From assembly GCA_951406725.2 (NCBI GenBank), contig OX597838.1:42160001-42224000 (forward strand): 64,000 nt of DNA. Direction: 5' to 3'. Positions 1 through 64,000 of the stretch are shown one piece after another. The notes below the pieces were generated by a model, which worked only from the letters and a program-made list of their open reading frames with translations, made no database searches and was not told the DNA's origin. How positions within the stretch are numbered: position 1 is the first letter of the stretch; every line of letters begins with the position of its first letter. The position numbers were made by a program, and so were the translations under genes. The DNA comes from Octopus vulgaris. Taxonomy: Eukaryota.

Positions 1-1714
1 CATAAACAGGTGTGTTGCTGTGGAGGAGATACGTGGCTACTCCAGCAGGAAAAAGAGAGAAGATAGGGGTCAAGATATATCAGGGTGTAGCCTCAAGTTA
101 CAGTGAAGTGGGGCAACAGATTGGAGAGGGGAAAGAGTTTGTGAAAATGTGAAAGGAGAGTGGCAGATGGATAGAGATGAAGATCAAGGTGAATGCAGAG
201 AATGTTGACCATGGGTGGAAGTGTGGTCAATGGTGAATATCAGTTTGATGGGGAAAGGGGGAGGTAATAGGTGGGTGGGGTGAGAAGTATACAGTGCCAG
301 GGACAAAGTGAGAAGTACATAGGGATGAAAATAAAGGGACAGACAAAGGTAGTGGTTCCAAGGAGATGATAACTGCTTGGACAAAAAGGGGACAAAACAT
401 GTGCAGTTCTGCTCTCTTAACAATTTCCACTGCTAAGAGGGGGGAGGGGACAATAGGAAGATGCTACACACATCTTTGTCAATGTTTTAATGTTGTCTTA
501 AGGTATTGAACTGGTATAATCATTAGTATTCTGGGCAAAATGCATAGCGGCGTTCCTTTTGTCCTTGTGTTCTGAGTTCAAATTCTGCCAAGGTTGACTT
601 TTCCTTTCATCCTTTCAGAGTTGATAAAATAAGTACCAGTTGAGTAGTGGGGTGGGGTCCTTCCCCTAAAGTTGTCGGCCTTGTGCCAATATTTGTAACC
701 AATATTTTAATGTTGTATTCTATGCTTGCACGGTCCAAAGGAATTTATTGAAGCTTTGGTCAGCTTGGAACTGGTCAAAGGTGCTGTGCAGCAGACAGAA
801 TCCAAGATCAAGAGGCTGTCAAAGGAACGTCTAAACCATACATCCATGTCTGGACACATACATATGTGGGTGTGTGATGTTCTTTGCTTGAGAGAACTGG
901 TGATGTGTTTACTTTCCCTGTTGGACATCAAGATCAATGATTCAAGGCTTTTAAAGACCCATGGCATAAGAAATCACTTCCTTCAATAAACAGTTTAGAG
1001 TTGGCAACAGGAAAAGCATCAAACCCCTGCCTCAATTATGTCCCCTGTCCAGCCCATGCTTAACAGAAGGGACAAACAGTAAAAAAAATTAGGAAAAATC
1101 ACTGCATTTTATTTCCATTTGTAAATAGTAACAATTGAAATCTAAAAGTAATTTAAAAGTTAAGTCGATGTAGAGTTTAGATATCGTTAAAAAATTATAA
1201 ACTTGGTTAAGTTACATAAAGTGAAGTCTCGTTCGGAATTGTATAGCCCCCCCCACACACACACACACGCACATGCATCTTCAGTCAAGACTCTGAAAGC
1301 CAGAAACGAACCTGGTTTCCATGGTTCCATAAGTGACTAAGATCACACTAGTCCTTCCTGAATGAGACACTGGTCTGTCACACGGTTAACCTCCCAGCTG
1401 TTAGAGGATTATCCATTAACAGCTGAGAGGAAATGTTAAATAAAGGGCTTTTAGTCAAGAACCCAATGCATCATTCAGTCTGGAAATTGAAACCATGGTC
1501 TAACGATTATGACCACAACACCTTAATCACTTGGCTTGCACCTTCATGCATTCACACACACACATTCTTTTTCTGATTGTAAGGAATCCGAATATTATTT
1601 TAGATGTAAAACATATTATTATAATATATATCATCGTGTATATTACATAGCTTCTGTCCAATCAATAATATAAAAATAAATCTAATATCAAATTATTTCC
1701 GTTGATTCAAGGCT

Positions 1715-1816
1715 TTAATTGCTTCCAGTGACATTAACCGTTTTTGCAAATCCAATCGATTGCAGAGCTTCCCTGATGGCACTGTACACATTTGGATCTT
1801 CAATTGTCGGTGGAAT
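1715..1816 (-). CDS. ACSS3: ACSS3-like exon 17 (last coding exon)
   Basis: IPPTIEDPNVYSAIREALQSIGFAKTVNVTGSN* after a long polypyrimidine acceptor; the summed CDS is 2124 bp = 707 aa + stop. Confidence 0.93.
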   Translation of the reverse strand: MPPTIEDPNVYSAIREALQSIGFAKTVNVTGSN

Positions 1817-2792
1817 CTGGAAAAGGAAAGGAAAAAAAAAAAGCAGAAATAAGACAAACTTATGGTGATATTCTTGAAATTTTGTAATATTTCAGGATCC
1901 AGCTTTTAACCATTTTTTTTTTTAAATGCAGGCACAGCCGTGTGGTAAAGGGGTTTAAAAAGTTTGACCCTTTAGCATTCAGATTATTGTATCAAGTGTA
2001 ATGGTTATTTATTTGTATTGTTTCAAATTATACATTATCTCATAGCTTTGAGATTTCGGTGATGTGGTTGTTTATTTTTAGAATGACATTGTAGGGTAGG
2101 TGTGAGAGGCTAGATCTGGCTAGTCTGAACATAAAAATTGCTAAAGTATTTAGGCTGGATGTGGCTGGTTTAAATGCTAAAGGGTTAAAAAAAAAAGGTA
2201 CTTTGGACCTTGAGCTGAGTGGATTTGGTCCTAGGTGTCCTATGTGAACCCTGTCGTATACGTGTGTGGTTTTGGGTCTCTTTGTGTGACAGGTGTAAAC
2301 GAGTATCTTTCATCTTCAGTCTTCCATGGAAACAAATTGCCCACCCATGAGAACGTTGATGATGATGATGAATGTTCATCAGAATGCATTTTGAATTAAC
2401 TTTGGGGACTTGTGAATGTTGACATTATAAGCAGCAGTTTAGGAAAGACAAAAGAAACAGGACTTGGCCCCTAATTCTCTTATCTAGCAAGTGATAGACA
2501 CACGGTTGGTATGATGCCAGGGAACCAACCTCACTTTTCAGTGCTTCATTGTCATCGTTTTAGTGTCCACTTTTCTTTCCATTCTTGCATGGGTCAAACA
2601 GAATTTGCTGAGGCCGATTTTCTACAGCCAGATGACCTTTGTGATTGTCACCTTCGCCTGTTTCCAAGCAAGGTAATATCTAATCATGAGCAAACATGAT
2701 TTTCACGGAAGATTGGAAATTAACAACACTGCTTGTATAACGGTGACACTCATTTACAACTCTTGCACAATAACAAGACAAGGAGACACAAG

Positions 2793-2980
2793 CATACACA
2801 CACTCATACATACATACACACACTCATACATACATATATACATACACACACTCATACATATATACATACACACACACACTCATACATACATATATACATA
2901 CACACACACACTCATACATATATACATACACTCATACATATATACATACACTCACACTCATACATACACACATACATACA
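2793..2980. repeat. Compound (CA)/(TA)/(CATA) microsatellite
   Basis: Seen directly; source of spurious H/T/Y/I-rich ORFs. Confidence 0.95.
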
Positions 2981-3427
2981 TAATGATATGTCGTGCATTA
3001 TGACAATGTAACTTCGTTGTCCGTGTGACTGGCCTGAACCTCGCTGACTGACCCCACTTGCTGCGTCTGCCATGTAGTGAGGGTCAGCCCCAAACTGTGT
3101 GACTGGGAAGCAAACTTACTCAGCAGAGATGGGGAAAACATGATTATAATTAGCAAAAGGAATTTAGTTTATAATTCTCAACTGGAAAACAAATATCATT
3201 TTCAGAGATTCTGGCTTTCTTCTGGGGTCAGTTTTGCAGTCTCCATGACTGAGACAACAGGATCCCAGTCCATTCCAGGACTTCTCATTTAAGGGAAAAT
3301 GGACAGGAGCAACATGAAATAAAGTGTTTTTTCCTCAAGAACACAACACCTTAACCACTAGAATACGTGCTTCTGCATCTATTCCTTAGAGATTTTGATT
3401 CTTTTATCCCCAAACGTTGATTCTTAC

Positions 3428-3603
3428 CTTAAATTCCTTTCCAGCTGCCAAAGCTGCGATTGTGTTGCGAGCAGTTTTTCCTGATCTGGTTTTCGGTAAC
3501 GCTGGCACTATAACTGCTTGTTTAAAATAAGCAACTGGACCGATGCTCACTCGCACAATTTGTATAACGTCTTCTATAATTTCATTTGCATTCTTGGTCA
3601 AAC
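3428..3603 (-). CDS. ACSS3: ACSS3-like exon 16 (catalytic lysine motif)
   Basis: (G)LTKNANEIIEDVIQIVRVSIGPVAYFKQAVIVPALPKTRSGKTARNTIAALAAGKEFK contains PKTRSGK; 176 bp. Confidence 0.96.
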
Positions 3604-4222
3604 CTGAAATTTCAAACACAAAGCATCTCTAATTTTAAATGAATTAATTATTAAACATTGAGGTTTGTGTAGGGTGGGGATACATAAATCAATATCATAG
3701 TTTTATAGGATTTGCATCAAAATCTTAGCTGTAAATGTTCTTGAAATAGTATCATGACCATCATCATCATAACCATCATCTAAAAGCCACTTTTCCATGC
3801 TTTCATGGGTCAGGCAGAATTTTTTTACACCAGATTCCGTTTCTGTCACAAACACTTATTTCCAAGACAAGTAATATTTCCTCAAACATTGCTTCTTTGA
3901 TGGTGATGTGTATTTATAACCATCTCATGATGTCAAGACAAGCGTACACACACACACACACACACATACAAATGGCAGGCTTCTTTCACTCACCAAATCC
4001 ACACACAAAGCAATTTTCTGGCAAAACCAAAAAGATGAGAAGGTCATGGCTGGAATATTGACTGATCACCAACCAAAATAACTCTTCTTACCACCACTGA
4101 GAGACTAATAACACTTCAATAATGAGTCACTATTTAACGCTCTCAATATTCTCACAGAACTGCCCCCCACACACACACAGAGGCTCAACAAAAGCTCAGA
4201 ATCGAAGTTCAACACTTCTTAC

Positions 4223-4322
4223 CTGACTTCAGGACACACAATCCTAAAGGTACTTGACCTTTCAGGTCATCAGGGACACCAATAACAACCGCATCAGCCA
4301 CAGCACTATTTTGCATAATTGC
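4223..4322 (-). CDS. ACSS3: ACSS3-like exon 15
   Basis: AIMQNSAVADAVVIGVPDDLKGQVPLGLCVLKS; 100 bp. Confidence 0.95.
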
Positions 4323-4536
4323 CTGCAAATAAAATTCAGACTTAAACTATATTTTACTAAAACTAACTCTTGTAAACACATTTATGGGTGTTTGTATGAG
4401 TATATATACATGTGTGTATAGGTTTATACACATAAGAGGATATATAAAATATATATATATATATATAAATATATATTATATATGAAAACATCTAATATAT
4501 AAACTTCATCTTCGGACATCAAGGTTTATGTCTTTT

Positions 4537-4724
4537 TATCTATATCTATCTATCTATCTATCTGTCCATCTATCTGTCCATCTATCTGTCCATCTATCTG
4601 TCCATCTATCTATCCATCTATCTGTCCATCCATCCGTCCATCCGTCCGTCCGTCCATCTGTCCATCTGTCCATCCGTCCATCTATCTATCTCTGTCTGTC
4701 TGTCTATTTGTCTGTCTATCTATC
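4537..4724. repeat. (TCTA)/(TCTG)/(TCCA) tetranucleotide array
   Basis: Seen directly. Confidence 0.95.
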
Positions 4725-5103
4725 AAGGTAGCTAATATGTATTTGTTTGTCTAACTCATTCTCTGTAAACAATTCCAGTTCTACGCACCAGCCTAAACTC
4801 ACCCACCCACCCACCTACCTACCATCTATTTACCTGTCTGTTTATGTCGCAAACTAAAGAGTTCCGCTTGAACTATGCATATATCTAGTTACCACCCCCC
4901 ACTCACCCACCCAAAACCCCACCTACCTACCTCCCTATAAGCCTTTATTCTCTTCTCCTCACCCCAACCCCTTACCTACCTACAAATCAAACTTTCAATC
5001 TAAGGAGTTCTTCTTTACCTTTATTGACAGATTGACAGTGACGAGGTAGTCATCAGGGATGATCAGGTAAAAAAGCAAAGCTTAAAACTGATGGCATGCT
5101 TAC

Positions 5104-5226
5104 CTCTTCCAAAGCACCTGTTGAGAGTCGATGCCCTGCCACATTGATGACATCATCAGTTCTTGTCAAGACAGAGATGTATCCATCCCTGTCACACACA
5201 CCAGAATCCATTGTGTCATAGTAACC
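5104..5226 (-). CDS. ACSS3: ACSS3-like exon 14
   Basis: GYYDTMDSGVCDRDGYISVLTRTDDVINVAGHRLSTGALEE (R-x-DDVINV-x-GHRLST hinge motif); 123 bp. Confidence 0.97.
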
Positions 5227-5519
5227 CTGCAAGGACAAGCACTGGACCATGTCATTATGCATATATAATACATATATATATGTGTGTGTGTGTGCATGTA
5301 CATGTATGTAATGCATATGTGTGTGTGTGTATTGTGGATCAATAAGTGTGTTCATGAATGTATGTGTGTGTGTGTGTGTGTGTGTGTATATGACGGACTC
5401 GCCCGTCGTTAGACTATGTATGAAGACTCAGTGATTTCTTGCTGAACAACCACACAGACGATTTGTTTGATCAAATGCTTGTGTTCACATAAGCTCACTC
5501 CCTCCATCAAATCAACGTT

Positions 5520-5687
5520 ACCTGTACAGGTGCACCATGTGGCACATGTCAGGTGACAAAATGATTGCAGAGCAATGTGGAAATGAAGTGCTTTGCTGAA
5601 GAGCACAATGCAATGCCTGGTCAGGGAATCGAACCCACGATCTCGCAATCGTGAGTGCAACACCCTAACCACTATGCCATGCACCTT
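5520..5687 (-). mobile_element. tRNA-derived SINE head
   Basis: TGGCATAGTGG..GGGTTCGATTCC A/B boxes followed by non-tRNA body sequence. Confidence 0.65.
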
Positions 5688-5967
5688 CAAACACACACAC
5701 ACACACACACACATATATATTACTCTCTCTTTTACTCTTTTACTTGTTTCAGTCATTTGACTGCGGCCATACTGGAGCACCGCCTTTTTAATCGAGCAAC
5801 TCGACCCCGGGACTTATTCTTTTGTAAGCCCAGTACTTATTCTATCGGTCTCTTTTGCCAAACCGCTAAGTAACGGGGACATAAACACACTAGCATCGGT
5901 TGTCAAGCAATGCTAGGGGGACAAACACAGATACACAAACACACCCACGCATGTATATATATACATA

Positions 5968-6136
5968 TATACGACGGGCTTCTTTCAGTTTCTGTCTACC
6001 AAATCCACTCACAAGGCTTTGGTCGGCCCGAGGCTATAGTAGAAGACACTTGCCCAAGGTGCCACGCAGTGGGACTGAACCCGGAACCATGTGGTTGGTA
6101 AACAAGCTACTTACCACACAGCCACTCCTACGCCTA
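5968..6136 (-). mobile_element. Abundant tRNA-derived SINE (family B)
   Basis: GGCGTAGGAGTGGCTGTGTGG..GGGTTCAGTCCC..CTGAAAGAAGCCCGTCG; other copies at about 11045, 16105, 18080, 23317, 25020, 48230, 58290 and 62820. Confidence 0.85.
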
Positions 6137-7879
6137 TATATAAAATTAGAAGAAAACCACCTTTTATCAATTCAAAATGAAGAATTAAATTACACCATCC
6201 AGAAAATTACATATAATAGATATATTAACATTAAAATAACAATAAAATGTCAAAGATTAAGTAAATAGCAAATAAAAAATATAATAATAATAACTTATAT
6301 AAATTGTGTTTCATGGACAGAAGGAGCCTGGGAACAATAATGGCTAAGAGAAGGTTCCACACTCCTCAACATCTGGGAACTTCTGAACCAGGGCCCCACA
6401 ACTAGATGCAGTTTAAATTCATACCCAGATCGCACACACACACACACACACACACACACCTATAAAGCATGTGATTTCCTTTCAGTCCCATTGTATATAT
6501 ATATAGTAAATCCCCAAAAAAACACGAAGAACAAACAGAAAAAAAAAGGACATGGTACATGTAAAGTATTAGCAGACGCTCAAGAAAGGAGAGAAAGATG
6601 GTTTAACATTTCGAGCAAAGCTCTTCTTCAGAAAGAGAGGAAAGTCCAATAGAAAAGGAAGATGGGGGGGGAAAAAAATCGCCAATGATTCACATGTGGT
6701 TACATATATATATAAGTGAAGTGGTTAGTTCTAAAATCTCTATTAGTAATGCAAGGGGCGATGATACTGAAAAATAATGTTCCATACAGGACTCTGTTAC
6801 TACATTTTAACACTAGGAAAACATCTTTTCCATTTTGTTAACAACACACAACCTGTGTCTGATATATTGCAAGTATGGGAGCAAACCACTCCCGTCTATT
6901 GTGGCCAGGGCAGTAGACCAGAACTGCTTTCAAGGTCTTACCCTTCCTCAGTAATGGATAGAGATGGCAGCCATTCATCCTTACTCACAATATATAAAGA
7001 AGGGACAATCAGCCACTGCTATATATCATCGTCATCATTTAATGTCCGTTGTCCATGCTGCCATGGGTTGCACAGCTTGACCGGGGCTGGCAAGCTGGGA
7101 GGCTGCCCCAGAATCCAGTCTGATTTGGCATGGTTTTCTACAGTTGGATGCCCTTCCTAATGCCAACCACTCCGAGAGTGTAATGGGTGTTTTACCTGCC
7201 ATCAGCACAGGTGCCAATTTGTGTGACACCAATATCTGCCATGAATGCAATTTTGCTCAGCTTGATGGGTCTTCTTCTCGAGCACAACATAATGCCAAAG
7301 GCCGCGGTCATTGCCTCCATGAGGCCCAACATTTGAAAGGAACTCAGCTCCTTTGCCTCTGTGAGGCCCAACACTCAAAAGATGCCCTTTATGTGCTACT
7401 GGCATGCGTGCCAGTTATGTGATACCAGCAACAGGTTTCAACACAGTTTCCATCTATCAAATTTTGACTCACAAGCCATTGGTCAGTCCAGAGCTAAAGT
7501 AGAAAACACTTGCGCAAGGTACTGTACAATGGGACTGAAACTGAAATCACATGCTTTATAGGTGTGTGTGTGTGTGTGTGTGTGTGATCTGGATATGAAT
7601 TTAAACTGCATCTAGTTGTGGGGCCCTGGTTCAGAAGTTCCCAGATGTTGAGCTGTGTGGAACCGTCTCTTAGCCATTATTGTTCTCAGGCTCCTTTTGT
7701 CCATCAAATCCCCTTGTAAGGGTTTGGCTAGCCTGATGCTACAGTAGAACCCAAAACCACATGGTTGAGAAATGAACTTCCTAACCATCCAGCCATGCCT
7801 CTACCTCTGGAAGACAATCCAAAATAGCAAAACCAGAACAAGAGGATTTAATATCAAGAATTCATGGAAAGAAACTCAC

Positions 7880-7961
7880 CGGATACTTTGTGAAATATAT
7901 CTTCTTATATCCTTCATTGTTTTCCCAAAGAGAAATAAATGCTCCAGGGGGGAGAGGAAGC
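7880..7961 (-). CDS. ACSS3: ACSS3-like exon 13
   Basis: LPLPPGAFISLWENNEGYKKIYFTKYP; 82 bp, CCG|GTGAGT donor. Confidence 0.95.
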
Positions 7962-8669
7962 CTGGAGAATGAAATTGAAGCAACTTATGTCGTTGTTGCA
8001 AGAGTATCTGATTGCACATGGTTACAGCTTCAAGCTGTACCCAAGCATAATGACAGTAACATACTTTTGTTCAAGTTCCCTTATCAGAAATAAAAAGAAG
8101 CACTCATACATTCAAATAAATACATATCAAAACAATAACAAAAAAAATAATAAATGGAAAAATTTGGTATATTTTTAATTCCATTTTAGATGTGTTTCAT
8201 TACAAAGAACTACAAATGTATGGTTGTAGGAAAACATGTATATGGAATCTCTGATCCATAATTCTTGTATGTCTTTGTGATTTCTCTCCTGTAATTCCAT
8301 GTATGACATGGAATTAAAAGTAGACCAAATTCTTCCAGTTGTTTGTTTCGATGCGTAATTCACAAGAAATTTCAATTGCTACAAATATCTTATCCAAGAG
8401 AAAACATCTGTCCACAAATATCTGCTTACTGTGTACATGCAGATGTGCTTAAAAAAGACACAGTTTGGGTTATAACCCCTTCTATGCAAATAAATACATA
8501 TACTAAAGTGCACACAGAGTTAAAGCAGATTTTTCTGCATCACACATGCACATACACACACACATACACACTCACACACTGATTATCATTATTTATATTA
8601 TATTATATTATATATTATTGTATTATAGTTAATATTATTAGCTGTTTCACATCTAAGGTTAACACTTAC

Positions 8670-8736
8670 TTGATAACAATTTGGCCCAGATCGCCAATTT
8701 TAGTTTCTTGTAAAGATTTTGGGGCCATTATTTTGA
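8670..8736 (-). CDS. ACSS3: ACSS3-like exon 12
   Basis: (V)KIMAPKSLQETKIGDLGQIVI(K); TTTTTCAG acceptor, AA|GTAAGT donor; 67 bp. Confidence 0.9.
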
Positions 8737-8949
8737 CTGAAAAATTACAAAAGTTTAACAAAAATTGAGCAATTAATTATAATAAGTAAAATGAATATCC
8801 CTTAAAGGTGGTAACATAAATCGAATAATGGTGTAATTGTTATCACCTGTGTTCTGATGGTTGTTAATTAATTATGCAGTTATTTACAATTAAAGAATAA
8901 ATCAAAATATTTTTGGAGGAAATGTAATTGAAATGGCAGCGGTGGGTTT

Positions 8950-10150
8950 AATGAAGAGAAGAAAGAAAGTTGAATGTGGGGAAGCATCTGAAAAGAAGAG
9001 TAATTACTGAAAGTATAGACAACAGAGGGACCAGCTATTTTAGGGGTTAAAATAGCCATTGACAGTTTGAAGCGAAGGAAAATAGCAGGTCAGTCAGGTA
9101 TAGTTAATGAGAAGCTGAAAATATCTGATGAAGAAGAGTTGAAACTAGTCATTCACAGAATCAATCAGATAATGCAGGAAGGAGATTTCATATCCAAAGG
9201 AATGGTATTGACTGCTACAAGAGCGATGATTATGCTAGAAGCACCTACAGAGTTGTCAAACTGATGGAGCAGGTTCTATATTTAAGAGATGAGGAATTAT
9301 GCACATTATTTACATTATTTACATTTGACGGATATTTGTCCTCACCTTGAAGGCCGGAGGGTATATCAGCTAAAATGTTGTGTTAACAACAAACAAGATA
9401 AGGACAAATGTAAATAATGTGATGGACCAAGCCCTGAAAGTAACAGGAAAACAATTTGATTAAGAGAATCCATTGAGATGAGATGCTGTTTAGATATGTA
9501 CCAGGTTGGGGTGCTATGGATGCTCTCTTATTTGTGAGACAACTACAAGAGAAGTTGTTTTTTTACTTAAAAAGTAAGCCTTTCTATTTAACATTTATTG
9601 ATGTGGAGAAGGCTTTTGACAGGGTACCATGGTCTGTAGTTTGGTGGTCTCTAGGAAAACTAGTTTAGATGAAATTGTTTGGGAGAGCAGCACAAGTCCT
9701 GTACAGAGCTGCAGTTAGCAAAATGTGAAATGGCAAGGAATTCAGAGTGGAACTTGGCATGGAACCAGTTCTCACTCATCTTCCTCTTTATTGTAGTTGT
9801 CCAACCAGAACAGAAGTCAAGATTGGTTTGTTTTATAGGAACTTTTATATTCTGATGACCTTAAAACAGGATCTGTGGAAAGCTTCCAGAAGAAAAAAAC
9901 CTAGAACTGAGAGGCCCCAGAGTAAACTTGGTGAAAACTAAAGTTTTATTAATCAGAAACAAGATGATGCTGCCATCTGGAAACAGCTGGAGCTCCATAT
10001 AGCATAGATGGAGTGGAAAATTGGTGTACAAGAAGTGTACCAAGATTACAGGTATACTGAAGGTAAATAAAAAGCTTGAATGGGGCAGATACTCAGAGTA
10101 AACCAAATTCCTTTCAATTTATGAATTGCTCCAGAATGACAGTTGACTGC
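8950..10150 (+). mobile_element. Degenerate RTE-clade LINE RT fragment
   Basis: KIAGQSGIVNEKLK; DALLFVRQLQEK..YLTFIDVEKAFDRVPWSVVWWSLGKL; stops and frameshifts present. Confidence 0.85.
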
Positions 10151-10291
10151 TTCTGTTAATAATTACACAGAACCAGAAAATTTCGGCTATTATTATTATT
10201 ATGTCATGAACTTTTGAAATAATTTTTACAAAATTTGAAGAAGTGAATTAAATTATCTAATGAGTAATTAAATAGTGATAAAGAAATTCAC

Positions 10292-10387
10292 CATTCCAAC
10301 CAGGAACAGGTTTTCCAGATACACCAACGGATGGCTCCATATTCATTCCAAGACCATAACAAGAAGCTAATGCTGGCCAAGATGTTT
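10292..10387 (-). CDS. ACSS3: ACSS3-like exon 11
   Basis: (E)TSWPALASCYGLGMNMEPSVGVSGKPVPGWN; 96 bp, phase 1->1. Confidence 0.93.
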
Positions 10388-10819
10388 CTGCAAAGGAAAA
10401 AAAAATACCATTATTAAGAAGTTTAGTGGCACCCCACCCCCGACTACTATCATCATCATCATCATCATCGTTCTGATGTATACTTTTCTATGCTTACAAG
10501 AGTCAGACATGACTCCGTTGGGGCAGAGATTTTTATGGCCAGATGCCTTTCCTGATGCCAACCCTCACTTGTTTCCAAGAAATGCAATAATCTCTGAATC
10601 TGTTGAACAATAAACACTTCAGACATAGTTACGTAGAGAAGTAGAGAGAAATTGTTTGAAAGCAGCTTTTGCCTACAGAGGCCATGCAACATATGAGAAG
10701 ACCCGTCAGGAGTTGGTGAAGTGCTTTCGAGGTGAAGCGGTGCAAACAAGCAACACTGGCTGTGAGAACGGTGGCACTTTTGCTTACGAAGACATGTGGA
10801 GGGGAAATAGGAATTCATC

Positions 10820-10828
10820 CACACACAG

Positions 10829-10882
<54 letters not shown>

Positions 10883-11046
10883 TCACTCACTCACAACACA
10901 CATATACAGACTCACTCACTCACTTGCTCATTCATACATCACATCACACACACACACACACTCACTCACACATCACATCACACACACTCACTCACTCACA
11001 CATCACACACACTCACTCACACAACACATCACACACACACACGCAC
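10820..11046. repeat. (CA)n/(CACT)n microsatellite
   Basis: Seen directly. Confidence 0.95.
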
Positions 11047-11337
11047 ATGTGGCTGTGTGCATAAGTGTACTTCCCAACCTCATGGTTCCCGGTTCCATTC
11101 CATTGAGCAACACCCTGAGCAAGTGTCTTCTACTGAAGCCTTGAGCTGACCAAAGTCTTGTGAGGGAATTTGGTCGACAGAAACTGCAGAGTGATGGAGG
11201 AGAAGGACAAAAGAGAGAAGAAGAAGCAAACGGGAGAAAGAAATAGAAAAGGCCTGACCTGTTGACCTCGGCGGAATCAGCGGTCACTCTCGCGAAATAG
11301 ACACGTCTTGTCTCTGCCCCGTCTTTGCTCGAACTCC

Positions 11338-11422
11338 CCACACGTGCTTGCTGACCACACGTGCTTGCTGACCACACGTGCTTCCTGACCACACATGCTT
11401 CCTGACCACACGTGCTTCCTGC
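11338..11422. repeat. 17-bp minisatellite x5
   Basis: Unit CCACACGTGCTT(G/C)CTGA. Confidence 0.92.
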
Positions 11423-11632
11423 CCACGCATGCCCCTTTCACTCTTCTGCCGGCCCCTGCAGTCCTTACTTCCGTCCACGTCATCTGCAATCCCCTCCACC
11501 AACACCACATAGCTCCATCACAGCCCATAACACCACAGAAACTAAGGCCTGTCATGTGTATGTGTGTGCGTGAAGGTGCTTGTACCTCCTTGGAGAGGAC
11601 GGAGACATATGTATGTGTGTGTGTGGGTGTGT

Positions 11633-11689
<57 letters not shown>

Positions 11690-11835
11690 GCGTGTATGAT
11701 ATATTATTATACTGTATTTTGTTTTAAATAGATTTTAGTTTATATTTTAAAAAAGTTAATTATCATTCAAACAACATGGCCTCAATCCAATGAGTGAAAC
11801 CAGTACAAGATAAAGAGATGGAACTAGAACCGCAC

Positions 11836-11939
11836 CTGTTTGCCACCAATTGTCCAAAACTGGTTTCTGTACAATACTCTTGGTCCATTGCATGGTCGTC
11901 TTATCGCAATGCTCCCCAGCCACGTACATAGCCTTCAGC
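11836..11939 (-). CDS. ACSS3: ACSS3-like exon 10
   Basis: LKAMYVAGEHCDKTTMQWTKSIVQKPVLDNWWQT (AGE and DNWWQTE motifs); 104 bp. Confidence 0.95.
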
Positions 11940-12103
11940 CTGGAAGAAGCAAACTATGGAAAGTTATACAAACAAAATAACTTGCATAAAAACACTCATC
12001 TTAAATTTCAAATGGACGTTCACTTGCCTAAATCATCATCATTTATTCTTTTACTCTTCTACATGTAAATATGTGAAAGAAACATATTTTTTAGGCAACT
12101 TAC

Positions 12104-12147
12104 TTGGAAAATGGGAAATATTTCTCAGCGTGCTTTCCTTCGTTGTC
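12104..12147 (-). CDS. ACSS3: ACSS3-like exon 9 (44-bp small exon)
   Basis: DNEGKHAEKYFPFS(K); TTCCTGTAG acceptor, AA|GTAAGT donor; supplies the phase 0->2 shift needed between its neighbours. Confidence 0.85.
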
Positions 12148-12552
12148 CTACAGGAAGAAAATGAGAATAGATTAGCAAGATTACATTCAGAACAGTTAAA
12201 AAGAATCTTGCCCCTCTCCACTTATATTTTACATTGATCACCCGTTTGTACTACCAAGTTATTTTTTATCTCTCTCACCTGAATTTCCTGTTTATTTGCT
12301 CCCATCGCTCTACATCTTTCACTCTCTTTATGCCCTACATCTGCCTCTTTCAACTTACCCATCCACACATCATCTCCCTTGCTAACAGTATAATTATTAC
12401 TATTCTTGTGCTCCCCTTTCTGTACTGCCATTTAACGATGATGATGGTGAAGATGACTTCTCATTACGATGAAATACATGCAGAGAGATTCTGCCCAACT
12501 CCTACACATGTTTCGTTATTTAAAAGGTGGGTAAGTAAATATATTTTCATAC

Positions 12553-12663
12553 CTCTTTTATAATTGCACGCAAAGCTGTTGGTGCAACAAACATGCCAGC
12601 CACTTCATGGTCCTTCAGAACTCGGAAATAGGCACTGGCATCGGGGGTGCCGACTGGTTTGCC
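12553..12663 (-). CDS. ACSS3: ACSS3-like exon 8
   Basis: GKPVGTPDASAYFRVLKDHEVAGMFVAPTALRAIIKE; 111 bp; follows a 108-bp intron. Confidence 0.95.
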
Positions 12664-12771
12664 CTGGAATACGCAATACTTTAGTTGTTGTTTCTTTCTT
12701 TTAAAATATTGAAATTCAACTTTTGAGCCAAATATGAAAAGATAAATAAATTATTTCCAAATAAAACCTAC

Positions 12772-12867
12772 CTCAAATAAAATAGATGTGTTTGCATTAA
12801 GTAAAGGAGCATAAGCAATGAAAGAGTGACCAACGACCCAACCAAGATCAGAGGCTGCCCACCAGAC
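12772..12867 (-). CDS. ACSS3: ACSS3-like exon 7
   Basis: VWWAASDLGWVVGHSFIAYAPLLNANTSILFE (conserved D-x-GW-x-x-GHS motif); 96 bp. Confidence 0.96.
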
Positions 12868-13322
12868 CTGTCAAGAGAAATATGGAAGAAAACATTTGAA
12901 GCAAAGAATAAATGGTTCATCTCATAAAAATTGTGATCACAAATGTTTGTTAATCATAATAACCACTGTTATTAAATATTAATATAATTAATTCCTGTAG
13001 ATAAGGTGCTGAGCTGGCAGAATTGTTAGCATGTTGGGCAAAACGCTTAGCGCCATTTTGTCCACATTTACGTGTCTGAGTTCAAATTCTGCTGAGGTTG
13101 ACTCTGTCTTTCATCCTTAAGTCCCAGTTAAAAATCTACAGAAAATTTGCCTGTTTCAAAAGAATTTGGTTAGCTGCACTGCTTTAGCATTAAACTCAAC
13201 CCCTTTTCTAAAGATACAGGCACAGGCATGGCTGAGTAATCAAGAAGTTCCTTTCCCAAACAAAGGGAATCAGGGGTCAGCAAATGTTGAGGTTTTTAGT
13301 TTCAGAAATCAATCGTACTTAC

Positions 13323-13403
13323 CTCCCCTGGTTTGATACCATAAACATTTTGAATGGCCCACTTCAGTGCTACAGCATGGCCAGCATTTGGACGTACAAT
13401 GGC
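13323..13403 (-). CDS. ACSS3: ACSS3-like exon 6
   Basis: AIVRPNAGHAVALKWAIQNVYGIKPGE; TTTTCAG acceptor, GAG|GTAAGT donor, 81 bp (read manually). Confidence 0.94.
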
Positions 13404-14298
13404 CTGAAAATATATTCAGAAAGTAAAATGTAATTTAGAATTCCAAAGCGAATAAATACACTCTTTTTTTGAAGAATATTTAGGGATTATTCAAAATCTC
13501 CCTCCTCATCATTTAACATCCACTTTTCTATGATGATTGCAGGGGTCAGAATTTGTTGAGGCAGATTTTCTATGGCTGGATGCTCCTCCTGTCACCAATC
13601 CTCACCTCTTCACCTCTTTCCAAGCAAGGTAATATTTCCCCATACTCAGATACGTTTTATATGGAAGACTGGAGACAACTGGCACTGCTTGTATAACAGT
13701 GACACTCATTTACAACTGTCATGCAGTGTCACAACAAGGAGTCACAAACAAACACACACTCACATGCATGCAAACGTACGTACAGACATAGATACATATG
13801 TACATATATAGATATATACGTACATATATGTCTAAGAAATCCACTCACTTTGGTCTGCCTGGGGTTATAGAAGAAGACACTCGTCCAAAGTGCCATGCAG
13901 TGGGACTGAACCTGAATCCCTGTGAGGCATCTCCTCTGTAGCAAGACACCTGTCCTTGTCCCTCTATCATGCATTAGCTTTTCAACTCCTGGCATAAAAC
14001 TGCTGCACTACCCTCCCCCCCACCTCAAATACAATCCCCTACTTAGTTGAGAGGAGTTTTGCTTTTTACTATTCTTACAAGTGGCTCAGCAGCCCAATAG
14101 TGCCAGTGGCACAAAAAAAAAAAGAAAAAGACAAGCAAACCCAGTCTACTCTGGAAAGTGGTTGGTGTTAAGAAGGACATGCAGCCATAGAAACCATACT
14201 AATGCATACACTGGGCTTGATGTGGTCCTGTGGCTCACGAGACCCTGTCAAACCATCCAACGCATGTTCGCATGGAAAATGGACATTAAATGACGATG

Positions 14299-14334
<36 letters not shown>

Positions 14335-15185
14335 AGAGTAGGCACATAAGTGTGAGGCAAGGTGGGAAAAATACTTGAATACTAGAAGTAGGGTAATATG
14401 CTTTATTATTAAAACTGCAAAAACATCACAAAAATATTTTTAAAAACTGCTAGTTAGGATTTTATAAAAAGACATCAAATTCCACCTCCACAAAACAGGA
14501 AGGTTATAATCCCTACAAAAATACCCTCACACCTTTTGCCTACCCAACAAAAGAGGAACACCTGCAGGCTTATTTACAAAGTTCTACATGCATTAATGAC
14601 TTCTAAACAATGACATAACCCCAAATTTAACCAATTAAAACATTTTCCAAGACACCTTTCCAAAACAACCAACCATAAAAACCTAATTACCACACCACTC
14701 AACCCCACACACCCAAAGAGGATTTTAACTCAACAGAGATGATACAAAGGCAAGACTAACTCTAAGGCATCACAGTCCAACAATGAGCTGGCCGAAACTT
14801 CTAATAACACACACACACACATATTATATATATATATATCATCATCATCATCATCATTTAACGTCTGCTTTCGATGCTGGCATGGGTTGGATGATTTGGC
14901 TGAGGACTGGCGAACCAGATGGCTGCCCCAGGCTCCAATCTGATCTGGCAGAGTTTCTACAGCTGGATGCCCTTCCAAATGCCAACCACTCCAAGAGTGT
15001 AGTGGATGCTTTTACGTGCCACTGGCACGAGGGCCACTCAGGCTGTACTGGCAACGGCCACACTCAAATGGTGTTTTTAGTAAAACTGTTTATGTTTCAA
15101 TTTGTTGTACTTTGTTCTTATTTGATAGTTTTGTGTTCATTGGTTTTTGCAGATATGAAATATTTCCAAACAAAATAACCTCTAC

Positions 15186-15329
15186 CTTAGGTAATCCAGT
15201 GGTTCCAGATGTATGTAGAATGTACAGGGGATCCATTGCTGGCACCGGTACACAATCTGTTGGTGAGGCAGAAGAAAGTTCTTCCATGTAACATACATCA
15301 AGGCCATTCTTAAACTTTGCTTTTTCTGC
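15186..15329 (-). CDS. ACSS3: ACSS3-like exon 5 (AMP-binding signature)
   Basis: AEKAKFKNGLDVCYMEELSSASPTDCVPVPAMDPLYILHTSGTTGLPK contains the ANL-family TSGTTGxPK motif; 144 bp. Confidence 0.96.
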
Positions 15330-16025
15330 CTGTAAAACATTAATTCAGGTATAGAAACAATAATCTTTCAAATTCAATTGATATGGAAATAATAAATGCA
15401 TAAAATACAAATTTTTTAAAAATCTTTAAAAATTACGACTCATTTCTTTCAATGTTTAGTAAGAAACATCCAGGAAATTTATTTGTACAGAATTTATATA
15501 TTTTGTTGTTGGATTTGGTTTGCAAGATTCTTTATATGAGTTTGTGTGTTGAAGCATATTCTGTTGCGTCTGGGGAAAGTTCTTTTTGTTTTTGTGCCTT
15601 ATTATTTAACACACTTACCGGTAAAATTTCCACTTATTTCTTATTTTTGTTTTCCTAAAATTTTCGTTGCGTCTTGCAACCTTTTCAAGAGTCTTGACTA
15701 TAGTCAAGACTATTGGAAAGACTATTATATATTTTCTATCTTGTTTTATTATCAAATTAAGAGGGAAATGTTCTGATTTAGTTTCCTCCTCCACCATCAC
15801 CCCACCACCATTTAATGTCTGCCTTTCCATGCTTCCATGGATCTGATGAAATGTGCTCATGCAGATTTTCTATGGCCGGGAGCCTTTCTTGTTGCCAACC
15901 CTCACCAGTTTCCAAACAATGTAATATTTACACATGACCAGACATGTTCTCACAGAATACTGGAGACAAAGAACACCATTTGTATGACACTTGTTCACAA
16001 TTCCCGTGCAATGTCAAGACAAAAT

Positions 16026-16059
<34 letters not shown>

Positions 16060-19000
16060 CACACACACACACACGCGCGCGTGCACACACACACACACAC
16101 ACAGAAGGAGTTTCTTTTAGTTTCTGTTGACCAACTTCACAAGGCATTGGTCATCTCAGGGCTATAACAGAAGACACTTACTCAGTGTGCCATGCAGCAA
16201 GATTGAACCCAAGACCCCATGGTTAGAAAGCAAGCTTCTTACTCGCACAGCCACACCCGTTGCTATTTGCATTATAATTATTAGATGTTTTGGGAGGAAT
16301 GCTATGAGAGACACCTTGTGTAGTTAATACTCAGTCAATATTAGCTTAATGATTGAAAGAAAAACATCACTCAACACTGCAAAAGACTGATCATGCAGAA
16401 TGTTTATCACTCATGGAGAATAAACACGGTTGACCAGGACTTGTTCTTTTTAACAGTGGAATACAACAACAATAACAATCATTTCTTTTAGGGGCACAAT
16501 GCCTGAAGTTTCGTGGGAGCATTCTGGTTGATTACATTGACCCCAGTCCTCAACTAGTCCTCAAATTTTATTGACCTCAAAAAGGCAAAGTCAACCTCGG
16601 CAGAACTTGAACTCAAAACAAAGCCAAAAGAAATGCCATGAAGTATTTTGTCCAGTGTGCTAACGATTCTGCCAGCTTGAATGCCTTATAACAACAACAC
16701 CTTTAAGCAGAGCGTTTTGAAGGTATGTCATTAGGTACAGGTACAGAGAGGACATTTCTAATTAAAACAGCATTTCAAAAAAATGTTCTTGCTGAATTAA
16801 TTCGCAGACTCAACAGAAGAAGCAAGACTCATTCTGTTTACTAACTTCATCTCTCTTTGGATGTTCAGCCTTAGTGTACATTGGTCGACTCTGATGCTGT
16901 ACCAGTTCCCCTTCAGTCACATCCCCATTCCACAGTGGATTACAATGTGATTACAAGAAAACTAGGGCCCAGGTCCCTTAGCAATGAATAGGCAGTTCTC
17001 GTGAAGAACTCAATCTACAGACGAGGGTGCCATTTATGTGCTGGCCCCTACTATGACTGCTTTATTTGTCCCAGGAAAGAATAAAATCTGCCAGAACTGC
17101 GGAAAATAGTTGGATATTTTCCATGGTTATCATTCTCCTCACCATCATTGAACTCTTACTGTTCCATGCTGACATGGGTCAGATGGAATTTATCAGATTT
17201 TTGACAACCAGATGCCCTTCCTCTTGCTAACCCTCACTGGTTTCTAAGCAAAGCATTATTTCCATGGTGAGTTGTACTTTCAGAGAAGACTGGAGACAAG
17301 GAACACTACTTCTATGAATGTAATACTTGTTTCTATCTGTGACAAAGAGACATAAACACATAATCATCAACATTTGATGTCCATTTTCCATGCTGGCATG
17401 GGTTGGACAGTTTGACAGGAGTTGGCAAGGCCAGGAGTCACACCCGGTTCCACAGCCTGTTTTAGCTTGGTTTCTGCAGATGGATGCCCTTCCTAATGCC
17501 AACCACATTACAGAGTGAACTGGGAACTTTTTATGTGGCATCAGCACCAATGAATTTTACAGTACACCAGCACTGATAGGATCTTCCTCTTCCACAAGTT
17601 CCATTCACTTTAAGAGACTGTCACTTTTTTATGCAACTCTCCACGTCCATATGCAAGAAGACTGTGCTGATTTGCTCACACACACACACACACACACATG
17701 TAAAAAGCACTCAGCACACTCTGTCAAGTGGTTGGCATTAGGAAGGTCATCCAGCCATTGAAACCATGCTGGGCAGCTCTCCGAGTGGCCATCTCCAGTC
17801 AAACCATCCAACTCATGCCAGCATGGAAAATGGATAATATACGAAGATGATGATGATAATATATATATATATTCTTTTTTTATTCTTTTATTTGTTTCAG
17901 TCATCTGACTGTGGCCATGCTGAAGCACCCCAGGACTTATTCTTTGTAAGCTTAGTACTTATTCTATCAATCTCTTTTGCAGAATTGTTAAGTTATGGGG
18001 ACGTAAACACACCTGCATCAGTTGTCAGGCAATGGTAGGGAGATAAAGACAGACACACAAACATACACACACATATACAAGGGATTCTTTCAGTTTCTAT
18101 CTACCAAATCCACTTACAAGGCTTTGGTTGGCCCGAGGGTATAGTAGAAGACACTGGCCCAAGGTGTCATGCAGTGGGACTGAACCTGGAACCAAGGTAC
18201 TTACCACACAGCCACTCCTGCGCCTATATATGTAGATATGATGGGCTTCTTTCAGTTTCCACCCGTCAAATCCACTCACAAGGCATTAGTAGAGGATACT
18301 TGCTCAAAGTGGCATGCAGTAGGACTGAACTCAAAACCTTGTGGTTGGTAAATGAACTTCATAACAGCCATGTCTGTTACCAGTTTATAGAAAAATAATC
18401 AATAAACTGTAAATGGATACACACACACGCATGTGTGTGTGTGTGTATATATGTGTGTGTACATATATATATATATATATGTATGTAGTGGATCTTGCAT
18501 GCATGAAGTGGATTCGATCCACCATAGCCAAATTTAAATTAACACTGCAACAGAAATTTTCCCACAATGGAACAATGGATTTTCTCTGACAGCAGTTTTA
18601 CATTTTCCAGATGCCTTTAGCTAGGCTGAAATAATGTCTTCACCACTTGACCCTTTCTAACCTCTTCTACTTCACCAAAAGATAGAATAGAGATAACAAG
18701 ATCACCAACTAAATCTATTGTTCTCAATGATATGTCTATCCTTCTGGATAGCTATAAAAACAAGAACCCCCAAGCAAAAACCAAGTAGTCACTTGGTGAC
18801 AACTGAACAAGGCAGCTCGTGATGACTCAATTAGTTAGGGAATGGACTGCTAGAATCACGATCACAGGGAATGCCTCTACTAAAGATAATGGTCAGCGAG
18901 AGAGATGAAATTTTCTGTCAGCAACTGTGAGACAATGTTCCACACCCTACAACTCTCACTAGCTCTAATACTGTTCTCTTACAACATCATTCTATCGCTA

Positions 19001-19417
19001 TCTGCGGATTACTACAAACTGTTCATATATGCTAAACTATGCAAAGAAACATTCTACCGCATCTAACTTTCTTTCGCATGCTTTTGGATTCATAATAACC
19101 TGCCTGTCGAGGGATGGCATTTTTCAATGTAACGGTAAATAAATACTTTCTTAAAACTGCATGCATTATTCATCTTTCTCATCCTACAACATGCAATTAT
19201 AGCAACAAATTTTTATCGTTACAACTGCTGACTCCGACATTACATAATATGGTTTACTAATCAAATTTCCCGTTTTATATATATATATATATACATACAT
19301 ACATACGTTGAGAGAGAGAGAGTGCATATGCGTGTATATATACATAGACTGGAACTGAATATATGTTTATATAGAGAGTGTAAAATGAGCAGTAAAATTA
19401 GTGCAGAGAAAGCTCAC

Positions 19418-19549
19418 CTGGGGTCTGTTGAAAATAATGCATTTTTTCGGTTTATGGCTGATTAGTTCTAATGCTTCATCTAAAATTGGTTTATATTCAA
19501 CAATCTTGGTTGGTTCAATGCCACAGTTTGAGCTGACAATGACTTTGGG
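19418..19549 (-). CDS. ACSS3: ACSS3-like exon 4
   Basis: PKVIVSSNCGIEPTKIVEYKPILDEALELISHKPKKCIIFNRPQ; TTTCAAG acceptor, CAG|GTGAGC donor, 132 bp. Confidence 0.93.
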
Positions 19550-20217
19550 CTTGAAACAGAATTGTAGAAATTCAGAATTAAGATTAAAAGCATACAACAG
19601 CAAAATAATAATACAAAAAAACGAACTTATTGTATACACTAGAGCCCATCAAAAGAAAAAATAATAATAATAATAATTAGCCAATGAACAGCACACAGAA
19701 TAATGCACTGGAATTGGACAGTGAAAGAGTCATAACAAAAAAAAAAGAAATATTTATAAAATATAAAAAACGAAGTTGGGTGGGGGGGGGACGTCAAAAG
19801 TAGTGTTGGTGAATTTTGGGAAGCATGGAAGTTTTGATGGATGTAAGCATGACATGGAGAACATCATCATCCTCATTGTTTTAACGTCTACTTATTCATG
19901 CTAGCATGGGTTAGATGGAATTCACTGAGGAAGATTGATGCATCTTCACCCAAACTGTCGTCTTTGAAGAGAATTTTCTCCAGAGATTAATTTCCACAAC
20001 AAAAGGTCTTCTCACACTGGAATATACACAAATGCATCTTTCAGTTTCCACATATCAAATCCACTCACAAGGTTTTGGTTGGCCTTTGGGATTGAACCAG
20101 AAACCATGTGGTTGAGAAGTTTATAAAGACCTATTTACATGATCCTCAATATTTTTTCATTTGTGCCTTAAATTTATAAATCGATATTTCACCAATAATC
20201 AATCAAACTTCTCTTAC

Positions 20218-20406
20218 TTTTGCATGTTCAATTCTGTTGGAAAGTTCTTTGGCACCAAATCCGCCAAACACTACAGCATGAATGGCTCCAATTCTGGCTG
20301 CTGCCAACATAGTTACAATAGCTTGAGGAATGGCTGGCATGTAGATCAGGACACGATCTCCTTTCTGAACACCATGTTTTCTTAGAACTCCAGCAAAATG
20401 TTTCAC
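20218..20406 (-). CDS. ACSS3: ACSS3-like exon 3
   Basis: [63 protein letters not shown]; AG/GT bounded, 189 bp. Confidence 0.96.
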
Positions 20407-21363
20407 CTGAAAAATTGTTATTGCAGGAAAATTAACGGAATAAATTCAAAAGCTGATAGAATGAGACAATCAGATGTGGCTTTAGGATACTGACCATTTG
20501 GCATGGCTGACTGGACATTCAGCTGATTTTGGCAAACAAACAAACACACACATGCATGTGTGCACACAGAAATATATTCATACGGATAAACAGAGAGAAA
20601 GTGAGAGTTATTACCATTTCATAATTAATTGCACGAATACTTATATACACACATATATATACATACATGATGGGTTTCTTTGAGGTTCTGTCAACCAAAT
20701 TCACTTACAACAGTCTGGTTAGTGATGAGCTATAGTAGAAGAGACTTGCCTAAGGTGCCATGCACTGGAATTGAACTCAAAATCATAATATTGGGAAGCA
20801 AACTTTTTAATCACACAGCCATACCTGATAACAAAGATGTGCATTGTCCAAAATTACTCAACTGACTGACAGGGACTCTATTTACGGTCATTCAAGCTGC
20901 TAGAAAAAGCAGCTAGACTTCTCTTAAATAACACTCTACCATCATAAGAATGGGGAAGGGCACACTAGGTAATATTAGTCTCAGATGCTGATAAAACTAC
21001 TTGATGGCCATGGTTGGAATGTCTTTTCATTATATAATTACTGAACCAGGAAATAAATAACAACCAATTATCTAAATGCCAATGGTCCCTTCCTCCTGGG
21101 AACACTTGGAGATCAAAAGTCATTGGGTATGAAAGGGTTTGTTTTGACCCCTAAACTGTCCATAACAAAGATATCTCTCTTGGCAATGACTCTAATTTCA
21201 CCTTCAAGCAGTGTTGTCTCCCTATACCTGACTTTGACTTCACCTTCAAACTGTGTGGCCACCACCACCCACTCTGTTCTGGTGTTGACATTGATATCGC
21301 CTTCAAACAGTCTGATCCGGTAACAGGCACTATCCTTGTTCAAACCTTTAACACTTCTCTCTC

Positions 21364-21431
<68 letters not shown>

Positions 21432-21626
21432 ACACACACACACACATATTCCAAGAAAGTTAGAGGTTATGAATCCAACCAACTAAGGGATAATATCTAT
21501 CCAATATACTACTGGTAGAATATCCTATTATTAATACACAAGTGTTTTTTACATTGCATTGCAATTACATTACCGAGTGTACTAAATGGGTGAAGGTAAA
21601 GAGATATTTTACCATTAATTTATATA

Positions 21627-21760
21627 GCAATAAGAAAATGGAGGGGATCAATAGGTGGTTCATCAAATTTTAGACATTATATTATGGCAATAATAAATTG
21701 ACATAATATAATGTCAAAAAGTTAATGAACCACCTATTGATCCACTCCATTTTCTTATTG

Positions 21761-21761
<1 letters not shown>
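21627..21761. repeat. Hairpin/inverted repeat (about 65-bp arms, 5-nt loop)
   Basis: GCAATAAGAAAATGGAG.GGATCAATAGGTGGTTCAT... mirrored by ...ATGAACCACCTATTGATCCACTCCATTTTCTTATTGC. Confidence 0.88.
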
Positions 21762-21832
<71 letters not shown>

Positions 21833-21836
<4 letters not shown>

Positions 21837-22200
21837 TCATCATCATCATTTAGCGTCCGCTTTCCATGCTAGCATGGGTTGGACGGTTCTACTGGGGTCT
21901 GTGAAGCCAGAAGGCTTCATCAGGCCCAGTCAAATCTGGCAGTGTTTCTACGGCTGGATGCCCTTCCTAACGCCAACCACTCCGTGAGTGTAGTGGGTGC
22001 TTTTTACGTGCCACCCGCACAGGTGCCAGACAGAGCTGGCGAACGGCCACGAATGGATGGTGCTTTTTATGTGCCACCGGCACGAGGGCCAGGCGAGGCT
22101 GGCAACGGACACGAAACGGGGCGGTGCGGGCAACGGTCGCGAAACGGAAGGATCTCTTACATGCCACCGGCACTGGTAACACATCTGCAATTTCCATTGA
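21833..22200 (-). mobile_element. Abundant (ATG)n-tailed retroelement (family A; SINE or RTE-like 3' end)
   Basis: Core GTGGTTGGCGTTAGGAAGGGCATCCAGCCGTAGAAAC and (GAT)n tail; copies at about 7026, 14838, 17370, 17700, 25900, 42190, 44446 and 47282. Confidence 0.8.
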
Positions 22201-22694
22201 TCGACGGTTATAGTAACTGACTAAGGGATAAAATATCCGTATATACTATCGGTATCTGTTACCTGTATTATTCCCAGGCATTGGTGTGTAGGCACACCAT
22301 ACATGCAGAGTGCAGGTAACAACAAGAGTTTATCAGGAACCACTGCAAATAATCAAAAAATGGTGGCTTTCTCCATTTTCTAATTATTTGCATTATATAT
22401 ATATATATCTATATATATCTATATATAGGGGTAGTCTGCCCTTGGGCAGGTCCTGTGCATGTTAACCTTCTCCATCACTCTCTATACAACAACCTAAGGG
22501 GGCCGATCCTCCACCCCACTATCACAAGTGAGTAGATTACTGGAGCTATGTCCATGTATGATTAGATTTATGTGTGGTTTCCAATTGTCTTCTCCAAGTC
22601 TCTACCTGGGACGTAGCCAGCCCACTTATGCATACCTTTCCTTCTTGTGACACAAACCCTACTTGTGAAGACCTGTTGAGGCAAGTGAAAATCA

Positions 22695-23080
22695 AAAATC
22701 AAAAATCAAAATCAAAATCGAAATCGATCAATATCAATGGAAATTGTAGCTGTGATACCAGTGCCGGTGGCACATAAGAGAACCATCCGAAAGTGGCCAT
22801 TGCCAGCGCCGCCCCGACTGGCCTCCATGCCGGTGGCATGTAAAAAAGCACCATCCGATCGTGGCTGTTTGCCAGCCTCGTCTGACACCTGTGCAGGTGG
22901 CACATAATAAGCACCCACTACACTCATGGAGTGGTTGGCATTAGGAAGGGCATCCAACTGTAGAAACACTGCCAGATCTGACTGGGCCTGGCGCAGCCTT
23001 CTGGCTTCCCAGACCCCAGTTGAACCGTCCAACCCATGCTAGCATGGAAAACGGACGTTAAACGATGGTGATGATGATGA
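22695..23080 (+). mobile_element. Family A copy, inverted relative to 21833-22200
   Basis: Same core and tail in the opposite orientation. Confidence 0.8.
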
Positions 23081-23316
23081 AGCAGATGGGAATCGAACTC
23101 AAAACATAGAGAATCAGAAGATATACTGTTAAGCATTTCTGCTGACAATGCCATTGATTCTGCCACTCTCCCGCCCACCAGAGCAATGTGAAATGAAGCA
23201 TCTTGCCCAAGAACACAACAAGCCACCCAGTCCAGGAACTGAACCCATGATCTTGCAATAATAAGTGCAACACTCTAAGTACTGAATCTTGTACCTTCAC
23301 ACTTTAAATATGAAAT

Positions 23317-23481
23317 AGGCGCAGGAGTGGCTGTGTAGGAAAAAGGTTGCTTCCCAACCACATGGTTCCGAGTTCAGTCCCACTGCATGTCACCTTGTGA
23401 AGTGTCTTCTACTAGAGCCTCGGGACGACTAAAACCTTGTGAGTGGATTTGGTAGATAGAAACTGAAAGAAGCCCGTCGTA
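23317..23481 (+). mobile_element. SINE family B copy
   Basis: Near full-length match to 5968-6136, followed by (TG)/(TA) repeats. Confidence 0.85.
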
Positions 23482-23485
23482 TATA

Positions 23486-23545
<60 letters not shown>

Positions 23546-24317
23546 TGGATGCCTTTCCTAATACCAACTTCTTTACAGAGTGTACTGGGTAGAAATTTAT
23601 AGGGTCAAGAGACACACACACACACACACACGTGAGTGTGTGTGTATCATCCCCTCAGAACCAAGAAAAGTGACTCTCTGTAGCCTATAGCTGCATCCAT
23701 CTCTCATTTTGTTTCACAAGTTTCCTATAAAAACCATTCTATTACATTCTATATATAAACAGGCCCCTCTATGTTACCCATTTTATTAATCCATGTTTGT
23801 GTACATCAGGGTTCTGTTATGTCACCCATATTCTCTGTACATAAATTACCTTCCCTCTAATTCAACTAACCCCACACGAACCTAACTAGAAGATTCCCCG
23901 CCCCACCTCCTCAAGAAAACGAGACAGTTTAGGGTACACTTTCACTATTTCTATAACCCACCACCACCACCACCACCCCAATGCAGTTCATAATAGTAAT
24001 AGTGGTGGTGGTTGTGTTGGGGCAACATAGGATAATATATGATAATGTATGATAATATATAGTGTCCTTTGACATGCTCATTAGTCATCTGCCTGGTGAA
24101 TGACATAATAAATACAGTGGCAGAAGTGTGAGGCGCCCTGCTGATGGCAAGGCAAGGTTATAAATGCAGATTGGGAGTCACAAAGTAAACAATGTTTGAA
24201 TTATGAGAACAGAGTTACAAACACTGAACGTAAAACTTTTACTGAATGAACTCTTTGGGGGTAGATTAAGGTGAAGGACGCTCGGGTAACAAGAGCAGAT
24301 ATCAGGCAACAAGTCAG

Positions 24318-24353
24318 TGTGTATAGATACACACACACACACACACACATATA

Positions 24354-24399
<46 letters not shown>

Positions 24400-24670
24400 T
24401 ACATTTGTATATAAGTATATATATATGTGTATATATATATATATATATATACTAACACACACACATATATATATATACATATCATCATCATCATCATCGT
24501 CGTTTAACGTCCGTTCTCCATGCTAGCATGGGTTGGACGGTTCGACCGGGGTTATATATATATGTACATACATTTGTATATAAGTATATATATATATGCA
24601 TATATATATATATATATATATATATGCATATATATATATTTATACATATGCATGTATATATATATATATG

Positions 24671-24701
<31 letters not shown>

Positions 24702-24807
24702 GTATACATATATATACATGTACATATATACATATACACATATATGCATACATACATACACACACATACATAGACACACACACACATACACTTACATGCA
24801 TACACAT
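24318..24807. repeat. Compound (CA)/(TA) microsatellite with an embedded 70-bp family A tail
   Basis: Seen directly. Confidence 0.93.
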
Positions 24808-25595
24808 TGATATTCCCACACCTTCCCTCAGGTGAATATTCATCTCCAGCCATGCGGCCTCTCACGCCAACTGGTAAGACAACATACAAAGCTGTTCGTG
24901 TTGGCCTCTCATGGTGGGAAACATGAAAGACAGGAGCTCAGCTCAACAAAAGATTTGCAAAATGAAATGTTGAAAACATTTTCCCAAACTAAGAAAAAAA
25001 AATAAACAAAAATAAACAACATGGCTGTGTGGTAAGAAGTTTGTTTCCCTATCACATGGTTTCAGGTTCAGTCCCAGTGCATGGTACCTTGGGCAACTGT
25101 CTTTTACTATAACCTCAGAGTGACCAAAGCCTTGCAAGTGGATTTAGTTGATGGAAACTGAAAGAAGCTCACATTTCATCCCCTAACACCCGTCAAGCCT
25201 CTACCTGTGGCCCTACATGGCTGCATTCCAGTGACCTCTGACCAAACTGCTTCTATCTCCCTTCCCACACCGTTTCCATCATTCACCTTGCTGTGCCTTC
25301 ATCCATTGCACTCTCTCCTCTAACATGCACCATCTTAACACTCCCCACTTATCTCCTATCCACTCTCCTATCGATGACCATCACCCACACTACTAGAACC
25401 ACCTCTATGGGCCTCTACCTCTCCCTGCCCCACCTCTTCTACAGCTTGCACATCATCCCTCTACATACTGAGCTATTCTCCTTCCTAACCTACTTGCTTA
25501 CTTGTGGGGTAACCAGACTGCCCCAGGGATAAAGAATATTTATCCAGCAAAGCAGTGTTGAACACTTGTTCTCACTGCTTGATATTAATGTGTGC

Positions 25596-25628
<33 letters not shown>

Positions 25629-26903
25629 GAGGCGCAATGGCCCAGTGGTTAGGGCAGCGTAAGATCGTTGTGTGTGTTTATTGAGCGAAAACACCTAAAG
25701 CTCCACGAGGCTCTGGCAGTGGGTGGTGATCCCTGCTGTACTCTTTCACCACTCTTTCTCCTGTTGGCCTGCTTGCTTAGCCAACGGGGTGGCATCATTT
25801 GAAGGCTAAAACCATGCGAACGCATTGTGACCAGCGATTGGTAGCAACATCTGATGGTCTGGTCGGTCACGTGACATGATATATATATATATATATTGCC
25901 AGCCTAGCCTGGCCCCCGTGCCGGTGGCACGTAAAAAGCACCATCCGTCCGTGGCCGTTTGCCAGCTCCGTCTGGCACCTGTGCGGGTGGCACGTAAAAA
26001 GCACCCACTACACTCACGGAGTGGTTGGCGTTAGGAAGGGCATCCAGCCGTAGAAACACTGCCAGATCAGACTGGGCCTAATGTAGCCTTCTGGCTTCAC
26101 AGACCCCAGTTGAACTGTCCAACCCATCATTGTGCTAAATGATGATGATGATGATGATATATATATATATATACACACATACTTGACCGCTAAATCTATT
26201 AGTTTTTTTTTTGTTCTCTCTGTTTATTTTCTCTTATTCTTCTCTGCTGAAGAGCATAGGCTCAAAACGTAAAAGACTTTTTCCTTTTCCAGAGCATCAA
26301 ACTTATACACATGTTTGTTGTTCATACACTTGGCTTTGTCTTTTGTTTCTCCTATAAATTTCAACTATATATATATATATATATATATAGTAAATCCCCA
26401 AAAATGAAGAACAAACACAAAAACAACAACACAAGGACATGATACATGTAAAGTATTAGCAAACGTTCAGGGAAGGAAGGAAAAGTGGTTTTATGTTTCG
26501 AGCAAAGCTCTTCTTCAGAAACAGAGGGAAGTCCAATAGAAAAGGAAGATGGAGGAAAAAAAAAATCGCCAATGATTAGGTGTGGCAACAAAAAGGAAGG
26601 AGAGTAGAAGCAGAACAGAAGATAGATTGATATATTTATGCAACCCTTTTGTTATCATATTTTGTTATCATATATACCTTTGTTTCAATTAATTCTGAAA
26701 ATAATGAAGAATTTAGTAAAATATTTTGTTATTATTAACTGGTTTGGAACATAAAAATTAACATGAAATTTTGGTCTGCAAGAAAAAGTAAAAGTAAAAA
26801 AAGACATAGCATCAATGTAAAAAAATTACTAAAAAAATGAGAGAGAGAAAGCAGTTTCTAAAAGTTTGTTGACTTGTTTTGTGAATAATTCTATAAAGCT
26901 TAC

Positions 26904-27048
26904 CTCATCCAAAAGCTGAGAATAAGTGATCTTTTGAATTTGACCAGTGACTGGACTATCGTGAACCAAGGCCACCCTTTCTCCAAGTCCATTTTCCACA
27001 TGACGATCAAGGGCATTGTAAGTTGTATTAAATTCTCCACCCACAAAC
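26904..27048 (-). CDS. ACSS3: ACSS3-like exon 2
   Basis: (W)FVGGEFNTTYNALDRHVENGLGERVALVHDSPVTGQIQKITYSQLLDE; AG acceptor, GAG|GTAAGC donor; 145 bp keeps phase. Confidence 0.95.
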
Positions 27049-27899
27049 CTAAACAAGAAATACAAACAGCTTTAAAACAGTTCGGTCCATGCATTTTATT
27101 CTTTGTATTGAGAGAATAAGGGACGGTTTGTTTGTTTTGATCCTTGTTGATTATTCACGTTTCATTCAACAGTTTTGATGAAGACAAGATTTTTATATCA
27201 AGTTATAGATTTATAATTTCATTCCCTTTCTCTCAGTTTGTGAATATTCTCGAGTTGTTCAGCAAACTTGAACTCACGTCAATTAGATTTAAAAGAAAAA
27301 AACTTTCACCAATGAAGATCTTACACAAAACCATAAGGACAGCAAATATCAACCTTTTTTGTTGAGGGTTCACCCGACAAGAAGCAAAGCAAGGACAACA
27401 GGTAGGATAACATTCAGGTGTCAGGGTGCAACCCCCACCACCATCACCACTTTGTTTCTGATTTAGGCAAAGGACAGCAATTTTGAGGGGAGTGGGGGGG
27501 GGTTAGTCGATACCGTTGGCTCCTGTACTTGACTTAAACTTTATTTTATCGAACCCCACCCCCACTACCTCCAAAAGGATAAAAGACAAGATTGACCTTG
27601 GCAGGATTTGAACCCAAACTGCAAACATCCAGAATGAATTCCTCCACAAAGAAAATTTGTTTGAAGCTCTAATAATCTCACCAATCAATAACCAATCAAT
27701 AGCCCTCAATCCCATTTGCATAACTGAAATAAACTCGCACAATATAGATCTGTCTGGAGTGCAGAAGACTTACAAAAGCAGTTGAACCAGTAAACAACAG
27801 CACCAAAGGGGGTCCCTGTGAAATTAACAAAGCTTTATCTTTATGGTATAATCCTGAATATATTGAATGAGATCCCGCAATGAATTAGGGGACAACAAC

Positions 27900-28520
27900 G
27901 AGTTAATGGTTAATAATATACTCTTCAGAAGATATAAATACAAAGGACTTCCAGATGATGGACCTCAATGCATCAAGCATAGTAACTCTGGGGGATTTTG
28001 TCATCACTAACTGAAAATGGCAAATTAGGGGTTATGATGTTAACCCCTATTGAGTCTGGACCTCAGTGAATCCAGAGCAATTCTAAGGGGTTTTGACATT
28101 ACTAACTACGAAATAAAAAAGGTAAAGAAATGCCATGATCATCTTGATTATTGGGATTGGTTCAAGAAGCTCAAACTTTATTGCTTCTAATGCTGCCACA
28201 AGCACCATACCATTTATATGATGTGGAAAATATTACAACAGCTTTGCCCAAATGATGGCATCAACTTTAAAATTCACTCAAGCCTTGGACCCCTTGCCAT
28301 CTATCCACTACAAAAGTTATGCTTGTCTCACATCACAACACTATTTTGAGGACTTTTTCACCTTGCCTGATGCTGTGTCCTTTAACCTCATTCCAAGACA
28401 CATAAGAAAAAGATCTAACATGCAAACAGTTCCTGGATGAATATCTCCATCAAATTCCAGGTAAAACACCTACACCTAAATATATCTCTACAAGCAACAA
28501 CTCTTTACTCGAATGAGCTA
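27900..28520 (+). mobile_element. Old LINE 3' remnant (a different CR1/L2-like family)
   Basis: Frameshifted peptides YMMWKILQQLCPNDGINFK and FNLIPRHIRK...LDEYLHQIPG..TPKY..NNSLLE resemble LINE ORF2 C-termini; boundaries approximate. Confidence 0.55.
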
Positions 28521-30102
28521 GAATGCCTGAAGAATGACTGTAAAATGAAACATCATTAAATGTCTTTTCCAAGTGGTGCCTGAGCCAATTCTGGCTGAAA
28601 TTTATCTAAGTAACAGATTAGCAGCTATGGTGCTGCCCTCTGCTCAATCTGAGTCTCAGTGGCTGCTTAGAAAATCTTATCTGAAGGATCTTACCATTAC
28701 TGGCCCCAAATAACATATTACTGATTGTAATGCTAACTTTTGCCGAGTCCAGAGCAAGCTTTATTTACAGGAGAAAGATTTAATCACAAAACACAATCTC
28801 TAGTTTGAAGCAATTAAGTTTCCTTTTATGGTAATGTAATAAGATCCAACCCACGTACACAAACTCAATAGCAAATACACACACACACACACACAGATAC
28901 AGATGCACACACACACACACACAAACAGACACACATGAGAATTGCAAACATTTTGTTCTCATTGGAGCAGGAAAAAGTAGCATTTTTTTCATCTCTCTTG
29001 TCAGATTTTGAATTACATTTATGCAAAGTTAACCCCGTTTTAACGTTGGATCTCTCAAAGCCGACATCATTGATAGTGTCTGATTTTGTTTTCTTTTTAT
29101 TTTATGAAATCGAGTGAAGAAAGAGATTAATTCAAGGAAGATATAAATATATTGAGATGAAAATGATATTTTGCAAGCAAAAATTAACAAATATTCGTTA
29201 GCAACTTGTCTCGCTGTAGTCGAGAAAAATGTAGGAAAATGCAAAGAAATGAAAAAAAAAGTTGGTTGACAGGTAGAGGAGGAGATTGTGAAAAGGTAAA
29301 TGAGAAAAGAAAACAATGGAGAGAGATGGTATTTATTTTTATTGTTTATGGGGGAGGGGGGAATAAAGGAAAGCAAATATAATAGGAAGGAGTGAAATTG
29401 AAGGACAGAGAAGAGAGAGGGGGGAAGAGAAATGAAGTAAGTTTATACCTAAACAAAAAAAAAAAAAAAGAAATGAGAAAAATAAAAACCAAGAGAAAAC
29501 GAGATTGGAAAAGATGTTTAAAAATCAGAAATTCTATCTTATATTATTGCTGTTTTTAATTTAATAGTCATCAATGGTTGATCAGTGAAGGACATAATGT
29601 GTGAACAAAACTGGCAGAGGGTTTCAATGTTTGATGATCTTCAGACGAACTGTTAGAAAAGGGAGAGTAGCAGAAGACTACAAGGTTTAACTTTGCCTGC
29701 ATCCATCGGGGATTGATTAAATAAACACCAAAGTCAACTGAGTGGATCAACTGATTACAGCAGCTTTCTCTACAAATGTGGACCTGTTGCATGAGCCACG
29801 GTGGAGTTAGTAGTAAGCTCCCAGGACACCACCAACACCGCATCTGGAATGGATAATTTATCAAGAGAAAACATGATTGTCATGCTCTGCATATCAGAGG
29901 GTAGGGGCGGCTGAGGGGCACATGCCCCACTCAAGAAAAGAAGTGTGCCCTTCTAAATAATGTTAGGCCCTTTTCTCTTGGAATTGTATTGCCTTCTGGC
30001 CTCATCTCCTCCCTTCCAGCACAAATACTTGCCATTTAAATAAATGCATTGAATATTTTATTAAATAAAATTTAACACAATCTATGATATGTATTATTGG
30101 AT

Positions 30103-30214
30103 AGAGTTTAGGGTCAGAGTTAAGGATTAGGGTTAGGGTTTAGAGTGTAGTTTTAGAATTAGGTTTAAAGTTAGAATTAGGGTTATGATTTATGGTTAAG
30201 AGTTAAGAGTCAAG
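30103..30214 (+). repeat. Degenerate interstitial TTAGGG-like hexamer array
   Basis: TTAGGG, TTAGAG, TTAAGG, TTAGAA and TTATGG variants in register. Confidence 0.75.
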
Positions 30215-31223
30215 ACTGAAGCTGTCACAATTCCATTCTTTAGAAAGGCAACACAAGCACAGGGTCCATTTTTTTAGCTTGTGTGCAAAAATTAAAATGG
30301 AAGGGACAAGCAATTCTTACTTCAGTTTTGGACTGCCAAATGTGAGCGGAAATCCTTTTGATATCCAGAGGATAAAAAAAAAAGGAAACAAACTTCCCAT
30401 CAGTTTCGGCAAATTAGCAGCAATCATTCTAATTATATTTATATCTTTACACGACTTGGAGAATCACAATTCTGGATTTTGGTTTTAGTCTCCAATTTTT
30501 TATCAAACCTATATATACATATTATAATAAATGTGAAGTCAAATGTGGTGGTGGGGTCTAAAGAAATGTCAGCCCAAAGTTTAGCAGGTGAGGATTCTTC
30601 AGAGGAGATACACAGGGGGTGGGGGAGGACTGATGAATCTTCAGGTGTAAACATTAGGAGTAAGAATCCTGATGCATCATCACCAACAGCACCACCACCA
30701 CCACTATACAATACTAACACTTATTCCATTAACAGCAGTCATGGGAACCACTACCTGCCAGAAATAACAGAGAAATCTCCCCAAATCACACTCTAAATGA
30801 AAGGCGTGGGGCCAAGTTTGGAACATCTTAGATTAACGCTGACCTACGATTAAACAACAACCGTCATTCCGGGTTTTCTTAATCCTGATAGAAATTTGTG
30901 AAAATAATAAATAAAGTGAAATGGGAAACAAGACCTCAAAATTCCTTGACTTGTCGTCTGCATAGTAAATATGTTGTAGCTTATCTCTCCTCGTTACATC
31001 AATGAAAGGATTTGAAACCTTGGTGCTGGGTTTGAAGTTTGCATGTTTGCCGCTTTTACGCCTCCAAGTAATTAATTTTTTTATATACTTTCATGGGCGC
31101 AGAAATCCAACTTAGGCGGGGCATCGCATCAGTAGCCCTAAAATCGGCCCCCAACGAAACCCACAGTGCATGTAACACATGACAAGGTTGTCCCCTATCA
31201 TCATAATCATCGCAACTTCTATT

Positions 31224-31268
<45 letters not shown>

Positions 31269-31878
31269 TTAAACTTTCTCAATAAAGACATACAAAACTG
31301 GGGAATATATTTATTATTGTAATTATACAAATTATATTCTAAATGGGCTGTTGTAACTATTATCCGGGTGGGACGGCGATTCTTCAGGTGGTCCGTTAGT
31401 GTTAATATATTTAATGTAAAGGACTATTAAGAAATCGATGAATAATATTCATTTGACAAATTAATAAATATCAGAGCATCAGATTAAAATACTTTGAAAT
31501 ATTTAGTTATCTATCTCTCTTCTCATTTCAAATTCTGCCAAGATAAATGTTGTAAAATAAAGAACTAATCAAGTACTGGATCGATCGATATAATTGACTT
31601 TAATCTCTCCCCTAAATTTAAGGTTTTATATCTATATTAAAGATCGATATTATTTTCATGTAAAAGCATATTTTTCTTTAAAATGAACATTTCTGAGTCT
31701 ATGTTAAGCAATTAATGTTTTCTACATCGGTAAATACTCGAATATTAGAGAAAATATGAAAATGTGTTGTGTTTGTACCGTTAAACACACTTAGCTCATG
31801 TATTAACATGTAAAGAGGAAAGAAGAAGATTTAAAACCATGTACATTGGATCCACACAAAATATAAGCGAATATTTAC

Positions 31879-32210
31879 CACTGAGTCCAGGGTGGGTTCG
31901 AGTTATCGAGGACCTGGTGCCATTTTTTATGCCAGACTAAATCTTCGGCCGCTTTAGCCCAGAATGTGGTTGGATCTTGCAGGGCTTGCTTAAAGTTTTC
32001 TTCGTATGTGTCAATATAACCAGGTGGAGAGGACTGGAGTAAACATCGACTTGTTGAATAGAATCGAAAATTAAATGGCAATAGTTTGTATTGGGGACCA
32101 GCTTTAAGAGACAGGAGTAGAGATTTTGGAGTAAGAAATCGTTTGATTAACAGGTGAGGACAGGTAAGCATCGTTCCAGCCTTGTTTAACTTGAGTGCTA
32201 TTGCAGCCAT
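31879..32210 (-). CDS. ACSS3: ACSS3-like acyl-CoA synthetase, coding exon 1 (mitochondrial-type presequence + N-terminal domain)
   Basis: ATG at 32210; MAAIALKLNK...DPTTFWAKAAEDLVWHKKWHQVLDNSNPPWTQ matches the acetyl/propionyl-CoA synthetase N-terminus; donor TG|GTAAAT, phase 2. Confidence 0.93.
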
Positions 32211-32299
32211 TGTGACGAAAGTACATCAGTATTCCTTTAAGCATGCGAACTTCTTCAAGCGTGACCAAACCTGATCAACTCCGCTCACATTACTCCTCT

Positions 32300-32309
32300 G
32301 TCATGTGAC
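32300..32309. promoter_or_regulatory. M-box/CLEAR-like bHLH-ZIP motif upstream of ACSS3
   Basis: GTCATGTGAC about 90 bp upstream of the ATG; motif match only. Confidence 0.3.
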
Positions 32310-32475
32310 CAAACCAACTGGGACATAAAATTTACTGGAGTTCATTCAGGTAAAAATGTAGTATATGGAAATAAACAAAAATAGATATAGAAAATATAAG
32401 AAAAAAGATATTTATGAGGTTAGATGAGCTGGAGATTAAATCTCTCGGTTAATGTTCAGTATCTCAGGTATTTAT

Positions 32476-32805
32476 TGGTGAGCTGGCAGAAACGTTAGCA
32501 TACCGGACGAAATGCTTAGCGGTATTTCGTCTGCCGCTACGTTCTGAGTTCAAATTCCGCCGAGGTCGACTTTGCCTTTCATCCTTTCGGGGTCGATAAA
32601 TTAAGTACCAGTTACGCACTGGAGTCGATGTAATCGACTTAATACCTATGTCTGTCCTTGTTTGTCCCCTCTATGGTAGTGGTTCCCATGACTGCTGTCA
32701 ATGGAATAAGTGTTAGTATTGTATAGTGGTGGTGGTGGTGCTGTTGGTGATGATGCATCAGGATTCTTACTCCTAATGTTTACACCTTGTGGGTAATAAA
32801 GAAAT
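32476..32805 (+). mobile_element. tRNA-derived SINE (family C) with TSD and an internal 113-bp foreign insert
   Basis: Same family as 49557-49787; TSD AGGTATTTAT at 32466 and 32806. Confidence 0.85.
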
Positions 32806-34713
32806 AGGTATTTATCATCCGCAATAAAGCCCTTGTCCCCGACGGATCCGAACCCTAAAACTCTCGCTGATAACAAATCTTCAAAATGTTTTAAGTGCAT
32901 AGAAGGATTATTATATTTTCCAGCAAAATAACGAAAAGACATTAAATGTTTTCAATAATAAAGAAAAAAAAAGACATTGGTCGTCCTCTCACTTTTTCTT
33001 TTGTATAACTTCTACTAAACTAAGACTTATTAAAATATTTGGTAAATTAATCATTAAAAAATCTTTTTAATGAATTTTCTTTTTTCAAAATTTTAATTAT
33101 TACTTGTTCTTTTTGTTTTTTTCTTCTTAATCCCCATGTTTCTGTCCTACTTTGTGAGAGCTTTGTTCTGCTCCGAATAAATGATGTCTATTCGATTTAT
33201 ATTGATCCAATACAGACCAGGTATTATTTTATGAATTCCAGTGAGAAGGGCTGAGGATAATTAAAAAAAAAGTTAATGTTGGCGTCGGCTGCGATTGAAC
33301 TCGGAAGAGCGAGATACAAAAATCGGTAAATATTTACGGGGGAGGGGGTGAAATTTCCGCGGGTTCCACCCCACTCCACCCCCTTTTCCTGACAAAAGTG
33401 TGTTTTGCGGCACATGAGGAGGTCGCCGTAATTCATTCAACGAAAAAATTCCAATAATTCTGTGGAGGGGTCGGTTGCCCACCACTCCCTATTTTCCGAA
33501 CAAAAATAAGGGGTTTGCGGCACATTAGGCGGTCAGGGTAGTTGATTCCACGCGGAAAATCCGAGTTTTTTCAAGGGTTTTTTTTGTTTATTTGTTTTTT
33601 TTTTTTGTTTTTCATTGAAAAGCGTGGTGTGTTTGTAAAAATTTACCTCAAAATCAAACATTTAGATTAAGTGCCTGGCTCTTTCCACCTGATCAACTGT
33701 CATTGCATTTGTGCACGCTCATAAATTTAGAGGGCAGAAAAACTGCAAAATCGATTGAATCCACATGAAAATACATAACTAGCACTGATTTTATTGATCC
33801 CAGAAGGATAAAAAATTGAAGCTGAAACTTGCAGGATCTGAAATTAGAACACACACACACACTCAAAAGATGGCCAAATAATGAAATATACTTTCTCCAA
33901 GATACTTTTTTTTTTTGCCATATCCCGGATCAGGCCCGTCACCAGATTTTGGTGCCTGGGGATGCTTCAGAATATTCTGGGTGGGCACTATTTTATAATA
34001 ATGTTTCGAAATAAATGTATCACTGTAATTCTGTGGGAATAGCAAAGGGACAGTGCTGCCCAGTGCACCCCCTTAACGACGGGTATATCCCGGCTTCTTA
34101 TATTTTAAAACTGCAAACCGTCTGTGGAACTCGAAGTGTATGCTCCGCTCGTCGATTGTGCTACGCTGGACTTTGCAAGGTCCCAGCTCAATAACGGTTT
34201 CTAACTTAGACACAAGGCCAGCAATTTTGAGACATGTTTATAGATACCATCGACCCTAGTACTTGATTGGTACTTTATTTTATCGACCACGAAAGGATGA
34301 AAGGCAAAGATTTAGCAAAGAAAGGCAAAGCTGATCTTGGCAGGATTTGAACTCAAATCATAAAGGGCCTTAAATTAAGATCGGAAGGCAGTATTTAGCA
34401 TTTGTCTGACGTTCTAACAATTCTGTCAACAATTGTTTAGGCACAATGACAATAATTTTGACATCGATTTCAGTACTTGATTGATATTTCATTTAATCGA
34501 CCTTGAACAGATGAGAGGCAAGTTAACCTCAATGGGAGTTGAACTCAGAATAAGAATGTAAAGAGCCGGAACAGATATCGCCAAGTATTTCCTTGACGTT
34601 CGAACAATTCTGCTAATAATAATAAGCGTTGAGGTATGACGTATTCTGCTGAATGATGTGCATTGAGAAATTCTCATTCAGTCAGGATTGTTGGTGGCAA
34701 ATAAAATGAAATT

Positions 34714-34748
<35 letters not shown>

Positions 34749-36486
34749 GATTATTATTATTATTGAGTGAATCAGTCAGATATCTTAAGAATCGGGGATT
34801 CAACAGGGAGGTTCATTAGTTCCGCACTTTTTACTTTAGCAATCAATTGTGCAGCTTAAAGAATGTCTAGTACGTTGACGATATTGATATTGGTGCTGAT
34901 TCGCTCCGGGTATAGAACTTTGTCGAACAACTTATTAAGGATCTGCGGCATTAACCATGATTTAGATGAGAAAGAAAAAAACCTAGCCGAGATGTTCAGG
35001 CGTCGTCTATCAGCCGCCATCAATTCTCATCCTCACATTTGATTGCTCCTCAGAGTAACGTTTACTGATCCAGGCCTTCCAATGGCTACCTTGTCAAACA
35101 TACAACGTTTCCATACTTTCCCAGACAATACTTATAATGTAGAATGATATGAAGCTTTTTTTTATTCTTAAAAATTATATGTTGATATCAAAAATGATTT
35201 ATCTGTAAAGAAGACGTCTTACTTTTAAATTTGTCAATCTTTTAACTGATTTCAATCTGGTCGTAAAACAAATGTTGATGATTGTTCTTATCTGAGTACA
35301 AACCTCTTTACTTCTGTATGATGGTAGTTTTTTTGTATTCTTACAGCTGTAGAGATATTTATTTCATTACCTTGCTTCTAATCATCTTTCTATTCTTCTG
35401 TTTCACATGTAACAAAGAGCATCCTCTCCTGCATTAACAGAAATTCTCATTCCTTTAGAAAAGTGGAGATAGTTTTCACAAAGTAGACAAATCCGAACAA
35501 AGAGGTACCTTCAAATGGAACACATCAACAAGCGTGGAACACTGTTTTGATATGATCAAAAGTTGATAGACGTATTAGACGTACATGGAAGACATTCGGG
35601 TGCGTGGATCATCGACCTTACTTACTCAGTGGCGGATGCAGAGGTGCTGCCTTAGTTGCCCGGGCAACACTCTTTCTAGCTGAACCGACACCAAAAAAAT
35701 CAAGACCAAAGATGTTCACATTACTTTTTCATACGTATATGGTCTGCTACAACAAGGTTAGAATACACAAAAGTGTGTCCATTTGTTAGGAATTGCGATT
35801 CCCACCTTACATAGTATATTTTAGGAAACTTTTGGGCACCCCCTCCAACAAAGTCATGGATCTCCCCTGCTTACCAATTATTAACACAGACGATTCATTA
35901 GCAACAATAGAAATACAAATCGCGACAACATTGAGAATGTTGCTATTATTTGTGTTCCAAGCAAATGTCATAGAGGAAAATGTATAAATCGCTTAGTATT
36001 TCCAGGGCTTCCCTGACCCTTAAACGCTGACAGGTGGCATATCTGCAACAAGTGTTCCCCCACACACACACTCCGAATTTGTATCCTAATAACTTCCAGA
36101 AAAATGAATATCTTTCAATGAAATTTTTTACAAATACGCTTCAGATGGTGTAGATTTTGACTATAACGGAATTTGTTGTGAAAAATATTTTCCGGGGGTT
36201 GGGAAAGCAGTTTCGGAAAACTTACACGTGCCAGTTTCGTTTCCTCGTAACTTTCAGGAAAATGGGAATTTTTTTCAATGAAATTCTGTACAAATGCCTT
36301 CCGGGGTGTGTAGATTACGATTTTATGAAGATTTAATATGGAAAAAAAAGTAATTGTTTGCCGTGCACACATACAAATTGATACACATAACATATATCTA
36401 CAAAATGAAACTTGAAGTTTCGATAAAAATTGTGATGTGTGTCAGTGTGTATGTGTGCGTGCCAACCATTTTTTTTTTTCCACATT

Positions 36487-37685
36487 AAATAATAAAATAA
36501 TAATGAAATTATTGTATACAGTGCTCAGGTGCACCACAACTTGTCAGAAAGTGCATATAAAGTACATGCAGTAGTGTAGAAATGTCTGGGTGTATGGAGG
36601 GGAGAAAATCAAGTGTAGTGTTGGCGAATCTCAGGAAGCATGGAAGTCTTGAAGGAAGCAGTGCTCCGACAACTAACAACCGATGTCGGCAGTTTGTTCC
36701 ACGCTTCAGCAACTCTCAGCGTGAAAAAATGTTTCTTGAAGTCATGGGAGCTGTGCTGTTTTCTTACTTTGTAAATATGTCCACGGGTGTTAGATGGGTG
36801 GAGTTTGAAGAGGTGCTCAGAGTTATTGTTTGTGCGATGGGTGATAATTTTATGGGTGTCTGCCAAGTCAGCTGCCAGACGTCGGAGTTTCAATGTGTCC
36901 ATGCCCAGGGAGGTAAGGCGTTCAGGATATGGCAAATGCCTGATGGAGGGTATTCTTTTGTTTGCACGTCGCTGAACAGCTTCCAGACGATTGATGTCCT
37001 GGGCAAGATAGGGGCTCCAGACCGGCGATGCAAATTCCAGGTGAGGTCTTACCATAGCTATATACAGCCGCAGATAGATAGCCGGAGAGCGGCTCACAAA
37101 GGATTTGGTGAGTGATGCCAAGACACCCTCAGCCTTCTTGACAATTTTAGCGATGTGTTTTGTCCAACGCAAATCGCTGTCGACAATAACACCCAGGTCA
37201 CGTTCACTTGAAGACTTTTTGAGACTAGTGTTGTGGAGGGAGTAGGTGGACGCTGGGTTTCTCCTCCCAAAATGCATGGTGGTACATTTGTCCACAGCCA
37301 GCTTGAGTTGCCAGTCCATGATCCACTGCTGCATTGTGTCCAGGTCTGCTTGCAATAGAGATCCATAGTGTATAGGATTTGACCTCTTTATTTCGAGGTA
37401 CAGCTTGATGTCATCTGCATATTTCAGCACTGTAGCATTCTTTAAGTTGGCATCTATGTCATTAACATATGCAACAAATAAAAGGGGGCCAAGAACAGAT
37501 CCCTGCGGCACACCAGATGTCATCTCATAGGGCGAAGAGTGCTGTCCTAGAACTGTGACAACCTCTTTTCGGCCGAAAATAAAGGACTTTAACCAGTTAT
37601 AGAGTTCGTCTCTTACACCCAACGCAGAAAGCTTCACCATAAGTCTTTTGTGTGGCACAGAGTTAAAAGCCTTAGCAAAGTCCAA
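36487..37685 (-). mobile_element. 5'-truncated CR1/L2-group LINE with an open reverse transcriptase C-terminal frame
   Basis: Uninterrupted 358-aa frame 37685-36609 with DFAKAF, GVPQGSVLGPLLF, YADD and RPHLE..SPVW; short 3' UTR ending in an (ATT)-rich tail near 36490. Confidence 0.95.
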
Positions 37686-38934
37686 TATAATTGTAATCTA
37701 CACACTCTGAAAGATAGTTGTAGAAAATCTCATTGAAAAATACCCATTTTCCTGAAAGCTATGAGGAGAAAAAGCCGACTCGTGTGAATTTTCTGAAACT
37801 CTTCTCTTCACAACAAATTTCGATTCTGAAGCGTATTTACAGATTAATTTCATAAACAAAACTCATTTTTCTGGAAGTTATAAAGAAACAAAGTCCGTGG
37901 GAAGGAGGACACTTGTGTAAGTATGTCCTCATAGGTTTCCAAAAACTCAGAGATCAACGGGAATATGAAACAGCCATTTCCTTCAACTGGTATTCGGTCT
38001 CAAGTTGATGGCAAAAAAAACTCAAAAAAACCCCAAATGATGTGACTTTTATATCCACGGTGAATGGATGTAATACAAGGATTACATTATGATCTGTTGG
38101 AATACTACAATATATATGTAGTGAATACCATGTCTAGCAGACAGGTATTACCAGTACCGACGGAGGGTTATTCCCAGAAACCAGCTAGTCTATTGGTTCC
38201 TGTCAGCAGTAGATGGGAGTTGTTCACTCTTTTGTTTGCAATATAATGGACACAGATAGTGTGCCATTAACCAGCTGGAGGATATCTCTTCCTGGGGTTA
38301 AAAAGTGTAGTAACACTGTTCGGTATGGAACAATCTCGTTGAAGTGGTAACAACCATTACTTTTCCGTACAGTAACAACTTGCAGCTCGTACAGAGATTT
38401 TAGAACTAGCAACTTGACTGGATATATTAATACATGTATAGAGGCACAGGTGTGGCTGTGTTGTAAGAGGCTTGACAGGAGCTGGCCAGGTAGAACCCTG
38501 CACCAGACTTCTGTGACTGTTTTGGCAGGGTTTCCATGGCTGGATGCCCTTCCTAACACCAACCATTCAGCAGAGTAGATTTAGTGCTTTTTTCGTGACT
38601 CTAGCACAAGTGAGGTCAGTTTTGGCATGGTTTTTATGACTGGATACCCTTCCAAATGCCAACCACTTTACAGAGTGGACTGAGTGCTTTTTAAGTGGCA
38701 CCTGCACTGACAGGGTCACCAAGTATCTTGCAAGACAAAGAACCTTTTGAGAGTGGAGGGGGCATTGGAGGGAGGAGATCTTGTGTCAGATGATGAAAGG
38801 TTAGAGTGAGACAGAGAGAGACAGAAACAGGTTTTCTTGCTGTAGAGGAGGTACAAGATTACCTGGCTGGGGAGAGAGAGATCAAGAATGAAGATAGAAA
38901 CAGGTGTGCTGCTGCAAAGAGATACATAGTTACT

Positions 38935-39635
38935 CTACCTGCAGTGATTCCTGATTGCCCAGGGGCTTTCCCAGTCTTCATGTCCTTAATTGCCTTATCT
39001 ATTATGCTGCTATCAACTCTGATGGCTGCTCCTTCAATTGCTTTGATATTTGGTAGACTATCCATCTCCCATTCATTTTCTACATGTAGTAACCTTTCAT
39101 AGTGACCCTTCCATGCATCTTTCTTCTCTCAGTCACTAAATGCAAGCATACCATTATCCATTCACACACATCTCTATTCTCTTTGATACACTGCTTTGCA
39201 ATCCTGAACACCTCACACCTCTGATCTTCATGCTGTAGAACATTTGCAAATCTCTTCCCTTCAGCTATTCCTTCTACTATGTAAACCTGATGCCAAGCTG
39301 CCCTTCTGGCTACCTGATATAATTCTCTGTTTCCACCATTTTCTCAGTCTTTCTAGGTCTGTCTTTTGGCTTTTATAGCACTGTCTACCTCCTTGTTCCA
39401 TCACCATGTCACCCTTGGTCTAGCTGGGACTCGGCACCAACCACAGATTTCGTCTGTAGCTCTCAGTAGATTGTCCCACAGGAACTTCCAATTGTTCTCT
39501 ATGCTTTATATCTCCAACTCTTCCTCTCTTTCGTCAGAAGCTTCCATTTGGAAATCTCTAAATTTTTGTGTTTCTTGGGTCTTGGAGCCTCCATAGTCTT
39601 CTTTTCCAGATTGGTTTATTTCTCCAATCTTTCTA
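38935..39635 (-). mobile_element. Degenerate RTE-clade LINE fragment
   Basis: IEGAAIRVDSSIIDKAIKDMKTGKAPGQSGITA (region preceding the RT domain); upstream part degenerate. Confidence 0.8.
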
Positions 39636-39642
39636 GCTCTAA

Positions 39643-39705
<63 letters not shown>

Positions 39706-39884
39706 GATATATATGTATATATATGAACATATACACATATATGTACATACATATATATATATATATACATACACACTTAGCTACAATAGTGACAACATGG
39801 ATTTCTTCCATCTTCTTGCTCCGTTAAAGTATTTGAGAAAAAATATATATTAATGTGTCCAACTAGTTAAAATTCTATTCATTT

Positions 39885-39972
39885 GTGCAGCTGATGATAG
39901 CTCTGCATTTAAATTGATGTAAAGATTGCATTGTTCAGTTAAATAGAGCCACTTGAAATGGTTGTACTGCAT
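39885..39972 (+). ncRNA. Type I hammerhead ribozyme motif, partly decayed
   Basis: Stem I TGCAG/CTGCA; CTGATGA 39891-97; long stem II GCTCT..ATTTAA/TTAAAT AGAGC; GAAA 39955-58; GTA 39964-66. Confidence 0.6.
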
Positions 39973-40026
39973 CAATTCTTGATATCCTGTTGCTTATTTT
40001 GATTTTATACAAATGTATATATATAT

Positions 40027-40203
40027 ATCTGTAAATATAATATGTGACAATTATTCGGTAGCCATGATAAAACTCCGAGTTTCGGATGTCAGGGCCATGG
40101 TCGGATAACTGAAGAGATGGCGGCATAGGTTTCTGCCCCAACATCCAAAACTCGGATTTTATCATGGCTACCGAATCATTGTCACATTATTACATTTACA
40201 GAT
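40027..40203. repeat. Inverted repeat (about 65-bp arms) next to (TA)n
   Basis: ATCTGTAAAT..GTGACAATTATTCGGTAGCCATGATAAAA..CGGATGT versus its reverse complement at 40141-40203. Confidence 0.85.
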
Positions 40204-41459
40204 GAATTCCTCTATTTACATAATATCGAGGTCTCTTTCATTCTTTTGTTGTCTTATCATTTCTATCAATATATATGTATGTATATACACAAATTCACAC
40301 ACACAATGTGTGTGTGTGTGTGTGTGTTGCATATTTGCCACCAACTTTAAAAAAATATACTGTTGCCAAAACCAGTTGAATTTCCCATTAAAGTTGTGCC
40401 ACACCATCAAAATTCATTGGTTTGATTCTCTGACACACTTGGCTTAATGGAAGAAAAAGTAAAACAATGTCAGAATGTGAACTGAATGTAAAAAATTAAA
40501 AAATCAGGTCAGAAGGGCAACAGCTTGTCAGCTAAGCTGGATTAAATTTAGGTTAAAACAACACCTGAGAACACACAGCTGTAATGTTATGGTTCATTTA
40601 TTACATGGCATTCAAAATGCTTGCTGGTTACTTTCTAAACATATTACTTTTTAGTACATTAGAACCCTCATCAACCTTTTGTGTGTATTTAAAAATAAGA
40701 CAATTTTTATTTGGTGAATTTTTCTTGACCAAATGTGTTCTCAAGTTTTGTTTGCAGTAAACTTCTAAAGGTAATTGACACACCTGTGCAGCAGTTCCTC
40801 ATCTACCTCACAGGTCTAGGAGCTTGGTTCTGATCTATGTATTTTGTGGCTTACCAACAATTGATCAATACTGTGCATTGAAATATCTCGGGGGGGGGGG
40901 GGGAGCTACCAATAATGTTGCTTAGACATTCCTGTCACCATCATCATCATCATCATCATTTAACATCTGCTACCCATGCTGCCATATGACGGACAGTTCC
41001 AAAGGTGATGAGGCAAAGGACTACACCAAGCTCCAGTGTTTGATTCAACATAGTTTCTACAGCTGGATGCCCTTCCTAACACCAACCACTTTACAGAGTG
41101 TGGACTAGGTTCTTTTTACGTGGCACCACCTCTAGTGGGGTTCCCAAGTAACTTGTGAGACAATATATGTATGTACATACATACATACACACACACACAC
41201 AAAGCAGACTTCCATACTAAATAATTTACATATTACACACCGCAGGCTTCCACACAGTTTCCGTCTACGAAGGCATTGGTCAGCCAGAGGCTAAAGTAGA
41301 TGACATTTGTCCAAGGTGCCACAAAGTGGGATTGAACCCAAAGCCATGTGACTGCAAAGTGAGCTTCTTAACCACACGGCCATGACTGCACATATCTTTA
41401 TTCCAGCTGATATGGGGCCGTTCTTCAGAATATCCTGTGTTCAGCAAGAAATCTTCTCA

Positions 41460-41720
41460 CTCTCTCATTCAGACTAATGGTCTGCCTGTTTCTTTAAGAT
41501 TTCAATTCTTTGTTCCTGATTGAATGGAAATTGCCAACAAAGAATTTGGTCACATGTTGGAGCTAAGAATTATTTGACCCATTCATTACTTCTTCACATG
41601 GTTCCAATAAAGAATTTTGGTGACTGCTGCACAAACTACTGGGCTCTCAGCATAAGTTTACAGACAAGTCTCTGATTCCCAATCTCAATTATTTTCCATC
41701 ATTGCTGAGCAGTGCTCAAT
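41460..41720 (+). mobile_element. Degenerate Ty3/Gypsy RT fragment
   Basis: EIANKEFGHMLELRII*P, LHMVPIK and DCCTNYWALS resemble the Gypsy RT N-terminus (MLELGII.PS..LHMVPK..DYRALN). Confidence 0.6.
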
Positions 41721-43375
41721 TCCTTGCTGAGCCAAATAACATACTAAAAATGTTCACCACGGGGCCAGTGTCACAATAAAAGCACACAATACATTCTGCA
41801 AAGTTGTCAGAATTGGGAAGGGCATCCAGTTGTAGGAACCATGCCAAAGAAGGCATTGAAGCATGATGTAGTCCTGCAGCTCACTGAATCTTGCGAAGCC
41901 ATCCGACTCAGGCCAGTCCGAAAGACAGGCATTAAATGGAGTTGACTAATCTTTTCTAACGAAATTAGAAGCCTTTAATACTTATAATGAAATCACGGCT
42001 TTGTTTCTCTGAAAGTTTCAGAAACAAGTTATACTGCTGCCTGACCAGCAATGTACCATGGCTTTTAAAGACCAGTGGAAAATCATACAATTTTAATTCC
42101 ATTAAAGACACAATAACAAACATCCTAACAAATGAAGGAAAACCATATTTTGACACAATGGTTGTGTCAGTGAGATCCTGATATAATCAACATCATCATC
42201 ATCATCATTTAACGACCGTTCTCCATGCTAGCATGGGTTGGACAGTTCGGCCGGGGAAGCCAGAAGGCCGCACCAGGCTCCAGTCTGATCAGGCAGTGTT
42301 TCTACAGCTGGATGCCCTTCCTAATGCCAACCACTCCATGAGTGTAGTGGGTGCTTTTTATATGCCACCAGTACAGGTGCCAGGTGAGGGTGGCAATGGC
42401 CATGATCAGATTGGTGCTTTTTACGTGCCACTGGCATGGAAGCCAGTCAAGGCGGTGCTGGCATCGGCCACGTTCGGATGGTGCTTTTCACGCACCACCA
42501 GCACAGGGATCACAACTACAATTTCCATTGATTTTTGATGTTGGTGTACTTGACTCAATAGGTCTCCTCAAGCACAGGGTCGAAACGGTGTTACAATAAA
42601 ATTACCATAAAAGTTTGTCTTGGGAGGGTCACTGCATCAATAATGATAATAAACACATGCACTGGTTCAATGTCACTTCCATATTGCTAGTCAGTTGGTT
42701 AGATATCTAACCAACTAACTAAATGATTGTTTAATTTGTTAAACAACAGATCAAGTTTGTCAAAGTCCTTTTGTTGCTGTTTGTGACCTCATCAACGACA
42801 TGCCTTCTCTCTTCAATGTTTGCCTTGAGTTTGTTTATTATCATCAGCATAATGTCTCTTGCAAGACACAAGATTTCTTTCAAGGCACGAATTCACATCA
42901 AGAAGCTTGAAAACCAAATACAAAAATGAAATTACAATAAAAGAACTTTTACATTTATAAAAAGTTAGAAAAATATTTATTTGCTAAATACAGTTTTGTT
43001 TTTATTATGTTTACAATGGACCATCTGTTTTTTTCAAAGCAATGGTTACAACTGTTTGTAAAGGTTAAAAAACAACATTCCAGTATATTTACAGATCGTT
43101 TGAAACAGTTTAATAGTTTTATAAGTCATACGTGTACAGAATGGTAGGGTTGACTTTTTTTTTTAAAGCATTTATAAACCAATTTCACTGCAATTTATTC
43201 TCTTTTCATAAAATTCCTTTAAGATTAAAAAAAAATTCCCTCTGTTGATTTATTGATTTATATCTGACGTAAGCCAGGATATAAATCTAAGCACTTGAGA
43301 CATTGGACTTGAAGAAGTACAACTGGATTAAGGACTATTTAAATGACTGTAAAAAGCTTTCAAAACATGGCAAGG

Positions 43376-43443
<68 letters not shown>

Positions 43444-44589
43444 CATACACACACGTAAGAAACAGTTCTCCAAGTAATCTGAAAGAAAAAAAAAGTAATG
43501 TGTGTAGAATGATTTTAAACCTGTTATTTAAAAATGCATTTTATATTTTATAAGAAATCTTTAATCATCAATAAATATATTATTTCGGATTATATAATTA
43601 ATGTTTATCATGTGACTTGAGGTTGAGTAGCTCCCTGGATAGGTTGTCAACCTCTAGTAGCAAGTAGCTCCCCCTGAAGCAGGAATTAAAACTCAGCACT
43701 ATAAACGTATAGAAAGATCAGGTGGAACGACCAAGACACCAACGATGAAGTTGTGGCTTGCATGCAAGCACCCAGTCTTGTCATCCTACTGCAATAACAA
43801 CACCTCTGTTGGTTGGGTCATGAATGCCACCACATGCCAGGTGGGATGATACTAAAACACTTGTAATAAGATGAGCTGGCTTCTGTAAGAGGCTGCAAGT
43901 ATGATTCCCATCTTTGTTTACAAAGACGTTTGAGTAAGATGAAGTTCGTTTATATGATTGCTGAAAGGTGAGACGACATTGTTGGTGATCAGCCCCTGCT
44001 GGAGTCTGGAACTAGACAAAAGTTGAAAAAGATGAGAGGTGAAACTGAGGATTACTGTGGAGGAAAAGCAGGGCAAAACTAGTGGACAGGGCCTTCAAGT
44101 GTACTTATAACAGATGAGGCTGCCACTCGACCCAACTTGCAGCCTCTTTCACTAACAGGTGCCTGCTACTGCTGCTGCCAACAATCAGAAGAAAATAAAA
44201 TACAACACTCTGTGATTTTTATAAGAGAAACACTGGCAACTTCCCCAACTGATATTATGAAATAATCAAGTCATTTCATTTACTTCACTTTATCTTACCT
44301 TTTATTTCAGGCTAACGAGACTGACTTTTCAAAGCGACTGAAACTGGTGGCTGTGTACATAGTTGAAAATGTACTTCCTTACTTTTGTCTATGATAAAAT
44401 TCTCAAAGCATTTTCTTTTTCACATTTTCTCAATAGATGTATGCATTGGCGTTAGGAAGGGCATCCAGCTGTAGAAACTTTGCCAGATCAGATTGAGCCT
44501 GGTGCAGCCATCTGGCTCACCAGTCTTCTGTCAAACAGTCCAACACATGCCAGCATGGAAAGCGGATGTTAAACGACGATGATGATGAT

Positions 44590-45157
44590 ATGAAATATAT
44601 GTCCCCATTATATAGCTTTAAATTGATAGCTGCAGATTGGCTGACAAAGGTCTTACTGAGTGACGCCAAGACACCCGCAGCCTTCTTGACAATCTTAGAG
44701 ATGTGGTTCGTCCAACCCAGATTGCAGTTCACAATACTACCCAGGTCACATTCACTAGGAGACTTCATAAGATTGGTGTTGTTGAGGGAGTATGTAAAAG
44801 CTGGGTTTTGCCTCCCAAAGTGCCTGGGGATGCACTTGTCGTCCACAGCCAGCCTGAGTTGCCAGTCAGTAATCCATTGCTGCACTGTGTCCAGGTCTGA
44901 TTGCAGGAAAGGTCTATAGTGTACAGAAGCTGTTATCTTTATTTCAAGGTACAGCTTGGTGTCATCTGCGTATTTCAACACTGTCACATTATTTTCCATG
45001 TTGTCACTAATATATGCAACAAACAACAGGATCCCATCTCATAGGGTGAAGAATGCTGCCCTAGAACCTATGGTGTTGACGATGTAATTTTTTTAAAAAG
45101 TGGAGGGCATGATTATAGACTCAGTCAAATATTTTATATCGATTTATCCCTATAAAG
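44590..45157 (-). mobile_element. Decayed copy related to the 36.5-37.7 kb LINE
   Basis: ORF 44517-45026 FVAYISD...LKYADDTKLYLEIK...QQWITDWQLRLAVD aligns to the intact copy. Confidence 0.9.
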
Positions 45158-45260
45158 GGCCAACTCTGAACCTCTGGCAGTCATACAGTCCTTCAGCTCA
45201 TCCCAATGACGGCTTTCATTAGATAAGTTGTAAGAGTTACCTACCTTAGTCAATGTTTCG

Positions 45261-45345
45261 CTAAGAGGGATTGTTCGAATTAGGCAGCTGTACGTAGAGG
45301 AAGTGCTTACAGCGAAGATATTCATTGAGGCGGAGAATACCATAA
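45261..45345 (-). CDS. ETNK1: Ethanolamine kinase last coding exon
   Basis: TTTGTTTCAG acceptor, then (S)YGILRLNEYLRCKHFLYVQLPNSNNPS*, matching the conserved Y-x-x-x-R-x-x-x-Y C-terminus; phase consistent. Confidence 0.9.
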
Positions 45346-45661
45346 CTGAAACAAACAAAATACATTAGTATACCATTAGTATGTTCAGTGTCATTAGTTA
45401 TCATTAATTGTATGACTAATCAATATTACTAATTAGTTAAAACCAAGGCAACAGATGGAGTGTTCTGCCACAAATACACTCCGAAATACTTGCAGCATAA
45501 AATGAATTTACAGCTGAAGGGTTGTTAATCTACGAAGCTATTTTGTATCTCTGAAGTTTCAACAACAAGGAACAAATGTTCAGATTTGGGTTGGATTTTA
45601 GGGTGGTGCAATTAAAAACAAGTTTGTAAATAATTGGTTGAGTGAACCAGGTGATACCGAC

Positions 45662-45735
45662 CTGAGGAAATCGAATTCTATGACAGAATTATATGCTTGG
45701 ATTAGAGACCAAATACCCCAGAAGAAATGGGAGGC
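45662..45735 (-). CDS. ETNK1: Ethanolamine kinase exon
   Basis: ASHFFWGIWSLIQAYNSVIEFDFL(S); 74 bp. Confidence 0.95.
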
Positions 45736-46108
45736 CTGCAAAATAAATAGAAAAAATGAATACACACATACATATGTGTGTGTGTGTGTGTGTGTGTGTG
45801 TATACACACACATACATACATACATATATATACACACATATATATCACACACACATACACACTGAAAAAGAAAGAACCAGAGGAAGAGGAGAAGAAGGAG
45901 TAGTTTGGGAAGAATTATATAAATGAGAAATTAGTTTTATTAAAATTTAAGGTAATAAATATTTTTTTGTTCCTAAAATTCATCGTTTTTGCTTCAACCC
46001 CAGAAAATTTGATAAAAGTTGAATTGTAATTTTTGTATGTCTGTCATTATAAACCCATTGTAATAAAAGTATATTTCCAAAGCTACCCATCATGTGATTA
46101 GCGACACC

Positions 46109-46144
<36 letters not shown>

Positions 46145-46725
46145 TACTTTTACTCAGCATAAAATTACCAAAGTGAATCAAAGGCAAAAAGCTTATCACC
46201 CATGAACAGACATGTATAAATTACAAAAACTGTGCAACACCCATGACTTTAGGCTACATTTCTTCATGCTTAGAATTGTTGAAACATAAGGTACCTGTGT
46301 TGGTTATTAGCTGTCCAGACACTGCATCCTTCAAAAATTCCAAACTTCTTCAAATTCACTGACACTACCCTTTTCTATCCATGACCCTTTTAACGTTCAG
46401 TTTTCTGTCTTCTATTTTATTCTGGGTGCTGCTCTTGTACTTCCTGCATTCATTATTCTCTTCCTTTACTGGACTTACACGTCTGCTTTCTGTCCCCTCT
46501 GTTCCCCTTTTTCTGGTGAGTTGTTGTACACCTGAGCACTGTTTACAATAAGTTCCTCATAATCATAATCAATATCTCAGACAAAAAAACCCTTTTTGGA
46601 TTTGGGACCCATACCAGTAAAACATATAATCCAGCATAGCCTTATGGCCTTAATCTGGCTTCTTCACATTTGTCACTCACGCAGGATTTGATGAGATTAA
46701 GTCAGAAATAATGACGGATACTTAC

Positions 46726-46898
46726 TGCAAAAAATTTGCTAACCCAGATATACATGTGTCTAACTTCTTCATCAGTGACAGCATGAGTTTTAGAACCTTG
46801 TGGAGAGGCCATTTTCTTGTAAAGTTCTAGATAGTTCTTTATCCATTTCAGTTGATATGCTTCATTGGGACAACGAGAGAAGTCAGCTTCATCAACTC
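46726..46898 (-). CDS. ETNK1: Ethanolamine kinase exon
   Basis: GVDEADFSRCPNEAYQLKWIKNYLELY...EEVRHMYIWVSKFFA; 173 bp. Confidence 0.93.
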
Positions 46899-46950
46899 CT
46901 ACAAAATACAAGATGTTAATACTGATGATGCTGATGTAAAGAATGATGAC

Positions 46951-47058
46951 AATATATGTTGATGACAGAACGTTAATTAAAATATACGTTGATGAGCATT
47001 AATTACAATATATGTTGATGAACGTTAATTACAATATATGTTGATGAGTGTTAATTAC
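46951..47058. repeat. 26-bp tandem repeat x4 in an ETNK intron
   Basis: Minus-strand unit GTAATTAACRYTCATCAACATATATT. Confidence 0.9.
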
Positions 47059-47142
47059 CAGCATATTCACAGAAATGGTTGGCAATGTCATAGGCAATGT
47101 AGTTCTCATAGGTATATTCAAAATCTATGAAGGAAATTGAAT
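47059..47142 (-). CDS. ETNK1: Ethanolamine kinase exon (choline/ethanolamine kinase motif)
   Basis: DSISFIDFEYTYENYIAYDIANHFCEYA; 84 bp. Confidence 0.96.
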
Positions 47143-47562
47143 CTGAAAAATTAAAAGAAAATATAATGTAAGAATAACAACCAGAGACAGCTAATGAATA
47201 GGAACATCTCGTTAAGCAAAATCTGTATAATAAACACAGCTGTATAACTCTGTGTTTGTGTGTGTAGCGATTTATGTCTGTCATCATCATCATCATCATT
47301 TAACGTCCACTTTCCATGGGTTGGATTGTTTCACTGAAAACCAGTAAGCTGGAGGGCTGCACAAGGTTCCAGTCTGGCATGCCCTTCCTAATGCCAACCA
47401 CTTTGAGAGTATAATGGGTGCATTTATGTGCCACCGGTGCCATTTGCATGACACCAGTACCGGCCATGACCACAACTACGATTTCAGTCTCCTCAGCACA
47501 GAATGGCACCAAGGGTCTCCCTTTCACTCGTCATCCCCTCCGTAAGGACCAACATTTGAAAA

Positions 47563-47848
47563 GTGGAGGCACATGGCCTAGTGGTTAGAGCAGCGGACTC
47601 GCGGTCGAGGGATCACAGGTTCGAATCTCAGACTGGGCGATGTGTGTGTTTATGAGCGAAACACCTAAGCTCCACGCAGCTCCGGCAGAAGGTAATGGCG
47701 AACTTCTGCTGATTCTTTCTCTCACTCTTTCCTCCTGCATCTTGCAGCTCACCTGCGACGGACCGGCGTCCCGTCCAGGTGGGGAACCTATACGTCAAGA
47801 AACCGGCCCTTATGAGCCAGTCGTGACTCGAGAAGGAACAAACAATAA
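47563..47848 (+). mobile_element. tRNA-derived SINE with A/B boxes and a 12-bp TSD, nested in another repeat
   Basis: TGGCCTAGTGG (A box), GGTTCGAATCT (B box), (AAC)-rich tail; TSD CAACATTTGAAA at 47550 and 47849; related partial copy at 25628-25875. Confidence 0.85.
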
Positions 47849-48712
47849 CAACATTTGAAAGATCATGTGACCGGCAACGGCCAAAACTGTGATTTCACTC
47901 GACAAGTCTCCTCAAACACAGCATGGCACCAAAGGTCTTGGACTGTACTCTTACCAATATATGAGTATGTCTATAAAAGAGGATCTCTCAGGGTAAATAC
48001 CACAGGAATATGGCATTCTAATAATACATCCATTTCAAGTAGGACAAGAAGATTGCCATATATATATATATATATATTCTGTTGTGTCTGGGGAGAGTCA
48101 TTCTCTTTTAGTGCCTTATAATATAACACACTCACTGGTAAAATTTCCACTTATTTCTTATTTTTATTTTCTAAAATTTTCGTTTTGTCTTGCAACCTTT
48201 TCAATAGTCTTGGAAAAATATCTGGGAAAAGGTGTGGCTGTGTAGTTAAGGAGCTTGCTTCCTAACCCCGTGGTTGAATCCCAGTGCATGGGACCTTGGG
48301 CAAGTGTTTTCTGCCATCGCCTCCAGTCAATAGGTCAATCAATGCCTTCTGATTGAATTTGGTGCACAGAAACTGAAAAACAGCCCATTGTGTGTGTGTG
48401 TGTGTGTGTGTGTGCGTGCACACATGTGTATACATATGTATGTACATAGATATACATATATACATACACATACATACAAACATATACACACACACACAAA
48501 CTCATATATATATATATATAAAATGAGGAAGTAATTTATTGAACCATGTGGCATCCACAGCACTATATTTATTTAACCATGTGGTATCCACAGTATTATG
48601 GCCATTTCACAATGTTCTCTCTGTTCTTGACGTATGGTTCTCAGAATCCGCATCTGATACAGCTGATATATATATATATATTTAAAAAAGGAGATGTGGA
48701 ACACGAGTTGTG

Positions 48713-48953
48713 ATATATAAAAAAGGAAATGAAGAAAATGCTGACAAAATAATTTAAGTAATTTAATTAGGTGAAAGTTCTTTTTACCGGTTGCGCATTT
48801 GTTATGCTTATCAAAAGTTTTTTCCTCTTATCAGATAAGAGGAAAAAACTTTTGATAAGCATAACAAATGCGCAACCGGTAAAAAGAACTTTCACCTAAT
48901 TAAATTACTTAAATTATTTTGTCAGCATTTTCTTTCATTTCCTTTTTATATAT
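48713..48953. repeat. About 240-bp palindrome centred on 48833, inside (TA)n
   Basis: ...TTTCCTCTTATC A GATAAGAGGAAA...; arms of about 120 bp, near-identical. Confidence 0.93.
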
Positions 48954-49172
48954 ATATATATATATATACACCTATAAAAATGTTGTCAACTGTTTTGCAA
49001 TTCTAGGTGCCCTTAGACCCACTACCAGTCTCTATGCATACAAACAGTAGAACCTCAGCTTTCAAGCAACTCTGATTACAAATAAATCGTGCTTTATCTC
49101 CCATCTTTCTCGTATTCATTTAATACAGTGGTACCTCGGTTTATGAACACCTCTGATCACGAATAAATTGTG

Positions 49173-49273
<101 letters not shown>

Positions 49274-49297
49274 TACCCATATCTATCTATATATATA

Positions 49298-50146
49298 TCT
49301 ATAATATAAATTGGACATGGGTAATCGTTGTATTCTTTCTTGTCTTGAGGGTCACAGTGAAACGGCTGCGTGGATTCGCATGAAAAATGGCACCATGTGG
49401 AGACGGGTGCATAGATTGGGATGTGGTTTGTATTTTTTCCTAGCCACCCCCCACCCCCATAGTTACAGAGAAAATCGATTAAAACTTTTTCTAATGGAAT
49501 TCCCTTGTTTGTTCCAGCATTAAAACAACCAGTTGCTCACACAGCCTGCATATACCTATTTCTTTATTACCCACAAGGGGCTAAACACAGAGGGGACAAA
49601 CAAGGACAGACATAGGTATTAAGTTGATTACATCGACCCCAGTGCGTAACTGGTACTTAATTTATCGACCCCGAAAGGATGAAAGGCAAAGTCGACCTCG
49701 GCGGAATTTGAACTCACAACGTAACGCAGACGAAATACGGCTACGCATTTCGCCCGGCGTGCTAACGTTTCTGCCAGCTCCCCGCCTTGCATATACCATT
49801 TCGCTAGCAACAAGGGGAGTACAGGATGACAGTCAGCCAAAACTTTTCTATGCTGTCTCTCTTCTTTCACCTCTTTGTGGTGTTAATAATCTTAATCTTT
49901 ACTTACAGTTTCTCATTCAAACTACATAATAGGCAGAATTGTCGGATTAAGACTAGGGTGTTTTGAGGGAGATTTGGCTGCTATTTCTACCAGGTATAGC
50001 TACTGTGTAGAGGTTTGAACTTAATTTTCATTCACATATTTGCATTTCAAAAATTTAACATAATCTTTTCCATAAATCAATTATTGTAACTCTATCTCAC
50101 CCTCTTTCTCTCTCACATACACACACGCAAGCAGGCACGCACACAT

Positions 50147-50179
<33 letters not shown>

Positions 50180-50436
50180 ACACACACACACACACACACA
50201 AACATCCATTTCGTATATTTTCTTTCTATTTCTACTCAGCAAATAAAATTTTTTACAGATACAACTGCTTACAAAAATATGTATTAATGTACAATTTCTT
50301 TTTATGTTCATAATTAAATCAATTATTAGACAGAGGTCCAATAGAATAGCTCGCTGAAACAGTCTACATACAAATACGCCAATCATCACAACCACAACAT
50401 CCAAATAGACCGGGTGAAACCGGGTTTAGCAGCTAG
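49298..50436 (+). mobile_element. Non-autonomous Helitron
   Basis: 5' A|TCTATAATATAAA; 3' imperfect hairpin ACCGGGTGAAACCGGGT followed by CTAG|T; 5' end uncertain by about 16 bp. Confidence 0.7.
49557..49787 (-). mobile_element. tRNA-derived SINE (family C) with a 10-bp TSD
   Basis: GAGCTGGCAGAAACGTTAGC..GAGTTCAAATTCC (B box); TSD TGCATATACC at 49547 and 49788. Confidence 0.85.
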
Positions 50437-50656
50437 TATATATATATATAAAGCACAATTTATTTGCGATCGGAGTTGTTTGAAAACAAAGGTACTACTG
50501 TATTTTTCTCTTTGGATACAACCAACCAACAATGTTATCCAGTATTTAGTTTCTGAGCTGATTTTCTCAAATCTAATGATTCATTAACACATATCAAACC
50601 ACATCATAAACATAAAAACTAATTGCTTAATTAATTATGTCGGTGGCTGTACAAAC

Positions 50657-50799
50657 CTGTTTTGGCATTGTAGATGATGTTGTTTAAGAGCAGATCATTA
50701 TGGCAGATGGCTACGGGCACATCGCAATTCTCAAATACCTTGCAGAGGTCATTGAACTCAACCCACAGGTTTATTTTATCCAAAATCTCAGATGTGTAC
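50657..50799 (-). CDS. ETNK1: Ethanolamine kinase exon (Brenner phosphotransferase motif)
   Basis: YTSEILDKINLWVEFNDLCKVFENCDVPVAICHNDLLLNNIIYNAKT contains CHNDLxxxN; 143 bp. Confidence 0.94.
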
Positions 50800-51444
50800 C
50801 TAAAAAAGGAGAATGCATAATATATGGTTTTATATAATTCATGGTAATCCCCCAAAAGCTTCCCTAGTTACAAACCACGTAGTAAACCGTTGAAAGGCTT
50901 GCTCTTCAGATCAACAGAATATCACAGTTACATCGATTTTTCAACCCTAGAAAACACACATCTGCATTTGTTATATATCTACATTGGTTTGTAAAATATA
51001 CAATAGTACTGTAAGAAATATGAACGCACGTGGTCGCATTGTGTAGGGAATACGATCGCACGTGGTCATATTCTTAACGAATTATTACAAGCCATAAATA
51101 CATGCAGTAACAATAGAACATAAGTGAATTGACGACAAGTCTTGCTGTTGAGATGGCTGTAACCTCAAACGAGATCATTTCTTGCCTTGCCTTTCAACAG
51201 TGACGATATTAGAAATCACTATAGTCATATTTCAAAATGGCTGAAACTGCCATGCTACAGTACTATGCAATTTATAGCATAAACACTAATAATTTATTAC
51301 ACACTATAATAAATTACTTTTGCTTGATGTTGGCTGCAGAATGGCCATCATTTTATGGATATCAACTGGGGAAATAAATATATTCATCTCATACCTCCTC
51401 ACTTTCTGTCTATGTATGTATATATGTGTGTGTGTGTGTGTGCG

Positions 51445-51496
<52 letters not shown>

Positions 51497-52940
51497 TCGC
51501 CATGTTGATTTGCTAGCTTCTGCAAGCATTTTTTTTCTCTCCTTGTTTCTTTTCTGTGTATCTTTCTGTCGAAGAGCATAGGCTCGAAACGTAAAAGACT
51601 TGTTTTATTTATATTCTTGAGCGCCATACTAATACAATTGTTTGTTTGTATTCCACCTGCCTTCGTCTTTTGTTTATTTTCATAAAGCTTCCCGTTATAT
51701 ATATATACACATACATACATACCTATACACACACACATGTACATAATTCTTATACAAGAATGTTGTTGACAGTGACTTTGAAGCTTCAACTAGCTCAGCC
51801 ATCATTGGACTGTGATGCCTTAGAGTTAGTCTTGCCTTTATATTGTCTCTGTCGAGTTAAAATCCTCTTTGGGTGTGTGGGGTTGAGTGGTGTGGTAATT
51901 AGGTTTTTATGGTTGGTTGTTATGGAAAGGTGTCTTGGAAAATTTTTTAATTGGTTAAATTTGGGGTTATGTCATTGTTTGGAATTCATTAATGCATGTA
52001 GAACTTTGTAAATAAGCCTGAAGGTGTTCTGCTTTTGTTGGGTAGGCAAGAGGTGTGAGGGTAATTTTGTTGCTTTTGGTATTATTGGATTAAATCTTTT
52101 TGCTTTGACAGTTTCAAGGTCAAAGGTACAAAGTCCTGTATCTAAACCCTTAGTAAGTGGGTGTCAACTTTTTTCCACAAAAGAATGTAGATCAGAGGTA
52201 AGATTGAGCTGGTCATTTCTTTACTTCTTCTTCTTCTTCTTCATCTTCTTTCCATTTGTTATTAGTCAAGGCATGTCTTGGCTTTGTTAGTAAAGAAACT
52301 TGCTTCTTTTGTGCTTTGATGTTCACAAAAGTATTTGAGTAAAGGCTGTATCTTTATATGTTTCTCTCAGGGTGTTCATTGTTCTACTGCTTCTAAGGGT
52401 CCCTACCAGACATTTGAGGGAGTCTAACTTCTGTACATTCCTAGTGTTTCATGTACCTACACATCTGCCAACACACAGTGACTTGTCTATTTTCCTTCTA
52501 ATGGGCCCTGCTAGCAGACCACATAGTAGTCAATACAGAGGAGAGTAATGCAGAGTCCCATGCAGCTGAAATTCAGAAGATCCCGGCAATGAAATCATTT
52601 CATGACAAGTATTTAAACTCTAAAATGTCAGGAGGTATGAGAAGTGAATATATCTTTTATTTAACCAATTGTTATCCTTAGGATTACGGCCATTTCACAG
52701 CCTTCGTCCCGTAATAATAATCTCAGCGTTAATAAATTATTCTACATCTCTGCACAAATGTGTGTGCCATGCATTGTACAAATACGTTTGTATATTTACA
52801 CTTAATGGAATAAAGAAGTAAGGATGAAAGTAGGGAGTGACGAAGGAGGATGAAATATGGAAGAACTTGTTAAAGGGAAGCGGGGAAATTAATACTGGAT
52901 AAAAGAGCATTTCTTAAAAGAATCTTTGAAAGTACCTTAC

Positions 52941-53108
52941 CTTTGTTGTGTCTGGCTGTCTTCAAATTTATTTGGAATAATCTGTAGCATGCTCTTCATT
53001 TTCTTGAGCAGAATTGGTTCACCTTTGAAGAACACACTGTAAGTTTGCAAATCATCAACTTCACTAGCTTTGATGCTATGTAAGCGGACCATTTCTTGTG
53101 TAATCAGA
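52941..53108 (-). CDS. ETNK1: Ethanolamine kinase exon
   Basis: LITQEMVRLHSIKASEVDDLQTYSVFFKGEPILLKKMKSMLQIIPNKFEDSQTQQ(R); 168 bp, phase 2->2 (read manually). Confidence 0.9.
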
Positions 53109-55280
53109 CTGATTATGAGAGAAGTCGATAAGAAATAAAATATTAGATAAATGCAAAATGATTAAAATGGTGGTGTAGGAATCTGGAAATAGATAAATAT
53201 GGTGCATCCATTTAATACATATTTTTCCTATACACACACGTCTGGTAAAATCAGTACATTAATTATAAGTACACACACACACACACATAGTACAATAGAC
53301 TAAGAGGTGTGGTTCAATTAGTGACATAGGGACTTTATAATTAAATAGTTGGCAGCATGAGTGTTACTTACTTCTGCCATTTTCTACCTATGGCGCATCA
53401 ACCACTTTTCTCTACAATTCTCAACTCTGTGTCATTCTCTGAAGGATGGTCTTCCTCTCCAAGCACTCCAAGTTTTTGTATTGTCATTGATGCTTCTGCA
53501 ATTTTGTATTTTTCTAGCTAAGGGTGTTGGCCCTATGCAAACCCATTTTTACCTCTGGGAACAGGTGGTCCATATCTGTCTGACCTCCATCCTTTTCATT
53601 TGTCCAGCATGGGGAAGGGGGCTACCAGGAGCTTGTGCTCTGTTGGCATAGCTCTCAGGGTCATCAAGGCATACAAGTCACCACATCACAATAAGGACTG
53701 AAACATGTGATGGGGCAGAACGAGTGTAAAGTTAAACAAAAATGGGTAGTGAAGCCATATTATACAAAAGGATTCAATAAGGATTTGTTATTTTACCCAG
53801 CACCAGACATAGCAACAACCTACGTACATTTTTCTGTTTGGACAGACCAACCTCCACACAAAATCACTCAGTAAATGATTCCTTAAGAAAACCATTCCTC
53901 TCCTGCATCTATGCCCATCTGTGTTTATAATTTCACTTGTAAAAGAGCATTGAAATGCTCAATAGTCCACATCTGCAATGGAAATGTGTAGAATCTATTG
54001 AATTCCACAATATGGTTTCCTGTAAGTGTTCCAGCAGATATCTCCAATCCTCCATGAAGACAAACCAAAGGTGATGCTTCTGCTACATGTCATGCTTAAC
54101 ACGGTTGTTGCTGATGTTTGTTTGTTTGTTTTATTGTTTCAAGAAACAGGTGAAGAGGATTCTTTGATTTTATTGAGAGAGAAAAAATGGTGAGCCGACA
54201 GAACCATTAGCATGTGGGACAAAATGCTTAGCAGCATTTCTTGATGTTTTGAGTTCAAATTCTGCTGAGGTTCATTTTGCCTTTTATCCTTTCAGGGTCG
54301 ATAAAATAAAAACCAGTTGAACAAAATTTCAGGTTGTGTACCTTTAGTGGAAAGAATTAGTAATGGGAGGAGGTAGAGGGGGAAGTTCATGAAGAATGCA
54401 GTTCCTCGCAACTTGTAAGATCAATGCGAACGGAATATTTCTTCTGTAGATGGATATCTGTCATTGAAACATGGCCTGGAAAGGTGGGCTACATGTTTGA
54501 AATTCTAAAAAGGACGAGCTACTTTCAACATGTCAGTACGTAAAAATGGGCTGAGTTTCAATATGTATTCATTTAATTTCAAGATGTGTCTTGTCCAAAG
54601 GTAGTTTTAGTCTAAAATACTATATCATTAACTGAAATTTAAAGTCAGCTGTCAAGAAAAGATGTTCAACTGAAAATAGATGAAACCCTTTCGTTTCTGT
54701 CTGTTTTATTCCTCACAAACCATTGCTACTTTTTATGTCAGTTTTATTGGTGGGGGAAAAGGGGAAAATCTATGAATAATGCAATGTTTTTATAGTAATT
54801 TAAAGCTAATGTTGGAACGATGCGCGTCTATCAGTATAAACCACTGATAAAACTGTATGTGCATAAATAAGTTGAGTAGAATGACACGAGTGAATTTATG
54901 GATAAGAGAAGGCTGTTGTATGGTGCCTGACCTAATAAGGTCAGAAGTGGGACAATATGGATACAATTTTGCCTATTCAGAAGAAAGTTTCGAGATTTCC
55001 AAAAAATTAACCCAAAATTACTAAAATCAATGACCAGTAGATCAATAGCTCATCAATTCAATAAAGAAATAGCAAAGAAAAGAATTTAAACTTATTTTTT
55101 GGAAAAGTCAATAAGCTTATATTATAAAAGAGAAGAAGATCGCTGTCTGTCTGTCACAATATTTGATAAAAGGAGGGAAAGAAGGAGAGGAATCAAAACA
55201 TGTCACGACATATTTTTAGAAGAAAGGGAGGAGAAAATGTTGTTGTTGAGAGAAAAATACAGTGAGAGAGAGTGTATGAA

Positions 55281-55365
<85 letters not shown>

Positions 55366-55392
55366 TAGACAGATAGATAGATAGACAGATAG
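55281..55392. repeat. (GATA)n/(GACA)n array
   Basis: Seen directly. Confidence 0.95.
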
Positions 55393-56417
55393 TGTTATCA
55401 CCATAGTAACTAAATTTTGATTAAAAATACAGGAATTCTAAGTGCAAGTCTGTCAACACAATGCAATAGCTTCAAAAAAAGACTATATGTATATGTATAT
55501 ATTTTTTGTTGTTGTTTTTGTGTGTGTGTGCATGTATTTCTATGTCTTTCAACATATAGACAATGCAATACAGATTTCAAAAAAAGACTTTCACTTTGAA
55601 CAATTTTTTGAAGCTATGTGCAGAATCAATAAATCATTTTTACCAGCAGTGTAATGACAGCAATGACCTAGTTTATATAATTTCAACACCCATGAGATTC
55701 AAAAACATTTTTTTACGTTCAGATGTACTGAAGCTTCAGTAAAACACAAAAAAAAAACAGAAAAGTTTCCTCTTTATGGCACTTTTCTACTTTTTTGTGT
55801 TTTATTCTGAATTTTGACCAAAAGTATTTCAGTTGCAATCATACAATTAATGGAATTTTCTATGATTTTCCTGCCAAAATATGGTCATGAATATAGAAAG
55901 GTGAAACAATCAGTGCAGAGGATGGGAGAGGTTCCTGAAAATACAGACAAACACAGTATTCTTGGTTGCTGCTTGACCTTGGGTTAAAAGGATCATTTTA
56001 TCTACAATGTATTGCTCCAAGAATAGGCACAGCACATTCTTAATTCTCACCTCTTGTCACACAATGTTTGGTAAGTGTTGTAGTCATCATAATGTTCATG
56101 TAAAGATACTCACATCAAAAATCCAAAAAGGATTTGGTTTTAATATGGGTAAAAACATGCAGCCAAAACCATCCAAATCAAATAACCAAAATATCGAGAG
56201 AATATCAAGCCAAGGTTCAACATGGTCGTTCCATACTTGACATATTCCTGCCTTCTGTCTTCTCTTTTACTCTTTTTCAACCAGTTGTAGTGCACCTAAG
56301 CACTACAGGTAATAGACATATCACTATTGGCAGAACCGTTAGCATGCTGGGCAAAATGCTTCGTGACATCTTGTCCATTTTTATGCTCAGAGTTCAAATA
56401 CCACCAAGGTCAACTAT

Positions 56418-57417
56418 TGTGGCAAGAGTCATTGACACCCCTAGGGGATTGGAAGAACGGACTTGCCAAACTCTTATAAAGAGTAACAACAAGAGGTGGG
56501 TAGAAGTTGTCATAAGAGTCAGTGTGTTAGTTCCGCATTGAACTCACACTGAACCCGTAAGTTGCCGTTAAGGGCAGTTATTTGAATTACTGTGTGTTGG
56601 TCCCATCGCTAGAATGTGGTAAGGGTTTGATTCCCATGCTCACAATATATCAGATGCAGCTGTGTTAATCAGCAAGAGGAGATGTCTTCTTGGGGTTAAA
56701 AAATCGCAGTGAAGTCCTTTCGACTGAAAAACAAGAGAGCTAACAAGAAACAAGAATGCTGTGCGCAAAAAATGAACCATACTGCCTAAGAGTTGGGTAA
56801 CAATTACATTACAACATCTGGCGATGAATTGGCAAGGATATAAAAGTGGCTACGACATATTTGAAGCTTGTGTTGGACGTTAAAATTTTTTTTGATACAA
56901 AATCAAAGAAAAAAATCATTAACATGGAAGATTTATTGGCTTGCATGATGCAGCTGCAACAACAGCAGCAACAACAATACCAACAGTTACTGGAAGAAGT
57001 CTAAAAATACTTCAGGTTCATTCTTGTCAGACGGCGTAGCAAACTCAATTGGAGAATTTATTTATAACCCAGAAGGTACTACTTATTCTGCATATTTTAG
57101 AAGATACAAAGAAATCTTCAAAGAAGAATGTAAAAATTGGAATGACGTGAAGGTGCGACTACTTTTAAGAAAGTTATCCCCTGCCGAACACGAAAAATAC
57201 TATAATTATATTCTGCTGAAAACCAGGTGAAATTTGTTTCAAAGAAACAATTAATTTGTTATCGAGAATTTTCAGGGAAAGAAGTTTGCTGTTCAATACT
57301 CGTTGGCAATGTTTAAATTTAATTAAAAAAGATGATGAAGATTTTGTCACCTATGCTGGGGTCGTTAACAGAGAGAGTGAAAAATTCAAATTAAATGAAT
57401 TAATCCTGGATTTGTTC
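56418..57417 (+). mobile_element. Truncated Ty3/Gypsy LTR retrotransposon: 5' LTR, PBS and partial gag
   Basis: TGT at 56418 ... ACAACA at 56816, then TGGCGATGA (PBS-like) at 56819; gag-like MEDLL..QQQQ, EFIYNPEGTTYSAYFRRY..KVRLLLRKLSPAEHEKY, SLLFNTRWQCLNL..TYAGVVNRE, with stops. Confidence 0.8.
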
Positions 57418-57937
57418 AGTACAAAATAAATAAGCATATTTTAGGGGAGGTCATAGGAAGATTGGACGTAGAGATTGGGAAGGGGGGAGAGGTGGAGGAG
57501 GAGAGACGTGTGTGATGGTGGTGGTGAGTGTGTGTGCGTGTGTGTGTGTGTTTGCTTACATTTGTGCTTATCTGGAAATGGTTGAGCCACAAGCAGTGAC
57601 TGTGCTGAAATTTCTTCAGACCCCAAATTGTCTGCTGGCTTTGCACCTTCAAAGACAGGTGAAATAAGAGATTGACTTACTTGAAAAACAAGAAAAGATC
57701 AGAGACAGGAAGGGCATACAGTTGCCTCGATAAATATGTCTAACCCATTCTGGTATGGAAAAACAGACGTAAAAACGACCAAACTGCATGAGGTGACAAG
57801 GGGAGGAGGGGGAAAAGCTTGCACTTGCACACACACACACACACCAATAGAGTGGAATGGTTGACCAATTCAAGAAGTAGGTTAAGAGACACTTTAAACT
57901 GATTTCTCACTTGATAAAAAGGGATTTTTGTTCTTAC

Positions 57938-58197
57938 CCGCTAATTTTTGGATCACACACTTCATGTACGTTGATGGGCCGTCCCTGTTGATAACCGTAA
58001 CACATACCATTGCTGAAGCAGCAGTAAACGTCTGGAGCCATACCTTTTGAATTCAGGAGGGTCATGGATAAATACTCTAATTTGCGGTCAATAAGAAGCT
58101 CGGTGTTTTTCCCATAGAGGCGAACAAGGACCATGTCATTGTGTGAATCATTTTGGTAGCAACCCACCAACTGATTGGTAATTCCTTCACTGAAAAC
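57938..58197 (-). CDS. ETNK1: Ethanolamine kinase (ETNK1/2-like), first visible coding exon; the N-terminal exon was not found in the window
   Basis: VFSEGITNQLVGCY...VLVRLYGKNTELLIDRKLE...CFSNGMCYGY, typical ETNK N-lobe motifs; 260 bp, AG/GT bounded. Confidence 0.93.
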
Positions 58198-59376
58198 CTG
58201 CCAACACAACAAAAAAAAAAAATTAATTAATAATAATATACTAAAAACATACAATGCAATTCATAGATTAACATCACATGTGAGAGTCTGGTTAGGGAGT
58301 TTGCTTACCAACCACATGGTTTTGGGTTCAGTCCCATTGCATGGCACCTTGGGCAAATGTCTTCTACTACAGCTACAAGATGACCAAAGCTTAGTGAGTG
58401 GATTTGGTTGATGGAAACTGAAAGAAGCCTGTTGTATATGTGTGTGCATGCATGTGTGTGTGTGTGTGTGTGTGTGCATGCTTGCATGTGTGTGTGTATG
58501 TGTGTGTGTATGTGTATTTGTGTTTCTTTGTCTTGACATTGCATGATTCTTGTAAACGAGTGTCATTAATGTCCAATCTTCCACAAAAACATGTCTGGCC
58601 ATGAAGAAAACATAATGTGACAGGAAGGGGCATCGTGTCACAGAAAATCTGCCTAAGTAAGCTCCATCTAACCCATGCAAGCATGGAAAAGTGGATGTTA
58701 AAACAATGATGATGAAATGTCTAGCTGACATCAATGAGCAAGACCAAGGGTGAGCACATTTTTTGGCCGTGGACTGAATTGGAAATGCTTTTATGCCAGG
58801 CCGGGGTGAATAAAAATGAACAATAAACATGCACCAGCAGTTTGTTTGGTTATTTATTGTTGTACTTTTTAACTGTCACCTGTTGTAATAAAGGAATCAA
58901 TACAAATTTAGTGAGTTAACAAAAAACTAATGTCATATTTAACATGGCAAAGAGTTTATGGGTCAAGATGAATGATTGCAGTGATTGTGATATCAGACAG
59001 TGTGGGTTGCCTTCGTAGACATGTCGATATTTTCTGTCACCCTCTCCTTTCTTAGAATTGATTAAGCAATGCAAATCACATCACAACAACGTAAGAGACA
59101 TACCTGGCGCTTTGTTGCTCTGTTTGTTTAGGAAGGTGAATGCGTTGACTACCTTATAAACATGAGAAAGTTTTACCAAGTCAAGGAACCTCATGCTTAT
59201 ATATTTTTGGTTTTTGCATAAAACATTGATTTATTTATAGACATTGCAAAAATAAAACTTGTTTGAATTTGTTTCATTGTTCACCGTTTCCTCTTTATAA
59301 CTCTTTTATTGGTCACTTTTCTCTCTTTTCCAGTTTTGGTCTGTGAACTGCACATATATATATGCATATATATATA

Positions 59377-59787
59377 GGATCTTTTCGGTTTGAACGGCAG
59401 TTTTTAACATAATTTCTAGGTAACTAAAAAATTTTAAACTTCGTATACTGGTAGAAAGTGTTTATAAAACATCTTTTTCTCTTGGCTTTATTGAGAAAAT
59501 TCTATAGTTTGTAAGATATTTGTTGTTTTTTGTCTTCATTTTCTGCAATTTCAACCAATCACTGACGTCTATTGAGGTAAAAAACATTCTGTGCCGTATG
59601 AATATGTCCCTCGTTTAAGAAACAGATTGGGTTTATTTACATTTGTGAAGAAAAAAAGATAACCCTTCCCCTAACCCTAACCCTAAAAGAGATTGAAATG
59701 CAATAGATCGATTCTAGGGTCATAATTATGGGTGACAATTTCATATGACACCGCTAGAAAAAACTGCTGTTTAAGCCAAAAAGATCC
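59377..59787. mobile_element. MITE with about 30-bp TIRs in a TA context
   Basis: GGATCTTTTCGGTTTGAACGGCAGTTTTT ... AAAAACTGCTGTTTAAGCCAAAAAGATCC; internal (CCCTAA)3. Confidence 0.8.
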
Positions 59788-59794
59788 AATATAT

Positions 59795-60880
59795 ATAATA
59801 ATGAACTTATTGTATACAGTGTTCAGGTGCAGCACAACTCATGAGCAAAAGTAACCAAAAGTGCATGAACAGAATAATTAGAATAATGCAGAGGAAGTGA
59901 GTCATTTAAGGAAATGACAAGAAAAGAAGCGGGCGGCAGGTGTTGGCAGATTTCAAGAAGCAAGGAAGTTTTGAAGGATGTAGTGTCTTGATGGCTAACA
60001 ACTAATGCAGGTAGTTTGCTCCCTGCTTCAGCAATTCTGAGTATCAAAGAATGTTTCTGAAAGTCATGGGTACTGTGTTTTTTCTGGGTTTGTAAACATG
60101 TCTATGAGTGTTAAACATACAGAATATAAAAAAAGGGTCCAAGATTGTTGTTGGAAAGATGGTGGATAAAATAGTGGGTGTCATTAAAGTTCTGCCTAAA
60201 TGGCAGAGCCTTAATGTGTCTCAGCCCAGGGAAGCAAGACATTTAAAGTATAGTTGATGGTGGATCTCCATTTGGTTGCATGTTTCTGAACAATTTGCAG
60301 GAGATTTGATATGCTGAGTAAGATAGGAGTTCCAGACTCTAAATGTAAACAGACTATCACCATATACAGCTTTAAATTAAATATCTGGAAAGCAGCTGAG
60401 TGATGCCTTTTTGACAATCTTAGAGATGTGGTTTGTCCTATGTCCAGGTCACAAGATGTCATAAGAATGGTGTTGTTGAAGGTGTATGTAAAAGTAAGGT
60501 TTTCTCCCCTAAAAAATGCTTGGTGGTGCACTTGTCTCCAGCCAGCTTGAGTTGCCAGTCAGGAATCCATTGTGTCCAGGTGTGAGGAAAGGTCTACAGC
60601 ATATAGGATCAGTTCTTTTTATTTCAAGGTACAGTGTAATATCATCTGTGTATTTCAACACTGTAACATTCTTCTTCAAGTTGGCCTATATGGCATTAAT
60701 ATACGCAACAAACAACAGGAGTCTAGGAACAGATCCCTATCGTACACCAGATCTCATCTCATAGGGTGAAGAATGCCATCCTAGAACCTATCACATTAAC
60801 AATGTAATTTTAAAAAAAGTGGAGGGCATGATTATAAAGTCAGAAAGTTAAATATTTTTTGCTGATTTATCCATATAAAG
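59795..60880 (-). mobile_element. Decayed copy related to the same LINE, including its 3' UTR and tail
   Basis: 3' end ttattgtatacagtg.tcaggtgca.cacaac shared with 36509; degenerate RT sequence to about 60790. Confidence 0.88.
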
Positions 60881-61406
60881 TTCTAACAAACTGTCATACT
60901 TTTGGGAGTCGATAAAATAAAAGACCAGCTGGGGACTAAAGTTGATGAAATTGACTACCCTGTCCCCTAAACAATTTCAGGCCTTGCACCTGTCACAGAA
61001 AGGATCATCATCATTATTTCAAGTCCCTTTTCCATGCTGGCAAAGGTTGAATAGGTTGACATGAACCAAGTCAGTTTCCATTCAGATTTACTGCTCCCCC
61101 ACACAAGTTACGACCATATTTGGTTTGTACGTTCCATTTTTAGTAGGTTTTTTTATCACAGGATTTCCTTCTTATTCTTAAACATTTTACAGAATGTACT
61201 CAGTGCACACACAAAGATACACACACAAAGATACACACACATGCATAAATATGATTACGATGATATATATATATATATATATATATATAAAGCAATAAAG
61301 ATTCAAGTTAATTTAAATGAATTTACTTGAATATGGTAGCTAACTTAGATGCACCAAAAAAAAACTATACTGTTTTAACAATACAATAATGTGGGGTGAT
61401 TATAAG

Positions 61407-61708
61407 CGAGAAAGAAGCAACAAGAATGGATAGGTTTTTAGTACAATCGTTTCATACAAGGACAGGCTTTATTAAAAGTTGCAAAATTACAGCATATAAA
61501 CGTGTCCTGTACTCATCAGCTAAAATACATGTGAGTTCTCTAGACATCCTATTGGTTGTCCAATAGGATGTCTAGAGAACTCACATGTATTTTAGCTGAT
61601 GAGTACAGGACACGTTTATATGCTGTAATTTTTGCAACTTTTAATAAAGCCTGTCCTTGTATGAAACGATTGTACTAAAAACCTATCCATTCTTGTTGCT
61701 TCTTTCTC

Positions 61709-61709
<1 letters not shown>
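61407..61709. repeat. Near-perfect 303-bp palindrome (149/150-bp arms, 4-nt loop), probably Penelope-derived
   Basis: 61407-61555 is the reverse complement of 61560-61709 apart from one T indel; (TA)n lies on both sides of the element. Confidence 0.95.
61590..61680 (+). ncRNA. Type I hammerhead ribozyme motif (mirror copy on the minus strand at about 61436-61525)
   Basis: Stem I TTTTAG/CTAAAA; CTGATGA 61596-61602; stem II GTACAGGACA/TGTCCTTGTAT; GAAA 61663-66; C-GATT-G; GUA cleavage triplet 61672-74. Confidence 0.75.
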
Positions 61710-61754
<45 letters not shown>

Positions 61755-61756
<2 letters not shown>

Positions 61757-62280
61757 AAATCAAAATCATTTCGATGACTGGCATCCGTGCAAGCAGGGTG
61801 CAAAGAGCACCATACGAGTGTGATCGTAGACAGAGCAGCTATTCAAGTATGATCGTTACCAGCGTCGCCTTACTGGCACTCATGCCTGTGCTAGTAGGGT
61901 GCCAAGAGCACCATCCGAGTGTGATCATTGCCAGAGCAGCCAACTGGCTTCCGTACCCGTGGCATGTAAAAGAGCACCATTCAAGCATGATTGTTACCAA
62001 CGTCGCTTCACTGGCACCTGTGCCGGTGGCACGTTTAAAAAAATTCGAGCAAGGTCCATTGCCAGTACTGCCTGACTGGCCGCCGTGCAGGTGGCACGTA
62101 AAAAGCACCCACTACACTCTCGGAGTGGTTGGCGTTAGGAAGGGCATCCAGCTGTAGAAACTCTGCCAGATCAAGACTGGAGCCTGGTGCAGCCCTCTGG
62201 TTCGCCAGCCCTCAGTCAAAATCGTCCAACCCATGCCAGCATGGAAAACGGACGTTAAACGATGATGATGATGATGATGA
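61755..62280 (+). mobile_element. Family A copy with internal tandem sub-repeats
   Basis: Repeated AGAGCACCAT..GAGTGTGATC units, the conserved core and a (GAT)n tail. Confidence 0.78.
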
Positions 62281-63625
62281 GTGTTTGTGGAACCATACAC
62301 ACACACACACTCACGTAATACATACATACTCCCTCGGGCGTTCAAAATCTCCCCTTCTCACCAATGAACCCACCATGCATCGGGTTGTACTGACGTTCGT
62401 GTTGCCTATAGCATTAACGAGCAACCTGACAACCTGTTAATGAGCAGATGGACTGAGGAGAGTCAATGACCCTCAAAGGTGTGACAGATGCATGTGCAAA
62501 TATGCAGCCAAATGCATTTAAATGCACCGAGTTGAAGGTTTGCTCTTATTTCAAGACTTTGGTGTTTGGAGTTGCCAGCATTCTTGTTTTTCTTTATTAT
62601 TTTTCTTTTGTGTCCGTTTCAGTCAACTGACTGTGGCCATGCTGGAGCATCACCTTTTAGTCAAAGAAATCGACCCCTGGACTTATTCTTTGTAAGCCTG
62701 GTGCTTATGCTATCAGTCTCTTCTGCCAAACTGCTAAGTTATGGAGACGTAAACACCAACATTGGTTGTCAAACAATGGCAAGGGGACAAACACATATAT
62801 ACACATAATTATATATATACGGCAGGCTTCTTTCAGTTTCCATCCACCAAATCCACTCACAAGGCTTTGGTTGGCCCAAAGCAATAGAAGATACTTGCCC
62901 AAGGTGCCACGCAGCAGGACTGAACTCAGAACCATGTGGTTGGGAAGCAAGCTTCTTACCACACAGCAACGCCTGTGCCTTGATTATTTTTCTTTTATTT
63001 TTTACTTGTTATCTGCTGCTTTTCAATTTAATGGTTCCAAACAGTCATGGACAAACTGCGGCCCATGGGACTCTCCGAATCGAACACCTAACAAAAAATT
63101 ACCTTTTGTTAGTAATGTGGCTTGCCTGGTGAGGATCCATATCTCATGCAGCCTACTTCTCATGAGAAGTTGCCTATGTCCGATGCAGAAAGTAGGACAG
63201 ATTTCATCTGAATGTTTGATGCACCAGTAATTTTTGTGCAGCATAATTTTTCTTTCTCTTTCCGCTGTAAGTCAATACTTGAACTTCTTGGATTCCACTG
63301 TGACATTCGGAGCATCATGACCAAAGCAATATCCACCACTACCTTCGCAGTTTCCCTACTTGCAAGGACACACATAGACAGGAGCAGTCATGGTTCACCT
63401 GTCATCCTTCGTTGTCGTACAGTCACTGCATGGCATGCGCAGACTTGTTCTTGCTAAACTAGTGTCTTGTCTTCAGTGACATGATGACCCATGACAAGGG
63501 GGACTTCATGAAGAGGGAAAGAAGAAGGGAGATACAAAAGTGGTAATACTCCACAGTGAAACAACAGCCTCTGTACAGATGAGTGATGCATGCATTTATG
63601 CAGTCATACATGCATATCTATGCAT

Positions 63626-63839
63626 AGGAGGGGGTGGGACTGAAAAGTTCCTGGCTTTGGGTAAAAGAAAATACAGGAGGGTCAGTTAATTATGATTTTA
63701 TTCGACATATTCCCTTTTCAGATTCACACACTTCTTGCAGTGGTCCTTCAGTTTTTCTGAGCCCTGTAAACGAACTGGGAAGGTGGGGCCTCCAACCAGG
63801 CCTTTCGCGACACCCAGGAACTTTTCAGTACACCCTCAT
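63626..63839. mobile_element. mariner-type MITE
   Basis: Imperfect TIRs GAGGGGGTGGGACTGAAAAGTTCCTGG ... CCAGGAACTTTTCAGTACACCCTC. Confidence 0.7.
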
Positions 63840-64000
63840 CTAAGTATGCATACACCTATGCTTATATGTATGTATGCAAGCATGGATATAAGTGTATGCG
63901 TGTTAAGGCCTCCCAGAGAAATTTTAGACTGGTTCCTAGCCTTTTGATACCAACCGGTCTGAGATCGCACCTACTTCCATTAAACGAACATTCTGTTTTA

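Follow-up and report, generated by a model that had tools for sequence, protein, structure and literature searches.

The window analysed here, a stretch of 64,000 nucleotides of the Octopus vulgaris genome, carries seven exon pieces of the gene ETNK on its minus strand, as found by tblastn with an Argonauta ethanolamine kinase as query. Exon 1, with a GT donor, lies beyond the window end in the adjoining stretch of the contig (G000:C25:42227463-42227347), and intron 1, which runs from exon 2 to this exon, is 9,149 nt long. Within it, 3.1 kb away from exon 2, we found an insertion with a palindromic core (Table 1). The first-pass annotation of the window had placed the palindrome in a probable intron 1 and had reasoned that a minus-strand pre-mRNA would contain the antisense arm first, and the gene structure agrees with it on both points. 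A second gene of the choline/ethanolamine kinase family is present in the genome (G000:C11:10324669-10343139). To the right of the insertion lies a very high-copy SINE-like repeat (61780-62280), with an inverted partial copy at 61004-61049, 1.2 kb off, and 58293-58467 pairs with 62787-62958; both pairs could form further dsRNA stems in ETNK intron 1.

Table 1 Features of the insertion and its surroundings in the window.
Feature	Position	Strand	Remark
ETNK coding exon 2	57938..58197	-	AG/GT flanked
(TA)n target tract, left	61263..61289	.	
Whole insertion	61290..61711	.	Two 5'-truncated copies, head to head, of the pLTR 3' end of a putative Hydra-clade Penelope-like element, one copy tailed; site is (TA)n; compared with the full-length natural copy L034
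117-bp tail, left arm only	61290..61406	-	In full elements runs from the pLTR toward the ORF start
Left arm, 149 bp	61407..61555	-	Sense in the ETNK pre-mRNA
Type I hammerhead motif, ETNK strand	61436..61525	-	Predicted cut after 61442
AATAAA, ETNK strand, left arm	61468..61473	-	
Centre	61556..61559	.	3 extra templated left-arm bases and 1 non-templated base
Right arm, 150 bp, no tail	61560..61709	+	Antisense in the ETNK pre-mRNA, made first
Type I hammerhead motif	61590..61680	+	Cut predicted after 61674; self-complementary stem III hexamer at 61667-61672, of dimer type
AATAAA, 3' side of stem-loop II	61643..61648	+	26 nt ahead of the ribozyme cut site; putative poly(A) function
U/GU-rich tract downstream of the right-arm AATAAA	61690-61701		
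(TA)n target tract, right	61712..61754	.	

The two arms, which a 4-nt centre separates, differ by no substitution and by a single indel in a T run (T4 versus T5), and the near-perfect palindrome described by the first-pass annotation is therefore real. The extent it gave, 61407-61709, is correct for the arms but falls short of the insertion, as the left arm runs on through its tail to 61290. On the map of the parent element the left arm, tail included, covers -152 to about +117 and the right arm, which has no tail, -149 to -1, the two truncation points being 3 nt apart on the element. The centre junction shows a 1-nt insert and no overlap, and the insertion is bordered by (TA)n at either end. 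The arm recurs at dispersed sites: all 40 scored candidates, out of 1,131, were identical to it at 100%; an identity of 100% between the right arm and at least 40 other genomic places supports the young age that had been proposed.

Each arm holds one type I hammerhead motif: when the two strands of the 64-kb window were scanned with a type I descriptor, exactly two matches came out, one per arm. Both have a 6-bp stem I and a 7-bp stem II, and their GTA triplets end at 61674 on the plus and at 61442 on the minus strand. In the right arm, stem I (61590-61595/61675-61680) encloses CTGATGA (61596-61602), stem II, GAAA (61663-61666) and the triplet, which is the layout first written for it. The term "canonical", used by the first-pass annotation, is apt in part: the 10.1-11.1 pair is G.U, stem III is 2 bp long, and the core boxes are separated by 60 nt. 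Rfam hammerhead models produced no match at the gathering score and none among the 15 matches up to E=10, likely on account of the long stem-loop II; miRNA matches returned by Rfam at this position merely reflect the palindrome.

We assembled a set of genomic copies from loci picked solely by RT similarity, and a core-only pattern detected 24 distinct core matches among the 50 loci examined of 150 scored (none in the reversed loci). Pairing was seen in 124 of 144 stem I cells (mean 98 and maximum 112 in shuffles) and in 145 of 168 stem II cells (mean 116, maximum 134), above all 2,000 partner shuffles and with base changes on both sides of the stems; as the 24 sequences are related, these figures are to be read as support and not as a probability. 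The covariation of stems I and II, whose lack would have spoken against the first-pass annotation, is present. A family at 64% RT identity retains the hammerhead motif with different stems. The CUGANGA/GAAA core with an NUH triplet is present, the triplet being GTA in 45 of 46 distinct sequences, and the 10.1-11.1 pair is G-C in 20 and G.U in 19 of the 46, the window's family belonging to the latter. The stem III hexamer takes five different forms, fully self-complementary in 45/46 sequences of this set, which is partly constrained by the search pattern, and in 23/24 of the RT-selected set; such changing hexamers fit the dimer model put forward in the part of PMC4209133 that we could consult. 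Remoter long-stem-II hammerheads with a palindromic stem III were seen beside or within insertions at four loci (L075:3506-3584, L107:7373-7462, L187:2707-2806 and L190:1973-2062). Taken as a whole, the motif in the window is very likely a true hammerhead.

A stem III of 2 bp with a palindromic loop implies that this hammerhead likely needs a dimer. The active monomer fold has a predicted ensemble share of about 2e-5 (-8.4 kcal/mol; ViennaRNA, which omits tertiary contacts of the core), and the stem III segment is predicted to pair with itself over 8 bp. MFE z-scores of the arm are about 0 and unremarkable, so that folding energy alone lends the motif no support. According to the available passages of two studies, single metazoan PLE (Penelope-like element) hammerhead motifs did not cut as monomers (PMC4209133), and cleavage by a PLE hammerhead was seen solely with protein, the motif being dispensable for insertion (PMC11167929). 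Cleavage by a single arm is doubtful on these grounds, and the self-silencing by duplex formation that had been suggested for this locus would consequently be redundant in all probability. The ends of insertions were also inspected for traces of ribozyme cleavage, an idea that was then rejected, as 1 copy ends at the cut site against 1,088 motif hits; of two further candidates for such ends, L031 proved to be a local duplication and L160 to have a rearranged end.

The arm corresponds to the 3' end of the pLTR of an element with an RT/GIY-YIG-type ORF, in line with the Penelope origin first suggested. A subfamily 24-mer has 148 exact matches in the assembly, a family 24-mer 1,088 and a wider core pattern 2,845, with 0 matches for the reversed control of each search; the check on copy number and on linkage to Penelope ORFs that the first-pass annotation had proposed is answered by the 1,088 matches and by uninterrupted ORFs of this type. 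In the natural long copy L034, an inverted truncated copy with its tail is followed by a 1.2-kb pLTR, the ORF, a second pLTR and (TA)n. Locus L053 has an uninterrupted ORF of 949 aa with the motifs RWK, DKT, YRDD, CxCx5C, YIG, CxxC and CxH (RWK, DKT and the last three Cys motifs in the forms IRWK, ADKTG, CKCRIKSKC, CQLC and CVH), and on inspection no Cys pair (CCHH) was found inside its GIY-YIG core. The ORF aligns with six relatives across the RT and GIY-YIG motifs, with a conserved YRDD core and aligned VIY..YIG..R..H..E..N motifs. PF01541 was matched by the relative P0008 alone (E 0.004, under the cut-off), which also matches RVT_1 under the cut-off, and the parent ORF itself had no Pfam match and no PDB sequence match. 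The top three fold matches of its structure model (mean pLDDT 61.7) were TERT, with a best E of 3.6e-8, which together with the YRDD core points to a single ORF with a telomerase-like RT.

This ORF contains two long Asn-rich inserts missing in the six relatives (L053:805-3651, L101 and L103), and Asn-rich ORF inserts have been described for Adineta Penelope (passages of PMC3846280). A sister family has open frames as long as 1,091 aa, and a 1,043-aa ORF of another mobile element, with the same C-terminus at both loci, lies near family copies at L046:1350-4478 and L048:1637-3556. Judging by its motifs, and not by a tree, we assign the parent to the Hydra clade, for which RWK, DKT, CxCx5C, CxxC, CxH and (TA)n targeting are given as diagnostic in the portion of PMC8557442 available to us. 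The elements show the preference for (TA)n and have pLTRs from partial tandems, an inverted 5'-truncated copy and a one-sided tail, of about 120 bp instead of the 30-40 bp usual in PLEs. The unit is 4.6 kb long because of the Asn-rich inserts and the 1.2-kb pLTR and hence departs from the trait "short (<3 kb)", which the same portion of PMC8557442 words as holding "generally" and which we did not take as defining. Words of the family also occur in public runs under four organism codes, pointing either to related species that share it or to the labels.

In order to describe the insertions of this family, we traced the first 100 of the 1,088 matches (C1 and the start of C2) to all the insertions that contain them, 60 in number. 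Of these, 39 are simple and two-armed and 17 are single-armed; the other 4 (L133, L139, L160 and L167/168) are complex and were dropped. Each of the 39 two-armed insertions has exactly one tailed and one tail-less arm, and one tail was also seen in 19/19 two-armed insertions among 20 sister-family loci picked by eye. By BLAST ends, the truncation points of the two arms lie no more than 10 nt apart in 14 of the 39, against 1.1 expected (0 of 20,000 shuffles), and by exact ends they lie within 20 nt in 13/37, against 1.7 expected; the set of 37 omits L130 and L134, and the ends of the asymmetric L123, L144 and L154 are mis-extended in it, which leaves their class unchanged. The excess of symmetry is weaker in the sister families, where the unpaired centre is <=20 nt in 2/19 and <=32 nt in 4/19. 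The tailed arm is the longer one in 14/39 insertions and the tail-less arm in 11/39. Arms within one insertion differ by about 0.2% and from other loci by 1.2-1.5% (median), which indicates that both derive from one template. Truncation points spread from about -65 to full length over the 60 insertions, and no tandem array of the retrozyme kind was found among them.

Single loci of the family show further peculiarities. The largest near-perfect palindrome, L159 (G000:C1:224763700-224770000), has arms of 2.6 kb. At L006:868-1656 the inverted piece is the tail alone (+13 to +127) and abuts a -667 arm, a non-overlapping layout like that of L1 twin priming. In L215 (G000:C1:8157000-8158900) the 17-nt centre is taken up by a short (TTAGGG)n stretch of telomere type, which looks as though the junction had been patched by telomerase or telomeric RNA. 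An untemplated G often precedes (TA)n at tail-less 3' junctions (26/52 contexts, for example L006, L007, L012 and L028), in sister families too (L109, L185), and TG at 61710-61711 of the window may be a CpG-decayed form of it. This G could be due to RT slippage or be a base of the target site; its inheritance from a G-ending master is a poor fit, as it is also found where the tailed arm holds ORF sequence.

A mechanism by which such insertions could arise is twin priming, which we hold to be the probable one, if with moderate confidence. The endonuclease of the element would nick both strands of the (TA)n target, each strand would prime RT on the same element RNA at one of two internal starts spaced by about 120 nt, and the resulting cDNAs would be joined head to head, stops at nearly the same place giving a near-perfect hairpin. 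Priming from both strands at two internal starts yields all classes of arm length and agrees with the Poseidon element of Anolis (PAc), for which, in the part of PMC11167929 available, both target strands were cut and extended in vitro and two RT starts bound the tail. By itself, twin priming leaves the frequent joint stopping of both cDNAs unexplained, a shared 5' end of the RNA being our guess. A search for twin priming in Penelope elements, in literature outside subscription journals, brought up no paper on PLE mechanism as judged by title or abstract. Self-priming, in which one cDNA or an antisense transcript of the same element folds back, is a possible but less likely origin of the inverted arm. 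It has been inferred for rotifer Penelope from palindromes at inverted junctions (in passages of PMC3846280), and it would suit the near identity of the arms and the several symmetric centres that lie on micro-palindromes or overlaps of 2-6 nt. However, the window centre has its 1-nt insert instead of an overlap, and fold-back of one cDNA predicts that the tailed arm is at least as long as the other, since a cDNA that lacks the tail cannot yield a longer tail-less arm in this way. The tail-less arm is the longer one not only in the 11/39 mentioned above but also in 7 of the 14 near-symmetric insertions.

Two other readings concern the palindrome as such. The first-pass annotation had taken it for a young non-autonomous unit spreading in palindromic form and regulating its own ribozyme by antisense pairing. 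The palindrome, its motifs and the predicted duplex on which that proposal was built are all real, and retrozymes are published non-autonomous PLE derivatives (bioRxiv 10.64898/2026.07.22.740005, in part); the centre junction, however, occurs once in the whole assembly, which largely refutes the proposal, and the scattered truncation points and the lack of a retrozyme-like tandem array speak against it as well, making it highly improbable. The unique centre, together with an arm that matches the pLTR 3' end of a coding element, identifies a truncated copy and not an amplifying family, and a unit amplified with fixed ends, retrozyme or MITE-like, was not what we found. A fold-back read or an assembly artefact could also create a palindrome, and among contigs from four public sequencing runs, which do contain the family, none bridges the window insertion, short-read contigs breaking at (TA)n. 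Nevertheless, the flanks show no mirror symmetry, a tail is present on one side only and the arms differ by an indel, ETNK exons 1 and 2 are collinear across the insertion, and the one-tail geometry recurs throughout both sets of other insertions, so we give the artefact hardly any credence. We conclude that the locus is, with a high degree of probability, a recent one-off, doubly 5'-truncated insertion of a young Hydra-clade PLE in (TA)n of ETNK intron 1, likely twin-primed, whose hammerheads are passengers predicted to be silent.

A second feature of the family concerns stem-loop II, the 3' side of which contains AATAAA or ATTAAA 17-26 nt before the cut site in 52/57 distinct hammerheads (shuffled mean 4.5, maximum 12). 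The 57 sequences make up about four families, one of which switches between the two hexamers, and a U/GU-rich tract follows the hexamer in the representative sequences inspected. In its layout the hexamer looks like a poly(A) signal. No report of a hexamer inside a PLE hammerhead was found in literature listings and the available passages of PMC6765202.

In the ETNK pre-mRNA, the full hairpin has a predicted energy of -262 kcal/mol and of -78 kcal/mol already once 190 of its 303 nt are made, in keeping with the very stable duplex anticipated by the first-pass annotation. As the antisense arm is made first, the hairpin would close before the ribozyme core is finished, and the lone sense copy would lack a dimer partner, which on these models would very probably leave the intron uncut; the hammerhead is very likely inactive in this intron. 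Processing of the hairpin by ADAR or Dicer is plausible on general grounds (PMC5625713). In the passages available of that study, octopus shows high hyper-editing, a lizard Penelope is heavily edited and so is a palindromic repeat of frog, and young repeats are the main editing targets (PMC9989829, in part), so that editing of the hairpin is expected but not special. By analogy with other young inverted repeats, we think it rather likely that ADAR edits the hairpin and that it has no selected role. That it alters ETNK expression, be it through ribozyme cleavage, intronic polyadenylation at AATAAA or ADAR/Dicer, seems improbable to us. The sense arm does bear the ribozyme core, AATAAA and the U/GU tract, and 100 of the 303 nt of the duplex strand are A, in an animal with the high hyper-editing just cited; but the three elements are all predicted to be base-paired, and the insertion is very young and distant from exon 2.

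The literature already describes hammerheads in PLEs, inverted 5' copies, tails and a Hydra family of octopus, and the locus itself is of little importance, being one of hundreds of truncated copies among which related insertions share its layout. What makes the family useful is its youth and its many copies in a contiguous assembly, and its counts (the one-tail rule, the symmetric junctions and the embedded hexamer) are the part that merits a second look. The origin of the inverted 5' copies of PLEs is stated as open in the portion of PMC8557442 covered, and the steps after priming were left unvalidated in that of PMC11167929. With the one-tail rule and the surplus of symmetric junctions, twin priming and self-priming can be tested against each other directly on genomic data, and the conserved poly(A)-like hexamer next to the cut site suggests a role for PLE hammerheads that could be put to the test. 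A joint reading, which we regard as tentative, would combine obligate twin priming in octopus Hydra PLEs, hairpins feeding hyper-editing, and polyadenylation set against dimeric self-cleavage at one RNA end. If it were true, two fixed starts on one RNA would give every two-armed copy exactly one tail, and about a third of two-armed copies would be near-perfect hairpins of 85 bp to 2.6 kb. The window family alone would then supply some 150 perfect dsRNA hairpins (extrapolated from 100 of the 1,088 matches), which could feed octopus hyper-editing. Likewise, the long-stem-II hammerhead would carry the poly(A) signal of the element 17-26 nt ahead of the ribozyme cut, and polyadenylation and dimeric self-cleavage would vie for the same RNA end.

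In L1 twin priming, two target strands prime on one RNA, with a 5' inversion as the result; L1 inversions are not known to duplicate the 3' end, whereas both arms of the octopus insertions span the same 3' region. Among the closest known systems are the Hydra-clade EN+ PLEs as presented in parts of PMC8557442 (Hydra-1_Obim of Octopus bimaculoides and Penelope-13_HM), with which the octopus element shares RWK, DKT, CxCx5C, CxxC/CxH, putative C-terminal GIY-YIG motifs, the (TA)n target and a type I hammerhead near the 3' end; for Penelope-13_HM, the supplement lists a 5'-truncated inverted copy and one hammerhead per strand. Most published Hydra elements are <3 kb, without the length of the Asn-rich octopus unit, and the hammerheads listed have loops II of about 3-10 nt, compared with 44-65 nt between core boxes here, the hammerhead sequence being unlike that of Hydra-1_Obim. 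The minimal/dimeric type I hammerheads of metazoan PLEs (passages of PMC4209133) likewise have a long helix II, a short palindromic helix III and covarying families, and pairs on opposite strands 100-700 bp apart had been noted in Schistosoma. They differ in a G-C pair at 10.1-11.1 that is called highly conserved, where the window's family has G.U, and their stem-loop II is far shorter than the one described here, with its conserved A(A/T)TAAA.

Non-LTR retrozymes (bioRxiv 10.64898/2026.07.22.740005; PMC7229834, both in part) resemble the window locus in being non-coding and PLE-derived and in carrying a type I hammerhead, but they are direct tandem repeats amplified as units, whereas the locus is a single inverted truncation product. 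PAc shares with the octopus element an AT-rich target, cutting and extension of both strands, two internal RT starts bounding the tail and a hammerhead dispensable for insertion; it belongs to another clade, and inverted copies and symmetric truncation are not treated in the portion of PMC11167929 covered. The Penelope of Adineta vaga, as far as the passages of PMC3846280 go, has head-to-head inverted pLTRs, palindromic junctions, a one-sided tail and Asn-rich ORF inserts, as does the octopus family. It is present in few copies and was explained by self-priming, whereas a count over the many young copies of the octopus family favours two primed cDNAs.
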